Positions 1 to 64,000 of a stretch of 64,000 bases of DNA are shown piece after piece. The stretch spans positions 9,548,001-9,612,000 of the forward strand of contig NC_043010.1 of assembly GCF_006345805.1 (NCBI RefSeq), in the 5' to 3' direction. The position numbers were made by a program, and so were the translations under genes. How positions within the stretch are numbered: position 1 is the stretch's first letter; each line of letters starts with the position of its first letter. A model generated the notes under the pieces. That model ran no database searches. It had not been told where the DNA came from and saw nothing but the letters and a program-made list of their open reading frames with translations. This DNA comes from Octopus sinensis. Its lineage: Eukaryota.

Positions 1-453
1 ACATTATCAAAATTAATTTCTTTCTCTAAATAATTAGGTCAGAAACAATTAATTAGCCAACATCAATGTAATCCAGGAGAGTAAATTAAATTAAATCATT
101 ATTACAGGGCCAGATATTGTAAGTATTTTGATTGTCATTAAAAAGCAAGCGTGTCTTAAATAATATATTTACTATACAAAGCCCATTGTTATCACTCTGA
201 AGAGAGAATGACCTTGTGACATGTACCTTGCCATTGTTGCTTGTTTTAGAGATTTATGTAGTTTCAAACAGACATAGACAACCTCTTGACACTTCTGACT
301 CTTGACTCAGCTGGACAACAGGTAGGACGGGGTAGGGGTTAGGGTTGCAGCTGCACTATGTTTGTACACGTTTTCAATTGCATTTGTATTTAAATTAAAT
401 TTAATTTACAAAATTAACCATGAAGGTTGATCCTCGTGATCATGGGCCACATA

Positions 454-1338
454 CAAGGTGGTATCAAAAAGTTACCAGACTAATTCTGTTGCACAACAAC
501 AGATGGCAGCACACAGTTGTATGTGCTGTGAAAGCTAGCAGTGACCTTCATGTGGGAATGTGCCAAAGGACATTCTTGTGTTTACTTCACAAGTTGTGAA
601 ATTTGTGTTTTTCTGATCATGTATATCTTATAGTCTGTGATTTTTGTCATGGACAAGAAATTGAAACAAAGAGCCAACGTGAGATATGGCGTTAAACTTG
701 TATAGTCTGCTGCAGATACATTGAGCATGCTTTGGCAAGCTTATGGCAACAAGGTAATGGGTCATACACTATGTTTCAAGTGGCATGGGCATTTCAGAAA
801 TGAAAGCAGCACAGTCCTGGAAAGCAATAAATGATCTGGATGACCTGCCATGAGCTTCACCCAATTGATGTGGAGAAAATTCCTCGTCTTGTGCCTGAGG
901 ATCATCGGAGGACAATCAACAATGCTTGGAAGTATTTGTGGGAGGACATTTAGTGAAAACAATCAGTTTGGTGAAGACGTGGATTCTTCATGACAATACA
1001 CTCTGTCACTGAGTTCTCCTCACTCGGGAGTTTCCTATCAAAAGCACTTCCACACCTGCCCTATTCACTAGGTTTAGCTCCTGCAGACTTCCATCTCTTC
1101 CCCAAGATGAAACTGCAGCTCAGTCATCGTTTTAACAGTGTTTTTGAGGTCCAGAGTGAATCACAGAAACTCCTCGACTCGCTTAAGAAAAAACAGCTTC
1201 CAAGCCAGATTCTAAATGTGGCAGGAACACTGGGACTGGTGTATTTCTGTGCAAGGTGACTATTTCAAAGTAAATTTGGGTAAAAAAGTTATCTTTTAGT
1301 AATCATAACTAGTCTCGGAAATTTTTGATACCAGCATG
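454..1338 (+). mobile_element. Degenerate, internally deleted mariner transposon with both TIRs
   Basis: Left end ta|caaggtggtatcaaaaagttaccagacta matches the reverse complement of right end tagtctcggaaatttttgataccagcatg|ta, with TA flanks. From ATG 649: MDKKLKQRANVRYGVKLV*SAADTLSMLWQAYG..CFKWHGHFR (mariner HTH). ORF 990-1259 contains HLPYSLGLAPADFHLFPKMK (YSPDLAPxD motif). Stops and frameshifts present. Confidence 0.9.
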
Positions 1339-1429
1339 TACCTCACCCTCTATGCCACAAACTTTCAAGATCAATTCTAGATTAGGCAGCCAATGTGTTA
1401 TTATGCAGTACACTTCATTCCACAATAGT

Positions 1430-1658
1430 CTTTTACTCTTTTACTCTTTTACTTGTTTCAGTCATGTGACTGTGGCCATGCTGGAGCACCGCCTTTAGTC
1501 GATCAAATCGACCCCAGGACTTATTCTTTGAAAGTCTAGTACTTATTTTATTGGTCTCTTTTTTGCTGAACTGCTAAGTTACGGGGACATAAACACACCA
1601 GCATCGGTTGTCAAGCGATGCTGGGGGTGGGGGAACAAACACAGACACACAAACATGC

Positions 1659-1701
<43 letters not shown>

Positions 1702-1868
1702 TACGACGGGCATCTTTCAGTTTCCGTCTACCAAATCCACTCACAAGACTTTGGTCGGCTCGAGGCTATAGTAGAAGACACTTACCCAAGGTGCCATGCA
1801 GTGGGACTGAACCCAGGAACCATGTGGTTTGTAAGCAAGCTACTTATCACACAGCCACTCCTACGCCT
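1430..1868 (-). mobile_element. tRNA-derived SINE, family A
   Basis: Minus-strand head with A box TGGCTGTGTG and B box GGTTCAGTCCC, CORE-like ccttgggcaagtgtc, internal (TA/CA)n, (GAGTAAAA)n tail; about 18 near-identical copies in the window. Confidence 0.85.
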
Positions 1869-1884
1869 GCTCCAGTTTAATCAG

Positions 1885-1919
<35 letters not shown>

Positions 1920-1964
1920 TATCACATACTTGTATGCATATGTATGTATAGATATATATATATA

Positions 1965-2126
1965 TCATCATTATCATCATCGATAGCATCCGTTTTCCAT
2001 GCTGGCATGGGTTGCACGGTTTAACTGAGGCCTGGAGAGCCAGCAGCTGCACCAGGCTCCAATCTGGTCCAGCAGAGTTTCTACTGCTGGATGCCCTTCT
2101 CAACATGAACCGAGAGTGTAGTGGGT
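1965..2126 (-). mobile_element. RTE-LINE 3' UTR terminal fragment
   Basis: Reverse complement of gaagggcatccagc..ccatgccagcatggaaaacgga..(GAT)n; the same tail follows RTE ORF sequence at 14976-15739. Confidence 0.7.
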
Positions 2127-2149
2127 AATATATATATACACACATGTGT

Positions 2150-2180
<31 letters not shown>

Positions 2181-2390
2181 TTTCTAATATATGGATAAAA
2201 TTTTTCTAAAGAAAATTTTATCAGTGGTGAGCATATTAAAATACCTTTTAAGGTGAAAATTATAAACAATTATAAATATTTATAATTGTATATATATTAA
2301 CATAAATAAGGGAAATGTATATAAGATGAAACAAATTGTTGGCATTTTGATGTTTTAATAATTGTTTGTGTTATCTTATATTGTTATATT

Positions 2391-2623
2391 TATTTCTTTA
2401 TTACCCACAAGGGGCTAAACATAGAGGGGACAAACAAGGACAGACAAAGGGATTAAGTTGATTACATCGACCCCCGTGCTTAACTGGTACTTGTTTAATT
2501 GACCCTGAAAGGATGAAAGGCGAAGTCAACCTTGGCGGAATTAGAACTCAGAACGTAATGGCAGATGAAATACCGCTAGGTAGTTCGCCCAGTGTGCTAA
2601 CGGTTCTGCCAGTTCACTGCCTT
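2391..2623 (-). mobile_element. tRNA-derived SINE, family B
   Basis: Reverse complement of the family B sequence at 13464-13699 (gagttcaaattccgccgaggtcgactttgcctttcatcc...). Confidence 0.8.
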
Positions 2624-2671
2624 ATATTGTTATATTATATTCATAGTATATTGGGATATTATGATATAGTT

Positions 2672-2822
2672 TTCTATTCTAAGTGCAAGGCCTGAAATTG
2701 ATTTGGGAGGGGCAAGTTGATTAGATTGACCCCAGTGTGCAACTGGTACTTAATTTATCGACCCCCAAAAGGATGAAAGGAAAATTGACCTTGGCAGATT
2801 TTGAACTCAGAATGTAAAGACA
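2672..2822 (-). mobile_element. SINE family B variant, partial
   Basis: Shares the central domain actggtacttaatttatcgacccc..ggatgaaagg but has a different tail. Confidence 0.65.
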
Positions 2823-2887
2823 GGTTATATTATAATGTAAATAAGTTACTGAATTATTGATTGTACCTCTATTTAATTTTATTTTTG

Positions 2888-2889
<2 letters not shown>

Positions 2890-2927
<38 letters not shown>

Positions 2928-3241
2928 ATGTATATATGCATGCATACATACATATATTGATACATATATATATGTATGAACAATGAATATGCATAAATAC
3001 ATCCAAACATACACACATATACATACTCATACATACATGTAAACATACACATATATGTACATATATGCTTACATACATATGCTCATACATACTTACATAC
3101 CTACCTACCTTCCTACCTACATATATACATATATGCATACATGCATAATATGTACATGAATACATACACGCACACACACTCACACACACACATATGTACA
3201 TACGTATATACATATGTACATACATACACACTTACATATAT
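2890..3241. repeat. (TA)n/(TACA)n compound microsatellite
   Basis: Directly visible. Confidence 0.9.
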
Positions 3242-3382
3242 AATGATGGAAAGAAGGAAGTAATTCATCATTGTATCGCACATCTTGCCTGAATGCATGC
3301 AACAGAGGTCATTAAAAGGAAGTACATGTTCTACAATGAAATTTCAGATAAACAAAGAACAAAATTAAATAATAATGATGAT

Positions 3383-3486
3383 GTGCAGGAGTGGCTGTGT
3401 GGTAAGTAGTTTGTTTACCAACCACATGGTTCCGGGTTCAGTCCCACTGCGTGGCACCTTGGGCAAGTGTCTTCTACTATAGCCTC
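3383..3486 (+). mobile_element. SINE A 5' fragment
   Basis: gcaggagtggctgtgtggtaag...ctactatagcctc, truncated. Confidence 0.8.
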
Positions 3487-3514
3487 CAGAATGGAACCTG
3501 CTGAAGAAACTTAA

Positions 3515-4052
3515 GAGCCACATAGACCTCTGGAGATATGCTGTGACTGCGAAGACCCGGCAAATAAAGTGAGTTCACGGCTGTATCCTACACCAGTTTC
3601 GCATAACCAGCCCCAGCCAATTCAAAAGTACCTTGGCGATGTAGCGTGACCTGCTGTGCTTGAGGAGACCTATTGAGTCAAGTACATCAACATCAAAATA
3701 AAAATCAAATGGAAATTGTAGTTGTGATACCTGTGCCGGTGGCACGTAAAAAGCACCATCCGAAAGTGGATGATGCCAGCGTTGCCTTGACTGGCTTCCA
3801 AGCCGGTGGCATGTAAAAAGCACCAACCGATTGTAGCTGTTGCCGGCCTCCTCTGGCCCCTGGGCCGGTGGCACATAAAAAGCACCTACTACACTCACAG
3901 AGTGGTTGGCATTAGGAAGGGCATCCAGCAGTAGAAACACTGCCAGATCAGAATGGAGCCTGGTGCAGCCTCCTGGCTTCTCAGACCCTGGTTGAGAACC
4001 ATCCAACCCATGCTAGCACCAAAAACGGACGTTAAATGATGATGATGATAGT
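3515..4052 (+). mobile_element. RTE-LINE 3' end (ORF terminus plus 3' UTR)
   Basis: DLWRYAVTAKTRQIK* followed by a UTR with gccggtggcacgtaaaaagcacc units and a (GAT)n tail. Confidence 0.75.
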
Positions 4053-4176
4053 GATGTAAGTCTTATCTACAGATTAAGTCTACCACCCAAAAACAGAGGC
4101 TGTTCCTCACATTGGCTTTTACACTGCTTCTGTTTTCAGATTTCTCTCACAAGGATTTGAATGACCCAAAGATATA

Positions 4177-4522
4177 GTAAAAGGGTAAAGACCCCCTTCG
4201 GTCATGAATGACCATAGAATTGTACCTAGAAAGTTACCCTCTAAGGTACAAGTCGAGTCAAGGCTGTTTATGAAAGAGCAGCAGTTGCCCATGCATACCA
4301 GCCTATACTCTCCATGCCACTGATGTTAGCCAAGGGAAAGCCAAAGGCTGATACAGCTTGGCACCTGTGACGTTGCAACTCATTTCTACAGCTGAGTGAA
4401 CTGGAGCAACATGAAATAAAGTGTCTTGCTCAAGAACCACAACACACGGCTTGGACCGTGAGATTGAATCCAAAACCTCAAGCTTTATGAAGCAAACATC
4501 TTAACCATACAGCCAAGCTTGC
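4177..4522 (-). mobile_element. SINE family D
   Basis: Reverse-complement match to 51190-51530 (catggtcattcatgaccgaagggggtctttac). Confidence 0.7.
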
Positions 4523-4779
4523 ACATTTTAAACACTGCTGACTGCCACTCCGCTTTCTAATGTAATGTTAGCAAACACAGAAAGAATTGTTGAAATTCAT
4601 TATTGAGTTTAATTCAAGAAATATCACAGGAGCTTCCTTGCTTTTAATTCTCATATTCATCCACTTTTAGTTGGCAGCAAATTGTCTGCAACAATCTGAC
4701 TACCATAAGGGTTCCCTCTTGTATAATGAGATTTTCACCGGAAATAGCATAAATACTTGAAGTCATTTGCAATACATAG

Positions 4780-4909
4780 AGATGTATGCATGTTTGTATG
4801 CATGTATCTATGTATGCATCTATGTATGCATGTATGTATATGCATATGTACGTGTGTGTGTGCATATGTATTTATATGTATATGTGTGTGTTTGTGCATA
4901 CATATACAA

Positions 4910-4954
<45 letters not shown>

Positions 4955-5172
4955 AATATATATATATATACACATACACGCACATTCAAATATATATATA
5001 TATATATATATGTACACGCACAACACACACATATATACATATATGTATGTATGTATGTATATATATATATAGAGAGAGAGAGGAAGAGAGTGAGGGAGAC
5101 AGGCAGACAGAGAGATCGATAGATAGATAGACAGACAGACAGACAGGCAGATAGATAGATAGATAGATAGAT

Positions 5173-5209
<37 letters not shown>

Positions 5210-5270
5210 CAGAGGTATTGATATAGATACACAAACATACATACATACATACATACATACATACATACAT

Positions 5271-5302
<32 letters not shown>
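4780..5302. repeat. Compound microsatellite (TA, TACA, GA, GATA)
   Basis: Directly visible. Confidence 0.9.
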
Positions 5303-5303
<1 letters not shown>

Positions 5304-5820
5304 GGAAATGAACTTGTGTCTGCTGCATCATTTATCTCTTATTGCCTTACACTTTATTTTCCTCATTTTCACATTCTTTGTCTTTAGCATAAATATATAC
5401 TCATACTCTGCTACACATTTTATCATAGTCTTCTCTTTTTCTTTCTCTGTTTCTTTCCTTCTTTCATTCTGTCTTTCTTTCTTTCATTCATTCTTTCTTT
5501 CTTTCTCAAGTCGTTCTCTCTGCCTGTCTACCTTTTACACCATTTTATCATACCTCCCACCATTACTTTCTCTGTAAATGTCAAGATGTCATATCTGGAT
5601 GACTTGCACACACAGCCAGTTTATTGATAGTAGTTTGGGAATGAATTACTTCAGTACATCAACCATTACTAAGATAAATGTTTTCCTGTTGATCTAAACT
5701 TTGATTAATATTCACAAGTAATTTTTGACATGAACTGCAAATTATGATAGATGCAGTTGGTTGAACAGATATGTTGCTGGCCAGGTCTACAGACCAAAGA
5801 ACCAATAGCTTGTAGTCTAT

Positions 5821-5970
5821 GAGGGGTTGCTGAAAAGTTCCTGGCTTTGAGTAAAAGAAAATACAAGAGGATCAGTTAATTATGATTCTGTTTAACATAT
5901 TCCCCTCTAAGATTCACGCACTTATTGCAGAGGTCCTTCAGTTTTTCTGAGCTCTGGAAAAGAACTTGGA
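5821..5970 (-). mobile_element. mariner 3' end fragment with TIR
   Basis: TIR-like gaggggttgctgaaaagttcctggc; minus frame LFQSSEKLKDLCNKCVNLRGEYVK resembles the mariner C-terminus (KL..RW.KC..L.GDYVE). Confidence 0.75.
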
Positions 5971-6257
5971 CGGTTGCCAGCGCCGCCTTGGCTGGCTTCC
6001 GTGCCGGTGGCACGTTAAAAGCTCCAACCGATCGTGGCCGATGCCGGACCCCCCCTGGCACCTGTGCAGGTGGCACGTAAAAAGCACCCACTACACTCGC
6101 GGAGTGGTTGGCGTTAGGAAGGGCATCCAGCTGTAGAAATTCTGCCAGATCAGACTGGAGCCTGGTGCAGCCCCTGGCTTCCCAGACCCCGGTCGAACCG
6201 TCCAACCCGTGCTAGCGCAGAAAATGGACATTAAACGATGATGATGATGATGATGAT
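5968..6257 (+). mobile_element. RTE-LINE 3' UTR fragment
   Basis: ggttggcgttaggaagggcatccagctgtag...ttaaacgatgatgat. Confidence 0.75.
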
Positions 6258-6644
6258 ATTATACACATCAAAAGGTGTGCTCTTACAATATGTGTCTATT
6301 GAGCATTGTATTTCGCTTATATTGGGAGAAAACAAGAAGTAGCCAAAAATAAAGATAAAATTGTGAAATTGCAGACCGGCCATGTCCACCATCTCACAAT
6401 TTTCCCTTTAGTTTTGTCTTTATTTATACTTCTTGTTTCCTCCCAAAATAAGCAAATGTATAATGTAAGAGTGTATCATTCAATGCAAGTCTGATGAAGT
6501 GCCATGCAAGTATTTAAAATTGCAAATATTATGCAATTTTCCACACTGATCTTTTGAAGGCCATAATTATAAAAATTGAGTGGTACAGAAACGATTGTAA
6601 CTGGTCATTAAAGATGTGTTAAACTTTTTTTATTTGGATCATAT

Positions 6645-6763
6645 CTATATCTATCTATCTATTATATATACATATACACACACATGTATGTATGTGTATA
6701 TTTATATTTATATGTATATATATATATATATATACATATATATATACACACATATATATACAC

Positions 6764-6812
<49 letters not shown>

Positions 6813-7083
6813 AACACACACATACATATATATATATACACATGCACATTCTTCACTTTTCAAACACATACACACATCATACACATATATTTGTTAAAAT
6901 GAAGAACGACTTTTCTGATAAATATTTTCTACTTTAATGAACGTCTAATTATCACAAGTGGCAAACAATCATAAGAAAAGTATTTTTCTTCACTTTTCCA
7001 AATATGCACTACTGTACCAAGCGTTTTTCTATTTCTATTTCTATTTCTATGATATATATATATGTGTGTGTGTGTGTGTATGC

Positions 7084-7123
<40 letters not shown>

Positions 7124-7134
7124 ATGTATGTATG

Positions 7135-7167
<33 letters not shown>

Positions 7168-7245
7168 ATGTGTGTATATATATATATATACACACACATA
7201 CATATATACATATACATATATATGAATATGTACTTGTGTGTACGT
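6645..7245. repeat. Two (TA)n/(TG)n compound microsatellites
   Basis: Directly visible. Confidence 0.85.
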
Positions 7246-8394
7246 AAGAAATTGTAAACAATAGATATGTATGTGCACAGAGTTTCTCACAGTTTCCATC
7301 TAACAAAGTTTACTCAAAAGGTATTGGTCATCTCAAGACTATTTATTTACAACATTCACTTGCTCTTGGTGCTATGTAGTGGTGAAATAAACTTCATATC
7401 AACACCAGCATGACACACGAATTTGATCTAAAATTTGCAGCTCTTAAAATATAGATCATACTATATAAATGTTAAATGTTATTGTTAACAAAGTTACTGT
7501 ATGAAACATTTAAAAGCTAACTGGGTATAAAAACGAAGCTAGACAAAAAAAAAAAGAAAGAGAGAAAAGAAACAAATGAAATAATTGATAATAGTCAATG
7601 ACAAATGTTTCTTATCCATTTATATCACAAATATTTTATTATAAAACTAAAATGTTAAATTTTCTAATGTATTCTTGGCTTTCTTCTGTCTTTTGATATA
7701 TATATGCATCTGGAATTTTTTACTTTTGTTGAATCTTATGTGTTTATAAATCACTTGAATTAGCTCACAATATATAATTGGCACTTACTTTATTAACTCT
7801 GATGAGACGAAATGCAAAATCTGCCTCTGAAAGATTTTGACTCAAAATCTAAAAGAGCTAATTAAATACAGCATTGTATTTTGACCAACATTGTCAATAC
7901 AGCCATTCATAATCCTTATGTTTATATATATTCAAAAAAGTTTGCATAAATGTGTAAATGTATATTCATATTTTATAGTCAATAATTTTCAAACATTTTA
8001 AATTAATTTTAAAAGATTTTAAATAGACTGAATGTCATAGAAAAATGGCTTTAATTTAGAGAAACAAGCCAAAAGAGTTGGAGAGAGATTTTAGGCATTA
8101 CAAAATAACAATCTACTGTATTAGTTTAAAAGAATGATAAATGTGACAGTGTAAGAATTCTTCTTAATATATTCCAAACAAAAGTCAATATATTTAGCCA
8201 TTACTGAGATGAAAAGTCACACCTTATCACATCTTTACAAAGAGATGAAGTGTATAGTTTGAAAATTTCTGAAAATATTTGCCTTCACTTCCTAACAAAT
8301 GATTTTTATGAGCTCGACTTAAATGAAAAACCAATAAATTATGTCAAACAGGAAGAAAATTAAGTTCCTAATGACGAAAAGGGAGGAGTAAATA

Positions 8395-8878
8395 TTCATT
8401 CCTACTATAGGCACAAGGTCCAAAATTTTGAGGGGAGAGGGCAGTCGATTACATCGACCCCAGTACGCAACTGGTACTTATTTTGTTGACCCTGAAAGGA
8501 TTAAACCAGTGGTGGACTGGGTCTAAAAGTATTGGTTGCCAGGATACTAAGGGGCCTCACTCGCAACAACAATGCTATCATTTAATTTTCTCTTTTTTTG
8601 TTAAAAGTCTACAAACACAGCCAGGCTGAAATAATTAATGCATTCTTCCAGGAGTGAATAAAAAAATTCTCAAATTTGAGGGGATGGGCCCCCATATATG
8701 GATTCTAATGGTGCAGGGGCCTGCTTACCATCAGGTAAGCTGGTAACCTGCCAGTCCACCAGTGGATAAAAGACAAAGCTGATCTCAGCAGAATTTAAAC
8801 TCAGAACATGAAGACAGATGAAACACCACTAAGCATTTCACTTAGTGTGCTAACGAGTCTGCCAGCTCATTGCTTTGG
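8395..8878 (-). mobile_element. SINE B copy interrupted by a MITE
   Basis: Family B sequence stops at gaaaggattaaac (8506) and resumes at gataaaagacaaagct (8765). Confidence 0.75.
8507..8764. mobile_element. hAT-type MITE
   Basis: TIR cagtggtggactgg / ccagtccaccagtg; imperfect 8-bp TSD gattaaac/gataaaag. Confidence 0.7.
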
Positions 8879-8937
8879 ATGATTAAATATTGAAACTTTC
8901 CCCTATTTACTACCAAATATTCCTTCCCAGTGTATGT

Positions 8938-9357
8938 CTCTCTTTACTCTTTACTCTTTTACTCGTTTCAGTCATTTGACTGCGGCCATGCTGGAGCACC
9001 ACCTTTTAGTCGAGCAAATCGACCCCAGGACTTATTCTTTGTAAGCCCAGTACTTATTCTATCGGTCTCTTTTGCCAAACCGCTAAGTGACGGGGACGTA
9101 AACACACCAGCATCGGTTATCAAGCAATGCTAGGGGGACAAACACACACAAACACATACACACATACATATATATATATATATACATATATACGACAGAC
9201 TTCTTTCAGTTTCCGTCTACCAAATCCCCTCACAAGGCATTGGTCGGCCCGGGGCTATAGCAGAAGACACTTGCCCAAGATGCCATACAGTGGGACTGAA
9301 CCCGGAACCATGTGGCTGGTTAGCAAGCTACTTACCACACAGCCACTCCTGTGCCTA
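8938..9357 (-). mobile_element. SINE A, full length
   Basis: Matches the family A sequence end to end. Confidence 0.85.
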
Positions 9358-11908
9358 GTTTCTTTTTTTAAATTTTGTTTTTGTTAAGTAGAAATAATGC
9401 TTGTCTTAGTGAAACAACAACCAGAATAAATTTAACCTAACTCGCAGTTACTCAGCTTATAAAATTTATGCTCATACTATTTTCCGATTGTAACATGTTC
9501 AATCTAAAATAGCAAAATTTATTTCTGTTTACTTGACTAAAAATAAATTCTCTTAAGTGCAAAACTGTATATCTTTTTGAACTAAGAGAAATATTTTCAT
9601 GAAACAAGTATTTATATATTCATGTATTCATGCTTATTTATACTTGTGGATGAGTTAACTGTTTATTCTCTTATTCCTGTTCAGTTTTCCAAAACATCAC
9701 TCAATTATCCATGTTTTTGATCAATATAACTAAAAATTGTAGGCTTTCTCCCCTCTGATCCATCTTCTTCCATGAGTCATTATTGATTACCAGGAGGTTT
9801 CTGTCACTGTTGATGACAATATTTTCCTGAATAAATTACTTTATTTGAAACCACATCAGTTCATGTTTGGAGTGTATTTGTCATATTGCTGTCAATACAT
9901 CTGTATTTGGTCGTCTTCATTTTCGTATTTCCTATTTCATTTCATTTCACTTCGTTTCTTCATCAATAATGGATTGTCTCCAGTAATATTTCAAGCCATG
10001 TTAAACAGACTATTAATCTTATCTTTTAACTATTAAATTTTCAATTAATAGGTTTATGAAATCACAGTAGAGTGAAAAGAAATTACTCTTCTTGGAGCAT
10101 GGAGATTCAGTGAAGAAGCTTACAGTAGTAGTGAAATAGAAACATAAATGATGATGATGATGATGGTGATGACGATGATATAACGATGACGACGACGACG
10201 ACGACAATGACAACAATGATGATAATGGTGCTACAGAAAGAATTGTTCATTGCTTGACTGAATATGGTCATAAGCCAACCTATAAAGATACTATTTTAAC
10301 AAACTGAAATGGTAATCTAAGTCTTGCTACAGTTTAAATAATAGTTTATTTGAATAGTTGATTTAATTCCATCCAAGCTGAATATGTTTGAATGAAATAT
10401 TTGAATTCAAACTCTTATTGAGCTGTTTAAGAGTAAACTTATGTCGCAACTAGCAGCAAAGTAATTATATTAAAGATGAAAAGAAAACGAGAATAAGATG
10501 ACGGAGAGAATAGAGATGGTAAAAATAAGAGATGTCAGGTGATTGGTTTTATCAAATTAAGTAATTATATTTCTTGGGAAATGTTGAATTGGGAAAGTGA
10601 AGAATTGGTCTGCAATAAACAATTGAATTATTTTCCAACACTGTCATTTAATTAGATATTGCTTTTTTTTTTGTTTTGTTTTATTTTATTTTAATTGTTT
10701 ATAATGCCTTTATTTGCTTGGTTTGCTCTGTCTTAATTCTTATACAGTAAATGGTTTGTTTGGTGGAAGCGGCACTATTAGGCAGCATCAAATTTTAGTC
10801 TAGCAGTCATCTAGTGAGGTCTGAAGCCAATATCATTGACACATAATTAGATTGAGTAAACTCCCATCAGACTATAGATGCCAAAAATGTGTGTCAGCAG
10901 ACTTCTTTTCCTCAATTGATTCTGATGGAGATTCTGGAGATAACAAGAAACAGCACTTGTTAAAACATCATTGAGAAAACAACAGTGACAGAAAATAATG
11001 GTCCGTCATTACTTAGATTGGAATCTCTGTCAAAAAGAGCCTTTTGTGTCATTATTTCTTTGACTAATAACTTGTTTCTATGGCTACTTGACTGTTATTT
11101 GTATCTAACGGGCGGGCAGGTAAAAAATCAATAGTTCCAAAATCTTACTTTCTCTTTCGGTTTTGATTCATACTCCTACGAAACCAAATAAAATATAATA
11201 AAACAACAAATAAGAACCGACAAAAACTGCAACGGTAACATTAACAAATTCTAACAATGGTGTTTAAATTAGAAAAGATAATTTCAAACAGTGTTTTTAT
11301 GTACTTTGTTTGCAAAAACAGTTAAACATTAATCAAAGATATTAATTAAAGCAACCATCCTAATCATAGGTTTGTAGAAATTTTCAGAAAAGCTACTTCA
11401 AAATTGCAGTCTTTTTTGCATTGCATAATTGCAGTAATTTAATCTGAAGCTTCTGCCGATAGTAGGATGCATAATAGAGACAAGTTAAAGAACAATACGT
11501 AGGACAATGTTAGGAAGATGCACAGTCTCTACATAAGGAAATGAATCTAAGGTATTTATAGATGTATTCAGAATTCAATGCAAGTTTGTTTTTTTATCTT
11601 TCTTCCTAATCAAAAACTTTCTCAAGCGTTTCATTGGTGTTTGTTTCAGCTATTGTACAATTTTACAGTAGATACGACCAGTAACTCAGAGGTGTTTGCT
11701 TTCTGCAGAAACAGAAATGCAGATAATTGAAAAGATTTAAAGAAGCAAAATAGATAAACAAACACATAAACAGAAAGAGAGCTAAAGAATGTTTTTTTAA
11801 TGTAAAGGAGGAAGAATTGTTTGCACATGTTCAGAAAATATTTGCATGGAATCATGGAATGTATTTAGGGAAAGCAAAGCATTTAAATCAGCAGCATTTT
11901 AGCATCTG

Positions 11909-11971
<63 letters not shown>

Positions 11972-11995
11972 CACACATATATATGTATATATATA

Positions 11996-12036
<41 letters not shown>

Positions 12037-12135
12037 ATGTATATATATGTATATATATATACATACACATATACATATATATATGTGTATATGTATGTAT
12101 ATATATATATACATACACATATATATATATATATA

Positions 12136-12232
<97 letters not shown>

Positions 12233-12245
12233 CATACCTACATAT

Positions 12246-12297
<52 letters not shown>

Positions 12298-12345
12298 ATA
12301 TATATATATATCTATATATATACACATATATATAGACACACATAA
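11909..12345. repeat. Long (TA)n microsatellite
   Basis: Directly visible. Confidence 0.95.
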
Positions 12346-12544
12346 TTGCATGGGTTGGATAGGTTTGCCATGCAGAATATTACTGATTGCCTTGGTTTGT
12401 TGGTTAGTCATCTCTGTTTATTTTCTGAGAAGTTCAGCAAAAGATTGAGTTTATAAACATTTATATTGATGGAGTTATGCACATTGTGTAGTTAGAAATT
12501 ACAAGATTAAATTGATTACTTGTTGACAATGAAAATGCGTATGA

Positions 12545-13088
12545 CATCATCGTTGTTGTTGTTGTTATCAATGTTGCTATCTTCATATTATCATCATCAT
12601 CATAAGCATCAATAGCAGCAACAACCGCAGCAGCAACAATAACAACAGCAACAATAAGACCAGCAACAAGACTAGCATAACCATCTTCATCATCATCATC
12701 ATCACGGTCATCATGCCATCATCATTGTCATTATGATCATAAACATTGGTGTTGTCATCAGTGGTGGTGGTATCACTGTCGTCTTAATCGCATCATCATC
12801 ATCATCATCATCATCATCAACATCATCAACGTCATCATCATCATCATCAACATCATCAACGTCATCACCATCATCATCACTATCTTCATAATCATCATCA
12901 TCATCATCATTATCATCATCATAATCATCATCATCATCACTATCACCACCACCACCACCATCACCATCATCATAATCATCATTATCATCATCACCATCAT
13001 CATAATCATTATCATCATCATCACCACCACCACCACCGTCACCATCATCATAATCATAATCACTATCATCATCATCATCATCATCATC
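12545..13088. repeat. (CAT)n/(CAA)n/(CAC)n trinucleotide region
   Basis: Directly visible. Confidence 0.9.
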
Positions 13089-13239
13089 GAGCAACTCGAC
13101 CCTGGGACTTATTCTTTTGTAAGCCCAGTACTTATTCTATCGGTCTCTTTTGCCGAACCGCTAAGTGACGGGGACGTAAACACACCAGCATTGGTTGTCA
13201 AGCAATGCTAGGGGGACAAACACAGACACACAAACACAT

Positions 13240-13276
<37 letters not shown>

Positions 13277-13448
13277 CATATATACGACAGGCTTCTTTCA
13301 GTTTCCATCTACCAAATCCACTCACAAGGCATTGGTCGGCCCAGGGCTATAGCAGAAGACACTTGCCCAAGATGCCACGCAGTGGGACTGAACCCAGAAC
13401 CATGTGGTTGGTTAGCAAGCTACTTACCACACAGCCACTCCTGCGCCT
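13087..13448 (-). mobile_element. SINE A lacking its 3' tail
   Basis: Family A match. Confidence 0.85.
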
Positions 13449-13463
13449 ATATACAAAATTTAT

Positions 13464-13699
13464 TAAAAGGCGGCAAGCTGGCAGAAACGTTATTACGCCG
13501 GGCGAAATGTGTAGCCGTATTTCGTCTGCCGTTACGTTCTGAGTTCAAATTCCGCCGAGGTCGACTTTGCCTTTCATCCTTTCAGGGTCGATAAATTAAG
13601 TACCAGTTACACACTGGGGTCGATGTAATCGACTTAATCCGTTTGTCTGTCCTTGTTAATCCCCTCTGTGTTTAGCCCCTTGTGGGTAGGAAAGAAATA
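13464..13699 (+). mobile_element. SINE B, full length with TSD
   Basis: Flanked by direct repeat atatacaaaatttat; B-box-like gagttcaaattcc. Confidence 0.85.
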
Positions 13700-14128
13700 T
13701 ATATACAAAATTTATATCAGGTGGGGTTAACTTTGTATTTAATCTCAAAAGATTTAATAAAATAGCCAGTTTGTTCTGATGTCAGTGCAATTATATGCCA
13801 TCTTCTTCAACAAAATTGTAACCTTATAACTATGTAAAAAAAAATCAATATGTTACAGCTATTCTGTTATTTAACATTCTCCTATGTCAGGTACAGAGAT
13901 TAAATATCTGTTTCAGCAATATATTGTAACAAATTTCAAGTCAGACTATCCTCAATAATTAGTCCTCAGCAGAGCTGAGAGAACCACCATGTGATTGTTA
14001 CAGATGCTGGAAGTAGTTGCTTAATCCCCATCATATCGCAACTTACTTACTGGTCATTAAAAGGAAGTACATGTTCTACAATGAAATTTCAGATAAACAA
14101 AGAACAAAAATAAATAATAATGATGATG

Positions 14129-14547
14129 ATGCGCAGGAGTGGCTGTGTGGTAAGTAGCTTGTTTACCAGCCACATGGTTCCGGGTTCAGTCCCACTGCGT
14201 GGCACCTTGGGCAAGTGTCTTCTGCTATAGCCCCAGGCCGACCAAAGCCTTGTGAGTGGATTTGGTTGACGGAAACTGAAAGAAGCCCGTCGTATATACG
14301 TATATATATATATATGCATGTGTGTGTTTGTGTGTCTGTGTTTGTCCCCCTGGCATTGCTTGACAACCGATGCTGGTGTGTTTATGTCCCCGTAACTTAG
14401 CGGTTCGGCAAAAGTGACCGATAGAATAAGTACTGGGCTTACAATAGAATAAGTCCCGGGGTCGATTTGCTCGATTAAAGGCGGTGCTCCAGCATGGCCG
14501 CAGTCAAATGACTGAAACAAGTAAAAGAATAAAAGAAAGAATAAAGA
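14129..14547 (+). mobile_element. SINE A, full length
   Basis: Family A match; tail (AAAGAAT)n. Confidence 0.85.
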
Positions 14548-14581
14548 ATGATGATGATGATGATAATGGTAGTGGTGGTGG

Positions 14582-14627
<46 letters not shown>

Positions 14628-14649
14628 GGTGGTGGTGGTGGTGACTATA

Positions 14650-14950
14650 AAACATGCTGATGTGAATCAAAAGCACACCCATCAGTGGCTATGAAGCTCA
14701 AGGCTAGAGGTAGGGAATGAAGGCTTTATTTTGGCCGCTCAAGATCAGAGCTTATTGACCTATAACTATCAAGTCAATGTGATGAATAATGGTGTAGACC
14801 CAAAGTGCTGATACTGTAGCGATGGGATTGAAACAGTGGACCACCTAATCTCTGGGTGTAAGGTTTTAGCACCTGTAGAGTAAAAATCAAGACATGACAG
14901 AGTTAGCCAATATTTACATTGAATAATGTGTCAGCATAATATAATCAAAT
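14650..14950 (+). mobile_element. R4/Dong-clade (RLE) non-LTR retrotransposon fragment
   Basis: Translation QWL*SSRLEVGNEGFILAAQDQSLLT..DPKC*YCSDGIETVDHLISGCKVLAPVE*KSRHDRVSQYLH: CCHC knuckle plus RHD motif typical of RLE elements; in-frame stops. Confidence 0.8.
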
Positions 14951-14975
14951 ATTGTTCAGTGATGATTCATTTGCC

Positions 14976-15739
14976 CTGAGAATGGATGAGGATAGCTGTG
15001 TGAAAAAGTGCCACACCCTAGTGGTCAAGAGAACCTGTGAAAGAGGTAGACCCAGGAAGACCTGGGATGAAGTGATGAAGCACGACCTTTGAACATTAGG
15101 TCTCACTGAGGCAATGACTAGTGACCAAGACCTTTGGAAATATGCAGTGTGTGAGAAGACCCGGCAAGCCAAGAGAGACCATAACCCATGGCCTATGCCA
15201 GGGGTGTAACCAGCCCATTTATGCGTACCTTTCCTTTATTGGACACTAAACTGCTTGCAAAACCTGTTGAGGTAAGTGAAATCGAAATTGAATCAAATTT
15301 GATGACTGGCACCCATGCCAGTGGACTGCTAAGAGCATGATCATTGCCAGAGCAGCTGACTGGTTTCCATGCCAGTGACATGTAAAAATGCCAGTGGCAC
15401 GTAAAAATGCCAGTGGCACATAAAAATTCCAGTGGCACATGAAAAATCATTCGAGCGAGGTCTTTGCCAGTGCTCCTGGACTGGCTCTTGTGCAGGTGAC
15501 ATGTAAAAAGCGCCATTTGAGAGTGGCCATTGCCAGTGCCGCCTGACTGGCCCTCATGCCGGTGGCACATAAAAGCACCCACTACACTCTCGGAGTGTTT
15601 GGCATTAGGAAGAGCATCCAGCTGCACAAACTCTGCCACATCAGATTGGAGTCTGGTGCAGCCATCTGGTTCGCCAGTCCACAGTCAAATCATCCAACCC
15701 ATGGTAGCATGGAACGCAGAGGTTAAATGATAATGATGA
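14976..15739 (+). mobile_element. RTE-clade LINE 3' portion
   Basis: RMDEDSCVKKCHTLVVKRTCERGRPRKTWDEVMKHDL*TLGLTEAMTSDQDLWKYAV (GRPRKTW motif), then the repeat-bearing UTR and (GAT)n tail. Confidence 0.85.
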
Positions 15740-16093
15740 CTGTACTATCTTCCTTTTCACCTCAGCACTAGTCTCTGAAAAATATTAGCTATGTACATCA
15801 TTACCAACAACAGTGGAAGTATCAGTAATGATTGAAGGTGGATATGGCTGTGTGGTTAAGAAGCTAACTATGCAGTTAGATGATTTCAGTTTGAATATCA
15901 CTACACAGAATTTGGGACAAGTGACTTTTACATTATCATGTTGACCATGGTCTGACGAATATAATTTAGTGGATGGAAGCTGTGCAGAAATCCAAAATAG
16001 AAATCATTCCTGTCCTTGGGGTATAGACTCAAGGTTAACCAAAAGTTAAATCATATTATCATCAGTTAATCTAGGTGGATTATATTTCTCACT

Positions 16094-16327
16094 ACAGGCG
16101 GCGAGCTGGCAGAAACATTAGCACGCCGGGCGAAATGCGTAGCCGTATTTCGTCTGCCGCTACATTCTGAGTTCAAATTCTGCCGAGGTCGATTTTGTTT
16201 TTCATCCTTTCAGGGTCGATAAATTAAGTACCAGTTACGCACTGGAGTCGATAGAATCGACTTAATCCGTTTGTCTGTCCTTGTTTGTCCTCTCGATATT
16301 TAGCCCCTTGTGGGTAGTAAAGACATA
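16094..16327 (+). mobile_element. SINE B, full length with TSD
   Basis: Direct repeat tatatttctcact on both sides. Confidence 0.85.
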
Positions 16328-16711
16328 TATATTTCTCACTTCTACTTCATTTGAATCAGTATCTAACCATTTGTCAGCAGATGGACCATTCTTGTGAACA
16401 ATATTATATAAATATCTATCTATTTACTTACCAACTTAACTACTTACCTATCTACAATAAACTTGAATCTACTTTCTGTATAGAGACCCTCATTAGTATA
16501 TGGTCTGATTTGTTTGTAACCTTGCCTTAAAAATAATAACCTCAATTTAGCCTTTACATATTGCATACAGATCTGAACAACAACAGCAGTTATAATAGTT
16601 TCTGAAAAGGCAGGCTTAATAGCAGTAGTAATGGTTTCCTACATAGACTGAAAACATGTAAGAGTCGGGTAATAATATTAACACACACCTCACTGTTTTC
16701 ACTTCATATTT

Positions 16712-17222
16712 ACTGGCCTCGTGTCAGTGGCACATAAAAAGCACCATCCGTTCGTGTCCGTTGCCAGCCTCACCTGGCCCCCATGCCGGTGGCACATAAA
16801 AGGCACCATCTGATCGTGGCCGTTTGCCAGCCTCGCCTGGCCCCCGTGCCAGTGGCACATAAAAAGCACCATCCGATTGTGGCTGTTTGCCAGCCTCGCC
16901 TGGCCCCCGTGCCAGTGGCACATAAAAAGCACCATCCGATTGTGGCTGTTTGCCAGCCTCGCCTGGCCCCCGTGCCAGTGGCACATAAAAAGCACCATCC
17001 GATCGTGGCCATTTGCCAGACTCCTCTGGCACCTGGGCCGGTGGCACGTAAAAAGTACCCACTACACTCATGGAGTGGTTGGCGTTAGGAAGGGCATCCA
17101 GCCATAGAAACATTGCCAGATCAGACTGGGCCTGGTGCAGCCTTCTGGCTTCCCAGACCCCAGTTGAACCGTCCAACCCATGCTAGCATGGAAAGCGGAC
17201 GCTAAACGATGATGATGATGAT
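16712..17222 (+). mobile_element. RTE 3' UTR with an expanded 63-bp tandem array
   Basis: gtggcac(a/g)taaaa recurs at 16727, 16789, 16852, 16915, 16978 and 17041; standard tail follows. Confidence 0.8.
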
Positions 17223-18717
17223 CATGATTTACTATTTACTTTGTGACCTCAAGATGGATTTGAAGCACAATCAACCCCTGGTAGCATTTGAAATCAGAAT
17301 GTAGAGGCACTTATTTTAGTGATATTACTTACACTCTACCATCTTTGTATTGGTCTGCAACAATATTTACACTTAAAGAAATACCAATACCAATATAGAT
17401 AGTAAATCTTTATGATTCTAGATTGCTTTTATCATTTGAAGAATTATTTTGAGCTGTTCTTTACCATTATATACTTAAAAGTACTCTCTTCTTCACTCTC
17501 TGTATGTATAACGATGTATGTGCATGTGTGTATCCATATATATATATATGAGCACACAATATACACTCATACACACACACACATATATATAAATACATAT
17601 ACATATACTCATTTACATACAAATACACATATTTATATATTTAGGAAAATATCAATGACTTTAACCTTTTCAGTGGGTTTATTGCGAAAATCTTGATTTA
17701 TCTTTATTGAGGTTTTCCCTAAGAGCATGCTAAAAATGTAACAAACACCTCTACTATGAAAGGTCTAGTTCTTGGAACTAGGATATTTCAATATCCCTCT
17801 CTTATTTTCAAAATATTAGCTGAAAAGGTTAATTTCTAGTCGACGGCTTTACCAATATTGATAATACATTTATTTTTTTTTCTCTGCATTTCTCATACTT
17901 TACACACTCATGCTGTCATTAATAGGATAAGACATTATTGCAAGCTTATCATAAACTATTTTTGTTCATCCCAATACTTGAAATAAACTCATCATGATGG
18001 AACTGTTATCAGGAAGATTCCGTACTATCAGCAGGATTCTGTGTTGCAACGAAATGAATTTGGATTCTTTCCACCTCTATTGCCTCAAACAAGCTGCAAG
18101 TTATTACAGAACTCACACCATTACTTGAATATAGAAGCACTCTTAACTTGCCATTCCTGAATCAAAGCTAATTACATTTATGGTCACAGCAGTATAACCA
18201 GACTGCTTAGGTCAGTGTATATTAACAAGAATTTTTCTCCATGAATATTGCTAAACAGATTCTAAAGTAAAATCTCTTCCAGGTTTGGCTCTGAAGATAA
18301 AATATCTCAGCATTAAAATCTACCTATTGATGTGCTTGAGAAATGATTTTAATTAAATTAAATAAGAAACCTTATACGAATGAATATCCACGGAGTACTA
18401 GAAGGGGAAAATGGCATTAGTTTAAAATAGGATATTGTTCTTAGAAGTGAACAGATGGAAGAAGGGAAGATGATGTCAAACAGACCCTTAGCTATATAAA
18501 ATTTATATTTCTTGCTATAGTGCTTGCTTTTAGATGCACAGTGTGACAATTTTACCTCAGCTCTTACGCATATATATATTCTAGTATTCTTTATTCTTAT
18601 ACGCATATATATTCTAGTATTCTTTATTCTTACCTTTCTTACTCTTTTTCTTTTTTTCTTCTTTATTTTAAGGTTAATCAAAATTACAATTTGTATTTTC
18701 ACTGCTTGTATTTTGAA

Positions 18718-18885
18718 CGAGAGAGAGAAAGGAAGAGAGAGAGAGAGAGAGAGAGGTAGAAAGACAGAGACAGAGAAACAGACAGATGGCTGACAAACAG
18801 ACAGAAAGAGAGAGTAGTAGAGAGAGACAGAGAGACAGAGAGAGATAAAGACAGAGAGACAGACAGGCAGATAGATAGATAGATC

Positions 18886-18933
<48 letters not shown>

Positions 18934-18975
18934 TAGATAGATAGATAGATAGGTAGATAGATAGATAGATAGATC

Positions 18976-19047
<72 letters not shown>

Positions 19048-19090
19048 GATAGATAGAGAGAAAGATAGACAGATAGACAGACAGACAGAT
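18718..19090. repeat. (GA)n/(GACA)n/(GATA)n microsatellite
   Basis: Directly visible. Confidence 0.95.
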
Positions 19091-19552
19091 ATGTAGAAAT
19101 ATAATTATTTTCATATATTTCCCAGGCGAGACATTGCTACAAACTAAAGGTTGAAACAGCCTATTAACCTTAGATTCTGTGTTGTTTGTACTATACAATA
19201 ACATGAAAACTAAAATTTATTAGTCCAGTTAACATTTGCTATTAAATTATACATAAACATAAGGCACAAAGAGATTGAACATAATTAACCGGCAAGCCAG
19301 AGAACTGAACTGGAATCTATTCAACTGCAAACCAATTAAATATGAAACACAGTTGTTTGTTGTTTGGTTTTGTTGTTTCAGTTCACCTAATGTAAACCAA
19401 AACAGTATCTTAATTCTTCATCATAACTTTGAACAAATTATTTAATATTAAGCTATTCAATTTCAAGCGACTCACTTCTCTTACCCAGACAATAGCATGA
19501 ATGGTATATGTTTGTATGTTTATAGTTAATGTGCTCATCGAGTAATTAACAT

Positions 19553-19956
19553 GCAAACAGGAGTGGCTGTGTGGTAAGTAGCTTGCTAACCAGCCACATG
19601 GTTCCGGGTTCAGTCCCACTGTGTGGCATCTTGGGCAAGTGTCTTCTGCTATAGCCCCGGGCCGACCAATGCCTTTTGAGTGGATTTGGTAGACGGAAAC
19701 TGAAAGAAGCCCGTCGTATATATATATGTATGTGTGTGCGTTTGTTTGTGTGTCTGTGTTTGTCCCCCCAACATCGCTTGACAACTGATGCTGGTGTGTT
19801 CGTGTCCCCGTTAATTAGCGGTTCGGCAAAAGAGACCAATAGAATAAGTACTGGGCTTACAAAGTATAAGTCCCGGGGTCGATTTGCTCGACTAAAGGCA
19901 GTGCTCCAGCATGGCCGCAGTCAAATTACTGAAACGAGTAAAAGAGTAAAAGAGTA
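19553..19956 (+). mobile_element. SINE A, full length
   Basis: Family A match. Confidence 0.85.
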
Positions 19957-20044
19957 ATACCTGAGTAAAAGTCAATATTATCCATCACAAACTCAGCTGA
20001 GAAGAAAAGCTTTGATTATCAGAAAACTTCAAGTGTTGAAACTG

Positions 20045-20429
20045 TTTACTCTTTTACTTGTTTCAGTCATTTGACTGTGGCCATGCTGGAGCACCGCCTT
20101 TAGTCGAGCAAATCGACCCCGGGACTTATTCTTTGTAAGCCCAGTACTTATTCTATCGGTCTCCTTTGCCGAACCGCTAAGTGACGGGGACGTAAACACA
20201 CCAGCATCGGTTGTCAAGCAATGCTAGGGGGACAAACACAGACACACTTATATATATATACATATATACGACAGGCTTTTTTCAGTTTCCGTCTACCAAA
20301 TCCACTCACAAGATGGTTGACCCGGGGCTATAGCAGAAGACACTTGCCCAAGATGCCACGCAGTGGGACTGAACCCGGAACCATGTGGTTGGTTAGCAAG
20401 CTACTTACCACACACCCTCTCCTGCGCCT
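20045..20429 (-). mobile_element. SINE A, full length
   Basis: Family A match. Confidence 0.85.
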
Positions 20430-20547
20430 GTTTGTGAAAGTTTAATAAATTATTTCTGTCATGGTAGCATTAGTAAAACGAAGGGCCTTTGCAAGGCTGT
20501 AAAATGCCACAGTCAAGGTTCAACAGGAGCCTGTTTTTGTGCTAATA

Positions 20548-20770
20548 TTTAGTATTTAAACCATCCTGTATCAGGCCCAAATAGTCTACCTGCTTTATGT
20601 TTAAACTGACCAGATCAAACCTCTTACACCTACCCTACAATGTCCTTCTAAAAATATACTGTCACATCATCTAAATCTCAAAGCTCCAAGATAATGCTTC
20701 ATTAATTTAAAACAATGTAAATATGCAAGAATGACATTTGACTTAGTAACGGAAATGTTAAATGCTAAGG
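20548..20770 (-). mobile_element. piggyBac-like (TTAA) MITE, degraded
   Basis: Reverse-complement match to the MITE at 28694-29333 and 48726-49434. Confidence 0.65.
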
Positions 20771-20859
20771 CAAAACACAATAAGTTATTTCTCAGTTTAT
20801 TAGGAAGGATCACAATCCATTATAGACGTATATGCTTAATACTTATTTTATCAACCCTA

Positions 20860-21165
20860 TAGCATGGGATCAAGATGTGGAGATATTCAAAAGCCACCCT
20901 GAAGAAGATCTAGAATCTCAACAACCACTGCCTCAAGAATTAATCAGAATCCACTGAAGGCTAAAAAAGAAAAGCAGCAACATAACCTGGTGGAAGCAAA
21001 TCTAGTAGACTCTCGTTGGCATGGAGACAAAATCAAAAGAACTGGTTTTGGATTGGACACCCTCAAAAAGTCCCAGCACAGCATCACCAAACAATCCTTC
21101 AGAGAGAACCCTCAGAACAAGGGGAAGAGAGAGAAAGCCAAAGTGTCCCTGGTGTCATAACCTAA
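20860..21165 (+). mobile_element. Old RTE-LINE ORF fragment
   Basis: Degenerate peptides KATLKKI..LNNHCLK..IRIH, then WIG..TLKKSQHSITKQSFRENPQNKGKR across frameshifts (cf. RTE WIGHTLRK..ITRQALTWNPQGKRKRGRP). Confidence 0.6.
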
Positions 21166-21234
21166 AGAATGAAATAAGATCTGGATAGAGCTGAGGGTAA
21201 TATTTTCAAATCACCAGAAAAATATTTATAAAAA

Positions 21235-21485
21235 TAGTGCCACTTAAAAAGCATCCATGCTGGTCCTGTGTTAGCGTATCCATGCCGGTGCTGCATAACT
21301 GCACCCATGCTGGTGGCATGCAAAAAGCACCCAGAACACTGTATTAAGTGGGTGGTTTTAGGAAGGGCATCCAACTATAGAAACCATACCACAACAGACA
21401 ACTGGAGTCTGGGCAGCTCCCTGCTAGCCAGCTCCATGTCAAACCGTCCAACCCATGCCAGCATGGAAAGCAGCCGTTAAATGAT
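21235..21485 (+). mobile_element. Diverged RTE 3' UTR
   Basis: ggaagggcatcca...acccatgccagcatggaaagc..gttaaatgatg. Confidence 0.65.
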
Positions 21486-21509
21486 GCTGCTGCTGCTGCT
21501 GTTGCTGTT

Positions 21510-21878
21510 GAGCAAACGGTCTTCGTCCCAGAGATCGCAAGATGGGAGAAGTCCGAAATGTTGTCCTTTTGCTATTCGTAAGACCCGCAGAAGAGAAAGC
21601 AGGTCAACCCCCGACACCGAGAGCATCGACGGATGGATGAATGCACTTCCAGGCTCAGCGGTTGCATAGGAAGTCGGGGACAAGAAACAGGAAGGAAGAG
21701 TGAGAGAAAGTTGGGGCGAAAGAGTACAATAGGGGTCGCCACCACCCCCTGCCAGAGCCTCGTGGAGCTTTAGGTGTTTTTGCTCAATAAACACACACAA
21801 CGCCCGGTCTGGGAATCAAAACCGCGATCCTCCAACCGTGTGTCCGCTGCCCTAACCACTGGGTCATTGCACCTCCAC
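21510..21878 (-). mobile_element. tRNA-derived SINE, family E
   Basis: Minus-strand head gtggaggtgcaatgacccagtggttagggcagcgg..ggtttgattcccagacc; near-identical to 53668-54048. Confidence 0.8.
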
Positions 21879-22591
21879 TGCTGCTGCTGCTGATGATGAT
21901 GATGATGACGATGATGATATTTATATTTCTAGTGCTTACTTTAATTGGATTTTCACATTAAACATTATATTTTTCTGTATGTTTTAGACAATGCTTAATG
22001 CAATGTGATATTGAAAATATAGAGGTTTCCTGTTTCTTGGAGAAGACTATCAATATATCTTTGCAGTTTTTGCATAATTGAGTTTCTAGCCAACATGCCA
22101 TCAATGCATTGCAAAGTTGTATGACAGAGCATTTTCAAGGTTTCAGATGACGGATTCCCTTTAAAATTAATTGAAAACTGTTGTAAGATTGACTGGTCAA
22201 AGATCTCCACTCACAACTCTTTTATATATCAACTGCTGTTAGTTCTATTAATTACTATTAATTACTATGAGAACGTTGACCAGGTTTTCTCTTGCATTAC
22301 AAAATGGTTGAGCTTGCTTACTTAGATGATGTCATTGTCATGGTAACAATGTTATCAGAACCCAAGGTGTTATTTGCGAAAAGATAGATTAAAAATATAA
22401 AGTAAAATAGAAAGTTTATTACAAATATCTAGAGAAGAAAGGAAATACGTTTGAATATTTTCCAATGAACACTTAGAACTATTTGGTTGCTAAGGTTTAC
22501 TTAAAACCTGATCTCCCAGTTCAGTCACATTTAAAATTCTAATCCATGAATGGGCTTCATTCTGGCTTCATGCTGAGGTGTAAACCCCATC

Positions 22592-23001
22592 CTCTTTCTC
22601 TGTTTTACTTGTTTCAGTCATTTGACTGTGGCCATGTTGGGGCACCGCCTTTAATCGAGCAACTCGACCCTGGGACTTATTCTTTGTAAGCCCAGTACTT
22701 ATTCTATCGGTCTCTTTTGCCAAACCGCTAAGTGACGGGGACATAAACACACCAGCATCGGTTGTCAAGCAATGCTAGGGGGACAAACACAGACACACAA
22801 ACACACACACATACACACATATATATATACATATATACGACGGGCTTCTTTCTGTTTCCGTCTACCAAATCTACTCACAAGGTTTTGGTCGGCCCGAGGC
22901 TATAGCAGAAGACACTTGCCCAAGGTGCCACACAGTGGGACTGAACCCAGAACCATGTGGCTGGTAAACAAGCTACTTACCACACAGCCACCCCTGTGCC
23001 T
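22592..23001 (-). mobile_element. SINE A, full length
   Basis: Family A match. Confidence 0.85.
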
Positions 23002-23439
23002 ATGCGTCTATCAAACTACAATACTGCTTTTATTTGTGCCTTTCAAAGAAAGAAAGATAGACAGCAAGAAAGCAACAAAAAAAAGAAAGAAAGAAAGAAA
23101 GAAACTTTGGCTAGAATAGACTAGTATTCCAGTTTGCATAGAAGAATAGGCTATGTTGTTAGAAATTCTTATGAGCAGTTGATGACATTTTCTGAGGTGA
23201 TCACAAAAGGCCAAGTGTAAAATATGCAAGTACACTGTGAGGCAGAGGTATCTGCAGAGATCCCTGGAGGGTGAGCAAGTCATTTGTAAAGAACAACAAG
23301 GGTTACTAACACCTTGAGTGTAAAGAGACATTTATGCTACTTGAAAAATATGTGGCCACACCATCTGCAAGAAAAAAACAACCTAATCTCCCAGAAATTT
23401 CACCTGTGAGATTTTTTAAAAAAGAAACAGAAAAATTGG

Positions 23440-23825
23440 TCTAAAATTTTGCAAACTAAGTCAGCAATTTTAGAGGAGTAAGTTGATTACATTGACCCCA
23501 GTGTTCAGCTGGTACTTATTTTGTCAACCCCAAGAGCATGAAAGCTAAAGTCAACTTTGGCACAATTTGAACTCGGAATGAAACACCACCAAGCATTTTG
23601 TCCTGTGTGCTAACAATTCTGCCAGCTCACTGCATTAGAAATACAGAAATGTTGGTGTCAAAGTTTGGCACAAGGCCAGAAAATTTAGGGGAGGAATAAG
23701 TTAATTACAGTGTCCCCCAATGCTCAACTAGTACTTACTTTATCCACTCCAAAAGAATGAAAGGTAAAGTCAACCTTGGCAGAATTTGATCTGCAAGTGG
23801 AAAGATTCATGAAATGCTGCAAACA
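23440..23825 (-). mobile_element. Two adjacent diverged SINE B-variant copies
   Basis: Central domain occurs twice (about 23495-23575 and 23715-23790). Confidence 0.65.
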
Positions 23826-24084
23826 ATTCTACCAAAAAACACAGAAATAATAATTTGATAGAGTAATCCCAGATATGCAATATTCCACCATAAAAAACGT
23901 TGGGATGGTCATAGCTGAAATGCTTTTCAATAATAGGTCTGTTCAGTCAGGGATGAAATCAAGCTAAAACAGCAAAAACAGGAACTGGGGAAATATAAGC
24001 AGATGATATCACTGTAATATGTTTTACTAAAGAGAATGGAAGGTTTTCAATGGAGTGCATAAGGGGTAGTACCTTTCTAAACCT

Positions 24085-24317
24085 ATTTCTTTACTACCCA
24101 CAAGGGGCTAAACACAGAGGGGACAAACAAGGACAGACAAACAGATTAAGTCAATTATATCGACCCCAGTGCGTAACTGGTACCTATTTAATCGACCCCG
24201 AAAGGATGAAAGGCAAAGTCGACCTCGGCAGAATTTGAACTCAGAACGTAGCGAAAGACGAAATACTTCTAAGCATTTTGCCCGGCATGCTAACGTTTGT
24301 ACCAGCTCGCCACCTTT
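24085..24317 (-). mobile_element. SINE B, full length
   Basis: Family B match; short flanking repeat taaacct. Confidence 0.8.
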
Positions 24318-24613
24318 ATAAACCTGTTAACCATTCTTCTTCAGATGTGGACCAGAGCACTGGTCTCTAACTATGACACAGCTCTCAGTTATGGCTCCCA
24401 GAAGTTGGTAGTGAACACTGATGGGCACCCAACAAAACTTCCTTTTGGCTAGTGATTAAAACTAAGTAGGAAGTATTAGCAATCCCAGAAGTATTGCTGA
24501 ACAAGGGACAGCGCCCCTTATGTGCACAAAGACTGAAATGGCTGATGTGGGGGAATCCATTTGTGGTCAATGACTAAGAAGATATGAAAGCAAGCTCTGT
24601 GGTGTATCTAGAG

Positions 24614-24832
24614 CAGTGGTTTTCAACCAGGGTTCCGCAGAACCTTAGGGATCCGCCAGTACAGTCTAGGGGTTCCGCAAGAAGTTACAAAACTGCTAAA
24701 ATCGGCAGTAATTTTTTATTCTCCTGTGCAGATATGTGTGCATAAGACTATTAAATTATTGCACAGGGGTTCCTTGAACGAGTGGAATGTTTCCTTGGGG
24801 TTCCGCTTCGGCAAAAAGTTTGAAAAGCACTG
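24614..24832. mobile_element. hAT-Charlie-type MITE
   Basis: TIR cagtggttttcaa / ttgaaaagcactg; perfect 8-bp TSD ATCTAGAG (24606-24613 and 24833-24840), matching the Charlie NTCTAGAN target preference. Confidence 0.9.
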
Positions 24833-25806
24833 ATCTAGAGTTACACTCTTGACAGTATACAGACTTGAGACCCACCGTGAAGGGAGGAATTGGGACCCCA
24901 CCATGTACGTAATTATACCCATAGTAAATTATGGATCTTAGACTACATGAATGGAGAGCTTTGATATTCAACTTGCTGAGAGCAGATGACACCTAAGAAT
25001 AGAAAAAGAGAATGAGAAATGGTTTCTTAAGAGATGGAAAAAAAAAAAAAAAAATTCTGAGATTCTTCTGTCGACATTTAGGAACAAGATTTTGAACAAT
25101 TTTGAGGTATTTTTGGCTTAACAGTGTAGCCAGAACAATCTTTACAAGAGCTGAAAAAGTTCATGTGTACTGCTCCTGCTCTTCTGATTAAACCACTAAA
25201 ATATGAAAGTAGAAAAGAAAGAACACACATGAGGTCAGTAGTTCATATTCTACTTCTTGTTATAAAGTGGTTGTTGTCACCTGGACCTATAACTTTACTT
25301 CAAATATTAAAAAGTCATACAAATTTTTAGGCTATTCATATACATACAACTTCATCTTAACTTAAACTTTGTTTCATAGTGTAAAACATTAAATTTGAAA
25401 AGAAATTAAAACTAGATTGTATCATGGTGCTGTAAGGGCATAATTATACAAAAAGAATCTCAATTTTTCAAATATATGTTGCATTCACCTACTTCATGCT
25501 GATAATTTGGCATGGCTGACTGGACAATAAACCTGTTTCAATAACAGTAGTTTTTGGCACTGGAGGCAAACACACAAACACACACACACATGAATATCCA
25601 TCAGACAAGGACCATCTTGTCATCCTTGAGAATGACAATTGACTTGTGTGGTGACTTTGTTTAAAAGAAGAGTCACAAATCGTCTACCTCATTCACTTAT
25701 CTGTGACCATCTTCAATTCAGTAGCAAGACCAGATCAAGATGAGTGGAGATGGAAATGGATACAGTAGCACCCAAATCCTTGTGAATGGGTTTGGTAGAT
25801 AGAAAA

Positions 25807-25844
<38 letters not shown>

Positions 25845-25880
25845 CCTGTGTCAAACCACCCAACCTATACCAGAAAATGA

Positions 25881-25920
<40 letters not shown>

Positions 25921-26460
25921 GCAGAAAACTGCACCATGCTTCGCTGTCTATTTTGGCAGAGATTTTATGGCTGGAACCCCTTCCTAAGACCAACTACTTT
26001 ACAGAGTGGACTACCTCCTTACATATATATATATATATATATAGACATACATATACATACATACATACATACATATATATATATAATGGACTCTCCTGTT
26101 GCTAGATGACATATGAGAGTTCAACAATTTCTTGCCAAACAACCACACAGATTATTGGTTTATAGTGATCAAACGTTTGTGTAGACATAAGCACCCTCTC
26201 TCCCTCAGATCGACATTACCTGTACAGGTACAATTGGTGACACATGTCAGATGTCGAAATGATTGCAGAGCAATGTGAAATGAAATGCTTAGCCCAAGAA
26301 CACAACACAGTGGCCAGTCTGGGAATCAAACCCATGGTTATGCAATCACTTAACCACTAAGCCATGCACTTTCACTATATATGTATCATCATCATCATCA
26401 TCGTTTAGTGTCCGCTTTCCATGCTAGCATGGGTTGGACGGTTCAACTGGGGCCTGGGAA

Positions 26461-26503
<43 letters not shown>

Positions 26504-26504
26504 G

Positions 26505-26534
<30 letters not shown>

Positions 26535-26540
<6 letters not shown>

Positions 26541-26719
26541 TATTAAATTAGAGATAAAACCACTATTAGGCAAATCATACAATGAAAAACTTAAGCCAAT
26601 ACATAAGATTAATTAATTTATATTATTTTAAATATATATCAAAATTATTAAAAAAAGATAATTAGTATAACACTACGATCGTTTCATGGCTGTCCAATTC
26701 GTAAAAATTCGAGTTACAG

Positions 26720-26723
<4 letters not shown>
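26535..26723 (-). mobile_element. (TA)n-embedded element with a 5'-truncated hammerhead ribozyme
   Basis: Minus strand ATGACTGT..ACAGCCAT GAAA CGATCG TA gtgttata: stem II, GAAA, palindromic stem III, GUA site; the CUGANGA box is replaced by (TA)n. Confidence 0.55.
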
Positions 26724-26771
<48 letters not shown>

Positions 26772-28693
26772 TATATACGTATACATATATGTTTGTTTGC
26801 CTGTATGTGCAAGCGTGTTATTTGTGTTTGTGTATATTTAAGTATATATTTGCCAAGACATCACATGATAGTTGCAAATGATCATTATCATCATACAAAT
26901 GTGATTGTTTGTTTCCGGTCATGTATGAGAAACATGTTGGGCTATGGAGAAATTATTACCTTGCTTGGAAACTGGTGAAGATTGATGACAGGAAGAGCAT
27001 CTGTCAGTGAAACATTTGCTTCAACAAATTCTGTCTGACCTATGCAAGCATGGGGAAGCAGACATTGAATGATGACGACGATGATGACGATGATAATGAT
27101 GACACTGAAGACGACAATGATGATGATGATGGTGATGACAACAGTAACTTTAAGGAAGATGTAAACTGAATGTCTCGCAAGTCTGTACCAACCTAATAAT
27201 AATAATGATGTTATAAGTACAAATATATATTCCCTCATCATAATAAACCTTAATGGTAGTATTTCTTCGGATCATTGTATAGGCTATACTCTGGTCCCAC
27301 ATTTAATGGATGGTTTAGGTTAAGGTCATACAAACCTATTCTACCATTATTAAAGCAATAAAACATGATGAAAGCAATACAAGCTAGATAAAAGTGTGGT
27401 TGCTTGTTTCCAATGGCGACTGAAAACTTTCCTACCTTCTGACTTGGTATGGCCTGATTAAAGAAGATTACATGTTGTTAACATTTCGGAAAGCAAGCAA
27501 GTGAAACAAAGCAGTAGTGAAAGGAAATTTCAGCCAATAAACTAACATGTCTTAGTTTTTGTGACATTCATTGGGCTTGTTTGAATCCATTTCCCCCACT
27601 AGATATTAAGTTTCTGCCTGTAGCTGTGAACATGTTATTGCCACTGGCAGAAAAGAAAAGAAAAGAAGGAAAATAAAAAAAAAAAGGAAGAAAGAATCTA
27701 AGCCCTCTCTTAATAATGGAAATGTTTGGTTCTTCTTAGTTATATTAATCTTCAAGGGAAATGGGAAACGGATGTCTAAATATATTGCTACACTGTTTTA
27801 TCAATTATAAAGCAACAACAGAACATTTTAGTCAATTTGATATGACCAAAACGCTGCATAATAATAATAAAGTGAAAGATAGCCGGAATGGAGGGCCTCT
27901 ACATGGTCAGCCAGTCTGCTAGAAATAGCTACCAAATTGTTCATTAAATCTTACTGTGTTGCCTTAAGAATAGGACATATTAGATAATGCAGTCCTTGAT
28001 ATATTATGCCTGAATAACAAATAGAATGGTTATGGCTGAAATGATTATATCTGCTTAGAGAGAGCAGACATGATGTCTAAATAATAACAACAACAATAAC
28101 AACAGACAGATTGAGAAAGCTCTTAGTATCTTTATATACTAATAGGTCTTATTATTTTGTGTATCATGATTCTGTTGAAATTCACTGCCTTTGATTCAAT
28201 TAATTTTTGAAATAGTAAATAATTTAGTAAAAATACCTGTCGTTAAGTTGGAGCAGAAGACACTTGTTCAAGCTGCTGCTGTGTTGTGGGACTGAACCCT
28301 AAAACCATGTGGTTGCAAAATGAGCTTCTTAGCCTCATTGTCAAGCCAGCAGAATTATTTTCTTGTCTTTTTGTGACCAGGAAGCAAAGTCCACTGCAGT
28401 TAGATACATCTGGAGATATAAGGCAAAGGCATTGCATGTGCATAATTGCACGAATACTGCAGGAATTACAATATCCTGATGAGGATAAACAAGGATTTGA
28501 TCAAGTGTTTTTTTTTTTTTTTGACAATCATTTGATGAACACAGAAGTTTTGAATTTGAAGACAAACTCGAAAGGGATAGGGGCAAAGTTTATACTTCAC
28601 CAACTGAAAGTTAAAACAATGTACCTCAAAAGAAGAAAGATTAACTCACCAAAATGCAATATGGGAAGAATTAAACAGAAAATTTGTAAATTT

Positions 28694-29333
28694 TAATTAC
28701 CTTTTTACTGTTCAGATTACTTTGTCAAATGTAACGCTTATTTATTCACGTTGTTTTGAATCACTCGTGCATTATCTTGTAGCTTTGAGAATTCAATGAT
28801 GTGATTGTATATTTTACTCTTTTACTTGTTTCAGTCATTTGACTGCGGCCATGCTGGAGCACCGCCTTTAGTCAAGCAAATCGACCCCGGGACTTATTCT
28901 TTGTAAGCCCAGTACTTATTCTATCGGTCTCTTTTGCCGAACAGCTAAGTGACGGGGACGTAAACACACCAGCATTGGTTGTCAAGCAATGCTAGGGGGA
29001 CAAACACAAACACACACACACACATATATATATATATACATATATACGACAGGCTTCTTTCAGTTTCCGTCTTTCAAATCCACTCACCAGGCATTGGTCG
29101 GCCCGGGGCTATAGCAGAAGACACTTGCCCAAGATGCCACGCAGTGGGACTGAACCCGGAACCATGTGGTTGGTTAGCAAGCTACTTACCACACAACCAC
29201 TCTTGCGCCTGATTGTATATTTTTAGAATGACATTGCAGAGTAGGTGTGAGATGCCATATCTGACCAGTTTTTAACATAAAACAGGTAGAATATTTGGGC
29301 TGGATAAGGCTGATTTAAATGCTAAAGGGTTAA
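28694..29333 (+). mobile_element. piggyBac-like MITE interrupted by SINE A
   Basis: Ends aatgctaaaggg|ttaa; body matches 48726-49434. Confidence 0.7.
28816..29210 (-). mobile_element. SINE A with 13-bp TSD
   Basis: gattgtatatttt at 28803 and 29211. Confidence 0.9.
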
Positions 29334-29547
29334 GAAGCAAAGTATTATATGTTTCTGCCAAGTTGTTAATAAATTCTCATTGTGTTTGTAAAATAAGTGA
29401 AGTAAAGGGTATAAGTCATGAAGCTTAGGTCCAGATGCAGGTTATATTCTCTTGGCAGAGAACCCACAAAGCTTTTATAACTTTATGACAGAGCTTCCAG
29501 AACTTTTCCCCATGGTGATTCAGTTTTTAATGTCAACTCTTTTCATA

Positions 29548-29991
29548 GATGTGGCTGTGTGGTTAAAAAGCTTGCTCTGCAATCCTGTATTTTGGGGATC
29601 AGACTCACTGCATGGCCCCTGAAGCAAGTGTCTTCTAATATCAACCTGAGCTAACCAATGCTTTGTGAGTGAATTTAGTAGAAGGAAATTGTGTGGAAGC
29701 CTATTGTGTATGTGTGTGCATATGTTTGTTGTGTGCATGTGTTTTTGTGTTTATGTGTATTTGTGTGTGCATCTTTGTGTGTGTATCTTTATGTTTGCCT
29801 TTGCTTCCACCATTTCACAACCGGTGTTGGTTTGTTAATGTTCATGTAACTCAGTTGTTAGTCGAAAAGCCCAGCAAAACAAATACCAGACTTCAGAAAT
29901 ATAAGTATTGGGGTGATTTTTTCAACTAGAACCATCAAAGCAGTGCCTCAGCATGACTGCAGTTTAATGACTGATACAAGTAAAAGATAAA
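29548..29991 (+). mobile_element. Old diverged SINE A relative
   Basis: gtggctgtgtggtt..aagtgtcttct..cagcatgactgcagtttaatgactgatacaagtaaaag. Confidence 0.65.
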
Positions 29992-30120
29992 CATTAAAAA
30001 ATAGATACATTAAGTTTTGTTAGCAACAGGTAGTGAGCAAAACTGCTAAATAAAGAATTAGATATCATATCACCTGCTATGACTGTTGTATCTAAATTTA
30101 CTCTGAGTTGTCATTTTCCT

Positions 30121-30510
30121 ACCAGTGTCGCCTTACTGGCACTTGTGCCCCGTGCTAGTTGGGTGCTAAGAGTACCATTTGAGCGTGGTCATTGCCAGAG
30201 CGACTAACTGGCTTCCATGCTGGTGGCATGTAAAAGGCACCATTCGAGCGAGATCGTTACCAGCATCGCCTTACTGGCATTTGTGCCAGTGGCATGTGTA
30301 AAACATTCGAGCGAGGTCATTGCCAGTACCGCCTGACTGGCCCCCATGCCGGTTGCACCCACTACATTCTCAGAGTGGTTGGCGTTAGGAAGGGCATCCA
30401 GCTGTAGAAACTCTGCCAGATCAAGATTGGAGCCTGGTGAAACCATCTGGTTCGTCAGCCCATAGTCAAAATCGTCCAACCCATGCTAGCATGGAAAGCG
30501 GACGTTAAAC

Positions 30511-30540
<30 letters not shown>
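30121..30540 (+). mobile_element. RTE 3' UTR fragment
   Basis: Tandem ~60-bp units followed by the tail and (GAT)n. Confidence 0.75.
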
Positions 30541-30541
<1 letters not shown>

Positions 30542-31198
30542 CCTCATCCAAGAAATTCATCAAAATTGATCAGATTTTATTTAATTTCATATCACACCTA
30601 GAGAACATCAACAATGCTCAGCAATGCACTAAAGTATCATTACGCACAGTTTGGAAAACCTGTGGTTTATGAGTTTGATAAGTAAATAAATAGCAGAAGG
30701 GAACAAAGCTGTATGGCCAGAATCGATCAGGGAGATATCTGTGTATCCTAGCAATATACAGGCATGCCTCAACTTACGTCATTTCAAGCTATGTCTTGAG
30801 TAACATTACAGTGATTGCAGCAAGCATACTCAAAGGCATAGAAAATTTAGAATAAATGCCTAAAATGCCTAAAAAGCAATAAAGTAGAAAATCAAATAAA
30901 ATACGTAAAAATATGTACAAATCATTCATTAAAACAGATAAAAGCGAACAAATCAGGAAAATGGTTTTTTTTAATATTTATTTTTCTTTTATCATTTAGT
31001 TTCTTTTTTTGCTTTTTTTACCTTTATGTTTGTTTTCTTTCTATCTAAATGTTTACAGTTTAGTATTTTATAATGATGGGAAGTTTTTACAATGGATTTC
31101 AATATATTTTTAATTGTTATTTTTTTTTTTTCCGTGTTACAACCTTTATTTTTTTAATGAAGTCATGTGTCTTGGAAACTGTTAATGACAAAAGTTGA

Positions 31199-31615
31199 TA
31201 GGAGTGGCTTTGTGGTAAGTAGCTTGCTAACCAACTACATGGTTCCGGGTTCAGTCCCACTGCGTGGCATCTTGGGCAAGTGTCTTCTACTATAGCCTCT
31301 GGCCAACCAAAGCCTTGTGAGTGGATTTGGTAGACAGAAACTGAAAGAAGCCCATCGTATATATGTATATATATATGTGTGTGTGTGCGTGTATGTTTGT
31401 GTGTCTGTGTTTGTCCCCCTAGCATTGCTTGACAACTGGTGCTGGTGTGTTTACGTCTCCGTCACTTAGCGGTTCGGCAAAAGAGACCGATGGAATAAGT
31501 ACTGGGATTACAAAAGAATAAGTCCCGGGGTCGAGTTGCTCGACTAAAGGCGGTGCTCCAGCATGGCCACAGTCAAATGACTGAAACAAGTAAAAGAGTA
31601 AAAGAGTAAAAGAGT
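31199..31615 (+). mobile_element. SINE A, full length
   Basis: Family A match. Confidence 0.85.
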
Positions 31616-32107
31616 ATACCTATATTTCAGAAATAATCTAATGACTGAAAGAATTTTAAATCTTTAGCTTATCAACTGCAGATCATTACATTGTTAGGCT
31701 GATTGTCATACTATGTCAACTCAATACGAAATCGTGTTTGCTGTATTTTATGATATAAAATAAGTAATGATATAAAATATATTTTATGATATAAAATAAG
31801 TATCCAATAAATAACATGCTGCATTCAGTAAATAATTATATCCGGAGCATAATTCATTACATACGCATGTGAGAAAGTAATGAATGAATTGAGGGGAAAC
31901 TAATTTTTCAATACACAATAATATTCTCACAGGACTTTCAGTAGGCTGTGTATAGCATTTCCGAAAGTGATTTTGTCTGGTGTTTAACACCTGTATGTTA
32001 TCAAGGGAACAAATTCTGACAAAAAACAATATAGTGAGTTTTCACTTGTGCTAACCAAAAGTCTTGTGAGTGGATTTGGTTGTTAGAAACTGTATATACA
32101 TGTATGA

Positions 32108-32415
32108 GTGGAGGTGCAATGGCCCAGTGGTTATGGCAGCAGGCTCGCAGTTGGAGGTTTGCGGTTTCAATTCCCAGACCAGGTGTTGTGTGTGTTTATT
32201 GAGTGAAAACACCTAAAAGCTGCATGAGGCTCCGGCAGGGGGTGGTGGCGACCCTCGTTGTACTCTTTAGCCACAACTTCCTCTCACTCTCTCTTCCTGT
32301 TTTTTGAGTAACGCTGCAATGGACTGGCATACCGTCCAGCTGGGGGGGGGGGACATATACACCACAGAAACTGGAAAACCAGGCTCATGAGCCTGGCTAG
32401 GCTTGGAAAGGGTGA
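32108..32415 (+). mobile_element. SINE E variant
   Basis: gtggaggtgcaatggcccagtggtt..ggtttcaattcccagacc head, with a different 3' part. Confidence 0.7.
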
Positions 32416-33572
32416 AAAAAAATATGTGTATGTAATTCTGTATTTTTTCAATTTTCTGTCTGAAAAATCACTAATGAGCGATGACTTACTTGTTTTTCTC
32501 TATGTATACCTCTGTAACTCCTATGAGGTAAAGAAACATATGTAGTGGGGAATTAAAAAAATACGTATATGTTTTGATGCATACATATGTTATATACATA
32601 TATATGAATATATATTACATGTGTGTAAGTTGCTGTCTCTTTTTTTTATGGTTTGTGATTGCTGTAAATGAGCATCACTGTCATACAAGCAGTATCTTTC
32701 ATTTCCAGTCTTCCAAGAAAAATAGGTGATGGTTGGTGACAGGAAAGACATCTAGGTGTAGAAAATTTGCTACTAACCCCAAGATTCCGAGTTTGATTCC
32801 AAGCAGTGACCTGAATAATAATAAGAAGAATAAGAATAATAATATTCAAAAATACCTTAGGAATGAGAACCCAGGTTCGAAATTTTCCCCAAGACATATT
32901 TGTCTGATACATGAATAATTCTACCAGTCTTATTTTGGAGGGCTTCGGGGTAAATTTGAACTTATAACAAAGAGAGAATAAAACTAAACATAACAAAGTA
33001 CATTATTCAAATGTCTGGGTCATATTTTTCTACCACAACATTTAAATATTGTAACTATGATTCATTAATGTTAAGTATATTACAACAGGGTAAACAAAAA
33101 GAAGTTGCATTTGACCTTTATTCTAATGGCTTTTAAGATGATCTATGTTATTAATTATGAATTATTGTAATACACATATAAACACATACGCATACTAACT
33201 CACACATATGCATGTGTGTTTTTAAAAACATAAATACATGTATGTATATGTATGTATGTATATACATGTATATGTACATGTGTACGTAAGTATACATATT
33301 TATATGTGTGTATATATTTATGTTATAGATGGTTTGAGAGAGAAAAACAAAGAAAAAGAGAGAGAGAGAAAGACAAAGCTAGAGAGAGAGAGAGGAAGCA
33401 AACAAGAGATAAAGAGAGCAACACATATGCATGTTGACGAAAATGAGAATGAATTAGAGAAAATATGAGTGAGAGGTAACATAAAATAAAGTGAAGTGTA
33501 AATGTATGCATTTATATATATACTTACATCTATCTCTCTCTATATATATATACACACACATACATAAATACA

Positions 33573-34190
33573 CAGGGGTTGGACAAAATAATGGAAACAC
33601 CTAGCATCAGAGAATCATAATTTTGAATTAACTATAAAACTGTCAAAAGCTTGTTTATTTTTATGTTTTTTGATTTACTATTAGTGTTGCTTAACATGTT
33701 TTGCTAACATTGCTGTTTCTTTTCAGATATCATCAGAAAAAGGTAATTAAAATTCATTAAAATGACAGATCTACCAGACTTTCAAAGATGTCAAATTGTT
33801 GGTGCTTGTATGGCAGGTGCTAGTGTAATGAAAACAGCCAAAATGTTTAATGTATCAAGAAGTACTGTCTCGAAAGTAATGACAGCCTTTGAGAAAGAGG
33901 GAAAAATTTTCTTGTCAAAACAAAACTCTGGAAGAAAACCAGCACTTTCAGATTGGGACCATCAGACTCTTATGCAAAATCTTAGAAAGGGTCACAAAGG
34001 TACAGCTCCCAGAATTATTACAGAGCTTAATGACCACCTCGAGAACCTAGTTTCCACAAAAACCATTCACTGGGAGTTGCACAAAGCCAGATTTCATGGG
34101 AGGACTGCAATCAGAAAACCACCTCTTTCAAAACAAATGTTGCAATGTTGATATATGATTTTTCCAATGGTTAAATAAACTTCATCATAC
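33573..34190 (+). mobile_element. Tc1-like transposon 5' remnant (left TIR plus DNA-binding domain)
   Basis: TIR caggggttggacaaaataatggaaacacct; ORF 33762-34151 MTDLPDFQRCQIVGACMAGASVMKTAKMFNVSRSTVSKV..SGRKP..RTAIRKP matches the Tc1 paired-like HTH; DDE domain and right TIR absent. Confidence 0.85.
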
Positions 34191-34572
34191 TAGTTCTCTA
34201 GTCATATATGACTTTATATACACACACATACGCACATACACACATGCACACACACGCACACATGCACACAAACATATAAGTACACATATACATACATATA
34301 TATGAACATGTATATATATGTGTGTATACACACACATACAGACATGTGAGCACATAACTGCAGAACAAAATATAGAAAATAGTTCTCAAGTACAAAGGTA
34401 GAATAAAAAATAGTGCTTCATTTCATTATTTGAAACATCAGTTCCTGTAACATCAGTTCCCGTAACTAAATATCAAACAGACTTTTGTCTGGATAATGGA
34501 TACATGATGAATGCCAGTGTAACAGCTTGTAAATATCTCAACTTCAATAAAGTCTCTCACACACACATGGAA

Positions 34573-34994
34573 TCTTACTCTTACTCTTACTCTTACTTGT
34601 TTCAGTCATTTGACTGTGGCCATGCTGGAGCACCGCCTTTAGTCGGGCAAATTGACTCCGGGACTTATTCTTTGTAAGCCCAGTACTTATTCTATCGGTC
34701 TCTTTTTGCCGAACCGCTAAGTGACGGGGACGTAAACACACCAGCATCGGTTGTCAAGCAATGCTAGGGGGACAAACACAGACACACAAACACACACACA
34801 CATACATATATACATATATATACATATATACGACAGGCTTCTTTCAGTTTCCGTCTACCAAATCCATTCACAAGGCATTGGTCGGCCCGGGGCTCTAGCA
34901 GAAGACACTTGCCCAAGATGCCACGCAGTGGGACTGAACCCGGAACCATGTGGTTGGTTAGCGGGCTACTTACCACACAGCCACTCCTGCGCCT
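34573..34994 (-). mobile_element. SINE A, full length
   Basis: Family A match. Confidence 0.85.
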
Positions 34995-35424
34995 ATATCT
35001 GTCTAAATTTATTTTGGAAATAATCTAAACTTATTGCAAGTGCTTTGATAATTAAAATTGTCATTATTCCAGCCACTTCCAGATTCAAACTTAACGGATC
35101 CTATCAAACAATTATGAAATAAAGTTTTAATTTTAATTCAGACACATTAGAATGGAATTTTTTCTCTTCTTTTAATCATTGTTCCGAGAGCTGTCTGAAG
35201 AAAATTGGTGTCAAAAGTGTTTGTATTACATAATCTAAGCCAAAATAGTGAAAGAAAAAACAGCAGTGTGTTGTAAGGTGTAAAATTTGTTTAGAAAATA
35301 TTTAGTAGTTTGTCAGTCATTTTGGTGGAATTTTCACTCTTTTTTCTCTTTGTGTATTTGACCTTTCATGTAACCTCAAAATACTCCGTTTACAAAAGTT
35401 AAACCACTCTATGAATGAGTAGTG

Positions 35425-35597
35425 AAATACATACATGCATACATACATACATACATACATACATACATACATACATACATACATACATACGTACGTACGT
35501 ACGTACATACATACATACATACATACATACATACATACGTACATACATACATACATACATACACACACACACATACATACATACATACATACATACA

Positions 35598-35630
<33 letters not shown>

Positions 35631-36300
35631 GCACACAAATTCACACATGCACATATATACACAAATACATATATATTCACACATGCACATATATATATAT
35701 ATATATACAAATACATATATATTCACACATACATATATATTTGTGTGTATATAAATAGGCAATACATAAACTATGTATATATATGTATATATATGTATGT
35801 ATGTATATATATATATGTATCTATATATGTATATATATGTGTGTCTGTGTGTGTGTGTATATATACATATATATGTGTGTGCATGTGTGTGTGTGTGTGC
35901 ATAATAGATATATGTGTATGTGTTATAGATATATAATATATATGTTATACATAAAGCATATATATATATATATCTTTATGTTATACATATATAATGAATA
36001 TGTGGCTATACATACCTACATCCATATAGTCATACATGCATGCATGCATACATACATACATACATACATACATGTATGCATGCATACATACATACATACA
36101 TACATACATACATACATACATACACATACATTCATAGATACATACATACACACATACATGCATACATACATACATACAAACATACATACATGCATACACA
36201 CATACATACATACATACATACATACATACATACATACTTACATGCATACATACATACATACATACATAGATATAAGCATAGAAGCATACATATACAAAGG
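35425..36300. repeat. (TACA)n/(TA)n compound microsatellite
   Basis: Directly visible. Confidence 0.95.
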
Positions 36301-36689
36301 ATAAAAAGTCCATTATGAAATGCTACGGCGGCTTAAAGTCAAAATAGTAAAAGGTGGACGCAGCATTGTGATGACAATGGATTTGTGTTGAATATGTATT
36401 AAAGACTGATGAGTGACTGATGTGAGAGATTCTGGAATTTGCTCAGAATCCTTCTTGAATACTGTTTACATCCGAATTTACCTCTGTGAAAAGGAAAGGA
36501 CAAAGGGAGGTGGCTATGTGGAGGAGGGGGGGCAGTGTTTAGATTGCAATCAGCAGGAATTCAATTGATGGATAATCTATGGACATCTAAAATTTATTCG
36601 GAATATATAACTAAAGCTTACAGTTTCTATCTCCTTGTCAACCATTTTATTCTATGAAATAGGAAAGAGAGGTAGAATGATGGTAGTGT

Positions 36690-36833
36690 GTGAGAGATAA
36701 GAATAAGTGTGTGAGAGAGAGAGAGAAGGGGAAGAAAGAGAGAGAGAGAAAGGGTGAATGATTGGGTGAAAGAAACTGTGTATGTGTGGGTGTGTGTATG
36801 TATATGTATATATACACATATACATATATATCC

Positions 36834-36865
<32 letters not shown>

Positions 36866-36881
36866 ATATATATATATATAT

Positions 36882-36927
<46 letters not shown>

Positions 36928-37079
36928 ACATATATATATATATATATGCATGCATATATATATATATATATACACATATATATATATACATATATATATG
37001 TATATATTATATATATATATTATTACATACATACACACATACATACATATATATATTATATATATATACATACATACAC

Positions 37080-37137
<58 letters not shown>

Positions 37138-37170
37138 CAGAGAGAGGGAGAGAGAGGGGGAGGGAGAGAA
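36690..37170. repeat. (GA)n/(TA)n compound microsatellite
   Basis: Directly visible. Confidence 0.9.
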
Positions 37171-37599
37171 TATTAGGTTTTGTTATAAGAAAATGTATTC
37201 AGTTTTTCTCTTTTCAAAAATGCTAACAGCCCTAAGACTGATATATTATCATTGAATGAGTCTTTCAGAATCTGGCTTTTCAATGGCTGTGACAGTAGTT
37301 TTTAGCTTCTTTTCAATGAAAATAATAAGGTTAACAAGATTTCTAATGCTATAATTTCATTGTGGTAATGTGAATGTCAAAATTGCTTTCTCTATTCTAG
37401 TGAAAAACATTTTTGATTGGATACAAAACTAAACAGAGAAGTAGACTGTATGTTTATCGAGTTATGACTTGTGCTTGTTATGGTTCACAGAGTTATAGAT
37501 TCACAGAGAGAGAAATGTAAGGTTTGAATATATATATATATATAAGGCAATGCACGTCGTTATATTAACGTTGCCTTCCTCTGCTTTCTCTTTGATTAC

Positions 37600-37925
37600 T
37601 AGCATCATCATCATCATTGTTGTCGTTGTCATCGTCATCATCATCATCATCATCATCATCATCGTTATCATCGTTGTCATCATCATCATCATCATTGTCG
37701 TCATCGTCGTCGTTGTCATCATCATTGTCGTCGTTGTCAATCATCATCATCATCATCATCATCATCATTGTCGTCATCGTCGTCGTTGTCATCATCATTG
37801 TCGTCGTTGTCATCATCATCATCATCATCATTATGATCTTCTTTGTCTCTGTTTTGTCATTGAGACCATCACCATCATCATCCTCATCCTAATCTTCATC
37901 ATCATCATCATAATCATCATCCTTG

Positions 37926-37962
<37 letters not shown>

Positions 37963-38046
37963 TATCATCATGTTGTACTTCCTCCTCATAATCATCATCG
38001 TCATTATGATCCTCGTTGTCTCTGTTTCGTCATTGAGACCACCACC

Positions 38047-38077
<31 letters not shown>

Positions 38078-38440
38078 CTATCATCATCATCACCATCACC
38101 ATCATCATCATCATCATCACCATCATCATCATAATCATCATCCTTGTCATCATCATCATCACCACCATCGCCATCGTCATCATCTCCGCCATCCTCATCA
38201 ACATCATCATCACCACCATCCTCATCATTGTCATTGTCCTCACCATGATGATGATGATCATCATCGTCATCACCATCATCACCATCCTCAACAGTGTCTT
38301 CATCATCTGTGTTGTCATGATCACCATCATTTTCATCTTCATCATCATCATTGTCGTTGTCATCATAATCATCATCATCATTATCATCATCGTCATCGTC
38401 ATCCCTCTCTCATATCAACATCATTACCACTTTCATCATC
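37600..38440. repeat. (CAT)n/(CGT)n trinucleotide region
   Basis: Directly visible. Confidence 0.95.
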
Positions 38441-38635
38441 ACTGCGATCATGGCTTCTATAATTTAACTCAAGCCCTACATTATAAGCAAACAACAGTGA
38501 GACACCTTGCATTTTCCGGGTTCTCCATCATTTATCTACCAACGAGGTCTTCTCCTATGTTCTCCACTGATACAGAAAATGTTATGCATTTTTTTTATTG
38601 TATGATAATTGAACTTGCCTCAAATTATTACTTTG

Positions 38636-39135
<500 letters not shown>

Positions 39136-39629
39136 TTATAATTTATATAGTCTCTGTTTATAATACTATACTTGTATAATATTCAACTTTTAGTTTTTTA
39201 TTGGCTTCAGTGATTGAATTACAATCATGCTGATGCTCAATCATCAAGGATTTTAGTCAATGATATCAATCACAGTACTTATTCCAGATTGGTAGAAGAT
39301 GATTGCTTTAAGTGTACCGAGTGGTGGAATCAGTCCAGGAAGCATGTTACTTAAAAGTAAACTTCTTAATCACATAACTACACCTACAAACACAAGCACA
39401 TACACACAGATACATGTGTATGTGTGTGTGTATATATATATATATCCATATATATATATTTTTAATACTTTTCTCACTGTATTACTTGTTCATTTCCCAT
39501 TTTTTTTTCCCATCAATGATTTAATTTTTGATCTTCTATATAAACGTAGATATTTCCTTCATCAGGCTGTTTTTTCTACAAAATGATGAGAAGTTACATT
39601 GCGGAACTGTTATTTTAATGAGTTGTATC

Positions 39630-39745
39630 TGTTTATCACCCAACGAGATACATTTGCACTACCGGATGTTCCTGAACCAGTTGTTGAGTGTCCCACCCAT
39701 GAGGGATCAGTGTTAGATGTGTCGAAACAATTGTCGTGATAAATA
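39630..39745 (+). ncRNA. Type I hammerhead ribozyme fold with mutated core (probably inactive)
   Basis: Stem I tgtttatcac/gtgataaata; core CCAACGA instead of CUGANGA; long stem II gatacatttgcact/agtgttagatgtgtc; GAAA; palindromic stem III acaattgt; GUC site. Confidence 0.7.
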
Positions 39746-39824
39746 AATTCTTGTATATTCCATCTTCCATCATATATTTGGCATATATATATATATATAT
39801 ATAATATATATATATAATATATAT

Positions 39825-39856
<32 letters not shown>

Positions 39857-40426
39857 CATATATAGTTAATCCAAACAAGAAAGCACAAAAAAACACAACA
39901 ACGCGAGGATGTGGAACAAATATAGTATTATTGGACGCTCAGGAAAGAAGGAAAGAAAATAATACTACCACTACCACAAAAATAACAACCTCCTCTTTAA
40001 GAGGTCATGTGTTTTGGAAAGGTTTAATGAAAGCGCTTACACACCAGAAAAAGACCTCTTCACAAAAAAGGTTCGTAACATCCTCATAAAAGATTTTTTA
40101 ATATTTTTTTTCAAAATCACCTTTACACTTCAAAAACTGTATTAAGTAATCCTCATAGACTTTCAAATATATATATATATATATATATTTAATCAATATA
40201 GGGTGGCAGAAAAAAATTTTGTAGAATTCTTTTTGCCACCAGCGGCCTAGTGGGAAAAAATTAAATAGTCATAGACCATTTTAAGTTCAACATCAACAAT
40301 CAGGAACGGCCATGATGGCCATGAATAACGCCACAGCTAGAAATTAACAGCAAAAGCTTCAAACTCAGCGCAAATAAAGATTAATTCCGTAACAGGAGAA
40401 AATTTAAAAAACATTTACCCTGTTAA

Positions 40427-40532
40427 TTTTCTTGTACGATGCACCGTTTCATCTGCTGTTTAATGGTAAACTAACCTGATTAAATTGAATCAAGCCAATC
40501 TTCCATAGGCCTCAGATTCTTCAGCAAGAAAT
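40427..40532 (-). ncRNA. Type I hammerhead ribozyme (repeat copy 1)
   Basis: Reverse complement of the motif at 41369-41474. Confidence 0.8.
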
Positions 40533-41368
40533 AGCCAAGTCGGAACAGATATTTTCACGAGGCATTTCAAACCCTGCCAAGGTAATATCTGACCTACCTA
40601 AATTTTCAAATCGTCGCGCGCCAAATATTTATCGGCAGCAAATAAATATAAGCCGTCGATTCCATACGGAATTAACCACAAAACATGACAATTCATAATA
40701 ATCAATATAGGGGGCAGAAAAAAATTTTGTAGAATTCTTTTTGCCACCAGCGGCCTAGTGGGAAAAAATTAAATAGTCATAGACCATTTTTAAGTTCATC
40801 AACATCAACAATCAAGGAACGGCCATGATAGGCCATTCACCCACTAGAAATAACAGCCAAAGCTTCAACCGCAAATAAAGATTAATTCCGTAAACAGGAG
40901 AAAATTTAAAAAACATTTACCCTGTAATTTCTTGTACGATGCACCGTTTCATCTGCTGTTTAATGGTAAACTAACCTGATTAAATTGAATCAAGCCAATT
41001 TTTTTAAATTTTCTCCTGTTTACGGAATTAATCTTTATTTGCGGTTGAAGCTTTGGCTGTTATTTCTAGTGGGTGAATGGCCTATCATGGCCGTTCCTTG
41101 ATTGTTGATGTTGAACTTAAAAATGGTCTATGACTATTTAATTTTTTCCCACTAGGCCGCTGGTGGCAAAAAGAATTCTACAAAATTTTTTTCTGCCACC
41201 CTATATTGATTAATTATGATTTTCTGGTTAATTCCATAATGGAATCGACGGCTTATATTTATATTTGCTGCCGATAAATTTGGCGCGAGTGCGACGATTT
41301 GAAAAATTTCAGATATTACCTTGGCAGGGTTTGAAATGCCTCGTGAAAATATCTGTTCCGACTTGGCT

Positions 41369-41474
41369 ATTTCTTGCTGAAGAATCTGAGGGCCTATGGA
41401 AGATTGGCTTGATTCAATTTAATCAGGTTAGTTTACATTAAACAGCAGATGAAACGGTGCATCGTACAAGAAAT
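41369..41474 (+). ncRNA. Type I hammerhead ribozyme (repeat copy 2)
   Basis: Stem I atttcttg/caagaaat; CTGAAGA 41377-83; stem II atctg/cagat; GAAA 41451-54; self-complementary stem III acggtgcatcgt; GUA site at 41466. Confidence 0.85.
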
Positions 41475-41854
41475 TACAGGGTAAATGTTTTTTTAAATTT
41501 TCTCCTGTTACGGAATTAATCTTTATTTGCGGTTGAAGCTTTGGCTGTTATTTCTAGTGGGTGAATGGCCTATCATGGCCGTTCCTTGATGTTGATGTTG
41601 AACTTAAAAATGGTCTATGACTATTTAATTTTTTCCCACTAGGCCGCTGGTGGCAAAAAGAATTCTACAAAATTTTTTTCTGCACCCTATATTGATTAAT
41701 TATGAATTTTCTGTTAATTCCGTAATGGAATCGACGGCTTATATTTATTTGCTGCCGATAAATTTGGCGCGAGTGCGACGATTGAAAATTTTAGGTCAGA
41801 TATTACCTTGGCGGGTTTGAAATGCCTCGTGAAAATATCTGTTCCGACTTGGCT

Positions 41855-41961
41855 ATTTCTTGCTGAAGAATCTGAGGGCCTATGGAAGATTGGCTTGATT
41901 CAATTTAATCAGGTTAGTTTACCATTAAACAGCAGATGAAACGGTGCATCGTACAAGAAAT
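41855..41961 (+). ncRNA. Type I hammerhead ribozyme (repeat copy 3)
   Basis: Identical core and stems; GUA site at 41953. Confidence 0.85.
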
Positions 41962-42079
41962 TACAGGGTAAATGTTTTTTAAATTTTCTCCTGTTTACGG
42001 AATTAATCTTTATTTGCGGTTGAAGCTTTGGCTGTTATTCTAGTGGGTGAATGGCCTATCATGGCCGTTCCTTGATTGT

Positions 42080-42113
<34 letters not shown>

Positions 42114-42295
42114 CATTATATATAAGGGCTTAGTAAAATAAATTACTTTGCCACATACTGAACTCATTAGAAATAGCAGCTAAAGAAATTTCTTCAGCTA
42201 TTTCTAATACTTAAAAGATCTCTCTCAGATAGTGTTTGCCTAAACCAACTCACAAAAGTATGGGGGAAAAAACATTAAAAACAAGTGCAAAGGTT

Positions 42296-42354
42296 ATTTG
42301 AGAACGTACGTTTCTAGATTAGTCAATTCGACATTTCTTTCTTCAGCTCAGAAT
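42296..42354 (-). ncRNA. Type I hammerhead ribozyme, different family, slightly degenerate
   Basis: Minus strand attctgag CTGAAGA aagaaatgtcgaattgactaatcta GAAA cgtacg TT ctcaaat; palindromic stem III acgtacgt; first stem II pair is an A/A mismatch. Lies in a (TA)n-flanked insert at 42111-42435. Confidence 0.65.
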
Positions 42355-42454
42355 TCCTTGAATGGTCCCTTTACATACTGAACACTTGGTGAAACTGATT
42401 AATAATTAATTAATTTTACCCTCAATTGTTGAAATTATATATATATATATATAT

Positions 42455-42573
42455 TTACGTTTATATATTCGTTTTGCAAGATTCTTGATGTGAATGCGTG
42501 TGTTGAAACAGATATTGTTGCATTTGGGGATGGTCATGTTGCCAGTTTATCCAATGAAAACATACACACACAC

Positions 42574-42604
<31 letters not shown>

Positions 42605-42893
42605 GAATTTCACTTGCTTCAGCTTTGTTTTATATTCATTGTATTTTGGCCAGAGTTCTTTCATCACACTCCTGTGACCTCATCAGTGGTTCTTTGCTTT
42701 CTTCTTCTTTCTTTTGTTTTTTCTTTGTAGGATTGTTAGTAAGGAGAGACACAAAAAAGAAAGAAGAAAGCAAAGGGCCACTGATGAGATCACAGAAGTG
42801 TGACGAAAGAACTGTAGCCCAAATGCATTTAATATAAAATAAAGCTGAAGCAAGTGAACACCAGATGTATAGTGCATGTGTTTTCATTGGCTA
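42455..42893. mobile_element. Divergent inverted duplication of a Penelope-like terminal segment, each arm with a minimal HHR
   Basis: Arms about 42548-42724 and 42745-42893 are reverse complements; HHRs at 42646-42692 (-) and 42775-42820 (+): gggcca CTGATGA gatcaca gaag tgtgac GAAA gaactg tagccc. Confidence 0.7.
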
Positions 42894-42901
42894 ATATATA
42901 T

Positions 42902-42943
<42 letters not shown>

Positions 42944-43529
42944 ATGTATATTATGTATGTGTATGTATGTATGTATGTATGCATGTATGCATGTAGGCAT
43001 GTATGTATGTATGTATGTATATATATATATATATATATATTATATAATATATGACCTTGACCTTGACCTTTCAGTTTCTATCTGCCAAATCCACTTATGA
43101 GGCTTTAGGCTGCCCAAGGTCATAGAAGGAGATACTTGCTCGAGGGGATCATGCAACGGGACTGAACCCCAAACCACGTGAGTGTGAAACAAACATCTTA
43201 CTACATAACACTTAATACTTTATCACACAGCCATATCTACAGCTTTATATACATATATATATATATATATAATGTGCATTTTTTTGCTTCCCGTCTAGCA
43301 AATCAACTCGCAAGATTATGGTGAGTTGTAATAGTTTTTATAAGTCTGTTTCCTTTTCCGTGTATTTCTGAGGCATTTTGCTTCATGATAAATCATAAAA
43401 GAAACCAATTAGGGCAATCTGTTGGGGAAACGATGCCAAAGAAGACACACAGGGCATGATTCAATCCCCTGACTCATCAGATCCGGTCAAACTATTCAAC
43501 CCATGCCGACATCTTGGAAGACGGGCTTT

Positions 43530-43619
43530 AAACGATGGTGATGATGGTGGTGGTGGTGGTGGTGGTGGTGGTGGTGGTGGTGGTGGTGGTAGCGGTAGCG
43601 GTGGTCGTGGTGGTGGTGG

Positions 43620-43657
<38 letters not shown>

Positions 43658-43770
43658 GTCGTGGTCGTGGTCGTGGTGGCAGTGGTGGTGGCGGCGGTGG
43701 TAGCAGTGGTGGTGGTGGTGGTGGGGATGAGGATGATGATGAGGAGGAGGAGGAGGAAGAGGAGGAGGTT
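43530..43770. repeat. (GGT)n/(GAT)n/(GAG)n repeat extending an RTE-type tail
   Basis: Directly visible; preceded by a degraded aacccatgcc..ttaaacgatg. Confidence 0.85.
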
Positions 43771-44253
43771 CTTGCATCTTTTTCATTGTGACTCCCACCT
43801 CAATTCTTTCACACATTAGCCTCCATGCCTTTGGTCTGATATATTTACCATAACTGTCCATATTTTTTTTTTTTTTGCATTGTCTCTCACCATACAAGAA
43901 ATAGTAGCCAAGTGTCCTTTACATCATACCTACTCTTATCTTAGAAAAATATAGGACACATTAGAGTTATGTAGCTCTGGATATACAATGTCTGAAATAA
44001 ATAAGGGTGATGGTCATGGATGGAAGTTCTTTGATCATTGATTACTCAATCAGAGCTGACTCATGCTTAAACAACAACAACAACAACAACACCCATGTGC
44101 TTTTTCTCTTGTTGTTTATTATATTTTCTTCTTTCAACTTTGTAGAATTTATTTATGAAAATCTACAAAAAACTTCAGATTTTTTTTTTACTTCAATTGT
44201 TATGCTTTTGTTTTATTGGAAAGTGCCAAAGCCTTAAACTATTGATTTGTTCC

Positions 44254-44254
<1 letters not shown>

Positions 44255-44295
<41 letters not shown>

Positions 44296-44514
44296 GCGTG
44301 TGTGTGTGTGTAGATCCAGATTGATGCGGTTGATCTCTCAAGAACCAAAGCAGTGATACAAAGGGAATATATATATCTAAATATGCATATATATATGTAT
44401 GTGTATATATATATATATATATAATTATACATATATATATATAATATATATATACATATATATATATATATAGATATATACATATATATATACATATATA
44501 TATATATGTGTGTG

Positions 44515-44561
<47 letters not shown>

Positions 44562-44770
44562 CATATATGTATATAACATACATATAAATATGCACACACA
44601 CATATATATATATGTTATTATGTGTATATACAGAAATTTTCTACATGCCTCATTTCATATATTTGTATGTGTGTATGTACAGTTACACACACACACATGC
44701 ACACGCACACATGCATATATGTGTATATATGTCTGCATGCATAATACATATATTTACATATAAATACATA
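44255..44770. repeat. (TG)n/(TA)n compound microsatellite
   Basis: Directly visible. Confidence 0.9.
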
Positions 44771-45179
44771 AATCCATATTTATCCGGGATATTTATTTAT
44801 TTTTATTCTCCTAATAGAAGAGAGGGAAAAATACATTGTTAAAAAGAAGTGATTTCATACCTTCGAAGAATAATTTTATTGGGACTTGGCGTATTGTGAA
44901 GAAATTGTTCAATAATAACTGACAATGATGTCTGTAATAATGATAGTAAAACCTATTTAATACAGGATTCTATTTTGAATCTGAGTTAACGGTTTGGAAA
45001 TCTTCTAACAAACAATTCTTTTTTAATTTCATTTAAATATTTAAATGTTGCAGATAACAGCAGTCTATAAAGCCATTTACTCATTGAATGGTTGAAGAAA
45101 TACCATTTAGCTATTTGTTCGTAGCAATATCGCAAAAATATTTCCCCTTCCCTCCGCTAAGAATATTCTTTCACTAACA

Positions 45180-46190
45180 TATATACTCCACATACAAACA
45201 CACACACATACACACACATGCATGCATGCATACATACATACATACATACATACATGCATGCATACATACATACATACATACATGCATGCATGCATACATA
45301 CATACATACATACATACATGCATACATGCATGCATACATACATACATACATACATACATACATACATACATACATGCATGCATGCATACATACATACATA
45401 CATACATACATGCATACATGCATGCATACATACATACATACATACACACATACATACATGCATGCATGCATACATACATACATACATACATACATACATA
45501 CATACATGCATGCATGCATGCATACATACATACATACATACATACCTACATCCATGCATACATACATACATACATGCATGCATACATACAAACACACACA
45601 CACACATACATGCATACATACATACATACATACATACATGCATGCATGCATACATACATACATGCATGCATACATACATACATACATACATACATACATA
45701 CATGCATACATACATACATACATGCATGCATACATACATGCATACATATATACATACATACATAATATACATGTAGATATACATATATTTGTGTATGTAT
45801 ATATATGTGCGTGTGTGTATATGTTAATACACCTACACACATATACATGCACCATATATATACATTTAAATACATACATAACATATATGTAGCTATTTGT
45901 GTATTATATATGTGTGTGTGGGTGAATATATATAGACACATCTACACACATACATACATCATATACATGCATTTACACATTTATATGCATATACATACAT
46001 TCATGTATATACATATATATATGTGTGTGTACGTGTATGTGTATGTGTATGTGTATGTGTGTGTGTGTGTATGTGTACGTGTATTTTTGTACATGATATA
46101 TGTATATATTTGAGTGATACGATTGTCTGTGTGTATATGTTTGTGCATGCATGTGTGTATTATTTGTTATGCGATACACACACATACATA
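45180..46190. repeat. (TACA)n/(TGCA)n compound microsatellite
   Basis: Directly visible. Confidence 0.95.
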
Positions 46191-47069
46191 AAATTTTTTT
46201 GTGAATTTGTAAAAAGCATCCCATAATTTAAATCTAAGCAAAGTATCCAGATGAGGTGCCTCCATGTTGCATTTGAAATATATCTTTTAGATTGAATTTG
46301 ATTCAAACTCACAATGTTGTTTTTTTATATATTATCTGAGTATTAGTTTCCCTTTTTCATTGTTTTTCTGTTTTTTTTTTTATTTCTTTTCACAAGAAAA
46401 AAAAATAATCCTAATGTTATTCTCAGTCAGTAATCATAGAATATTATAATGGACAAAAATGGTTAAAGCATTCTGAAATGTTTGTCATGTTTCCAGAATA
46501 ACATTTATTCTGCTACATAATTACTATACAGGAAGCTATTCTCCGTTCCTGTTTGTCGGTTCCTATTTATATTTTCCTGATAAATTTAACTGGTTTGTTT
46601 TGGAATTTATGGATGATGTGTTTTGTAGAAAAACAGAAAGAAATGTCAATGTGTCTTTTAAATACAGTGTTTCGATGAAGAAACTTTAAATCTTCTCTAA
46701 CGATTTTCCAACAGTTTTAATAAACAAAAAAAAAAATCTATTAAGATATTCAATTAAAATATCTATTTGGATGAGAAAATAAACGAAAACTTGTATTTTT
46801 CTCATCATTATTAGCATTGTTTGTTCTTCAAAGGTGAGATCACTGGAATCATGTGTTTCCCATTTCCATTCCTGCTAATTCTGTTGGTTGATTTTAGCTG
46901 AGTTTTCGTTCATTGGTTATTTTCTGCACTCTAAACATTCCACATGTTTAATGGCTAAACCTTTTGCTATTATATATCTGTTGAAATACAGTCTTTGTTT
47001 AAATTGATAATGAAAATAATTAACTGTTATTTGCACTTTGAACAAACAGCAATGACTTGCATATTTACT

Positions 47070-47408
47070 CGTATGGCCTGGACTCCATGCCGGTGGAATG
47101 TAAAAGCACCATCCGTTCGTGGCTGTTGCCAGCCTCGCCTGGCCCCCGTGCCAGTGGCACGTAAAAAACACCATCCGTCCGTGGCCGTTTGCCAGCTCCA
47201 TCTGGCTCCTGTGCAGGTGGCATGTAAAAAGCACCCACTACACTCACGGAGTGGTTGGCGTTAGGAAGGGCATCCAGCCGTAGAAACACTGCCAGATCAG
47301 ACTGGGCCTGATGCAGCCTTCTGGCTTCACAGACCCCAGTTAAACCGTCCAACCCATGCTAGCATGGAAAGCGGACGCTAAATGATGATGATGATGATGA
47401 TGATGATG
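47070..47408 (+). mobile_element. RTE 3' UTR fragment
   Basis: Same subfamily as 16712-17222, with fewer 63-bp units. Confidence 0.8.
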
Positions 47409-47727
47409 TTGCAGCAGATTTGGACACAAATATTATGATCACTGTTGTTGCATACATCACAGGAAAACAACTTCTCTTTTAAAGATAACAATATTTTCAT
47501 AACACACTTGACTCCTTGGTGCAAAGGATTCTGGGACACCAGTGTTTTAACATGTTGTGCTCTTGTTAGTCAGAAGCATCCCCAGAACTTGACTCTAAAG
47601 AAGAGCCAGTGGCTTTTGTTTGAAAACTCAGAAAACAAACTGTTTACTGATCCACCCTGATATCTGCCAACTGGTAGTAAATCCTTATTTGCAGTGTGAA
47701 CAGCAAAATCGGAAATTATAAAATAAA

Positions 47728-48030
47728 ACCAGCATCGCCATCGTTACCAGCGTTGCCTTACTGGCACCTGTGCCGGTGGCATGTGTAAAAAGATTCGAGT
47801 GAGGCCGTTGCCAGTACCGCCTGACTGGCCCCTGTGCCGGTGGCATGTAAAAGGCACCCACTACACTCTAGGAGTGGTTGGTGTTAGGATGGGCATCCAG
47901 CTGTAGAAACTCTGCCAAATCAAGATTGGAGCCTAGTGCAGCTATCTGGTTAACCAGACCTCAGTCAAATCGTCCAACCCACGCTAGCATGGAAAGCGGA
48001 CGTTAAGCAATGATGATGATGATGATGATG
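47728..48030 (+). mobile_element. RTE 3' UTR fragment
   Basis: Same subfamily as 30121-30540. Confidence 0.75.
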
Positions 48031-48075
48031 AAAGAAGAATTTAACAAAATAACTATGCCGTTATTAAGTTTGTGT

Positions 48076-48528
48076 AAAGTGGCAAGCTGGCAGAATCATT
48101 AGCATGGGCAAAATGCTTAGCAGCATTTCATCTGTCTTTTATGTTCTGAGTTCAAATTCCCCTGAGGTCGACTTTGCCTTTCTTCCTTTTGAGGTCAATG
48201 AATTAAGTATCCGCGAAACACTGGGGTTAGTGTAATTGACTAGTCCCCTCCACCCAAATTTCAGGCCTTGTGCCTTTAGTAGAAAGGATTATTATTATCA
48301 TCATTATTAAACAAGGCAGTGAGCTGGCAGAATTGTTAGCATGCCAGGTGGAATGCTTAGTGTGGCATTTTGTCCGTCTTTGTTCTGAGTTCAAATTTCA
48401 CTAAGATCAACTTTACCTTTCATTCTTCCGGGGTAGATAAATTAAGTACCAGTAAAACACCAAGGTCCATGTAATCAAGTGTGCCCTCCCCTAAAGTTTC
48501 AGGCTTTGTGCCTCTAGTAGAAAGGACT
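48076..48528 (+). mobile_element. Two tandem SINE B-variant copies
   Basis: agctggcagaa..gttctgagttcaaatt..aaatttcaggccttgtgcc occurs twice. Confidence 0.75.
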
Positions 48529-48725
48529 AAGCTGGTGCTAGGAACTTAAATTAATGTGAAACTTTGACGCAAGGTTTTACTTTAGATCCTTTAAAACAGT
48601 AAGTTTATATCACAAGACCAGGGGCAATCCTAGGTGATTTGGTATAAAAATGGTATAAAAAAATGTTGGGACTTATTTGTCACCTGATCAGAAGTGAGTA
48701 TAAAATCAAGCAAACCTTTCTTTAA

Positions 48726-49434
48726 CCCTTTAGCATTCAGGTTACTTTATCAAATGTTATGCTTATTTATTCACATTGTTTTGAATTAAACATGCATTAT
48801 CTTGAGCTTTGAAATTTCAGATAATGCGATTCTTTACTTTTAGAATGACATTGTAATAATAATAATAATATATAATAATAATGAAATTATTGTATACAGT
48901 TGCTCAGGTGCACCCCAACTTGTCAAAAGTGCATATAAAGCATATGCAGTAATGTACAAATGTCTGGAAAGCGAACAATGCATGAGTCAGATACATGCTT
49001 GCGTGTGTATGGAGGGGAGAAAATCAGGTGTAGTGTTGGTGAATCTCAGGAAGCATGGAAGTTTTGAAGGATACAGTGCTCCGACAACTAACAACTGATG
49101 CCGGCAGTTTGTTCCATACTTCAGCAACTCTCAGCGTGAAAAAATGTTTCCTAAAGTCATGGGAGCTGTGCTGTTTTCTGACTTTGTAAACATGCCCACA
49201 GGTGTTAGACAGGTGGAGTTTGAAAAGGTGCTCAGAGTTATTGTTAGTAAGATGGTTAATAATTTTATGGGTGTCTGCCAAGCCAGCTGCCAGACGTCTG
49301 AGTTTCAATGTATCCATGCCCAGGGAAGTAAGGCGTTCAGAATATGGCAAATGCCAGAGGCCACATCTCACTGGTTTGAACTAAAAACAGGTAGAATATT
49401 CAGGCTTGATAAGGCCAGTTTAAATGCAAAAGGG
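48726..49434 (+). mobile_element. piggyBac-like MITE interrupted by a CR1 fragment
   Basis: ttaa|ccctttagcatt ... aatgcaaaaggg|ttaa. Confidence 0.8.
48855..49355 (-). mobile_element. CR1-clade LINE 3' end
   Basis: LPYSERLTSLGMDTLKLRRL..HKII..TCGHVYKV..RKHFFTLRVAEVWNKLPASVV matches the CR1 ORF2 C-terminus; (ATT)n tail. Confidence 0.85.
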
Positions 49435-50019
49435 TTAAATTCACTACAACTGCAACCCTGCTTCTCACAGAATTCGGTGGATACAACTGCTCGATTTTTC
49501 CCTATTAATATCAAAACTTCAGCAAGAAACCAATCTGATTCAGGTCAACAAGCAGTCAAAATGCCAAAGAACTGTCATTGATCCCGAGGTTATCAGAAAT
49601 TTCTATGAGTTCAATAATCATTTATGGAAAGCTTTACAATTCCAGTTTAAGCTTCTTGTTGTATGAAGCAGGCTGATCCGAGACAAAAGATCAAACTCCC
49701 ATTTTAACATATTTAATTATTTATGGAGAATGTAAATTAATGAATATTGATAACTAAAAAAAAAAAAAAAAAAAAAAAAACAACAACAAAAAAATTTGCA
49801 GTTTCATTCTGCAGCAACATTCCATTGTTGATTTTTCTCAGAGGACTTTCCACTTTTCAATTTTTATTTCTCTTGGAATTTCTCCATAGTGAATAACTCT
49901 CAGGTGTATATGCATGTTTTTTAAAATTTATTTTGTCTTCTGTTATTGTTATATGTGATGTTTGGGAATAAATGCAATCTGGAGTTGCACATGCTCAGGC
50001 ACATGCAAAAAAAAAAAAC

Positions 50020-50046
50020 CAAACATATACATACACATATATACTA

Positions 50047-50079
<33 letters not shown>

Positions 50080-50378
50080 AGTGTGTGTGTATGTGTATAT
50101 AGGTATGTATATGTGTGTATACACACACAAACACACATATACGTATGTATATATATACGCATGCATGTATGTATATGTGTGTTTCTTTGCATGTGTCTTT
50201 GTGTGTATACATCTTTACATGTAGTTATTCATACATGTATATATGCAAGTACACACACACACACACACACATATATATATTTATATATATATTATATATA
50301 TATATATATAATATATATATTTATATATATATGTATATATATATATATATAATATATATATATATTTATATATGTATT

Positions 50379-50463
<85 letters not shown>

Positions 50464-50535
50464 GCACGTGCACACACACACATGTAAATATGCATATATA
50501 TCAGATCCATGCATTCCCATACATACACACATATA
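50020..50535. repeat. (TA)n compound microsatellite
   Basis: Directly visible. Confidence 0.9.
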
Positions 50536-51189
50536 TTAATCTATAATTCCATATTAAGTTTCCCCGAAAACTTTTTCTATCTCCTCTAACGACATTATGT
50601 TAATTATTACCTAGTGTGATAATTTCTCTGAATGTCAAATGTTAGCCACTCATAAACATTTTTTATTGCAGCAAATAAAACATCATTTGCTTTTTTATTA
50701 TTAAACAACTGTGCTCTCTTGCAGCACCTCTGGGAGAAACAGAACCAGGGGGAACAAAAACGACTTCTCACCAACTGTTTATTTGTTCAGGACATCCTTC
50801 GGGGAATTTTAACTTTTCTCATGACTAAAAGACAACCCTTAGAGAATATTGAAAATTACATATTCATTATCTTAATGTGATTAGATAAAAGTAATAGATA
50901 CAATGATTTTCATCGAAAAAGCACCATATTTAAAAAAAAATATCCTTCCTTCACTCACACACACTCTCTCTCTCTCTCTCCTCTCTCTCATAAACATTGA
51001 CTTTAAATGTAAACTCTTTCTCTCTCTCTAACCCTCTCAATGGCATCCCCACTCATGTCCATACAACTATGTAAGTATAGAACTTAAAACTAAGAGACAG
51101 ACAGACAGACCTAAAGCTGTTTACTCCAGGCCAGTTATTGCTGTATTCATACTGAGATATAATCTCTAATAGATGAACTGTGTTAAAAA

Positions 51190-51530
51190 CACAGCTCAGT
51201 GGTTAGAGCAATCGTGAAGTAATGAGAGTTCGATTCCCAGACTAGGCTGTGTGTTGTGTTCTTGAGCAAGACACTTTATTTCAAAGTACTCCAGTTCACT
51301 CAACTGTAGAAACAAGTTGCAACGTCACAGGTGCCAAGTTGTATTGGCCCCTTTGTCATCCCTTGAATAACATCGGTAGTGTGGAGTGGGAAGGGTTGTA
51401 TGCATGGGTGACTGCTGCTCTTCCAGAAACAACCTTGTCCAGACTTCTGCCTTAGAGGGGAAATTTCTAGGTGCAATCCCATGGTCATTCATGACCGAAG
51501 GGGGTCTTTACTCTTACCCTTTACCCTTTA
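51190..51530 (+). mobile_element. tRNA-derived SINE, family D
   Basis: A box agctcagtggt, B box gttcgattccc, cttgagcaagacact domain, (TTACCC)-like tail. Confidence 0.75.
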
Positions 51531-52357
51531 TAGTAGGGAGGCAAAAATTACCCCAGCAGTGGCCAACAAAAATACAAGATGCATTTTTGGTTCTTTTGAG
51601 CCTTAATGACATGTATGACTTGATGTAGGAAGGACATGGCATTGAAGAGGTCATGAGTGACAATTAAGAGGTCATGAGTGACAACAAAAGCACTTTGACA
51701 AACCTGATTGATTGACTGATTAACTGAATGATTAATCAAACAATTGATTAGTTACTAAGTTAGATAGTTAATCAATTAACTAATAAAGACAAAGAAGTGA
51801 AATGGAACCAGTGCCTGTGTTTATTATTGGTGTAACATTCCTACCAAGGTACAACAAAATTAGTATCAGCACACAAGTTAATATCAAGAATATTGGCAAA
51901 CAACTACAAAAAAAGACAAAATAATTATTATATTGATTAACATCTTAGTTCCTTATTTGATTTTTTTTATTATTTGTTATAATTATTTTATTTGTTTTTT
52001 TCTTTTTGCATAGTTTGTAGATAAGTTAGAATCATCTGTCTAATCAACAAATATTATCTAAATAATATAAAATAATACAAAAGATAAAGGCAGCTTTTAC
52101 AAAAGAAATTAAGTATCAGTCTTAATTAACATCAGATTTATTACAAATTGCTAAACATTTGCCTTCTCTTAAAGATTTTTAATTAACTGAATTATCATAT
52201 AGTTTCTCATCATTTACAGGTAATTAATTCTGTAATGCATTGTAGGGTAAGAAAGAACAAGAAAGTGATTCACTAGATTAATAAATTACCAAATAAATAT
52301 ACTTCAAAACTATTCTTTGTCATAAAATATACTTCAAAGCAAACAGTGCAAATGCCT

Positions 52358-52772
52358 AACTCTTTTACTCTTTTCTCTTTTACTTGTTTCAGTCATTTGA
52401 CTGCAGCCATGCTGGAGCACCGCCTTTAGTCGAGCAAATCGACCCCGGGACTTATTCTTTGTAAGCCCAGTACTTATTCTATCGGTCTCTTTTGCTGAAC
52501 CGCTAAGTGACGGGGACGTAAACACACCAGCATCAGTTGTCAAGCAATGCTAGGGGGACAAACACAGACACACATACACACACGCACATATATATATATA
52601 CATATATACGACGGGCTTCTTTCAGTTTCCGTCTACCAAATCCATTCACAAGGCATTGGTCGGCCCGGGGCTATAGCAGAAGACACTTGCCCAAGGTGCC
52701 ACGCAGTGGGACTGAACCCGGAACCATGTAGTTGGTTAGCAAGCTACTTACCACACAGCCACTCCTGCGCCT
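52358..52772 (-). mobile_element. SINE A, full length
   Basis: Family A match. Confidence 0.85.
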
Positions 52773-52854
52773 AAGTTTTATTTATTTCTGTTTTTTTTTA
52801 TTCTATTCATTTTATTAATTCATTTTATTATTCATTTTATTTATTTTGTATGCT

Positions 52855-53290
52855 TTTACTTGTTTCAGTCATTGAAGCTAGAGTGCATCCATGCTGGGGC
52901 ATTGCCCTCAAGGGTTTGGTGAAACAAATAGACCTCATATTTATTATTAAATTTGATGTTTATTCTATGAGTCCCTTTTGCCAAACCACCAAACTATAAG
53001 GAACTAAACAAATTAACACCAGTTGACAAGTGGTGTGTGTGAGTGTATGTGTGGTGGAAGGGAACAAACACAAGCATTCACATGCATACACATACATGCA
53101 CAGTATATATGTGTACATATACACATGATAGGCTTCCATACAGTTTCCATCAACCAAATTCACTCACAAAGTATTGGCTAGCCCGAGGCTAAAGCAGAAG
53201 ACATTTGCCCAAGATGGCATGCAGTGTGACTGAACCCAAAACCTTGTGGTTGTAAAGCAGGGATCTTAAACACACAGTCATGCTTGCATC
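52855..53290 (-). mobile_element. Old diverged SINE A relative
   Basis: Colinear degenerate match to family A. Confidence 0.65.
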
Positions 53291-53614
53291 TATTTATTCG
53301 TAACTTATTTTTAATGATTTCATCCTGACCTTTTTCGGGGTCTCTGTTTTTGTGATAAAAGAAAAGAACGATGAAAGTTATTGATGATATGAGGACCAGC
53401 ATGGATTCATTTAAAGGCAACCAAGAGTGGCCCCTATCCAAAGACTTGAACTCACTCCCCTTGTTAGAGTTGCAAATAAGGAATACATTAGAAACCAAAG
53501 GGTACTCTAAGTCTATGCAAGAAATCTCTACTACAAGATAATGCTAAATTATCAGCCATACAGTTTCCTACAGTGCTGAGCTATGCTACAATGCATTATC
53601 TTATTACATATAGG

Positions 53615-53649
<35 letters not shown>

Positions 53650-53667
53650 GCTATTGCTGTTGCTGTT

Positions 53668-54048
53668 GAGAGAAGCGGTCTTCGTCCCAGAGCTTGCAAG
53701 ATCACGCCTCTGTAGTGGGAGAAGTCCGAAACGTGGTCCTTTGCTATTCGTAAGACCAGCAGAAGAGAAAGCAGGTCAACTCCTGACACCGAGAGCATCG
53801 ACAGATGGATGAATGCACATCCAGGCTCAATGGTTGCGTAGGAAGTCGGGGACAAGAAACAGGAAGAAAGAGAGTGAGAGAAAGTTGGGGCGAAAGAGTA
53901 CAACAGGGGTCACCACCACCCCCTGCCAGAGCCTCGTGGAGCTTTAGGTGTTTTTGCTCAATAAACACACACAATGCCTAGTCTGGGAATCGAAACCACG
54001 ATCCTCCAACTGCGAGTCTGCTGCCCTAACCATTGGGCCATTGCACCA
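53668..54048 (-). mobile_element. SINE E
   Basis: Near-identical to 21510-21878; sits inside a (GTT/GCT)n tract. Confidence 0.8.
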
Positions 54049-56329
54049 CCTGTTGTTGCTGTTGTTGTTGTTTAACCCCATGTTTGAGTTAGCCACCCTC
54101 TGATCAAAGACATTCCAACTTTGTCTAATCTATCATTTTAGCTGTAACTGGGGCTACATTATCTAATGTGTCCCATTCTTTCTTAAGATACTTATTTCTC
54201 ACTTTTCAGGAAGGTTGGTTGCTATTTATAGTCAGATGATCAACCATAGAGAGTGTCCTTCATTATTTCCAGTGATAAAGGATAAGTATAGAACAGTGGT
54301 CATGCCATGCTGACTCCTTTGTTGTTTTTCTAAATACCCTTTTTGATTTCACCATCCTTACTTTCCTCTCAATGAAAGACAAGCATATTTTATCCATGGT
54401 GTTTTGTTACCCATAACAGCACTACCTGCCTCTGTGCCCATTACACAATTCAGTTATTTAGTTAACTCACTTCTTTAATTGATAAATGTTCAAAGACAAG
54501 CTAAAGTCATGTTGTAAACTATATATGATGATAACTATGTAACATGATATATTTTTCAAGCAGCTCATTTATTTCAATTGTAATGGAATTGGTTACATAA
54601 TAAATTTAAAATTTATAGAAAATTAACGTCTTTTATAGCAATACATTTAGCTTTTTTTAGAATATATTCAAAATTTTCACAAAATTCTAGAATAGAATTA
54701 AATGCTTTCAGCTTTGATTCAATTCAATTTTTTGCTTCTTTTTTTTTCTGATTTATTTTTAGTTTTTTTTACTTTTTGCTTGAATCATCGATGGAGAAAA
54801 TATTCTCTAATTAGAGACATATTGACAACATTAAGAATATATATATATATATATATATATGACATATTTTTCTTGAATATATTTAATGCAAACTGTAAAC
54901 TATCTCAAGAAAATAAAACTATGCAATTTTTCTTCATATTTTGATACAACATGGGAAATGGTGAATTCCTCCTAAACAGACAGACATGAAGTAAAATTGA
55001 TATACTCAACCACATCTTAAATTGCTGTTGTGTACTTAAAACAAACTGGTCTGTAATTGTGAGGGGCCAGTGAGGTATACAATTTTTCTTAAATCTACAC
55101 TACATTCCATGATTACCAAAGCCAGAAAAGGGAGTCAGTCACCGGCTGACACTCGCTGACGATACATCGAAGAGGCCAGGGAACAGAAGAAAGAAGACAT
55201 GCACCCAACACCAGAAGTGAAGACACCTCCGAAAGGATGGGCCCCGCCACGTCAAAACGGTAGAGGAGTAGGGGCCGAAACCAGACGTGGTTCCTCCTGA
55301 TGATGTCTTGAGCTAACTGGATCCTATAAAGGAGCTGTTGTGGTAGCAGACCATGAAACACGTTTGTAATTCCCCTAATTAAAGATGAAATTTGTTTTTC
55401 TTTAGGGCATGTCATTAAAGAGGTTACAAATGATAATGAAGGTACTTTGATACATAACTGACTGAGTGATTAGCTAAATGATTAATTGAACAATTGATTG
55501 GTTTACAGGTTAAATTGTTAAATAGTTAAATTGAGGAATAATATAGAAGAAGTGAAGTTGAACTAATGCATGTATTTATTATTGGTATAGTGACCGTCTC
55601 AAGCTAAAACAAAAATGTATTTTGGATTTTAAAAAAAGTTTGATTCTATTCTGTTGGAAATCAAACTCCTTACTTTTGTATCTCCTTTCTTTTGTATCTC
55701 CTTTCTTTTGTATCTCTAGGGATTCTTATGCAAAATAAGAATGCCTCATTGAATCTTAACCTTTCACTCTGAAAAAATGGAGAGATATTAACAAAAAGAA
55801 AACAAAATTAGAAAAATATGAACTGCTTAGCTTTGAATGTTTTTTCCATAATAATGTTAGATGTCACTTTTAATATAGCATTGGATGTTTCCACCAGCTT
55901 CAGGTTTGCTTGGCTTCGGAGATAAGCAAACCCAAATTGTTTTATGCTATTTTTCATATAATTACCTCCCTAGAACCAAATCTAGTTTGATAGTTGTTGT
56001 TATTGTTGTTACTGCTGCCGTTGTTATTGTTGCTAAGCCCCATTTCAGCATTTATTGACAATTAAAGCCATTTTAGGCATGATCATCCTGCATTTTCTTT
56101 CAAACATAATATATCCCAAACAACATAGGTCTAATGTGTTCTTTTTGTAAAAAAATAGGTAAAAATTTGGTGGAGATTTGACTTCTATTTCTGTAAGTTC
56201 AAATGCTCATGCAAAAGCCCTTTCACTGCCTCATCTTCCTTTCAATGTGATGATATGATAAATCTGAATTGCACATAGTGTTAGTCCCATATAAATAAAT
56301 ACAAGGTAAATATTTTTGCAAATATCCAG

Positions 56330-56478
56330 ACCACACTGTAAAGTGGTTGATGTTAAGAAGGGCATCCAGCTGTAAAAACCTTGCCTAAACAGACACAGAA
56401 GTCTGGTGCAGGCTCCAGCCTGGCCAGATCTTGACAAACTGTCCAACACATGCCAGGATGGAAGGTTGACATTAAACA

Positions 56479-56514
<36 letters not shown>

Positions 56515-56530
56515 GCGACGATGATGATGA
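56330..56530 (+). mobile_element. Diverged RTE 3' UTR tail
   Basis: aagggcatccagctgtaaaa...(GAT)n. Confidence 0.65.
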
Positions 56531-56574
56531 AAGGCATGGCTATTAAATAAACATCAGAATATTTCTGGGACTTA

Positions 56575-56935
56575 CAGGGTGTCCCAGAAAGATGATATTT
56601 CTTAATTGCTAAAAATAAATTTAAGGTAGGATAATGAAATTTGGCACACATGTTCTAATGTAAATTGTCAATCCATTGCAGTAATCACATTTTAAAATGA
56701 TCACCTTTCTCCTTGATCATAGCCTGCAAACAAGTGGTCACTGAAATTGCATGAATGTTGTACCACCTCTTCATCCAACTTGACCCCTGAAGACAGAAGT
56801 GTTTTCTTCAGATCTGATACATTTGAATCAGAGCAAGCAGAAACATTACTCTCTAAGATGGATCAGATAGCAAAGTCCAATCTGGTCACATTTTGCTTTC
56901 GACACCATGTTTGTTTACGAACCTGTTACAGATGA
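56575..56935 (-). mobile_element. Tc1/mariner (maT/DD37D-like) 3' remnant
   Basis: TIR ta|cagggtgtccca; minus-strand peptides LDFAI*SILESNVSACSDSNVSDLKKTL..LDEEVV and LQAMIKEKGDHFK. Confidence 0.65.
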
Positions 56936-56989
56936 ACAAAAACAATAGAGGCATGAACAAAAGACATATGCACATCTTTATGTAAAATA

Positions 56990-57403
56990 CAGGTGCAGGA
57001 GTAGATGTGTGATAAGTAGCTTGCTAACCAACCACATGGTTCCGGGTTCAGTCCCGCTGCGTGGCATCTTGGGCAAGTGTCTTCTGCTATAGCCTCGGGC
57101 CGACCAAAACCTTGTGAGTGGATTTGGTAGACAGAAACAGAAAGAAACCTGTTGTATATATGTATATATGTATGTATGTGTGTGTGTATGTTTGTGTGTC
57201 TGTGTTTGTCCCTCTAGCATTGCTTGACAACCGATGGTGGTGTGTTTACGTCCCCGTCACTTAGCGGTTCGGCAAAAATAATTCGATAGAATAAGTACTG
57301 GGCTTACAAAAAATAAGTCCCGGGGTCGATTTGCTCGACTAAAGGCGGTGCTCCAGCATGGCTGCAGTCAAATGACTGAAACAAGTAAAAGAGTAAAAGA
57401 GTA
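56990..57403 (+). mobile_element. SINE A, full length
   Basis: Family A match. Confidence 0.85.
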
Positions 57404-57611
57404 TAGCATTACCTGAACCGATATTCTTTAGGAAGAGCTTTAAACATGGGTAAATCCTTTTGGGACTCCCTTTTTTTTTATACATACAAACAAATCAAGA
57501 TGGACAAAAGACCATTTACATTTATTTGGTTTTATCCAAAAGTCGCTACTATAATGCATTGTTTAGAAGAGTGCTTTGCTGCTTGTATCAAACTGAGGCC
57601 CTTGAAGTGTT

Positions 57612-57995
57612 CTCTTTTACTCTTTTACTTGTTTCAGTCATTTGACTGCAGCCATGCTGGAGCACCACCTTTAGTTGAGAAAATCAACTCCCAGGACTTA
57701 TTCTTTGTAAGCCTAGTATTTATTCTATTGGGCTCTTTTGCCTAACCGCTAAGTTACGGGGATGCAAACACACCAATGTCGAGTGATGTTGGGGGGACAA
57801 ACACAGACACACAAACACACACACATACATATATATACATATATATGAGAGGCTTCTTTCAGTTTCCGTCTACCAAATCCACTCACAAGGCTTTGGTCAG
57901 CCCGAGGCTATAGTAGAAGCCACTTGCCCAAGATGCCATGCAGTGGGACTGAACCCGGAACCATGTGGTTGGTAAGCAAGCTACTTACCACACTT
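57612..57995 (-). mobile_element. SINE A
   Basis: Family A match. Confidence 0.85.
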
Positions 57996-58219
57996 ACCAG
58001 AGATTAGATAAACAGTTACTAAAAATAGTATTGGGGTCCTCATTATAGTTGCAACCCAAGGGAACCTATAAAATTTTAATTCCTACATGGGTTTGTGTGA
58101 TCTGTCATTGTCCGCAATCAGTGGATGAATTGCTAATCAAGGGAACAAAATAAAAGTTAATATTGTCATCAAATTTAAGATGTGTGTGATTTTAAATGCA
58201 TAGAACGGTAGAGGAGGTA

Positions 58220-58765
58220 AAGATTATGATGATGACGATGACGTTGATGACAACGACAACAATGATATTGAATATGACAGTGATGATGATGATGACATTG
58301 ACGATAATGCTGATAACGACAACAACAATGATGTTGATGATGATGATGGAGGTGGTGGTGGTGGCGGTTGTAGCTGTGGCAGTGATGATGGTGGTGGTGG
58401 TGGTGGTAGTAGTGATGATGATGATTTTGATGAGGAGGATGTTTATAATGATGTTGATGATGACAGTGATGATGATGATGACTCCAAAGATAACAATGAT
58501 GACGATGATGACAACGTTTATGATGGTAGTAGTTGTGGTGCAGGTGCTGGTGCAGAGGAGGAGGAAGGAAAGAGAAAGTAAGAAGAAGAAGAAGAAGAAG
58601 AAAAAGAAGAAAAAGAAGAAGAAGAAGAAGAAGAAGAAGGAGAAGAATAAGAAGAAGAAGAAGAAGAAGAAGAAGAGGGGAGGAAGAAGAAGAGAAGAAG
58701 AAGAAGAAGAAGAAGAAGAAGAAGAAGAAGAAGAAGAAGAAGAAGAAGAAGAAGAAGAAGAAGAA
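58220..58765. repeat. (GAT)n/(GGT)n followed by long (GAA)n
   Basis: Directly visible. Confidence 0.95.
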
Positions 58766-59199
58766 AACGTTGATGACGATGGGGATTACAATGATGTGCA
58801 ACCCCTATAATTACGAACAGCAATGAAGAAGAGTATTTGTGCAATGAAATTATTCACCTTGATGGATGATGATGATGAAGGATTATTCACTGCTGAAGAT
58901 GAAGAACTGTGTGATTTTTGATAGAATTTTAATGTTTGAAATGTTTTAAGATTTACTATATAATTGTAATTTTAAAGCCATATAAAAATTTCTACTTCTG
59001 TTTGCACGCATAAATAAAACATGCAAATTCATTTAAATTCGCTGTATTTTTTCCTTTTGGTATTCATAACCTTAACCCTATTGATATCAACTCACTTGAA
59101 ATCTCTGATTCTACAATACAGTACTTCTTGTTTTATAGAGATCTCAATTAAAGTTTTCCTTCAAAATTCTGTATTTATGTTCCATACACCAACTGATTA

Positions 59200-59607
59200 T
59201 ACTCTTTACTCTTTTACTTGTTTCAGTCATTTGACTGCGGCCATGCTGGAGCACCGCCTTTAGTCGATCAAATTGACCCCGGGACTTATTCATTGTAAGC
59301 CCAGTACTTATTCTATCGGTCTCTTTTGCCGAACCGCTAAGTGACGGGGACGTAAACACACCAGCATCATTTGTCAAGCAATGCTAGGGGGACAAACACA
59401 GACACACAAACACACACACATGCATATATATATATATATACATATATACGACGGGCTTCTTTCAGTTTCCGTCTACCAAATCCACTCACAAGGCTTTGGT
59501 CGGCCCGAGTCTATAGTAGAAGACACTTGCCCAAGGTGCCACGCAGTGGAACTGAACCCAGAACCATGTGGTTGGTAAACAAGCTACTTACCACACAGCC
59601 ACTCCTG
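59200..59607 (-). mobile_element. SINE A, full length
   Basis: Family A match. Confidence 0.85.
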
Positions 59608-59900
59608 TATACATATATACAACAAATTTTTTTTCTGCTTCCTCTACCAAATCCACTCACATGGCTCTGGTTGACTTGAGGCTATAGTAAAAGATACTTG
59701 CCCAAGGTGCAACACAGTGGGACTGATCCTGGAACCATGTGGTTGGAAAGCAAGCTTTTTAACCACACAACCATGCCATACATATATATATGCAATATCT
59801 ATGTACAAATATATCAATAGCCCTGGGGCTAGTCAAGAAATGCACATCGTACTAAATGTACAGTCTATAATATACTTTGGGTCTATGGAAGGAACAGCTT

Positions 59901-60144
59901 CGATTCACTACAGCTGTTTCCAATAAATTTTTAGTTGATTAACGGGGATATTACATCATTATAAAAAAACAATTTTCACCAGGTGAATACATGAACCACA
60001 GCAAGAGTGATAGAGTCAAGAAGATGCGCATCCCATTGGCTCTTGAATGTTTTTGAATGCTGTGGCTCGTGGATTCTTCTGATGAAAACGGATTTTTCTC
60101 CATTAATCAATTAAAAATTCGTTGGAAACAGCTGTAGTGAATTG
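59901..60144. repeat. Long imperfect palindrome (foldback MITE-like)
   Basis: attcactacagctgtttccaa / ttggaaacagctgtagtgaat; pairing continues inward (ttttcaccaggtgaatacatgaaccacagca / tgctgtggctcgtggattcttctgatgaaaa). Confidence 0.75.
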
Positions 60145-60405
60145 ACACATTACCCATATGTACAAAAAATATATACACATGCACATACATACATATAAAT
60201 ACACATATATATGTATACACACACAACACACTCACGCACAAGCATATGTTAGGCTTCCACACATTTTCCATTTACTAAATCCACTCACAAGGTATTGATT
60301 GACTGAGGGTTATAGTAGAAGTCGCTTTCCCAGGTGCCACACAGTGAGACTGAACCTATGATTGCAAAGCAAGATTCTTAACCACATACTCATGCCTGCT
60401 CCTAT

Positions 60406-60813
60406 TCTCTTTTTCTCTTTTTACTTGTTTCAGTCATTTGACTGCAGCCATGCTGGAGCACCGCCTTTAATCGAGCAACTCGACCCCGGGACTTATTCTT
60501 TGTAAGCCCAGTACTTATTCTATCAGTCTCTTTTGCCGAACGTTAAGTGACGGGGACATAACCACCCAGCATCGGTTGTCAAGCAATGCTAGGGGGACAA
60601 ACACAGACACACAAACACACACACGCACATACAATATATTACATATATATACGACGGCTTCTTTCAGTTTCCATCTACAAATCCATTCACAAGGCATTGG
60701 TCAGCCCGGGGCTATAGTAGAAGACACTTGCCCAAGGTGTCACACAGTGGGACTGAACCCGGAACCATGTGGTTGGTAAACAAGCTACTTACCACACAGC
60801 CACTCCTGCACCT
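60406..60813 (-). mobile_element. SINE A, full length
   Basis: Family A match. Confidence 0.85.
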
Positions 60814-61886
60814 ATATAGGTATTATTACCAAAAGTTTTTTTTTTTTCCTTTTTATTCATCTAACACATCATTGGGAGTTCTATTACTGATACTGTACTT
60901 CCGATTCTTCCTTAAATTTCAGTTCTACCAAAACTAGTATCCATGTAATTATCAATTCTCTCAAATTTTAGTCTAAAAATCTGGTATAAAAATCTCATTC
61001 TCAACATTCACATGAATATATATACACTAGATGGATATCTTGTTTTCAAATTTTGTGGGTCACGTGTATCAAGATGTCTAAATTGTTGATGAAAATATTC
61101 AGTATTTAGAATGGCTCCTTCCTCCAACTCAAATATATTTATTTATTTATTTATTCATTTATAGGTAACAATTTAAAATGTTGATTTTGATGCTGGGAAA
61201 GATATTTAAATCCTCTTCAAAAGAACTACACTGCAACCTATTTATGCTGTGTCTATAGATTTATGAATTAATATTATGCTTTTTCCAGAGCTTTGAAGAA
61301 TAATAACCGAAAAAAAAAAAGAGAAAAAGAAAACCTTCTGCTTTTTATGAGATCTAACAAATGACAGACGCTGAGCAGATGATGTCTGTTATTGATAATA
61401 TAAAAGAGTCAGATCAGAGGCAAGAGAAAGTATTAACTTTTGAATTATTCAGTGACATGAAATGTAGCTCTGTGATATTAATAAAGGTGTGAACGACAAT
61501 GAACATAGCATGTCAGTAAATAAAAATACAATATCTATTAATGAAGATGCTCAATGAATGCGGCATGAAGCAGAAGCCATTTGTAATAAAAACATAGCAA
61601 ACTGCAATTTCTACAGGTCAGTCAACAGTGAACAGTTGGCTGAAGAATAGAGAAAAGAAAACGACACCCATTATGGACAAGGCAGTTTTTCTGGCTTGTT
61701 AAACAGTATTTCTTGTATCATTTGTATGAAAGTATTTCTCTTTCTATACATTTACACTTCTATTGCAGTAGTTGAGTGATTAAGATTTGTGGACTCTTGC
61801 CCTATGGGTTGCAAGTTCAAAACCTTTCAAGGAACATTCTTACATTATGTTATTGTACTTTGTATAACAAATTCACCTGCTTAACC

Positions 61887-62082
61887 TCTTTTATTCTTTT
61901 ATTCTCTTTTACTTGTTTCAGTCTTTTGACTGCGGCCATGCTGAAGCACTGCCTTTAGTCGAGCAAATCGACCCCAGGACTTATTCTATCAGTCTCGTTT
62001 GCCGAATCGCTAAGTTACGGGGACGTAAACACACCAGCATCGGTTGTCAAGCGATGTTGGGGGGATAAACACAGACATACAA

Positions 62083-62116
<34 letters not shown>

Positions 62117-62345
62117 GTGTGTGTATGTGTGTGTGTATATATATATCTTTTCTCTTTCATCTTCTAGCATTAACCTGTTTCAATCATTGGACTGCGGCCA
62201 TGCTGGGGCACTGCCTTGAATTTTTAATCAAATGAATCAACTCCAGGACTTATATTTAAAGCCAGGTACTTATTCTATCAGTCTCTTTTGTTGAAGTGCT
62301 AAGTTACAGGAACATAAATACACCAACACTGGTTGTCAAGACACA
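61887..62345 (-). mobile_element. Two partial SINE A 3' halves
   Basis: Family A tail halves at 61887-62100 and 62165-62345. Confidence 0.7.
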
Positions 62346-62969
62346 CACTTAGATATATATGTGCATGACTGCTGTCCGGTTGAGCCCCTGCCCACTCTCT
62401 ATATACCCAGGTTTTTGCTGCCATTCCCCTTCTCCTCACTCTCTAATCATGCTTCTTTTGCAATATCGTACCACTTATATTATGACGTTCAAACCTCAAG
62501 AGCATGCTCTGGCTCTTGTCCCTATCTATATCGCTCTCTTCCTTTACTCAAACATACCATTTATACTCTGATCCCTGTCTCTCGAGAGTATACCCAGCAC
62601 TTTGCCACCATCTCTATCCTGCTGCCTCCCACTCTCTCTCTCTCTCCTTTTTCTGCACTTCCCACAAGTTGGGTAACCATGTATCTCCTTTGTGGCAACA
62701 CACCTGCTTATGTCTTCATTCCTAATCTCTTTCTCTCACTCTCTCTCTCTCTCTCTTTCTGGCTGGGTAGCCTTGTACTCCCCTACAGCAGAATACTTAT
62801 TTTGGTATCTCTGTCTCACTATCGCCTTTCATCATCTAACACAAGATCACCTCCTCCAATGCCCCTTCCCCTCCCAAAACATTTTTTTTGTCTGTGCCCC
62901 AGAATGACCACAGATCGTGAGCTGAAACTAGATATTAAAAAAAAAGTTACTTGGTGACCCTGTTAGTTC

Positions 62970-63255
62970 GGGTGCCACTTAAAAAGCATCCAGTCCAAAC
63001 TGTAAAGTGGTTGGCATTTGGAAGGGTACCCAGCCATAAAAATCTTACCAAAACTGACCTTGCCTGTGCTTGTGCCATGTAAAAAGCACTAGTCCACTCT
63101 GATGATTGGATGGTGTAAGGAAGAGCATCCAACTGTAAAAAGCCTGCAAAACAGTCACAGAAATCTGGTGCCAGCTTTTGCCTGGTTGGCTACTATCAAA
63201 CCATCCTACTGATAACAGCATGGAAGGCGGACGTTAAACGATGATGATGATGATA
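62970..63255 (+). mobile_element. Diverged RTE-type 3' UTR
   Basis: Duplicated aaaaagca..ggaag(g/a)g..cca..taaaaa unit and tail ggcggacgttaaacgatgat. Confidence 0.6.
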
Positions 63256-63689
63256 TATACAACAGGTTTCTTTTAGTTTCCATCTACCAAACCCACTCAC
63301 AAAGCTTTGGTCAGCCTGTGGCTAAAGTAAAAGACACTCGCCCAAGGTGCCATGCAGTGGGACTGAACTCGGATCCATGTGGTTGAGAAGCAAGCTTCTT
63401 ACCACATAGCCACTTCTGTGACTCCAATAAATAAATAATGTATGTATGTATTTATGTATGTATGTATGTATGAATGTATGTATGTATGCATGTGTATATG
63501 TTATATGAAATACGGTGTCCTTACAAGCAAGTAATATGCACATACCAGTTGCCAGGAATGTGCTTCTTACACAAAATTGGTCTATCCAAAGTTTGGTGGC
63601 TATTAAGCAATGTGTTTGTGGTTCTCCAGTGGGTTGGCTGTGTACTGATGAAGGAGCACAAAAACTCTTGAAATATGTATATACACCTA

Positions 63690-63789
63690 NNNNNNNNNNN
63701 NNNNNNNNNNNNNNNNNNNNNNNNNNNNNNNNNNNNNNNNNNNNNNNNNNNNNNNNNNNNNNNNNNNNNNNNNNNNNNNNNNNNNNNNN
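63690..63789. other. Assembly gap (100 N)
   Basis: Run of N. Confidence 1.
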
Positions 63790-64000
63790 ATGCATGTATG
63801 AATGTTATGTATACATTCATACATATATGTGTGTTGTGTGTGTTATATATATATATATATATATATGCATGTATGAATGTATATGTATACATGCATACAT
63901 ATATGTGTGTGTGTGTGTATATATATATATATGCTTGTATGAATGTATATGTATACATACATACATATATATATACAAACATATATATATATATATGTAT

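What the first reader, a model, noticed from the sequence alone, without database searches (positions are those of the whole stretch)
39460..42893. Nest of at least four unrelated hammerhead-bearing element families, each inserted in (TA)n
Seen: within 3.4 kb, inserts at 39460-39783, 40189-42083, 42111-42435 and 42455-42893 are bounded by (TA)n tracts. They share no evident sequence beyond the HHR core. Elsewhere in the 64 kb such motifs are rare even though (TA)n is abundant. Inference: a guild of ribozyme retroelements targets TA microsatellites and accumulates at hotspots, possibly regenerating its own target sites.
Basis: partly seen in the sequence, partly recalled or inferred. Interest (0 to 1): 0.75.

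Follow-up and report, generated by a model that had tools for sequence, protein, structure and literature searches.

The report
Ribozyme retroelement pile-up in TA repeats
A 3.4-kb patch of TA-repeat DNA holds end-pieces of six different jumping-gene families, five with a predicted self-cutting hammerhead RNA, which likely piled up because Penelope-type enzymes all aim at TA repeats and usually leave TA on both sides; this is a known kind of element, but mirror-image insertions pair one long end with one short end, which likely reflects how the enzyme starts copying.

Summary
The nest is real and larger than reported: six families. Three are 3' ends of Penelope-like elements (PLEs) whose other copies run into GIY-YIG coding sequence (Hydra-type, Neptune-type, one unassigned). 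Two are young non-coding tandem repeats (492 and 558 nt) with type I hammerheads, i.e. non-LTR retrozymes. One is a 93-nt stub. Rfam finds no hammerhead; my descriptor finds 6 in the nest, 30 per random Mb and 0-1 in shuffles, and stems covary between sister families. Family 3' ends abut (TA)n far above the 3.5% background. TA targeting by PLEs is published. Genome-wide hotspots are not supported: other families lie near 4-5% of copies, as near as they lie to 5-6% of random TA tracts. A shared target plus splitting of the tract makes a six-member nest rare but plausible. By-product: two-armed insertions carry one tail-less and one tailed end (52 mixed, 0 matched, 12 unclassified of 64), also in retrozymes, with 57-107-nt tails and one haplotype per array. 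That is direct structural evidence that PLE enzymes insert retrozymes. The scan noted similar inverted PLE/retrozyme insertions in other genomes, none by sequence. Cleavage, circular RNA and empty sites are untested.

The parts
39431..39459 (.). (TA)n tract, left boundary of the nest
39460..39782 (+). E1: 5'-truncated 3' end (pLTR) of an old Hydra-type PLE family; 86% to family consensus. Type I hammerhead about 39632-39743, core decayed by a CpG change (G5 to A); family core has U4C
   Evidence: 11 of 29 other copies run into Hydra-type endonuclease sequence
39783..39864 (.). (TA)n tract shared by the 3' ends of E1 and E5a
39865..39957 (-). E5a: 93-nt 3' stub of a ~206-nt non-coding SINE-like family (9 copies per random Mb); 100% to consensus; the family's minimal hammerhead is cut off here
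39957..40166 (+).
   Evidence: 12 of 28 other copies run into RT/GIY-YIG sequence
40167..40188 (.). (TA)n tract between E5b and E2
40189..41002 (-). E2 left arm: tandem 492-nt retrozyme units, outer end is the tailed (B) end; intact hammerhead with core at 40524-40518
41000..42083 (+). E2 right arm: 2.2 units, outer end is the tail-less (A) end; intact hammerheads about 41369-41474 and 41855-41961; hairpin at about 42050-42070 upstream of the end
42082..42111 (.). (TA)n tract shared by the A ends of E2 and E3
42112..42363 (-). E3 left arm: part of a 558-nt tandem retrozyme unit, A end; type I hammerhead with core at 42346-42340; 98% to consensus
42361..42435 (+). E3 right arm: the ~95-nt tail, B end
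42436..42454 (.). (TA)n tract between the B ends of E3 and E4
42455..42725 (-). E4 left arm: pLTR of an RT plus GIY-YIG PLE, tailed end; hammerhead core 42686-42680; an internal TATATA seed is replaced by a 31-nt TA tract at 42574-42604
   Evidence: 12 of 29 other copies run into the ORF
42731..42893 (+). E4 right arm, 93% to consensus, ending short of both usual ends; hammerhead core 42781-42787 with G at the cleavage position (predicted inactive)
42894..43052 (.). (TA)n/(TATG)n tract, right boundary

Best explanation
The nest is a stack of at least six separate insertions of different ages, likely made by endonuclease-bearing Penelope-like retrotransposon proteins that cut (TA)n and copy either their own RNA (E1, E4, E5b) or non-coding hammerhead RNAs in trans (E2, E3, E5a). 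Shown: the families are distinct, their 3' ends are fixed and abut TA, insertions are usually flanked by TA on both sides, and copies range from 82-87% to 98-100% identity to their consensus. Inferred: each insertion splits the tract and so adds a target, which lets rare tracts collect many elements without any special hotspot. Also inferred: both strands of the cut are primed, one at the upstream start site (A) and one at the downstream site (B) of the RNA, probably by the two halves of a dimeric protein; this gives head-to-head arms with exactly one tail. The hammerheads are predicted to process the tandem transcripts.
For: TA at 3' ends (at least 10 of 12 matches; background 3.5%): E2 27 of 31 terminal ends, E3 42 of 47 rows, E5a 33 of 42, E5b 19 of 30, E1 18 of 38, E4 15 of 47 (counted by hand; rows include tail read-through and truncated hits). 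22 of 25 random hammerhead insertions have TA downstream. Coding links. Frames of 882-914 aa without a stop exist in E4's sister subfamily. No hotspot excess: 7 of 158 loci have another nest family within 300 bp, against 27 of 579 random tracts; 8 other-family hammerheads within 500 bp of 158 loci, against 36 of 557 random tracts. Both flanks TA in 18 of 21 E2 arrays. One A end plus one B end in 52 of 64 two-armed insertions of five families, 0 AA or BB. One haplotype across both arms within each of 21 E2 arrays, bar a few single-unit differences. Hammerhead covariation E2 versus sister: 3 double changes in 8 stem I pairs, 4 in 4 stem II pairs, 1 in stem III. Literature: TA bias, inversion and one-sided tail (PMC8557442); two internal RT start sites, both strands cut and extended, predicted dimer (PMC11167929).
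Against: Flank neighbours are modestly above a uniform expectation (12 vs 6.4, p 0.03; 17 vs 10.4, p 0.04), so some clustering beyond the shared target is not excluded at this sample size. The splitting model predicts only 0.02-3.6 six-member nests per genome for per-tract rates of 0.05-0.12, so this nest is at the extreme tail. No coding partner was found for E2, E3 or E5a (0 linked of 29, 29 and 30 loci). E5a joins E5b without TA. The 158 loci are best hits, not random copies. The E3 and E4-left motifs do not fold as the minimum-energy structure. No RNA or bench data.
Confidence: 0.75

Rival explanations
1. The site is a true hotspot: some long or structured TA tracts (or their chromatin) attract many PLE families far more often than average.
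For: Six insertions in 3.4 kb where 0.065 are expected from 19 per Mb. The same spot was hit in at least three age classes. Flank excess of 1.6-1.9-fold.
Against: Neighbour rates equal per-tract occupancy. Occupancy does not rise with present tract length (17 of 263, 15 of 229, 4 of 65). Insertions per random 10 kb are not overdispersed (mean 0.19, variance 0.20).
Confidence: 0.2
2. The TA tracts are made or extended by the insertion process (untemplated or slippage synthesis by the telomerase-like RT, or expansion from AT-rich element ends), not chosen as pre-existing targets.
For: Element ends are AT-rich and merge into the tract. A seed inside E4 has become a 31-nt tract. E4's sister carries its own tract in 6 of 6 copies.
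Against: One-armed arrays have TA at their variable 5' junction too (L295, L296, L299). A purified PLE protein cuts AT-rich DNA (PMC11167929). Tracts are abundant without elements (625 per Mb, about 5% occupied).
Confidence: 0.12
3. E2 and E3 are minisatellites that arose from PLE ends and grow locally by unequal crossover; the ribozymes are relics.
For: Proposed as one route in 10.64898/2026.07.22.740005, where 8 of 9 tested dimers did not cleave. No RNA evidence here.
Against: Dispersed young arrays (97-99%) with fixed ends, PLE-type inversion and one haplotype across the inversion. Hammerhead stems covary between 72%-identical sister families.
Confidence: 0.06
4. The nest or the inverted arrays are assembly artefacts at low-complexity DNA.
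For: One E2 unit is only 91% identical, with many indels; some arrays adjoin gaps.
Against: The same architecture and the A+B rule recur at dozens of loci in five families. Junction positions differ from locus to locus.
Confidence: 0.04

Closest known systems
EN+ Penelope-like elements, Hydra clade (Craig et al. 2021, PMC8557442; seen: passages and section 11)
   Same: E1 family: C-terminal GIY-YIG with a CxCX5C linker and CxxC/CxH motifs around the conserved E and N, a hammerhead in the 3' repeat, insertion into (TA)n.
   Different: The family core is U4C. Only decayed endonuclease pieces were seen (longest frame 354 aa among 150 listed). RT motifs were not examined.
EN+ PLEs of Neptune/Nematis type with minimal hammerheads (PMC8557442 passages; Cervera and de la Pena 2014, PMC4209133, parts 1-2 of 4)
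   Same: E5b and E4: CX4CxxC linker, GIY-YIG, pLTR hammerheads with a short or missing helix III. The U3-A8 core variant and the unpaired base after A9 are described there. Inverted 5' copy and one-sided tail.
   Different: E4's tail is about 57 nt against the 30-40 bp reported. The clades of E4 and E5b were not fixed by a tree.
Metazoan non-LTR retrozymes (Cervera and de la Pena 2020, PMC7229834, passages; Li et al. 2026, 10.64898/2026.07.22.740005, parts 1-3 of 5)
   Same: E2 and E3: non-coding, low-GC tandem units, each with a type I hammerhead; PLE origin proposed.
   Different: Units of 492 and 558 nt, above the 150-450 bp of the 2020 paper but within the 51-972 bp of the 2026 preprint. 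Head-to-head inversion, a strict one-tail rule, 95-107-nt tails and TA targeting were not mentioned for retrozymes in the parts I read.
Poseidon element PAc in vitro (Frangieh et al. 2024, PMC11167929; parts 1-2 of 4)
   Same: Two internal RT start sites that define the tail; both strands cut and extended at AT-rich DNA; predicted dimer.
   Different: There both sites lie at one AC-rich stem-loop and both strands use the same starts. Here sites are 57-107 nt apart, each follows its own hairpin in E2/E3, and the two arms never use the same site (0 of 52).

Membership tests
EN+ PLE (E1, E4, E5b) | 3' end continuous with a GIY-YIG endonuclease coding region | tested here: met
   11 of 29 E1, 12 of 29 E4 and 12 of 28 E5b other copies; Pfam GIY-YIG E 1e-4 for an E5b copy. 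The window copies themselves hold no coding sequence.
EN+ PLE (E1, E4, E5b) | RT upstream of the endonuclease in one ORF | tested here: inconclusive
   Met for E4's sister subfamily (914-aa frame, RVT_1 E 4.5e-4, below Pfam's cut-off). E5b copies match a 620-aa RT-EN frame in broken pieces. Not examined for E1.
EN+ PLE (E1, E4, E5b) | Hammerhead motif in the terminal repeat | tested here: met
   Family cores and stems, (E4 23 of 29 copies with the canonical core; E5b 21 of 29 U3-A8; E1 scattered by CpG decay).
EN+ PLE insertion signature | Partial tandems, inverted 5' copy, tail at one end, microsatellite target | tested here: met
Hydra clade (E1) | CxCX5C linker; CxxC and CxH flanking E and N | tested here: met
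   Translations of E1 copies, read against section 11 of PMC8557442.
Hydra clade (E1) | RT motifs (RWK, DKT) and phylogenetic placement | not tested
   No E1 RT was extracted; no tree was built.
Neptune clade (E5b) | CX2-5CxxC linker plus CCHH inside GIY-YIG | tested here: met
   shared with Nematis, so it does not separate the two. The label Neptune rests partly on recalled motif appearance.
Neptune clade (E5b) | RT phylogeny | not tested
   No reference PLE set was available from a tool.
Non-LTR retrozyme (E2, E3) | Tandem units each with a type I hammerhead | tested here: met
   Arrays of up to about 12 units; motif in the unit. E3 is a partial unit in the window but tandem elsewhere.
Non-LTR retrozyme (E2, E3) | Non-coding, GC below 50% | tested here: met
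   GC 0.37 and 0.34; longest ATG frame 55 and 34 aa; no linked PLE coding hit.
Non-LTR retrozyme (E2, E3) | Monomer of 150-450 bp (2020 definition) | tested here: not met
   492 and 558 nt; within the 51-972 bp range of the 2026 preprint.
Non-LTR retrozyme (E2, E3) | Self-cleavage | tested here: inconclusive
   Indirect only. 5' ends of arms lie -3 to +12 of the predicted cut in 8 of 55 E2 arms (1.8 expected) and 3 of 23 sister arms, but in 1 of 43 E3 and 0 of 23 E3-sister arms. The window was chosen after seeing the data, and stalling at stem I would look the same.
Non-LTR retrozyme (E2, E3) | Accumulation as circular RNA | not testable with these tools
   Only contigs were listed, no raw reads.
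Rfam hammerhead families | Covariance-model match | tested here: not met
   long stem II insertions and minimal helix III are the likely reason (inference).

The most novel reading that the evidence does not exclude
Non-coding retrozymes carry two separate hairpin signals that tell a borrowed Penelope-type RT where to start, and an asymmetric dimer always uses one signal on each strand of the cut TA target, copying one haplotype (possibly one circular RNA) into both arms. The one-tail rule is then an obligatory step of PLE integration, and retrozyme arrays are its direct footprint.
Probability: 0.4. Interest if true: 0.65.

Novelty: new member of a known kind. Interest (0 to 1): 0.42.

Why it matters
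The nest is a compact sample of a large, poorly annotated class: about 25-30 detectable hammerhead motifs per Mb in this genome, all missed by Rfam at this locus. How PLEs make tandem-plus-inverted insertions, and what mobilises animal retrozymes, are open questions (PMC8557442; 10.64898/2026.07.22.740005). The strict pairing of one tailed and one tail-less end, seen in coding and non-coding families alike, ties retrozymes to PLE machinery by structure. It gives a precise prediction that the existing in vitro PLE assay can test.

Tried and rejected
Rfam: no hammerhead match; the MIR837 hits reflect E4's inverted repeat. Genome-wide hotspot: no excess over per-tract occupancy. Autonomous partner for E2, E3 or E5a: none among 6 loci with long E4-type frames, 14 further PLE loci, or the families' own flanks. 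L1-style twin priming on one linear RNA: the inner start of one arm abuts the other arm's outer site in 2 of 21 E2 arrays, about 1.3 expected (read). Kinship of E2 and E3: z 0.5-2.7 against shuffles, with higher z for unrelated pairs (4.2, 3.5), so not shown. Hairpin stability at the eight ends is not exceptional within the monomers (5-64% of windows are as stable). A sequence alignment of E2 with its sister misaligned the stems, so the pair-counting tool was not used; pairs were read out by script. Sequencing runs: no RNA holder on record was listed, contigs only. No reads were laid, so empty sites and expression stay open. No related genomes are held. Literature searches for octopus hammerheads, TA nests and one-sided tails in retrozymes showed no description of this locus type or of the strict rule.
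Full report
Setting. The window lies on contig C14 of a 2.72-Gb genome. It is AT-rich and full of microsatellites and one abundant SINE. I take the host to be octopus-like from recalled SINE sequence and genome size; no call names it.

Observation. Rfam finds no hammerhead. A type I descriptor finds 9 motifs in the window, 6 of them in the nest, against 30 in 999,600 random genomic bases and 0, 0 and 1 in three shuffles. The random sample was 100 stretches of 10 kb drawn from 27 large contigs. Searching the genome with each piece shows six families, not four: E1, E5a, E5b, E2, E3 and E4, each with more than 1,000 first-look candidates. Apart from sister families they are unrelated by local alignment against shuffles. 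Window copies are 86% (E1), 87% (E5b), 82-93% (E4), 91-99% (E2), 93-98% (E3) and 100% (E5a) identical to their consensus, so the nest formed over a long time.

What the families are. Other copies of E1 continue upstream into an endonuclease with a CxCX5C linker and CxxC/CxH motifs (11 of 29 loci), the signature given for the Hydra clade, almost all of whose families insert into (TA)n (PMC8557442 section 11). E5b copies continue into a GIY-YIG domain with a CX4CxxC linker (12 of 28; Pfam E 1e-4), of Neptune or Nematis type. E4 copies continue into an RT plus GIY-YIG ORF (12 of 29), and a sister subfamily has frames of 882-914 aa without a stop. E2 (492 nt) and E3 (558 nt) are non-coding, low-GC tandem units with a hammerhead in each unit and no linked coding sequence, which fits non-LTR retrozymes (PMC7229834 passages; 10.64898/2026.07.22.740005 parts 1-3). 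E5a is a stub of a 206-nt SINE-like family with a minimal hammerhead.

Are the folds real? E2 against a 72% identical sister shows double changes in 3 of 8 stem I pairs, 4 of 4 stem II pairs and one stem III pair; only the first stem II position is unpaired (A-A) in the sister. E3 against its 67-77% sister keeps the stems with fewer changes. The U3-A8 core of E5b, the palindromic loop III and the extra base after A9 are features described for PLE hammerheads (PMC4209133). U4C, the family state of E1 and E5a, lowers activity in vitro but is tolerated in a viroid (PMC3088659, one passage). In the window the E1, E5b and right E4 motifs carry disabling changes. E1, E2 and right E4 fold at z about -2; E3, left E4 and E5b do not. 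5' ends of E2 arms cluster just downstream of the predicted cut (8 of 55, 1.8 expected; sister 3 of 23), but not in E3 (1 of 43) or its sister (0 of 23). The window was post hoc, and stalling at stem I is an alternative.

TA targeting. With a 3.5% background, 3' ends are followed by TA in 27 of 31 terminal rows for E2 (one internal row dropped), 42 of 47 for E3, 33 of 42 for E5a, 19 of 30 for E5b, 18 of 38 for E1 and 15 of 47 for E4 (hand count). Independently, 22 of 25 hammerhead insertions of many families in the random Mb have a TA tract within 450 nt downstream, against 21.6% of random positions. This bias is published for Hydra, Naiad and Neptune elements.

Hotspot or shared target? At 19 insertions of these families per Mb, 0.065 are expected in 3.4 kb, so the nest is extreme. 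Pairwise clustering, however, is what a shared target gives. Another nest family lies within 300 bp at 7 of 158 loci (15 overlapping loci and the window copies dropped), against 27 of 579 random TA tracts. Eight other-family hammerheads lie within 500 bp of those 158 loci, against 36 of 557 random tracts. Against a uniform null the flanks are enriched 1.6-1.9-fold (p 0.03-0.04). Insertions leave TA on both sides (18 of 21 E2 arrays), so each adds a target. A splitting model gives 0.02, 0.35 and 3.6 six-member nests per genome at per-tract rates of 0.05, 0.08 and 0.12; my rough estimate of the rate for all detected families is about 0.07. The nest is therefore rare but does not demand a hotspot. 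Elements also supply targets: E4's sister carries a TA tract in its 3' region in 6 of 6 copies, one with another hammerhead element inserted, and the window's E4 has a 31-nt TA tract at an internal seed.

Insertion anatomy. E2, E3, E4 and the two sister families each have two 3' ends, A and B, about 107, 95, 57, 96 and 96 nt apart. Of 64 two-armed insertions with both ends visible, 52 have one A and one B, none has AA or BB, and 12 have one unclassified end. In 21 E2 arrays the units of both arms share an array-specific haplotype, bar a few single-unit differences. Homogeneous source arrays would give the same pattern, so a circular template is allowed but not shown. In E2, E3 and their sisters each end lies about 12-19 nt downstream of a hairpin whose pairs covary between sisters by inspection, though such hairpins are common in these RNAs. 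L1-type twin priming on one linear RNA fits only 2 of 21 arrays. A one-sided 30-40-bp tail is known, and a purified PLE protein cuts and extends both strands from two internal start sites and is predicted to be a dimer (PMC11167929). My inference is that each strand of the cut is primed at a different site, and that retrozymes borrow this machinery. I found no statement of the strict rule, or of it in retrozymes; supplements and Repbase were not seen. A recent octopus repeat annotation does not use the word ribozyme (PMC13282606, passages).

Earlier scan notes. No sequence look-alike was found and no note held all my first search words. Notes from other genomes describe inverted PLE-type or retrozyme insertions with one-sided tails. 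Notes from this genome concern a different, permuted hammerhead.

Verdict. These are new members of known kinds, with one mechanistic by-product worth a bench test. Cleavage, circular RNA, empty sites and the autonomous partners of E2, E3 and E5a remain open.

Noticed in passing
window 39865-40166: E5a (young) and E5b (old) are joined 5' to 5' without a TA tract, with both 3' ends facing out into TA, mimicking a two-armed insertion made of two families; probably a later insertion with deletion of E5b's upstream part.
   Followed up: partly
window 60079-60136 (+) and 63645-63681 (+): Two further type I hammerhead-like motifs of other families; the second abuts an assembly gap. A weaker third lies at 6491.
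   Followed up: no
L312 4524-7168 and L313 4839-5600: Other small nests: a hammerhead element inside the internal TA tract of an E4-sister PLE with a 914-aa frame, and an E2-sister array directly after another copy.
   Followed up: partly
E1 and E5a family alignments: Two unrelated families share the U4C core variant; several random-sample families use U3-A8; the E4 sister has C at position 9.
   Followed up: partly
E2, E3 and sisters, last 230 nt before the B end: Short co-linear motifs shared by all four families may mark distant kinship or a common partner protein; not significant in pairwise tests.
   Followed up: partly
L318-L324: A younger Neptune-type family with frames up to 620 aa; its 3' end matches none of the nest families.
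   Followed up: partly
window 38800-39140, 43050-43240 and about 15 other copies: The abundant SINE (123 copies per random Mb) carries microsatellites in its middle; the nest sits between a SINE tail and a SINE 3' half, so SINEs may seed many of the TA targets.
   Followed up: no
L291: An E2 array with three internal restarts from the B site back to just after the predicted cleavage site, suggesting template jumps on a cleaved RNA piece.
   Followed up: no

What the first reader, a model, noticed from the sequence alone, without database searches (positions are those of the whole stretch)
41451..41466. Loopless self-complementary stem III implies a dimer-dependent (double) hammerhead
Seen: stem III is ACGGTGCATCGT, self-complementary with G-U pairs. 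The other families show the same design with different sequences: ACAATTGT (39727), ACGTACGT (42304) and ACGATCGT (26675). Known: PLE, newt and ASBVd hammerheads with weak, palindromic stem III cleave as double-hammerhead dimers. Inference: cleavage is efficient only in multimeric transcripts, so a released monomer or circle would be stable.
Basis: partly seen in the sequence, partly recalled or inferred. Interest (0 to 1): 0.7.

Follow-up and report, generated by a model that had tools for sequence, protein, structure and literature searches.

The report
Dimer-favouring hammerhead in Penelope-type retrozyme
This is a hammerhead self-cutting RNA motif in a 487-base jumping repeat with thousands of relatives in the genome; its self-complementary third stem is predicted to make two neighbouring copies pair and cut together, a known design, but the stem is long enough that a single copy likely also folds and cuts, so strict dimer dependence is not shown.

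Summary
The motif is real. 41451-41466 is the 3' half of an intact type I hammerhead (41369-41474) in a ~487-bp non-coding repeat inserted into (TA)n as tandem and inverted arms, the pattern of Penelope-like elements (PLEs) and animal retrozymes. The palindrome is maintained: 18 of 18 hammerhead clusters sampled have a self-complementary helix III (background 8-17%). One subfamily changed the central TGCA to TATA, a pair that can form only between two copies. The two-copy transcript's minimum-energy fold is the double hammerhead, 13.7 kcal/mol below two singles. But 'loopless' and 'dimer-dependent' overreach. Two of the three comparison sites are damaged in the window. Circle stability is weakly supported (0.057 active). 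Cleavage is untested. The design is published (PMC4209133, PMC7229834, PMC3088659), and this scan noted it before, in this genome and others. New member of a known kind, with a longer helix III and a long helix II insert.

The parts
40999..42083 (+). Plus arm: 2.2 tandem ~487-bp units, 5'-truncated at unit position 22, ending at unit position 130 before (TA)n
40185..41002 (-). Inverted (minus) arm, 5'-truncated at unit position 420, ending at unit position 237 before (TA)n
41369..41474 (+). Type I hammerhead, copy 1
41369..41376 (+). Stem I 5' strand (pairs with 41467-41474, or with 41954-41961 in the double fold)
   Evidence: covariation
41377..41383 (+). Catalytic core CUGAAGA
41384..41450 (+). 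Stem II (5 bp) carrying a 57-nt insert that folds as a long hairpin
41454..41465 (+). Self-complementary 12-nt helix III: 3-4 bp hairpin alone, 12-bp duplex between two copies
41466..41466 (+). N17 (A of GUA); predicted cleavage 3' of this base
   Evidence: hammerhead consensus; 5'-end clustering
41855..41961 (+). Type I hammerhead, copy 2 (helix III 41941-41952, N17 41953); predicted in-cis partner of copy 1
40428..40531 (-). Type I hammerhead, copy 3, on the inverted arm
40928..41002 (-). Truncated hammerhead 3' half (helix III and stem I 3' strand, no core) at the inversion junction
39630..39745 (+). Different family; 8-nt helix III ACAATTGT; core damaged (CCAACGA)
42299..42350 (-). Different family (~555-bp tandem unit); 8-nt helix III ACGTACGT; intact core, weak stem II
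26540..26722 (-). Different family; 8-nt helix III ACGATCGT; window copy truncated, core absent

Best explanation
The site is helix III of an intact type I hammerhead in a non-coding ~487-bp tandem repeat, likely a non-autonomous Penelope-type element (retrozyme), and the ribozyme is predicted to prefer, but not to require, the double-hammerhead form. Steps: (1) Arms are transcribed as multimers (inferred). (2) With two copies in one RNA, their 12-nt palindromes would form a 12-bp helix III and their stem I strands would swap, giving two active sites that cut after GUA and release ~487-nt units (folding model). (3) A lone copy would form the single active fold part of the time (0.31 isolated, 0.001-0.09 in longer context), so monomers and circles would be cut more slowly, not protected outright (folding model). 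(4) Cut or uncut multimers, or circles, would be reverse-transcribed by a PLE enzyme primed at (TA)n from two fixed start points (unit positions 130 and 237), giving tandem and inverted arms. The anatomy is shown; the enzyme is inferred.
For: Stems I and II covary across subfamilies. Helix III is self-complementary in 18 of 18 clusters of 168 distinct hammerhead contexts (14 strictly Watson-Crick), found without any constraint inside the AC...GT closing pairs; background is 9%/17% for 4-nt and 2.6%/7.8% for 8-nt inserts. The 12-nt class has five palindromic variants. A derived subfamily carries G6A+C7T+T9C among about 21 substitutions per 492 bp; G6-C7 can pair only between copies. Among the first 100 of 2,901 matches to a pattern allowing 16 variants, only TGCAT (68) and TATAC (32) occur. 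Amplified non-Watson-Crick variants are G-U on the ribozyme strand. The unconstrained MFE of 41357-41966 is the double hammerhead, ddG -13.7; mean ddG is -13.7 for 16 palindromic centres and -2.0 for 220 non-pairing ones. Lone-fold probability has median 0.18 for 108 12-nt contexts and 0.0035 for 49 8-nt contexts. PLE anatomy: 120 of 122 arms end near 130 or 237, 112 of 122 are followed by TA, and 46 of 47 two-armed insertions have one end of each type. An autonomous 778-aa RT plus GIY-YIG-like element in this genome carries the same hammerhead type in its 3' UTR. 16 of 122 arm 5' ends fall in the 12 nt at the predicted cut; the uniform null gives a best-window mean of 8.5, and 0 of 2000 trials reach 16.
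Against: No cleavage data, and no run on record as RNA was found. Nearest-neighbour energies ignore Mg2+, tertiary contacts and the non-canonical A15.1-U16.1 pair. Lone-fold probabilities vary widely between subfamilies (8e-5 to 0.75). Clusters share descent, so the palindrome counts are not independent events, and the 12-nt class has only one change at a dimer-only pair. One copy with a non-pairing centre (ACGCACGT, L225) fell below the stem filter. The 5'-end peak includes both arms of some insertions, one duplicated locus and junctions that may be inherited, and could come from reverse-transcriptase pausing at stem I. No autonomous partner with sequence similarity to this family was found, and Pfam gave no hit on the PLE protein. 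8 of 9 Xenopus retrozyme dimers did not cleave in vitro (bioRxiv 10.64898/2026.07.22.740005).
Confidence: 0.6

Rival explanations
1. Strict dimer dependence: the single fold is too weak in practice, only multimers (or two RNAs in trans) cut, and the released monomer or circle is stable.
For: The hairpin is marginal (-1.2 kcal/mol). In longer natural context the single fold drops to 0.001-0.09 and is negligible once copy 2 is made. Some subfamilies have lone-fold probability below 0.01. No canonical loop 1-loop 2 contact is evident. Axolotl hammerheads with 1-2 bp helix III cleave poorly alone and well as dimers (PMC7229834). Genomic arms cross up to 8 uncut sites.
Against: Lone-fold probability is 0.31 here and 0.57-0.75 in the TATA subfamily, whose circle is 0.31 active in one locus. 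Coral and mussel retrozyme monomer clones cleave at 0.8 and 0.1 per min. ASBVd minus strand with 3 bp in stem III is described as active as a single hammerhead (PMC6466107). 35 of 72 loci have at most one complete hammerhead per strand.
Confidence: 0.25
2. The ribozyme works mainly as a single hammerhead, and the palindrome is an inherited relic or is kept for another reason, such as DNA symmetry or template switching during insertion.
For: The 12-nt helix III is the most hairpin-competent class in the genome sample, and co-transcriptional folding would let copy 1 fold about 380 nt before copy 2 exists.
Against: Symmetry is kept while letters change, including the dimer-only G6-C7 to A-U change inside this family. 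Tolerated mismatches are G-U on the ribozyme strand. The double fold is 9-14 kcal/mol more stable in all six 12-nt loci folded.
Confidence: 0.1
3. The motif is carried along but cuts little in vivo; spread relies on uncut multimeric transcripts.
For: Arms routinely span uncut sites. PLE hammerheads show low in vitro activity (PMC4209133). Most Xenopus dimers tested were inactive.
Against: Core and stems are kept with covariation across subfamilies 70-90% identical, and 5' ends pile up at the cut site.
Confidence: 0.05

Closest known systems
Metazoan non-LTR retrozymes (Cervera and de la Pena 2020, PMC7229834, parts 2-4 of 6 read; Li, Clavereau and Pollet, bioRxiv 10.64898/2026.07.22.740005, abstract and Results read)
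   Same: Non-coding, AT-rich tandem repeat with one type I hammerhead per unit; dimers to multimers; co-occurs with autonomous PLEs; proposed to be non-autonomous PLE derivatives.
   Different: Unit (~487 bp) is slightly above the 150-450 bp of the 2020 paper but within the preprint's 51-972 bp. Helix III is 12 nt rather than 1-2 bp plus tetraloop; helix II carries a 57-nt insert; insertions are two-armed in (TA)n with two fixed 3' ends. Expression and circles were not shown here.
PLE pLTR hammerheads with small palindromic helix III (Cervera and De la Pena 2014, PMC4209133, passages; Perreault et al. 2011, PMC3088659, passages and Fig. S8 legend; Lunse et al. 2017 seen only as a citation)
   Same: Type I topology, palindromic helix III and loop, proposed dimer activation between tandem copies.
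   Different: Described helix III is 1-2 bp with a 2-4 nt loop (a 10-bp dimer stem in Aedes). Here the dimer stem is 12 bp and the monomer hairpin is marginally stable.
PLE insertion anatomy (Craig et al. 2021, PMC8557442, passages)
   Same: 5'-truncated partial tandems, an adjacent inverted 5'-truncated copy, microsatellite targets, an extension at only one end; non-autonomous head-to-tail derivatives are known for Chlamys.
   Different: The one-end extension is about 107 bp here against 30-40 bp described; the clade of the mobilising PLE was not determined.
Double hammerheads of ASBVd and newt satellite 2 (Forster et al. 1988, seen only through PMC6466107 and PMC4209133)
   Same: Two copies merge their stems III into one helix.
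   Different: Those have 2 bp or fewer in stem III; this one has 3-4.

Membership tests
Type I hammerhead ribozyme | Core CUGANGA, GAAA, UH with three helices, stem I open | tested here: met
   covariation of stems I and II
Type I hammerhead ribozyme | Self-cleavage after N17 | not testable with these tools
   Indirect only: 5'-end clustering at the site
Type I hammerhead ribozyme | Rfam hammerhead model match | tested here: inconclusive
   No hammerhead family among the 150 rows listed of 329; 179 rows not shown. The long helix II insert may defeat the models (inference).
Dimer-dependent (double) hammerhead | Palindromic helix III conserved as a pairing element | tested here: met
Dimer-dependent (double) hammerhead | Second copy in tandem on the same strand, double fold favoured | tested here: met
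   37 of 72 loci have two or more complete copies on one strand
Dimer-dependent (double) hammerhead | Helix III too weak to form in a monomer (1-2 bp) | tested here: not met
   3-4 bp hairpin, dG -1.2; lone active fold 0.31; met for the 8-nt class
Dimer-dependent (double) hammerhead | Monomer inactive and tandem active in assay | not testable with these tools
   needs in vitro kinetics
Metazoan non-LTR retrozyme | Non-coding tandem repeat of a few hundred bp with one type I hammerhead per unit | tested here: met
   (no credible ORF in family loci)
Metazoan non-LTR retrozyme | Expressed as linear and circular monomers | tested here: inconclusive
   Only assembled contigs of runs guessed to be RNA
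Non-autonomous PLE derivative | PLE insertion anatomy (5' truncation, inverted arm, one-end tail, microsatellite target) | tested here: met
Non-autonomous PLE derivative | Sequence similarity to the pLTR of an autonomous PLE | tested here: inconclusive
   No match to the one autonomous family fetched. In 12-nt-class loci the only PLE-protein match was one weak hit (L017, E 2e-5), not followed up. Other PLE families were not surveyed.

The most novel reading that the evidence does not exclude
In this family helix III has grown to 12 nt, long enough for a stable duplex between separate RNA molecules (-17.5 to -18.8 kcal/mol against about -6 to -10 for the common 8-nt palindromes) while still exposing a palindromic tetraloop in the monomer. 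It could act like a retroviral dimer-initiation loop that pairs two circles or monomers, switching on cleavage in trans and bringing two templates to one insertion site, which would explain the strict two-armed 130/237 rule. Test so far: the two arms of an insertion are nearly as alike as units within an arm (median 3 against 1 shared differences; 22 between insertions), so two unlike templates were not seen.
Probability: 0.08. Interest if true: 0.6.

Novelty: new member of a known kind. Interest (0 to 1): 0.2.

Why it matters
Palindromic helix III and dimer activation are published for PLE and retrozyme hammerheads, so the idea is not new. The family is useful as a natural graded series: 8-, 10- and 12-nt palindromes, and G-U against Watson-Crick subfamilies within one recently active element. 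It allows a direct test of where a hammerhead passes from needing a partner to merely preferring one, and of how animal retrozyme circles avoid cutting themselves, which PMC7229834 leaves open.

Tried and rejected
The Rfam scan listed only microsatellite-driven false matches in its top 150 of 329 rows. No RNA holder was listed. Contigs laid cover the unit and showed no change inside 41942-41952 while neighbouring stem positions varied, but they missed the TATA subfamily known from the genome, so they were not used as evidence. The search for an autonomous partner was negative within the loci fetched. Circle against multimer template: units within an insertion differ by a median of 4 substitutions against 5 to the nearest other insertion, which does not discriminate. 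Two-template insertion was not supported. Lunse et al. 2017 and Davies et al. 1991 were not held, and supplements of the cited papers were not opened; they may already show 12-nt helices III or cephalopod examples. Paper searches listed no paper on this family. The organism was not determined; 'octopus-like' is recalled from the repeat make-up and is also the wording of earlier notes.

Full report
Observation. The stated bases are GAAACGGTGCATCGTA, the 3' half of a type I hammerhead at 41369-41474: stem I of 8 bp, CUGAAGA, stem II of 5 bp with a 57-nt hairpin insert, GAAA, helix III ACGGUGCAUCGU, cleavage triplet GUA. Further complete copies lie at 41855-41961 (+) and 40428-40531 (-). The 12-mer is self-complementary with two G-U pairs, as stated, but it is not loopless in one strand: it can close a hairpin of 3-4 bp (dG -1.2 kcal/mol), whereas the 8-nt palindromes at the three other sites give +1.4. 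Of those three, 39727 has a damaged core and 26675 has lost its core by truncation.

The element. The hammerheads sit in a ~487-bp unit repeated 2.2 times on the plus strand and preceded by an inverted arm, the whole set in (TA)n. The genome is 2.72 Gb. The family's exact flanks occur 237 times against 0 for the reversed control, and 90 of the first 100 listed carry the same 12-mer. The general 12-nt pattern occurs 7,066 times against 545 (some hits are 8-nt motifs read long), the 8-nt pattern 28,144 against 680, and the 10-nt pattern 1,568 against 561. In 72 loci, chosen because they hold an intact motif, 122 of 124 arms were clear of the locus edge: 64 end near unit position 130, 56 near 237 and 2 elsewhere; 112 are followed by TA; 46 of 47 two-armed insertions have one end of each type. 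This matches the PLE anatomy described in PMC8557442 (passages), with a longer tail. An autonomous element with a 778-aa RT and GIY-YIG-like frame (motifs read by eye; no Pfam hit) carries a same-type hammerhead in its 3' UTR, but it shares no detectable sequence with this unit.

Is the palindrome selected? Hammerheads were collected from fetched loci with no constraint between the closing AC and GT, and clustered with helix III masked. Of 168 distinct contexts, 18 clusters at 80% identity all have a self-complementary majority helix III, 14 strictly; at the loosest clustering it is 10 of 10. Background in neighbouring and random DNA is 9% strict and 17% with G-U for 4-nt inserts, 2.6% and 7.8% for 8-nt inserts. 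Candidates with weak stems were dropped first, among them one copy with a non-pairing centre. The centres differ (ATAT, AATT, ACGT, GTAC, GATC, AGCT, TGCA, TATA), so symmetry is kept while letters change. In the 12-nt class five palindromes occur. The TATA form is nested within the TGCA clade and differs by G6A, C7T and T9C among about 21 substitutions; G6 and C7 can pair only with another copy. Only those two forms appear among the first 100 of 2,901 matches to a pattern that allows 16. These are few independent events, but they point one way.

Single or double? The unconstrained minimum-energy fold of the natural two-copy stretch is the double hammerhead, 13.7 kcal/mol below two singles; five other 12-nt loci give 9.2-13.9. 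The gain needs the palindrome: mean -13.7 for 16 Watson-Crick centres, -7.4 for 20 with G-U, -2.0 for 220 others. Yet the lone ribozyme reaches its active secondary structure with probability 0.31, falling to 0.001-0.09 as natural downstream sequence is added. Over distinct contexts the median is 0.18 for 108 12-nt motifs and 0.0035 for 49 8-nt motifs. The circle gives 0.057 here and from 1e-5 to 0.31 in relatives. These are nearest-neighbour predictions without Mg2+ or tertiary contacts. Literature agrees that length matters: coral and mussel monomer clones cleave at 0.8 and 0.1 per min, axolotl ones poorly unless dimeric (PMC7229834), and ASBVd minus with 3 bp is described as active singly (PMC6466107).

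Footprint of cutting. 17 of 122 arm 5' ends lie within -5 to +12 of the predicted cut against 4.5 expected. The best 12-nt window holds 16, reached in 0 of 2000 uniform trials, and the next holds 9, which is within chance. The ends are not all independent, and pausing at stem I could give the same peak, so this is suggestive. Arms also cross up to eight uncut sites, so templates include circles or uncut multimers; unit similarity within insertions did not tell these apart, and the two arms did not look like unlike templates. No RNA evidence could be had.

Comparison and verdict. Palindromic helix III, dimer activation and the protection-of-monomers argument are stated in PMC4209133 (passages), shown for several repeats in PMC3088659 (Fig. 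S8 legend) and reviewed in PMC6765202 (passages); retrozymes as non-autonomous PLE derivatives are argued in bioRxiv 10.64898/2026.07.22.740005. Five paper searches listed nothing on this family; supplements were not opened. Earlier notes of this scan report the same design in this and other genomes; they are unchecked and not counted as support. The finding is a real, ordinary member of a known kind with a somewhat longer helix III: it works like a double hammerhead, and membership among dimer-dependent ones fails on the weak-helix criterion. Interest 0.2.

Noticed in passing
window 42650-42689 (-) and 42781-42808 (+): Inverted pair of short hammerhead motifs with a minimal helix III (A-G-AA-C-U); the plus copy has G at N17 and is probably dead. 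Typical minimal PLE type.
   Followed up: no
window 7799-7832 (+) and 63640-63686 (+): Further hammerhead-core matches; 63640 has 5-bp stems I and II and helix III ATATGTAT.
   Followed up: no
G000 genome-wide: About 35,000 hammerhead-pattern matches above control with a 50-80 nt helix II region, well beyond the 7-17 nt spacer of the published core search; many have the core variant CCGANGA.
   Followed up: partly
L157:2701-5037 (G000:C1:79874500-79882000): Young autonomous PLE with an open 778-aa RT plus GIY-YIG-like frame; its C-terminal part matches many copies at 95-98%; 3' UTR hammerhead with CCGAAGA core and ACATATGT or ACATGTGT helix III. No Pfam hit; clade not assigned.
   Followed up: partly
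family loci: Strict two-end rule: 46 of 47 two-armed insertions pair a position-130 end with a position-237 end, a tail of about 107 bp against the 30-40 bp described for PLEs.
   Followed up: partly
window 26540-26722 family (L091-L105): Very young (99-100% identical) ~210-bp elements whose 5' ends lie 15-40 nt upstream of the hammerhead core and which carry one hammerhead with a mismatched stem I; several are inverted pairs.
   Followed up: partly
window 42130-42430 family (L081): ~555-bp tandem unit containing an internal inverted copy of about 80 bp of itself and a short-helix-II hammerhead with a GUU site.
   Followed up: partly
L009: Two related families (72% identical) are inserted within one (TA)n-rich kilobase; (TA)n tracts repeatedly collect unrelated hammerhead elements.
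   Followed up: partly
G000:C1 listing: An old dispersed family with a 10-nt helix III varying among ACCGATTGGT, ACCAATTGGT, ACCGATCGGT and ACTGATTGGT (read by eye from the listing).
   Followed up: no
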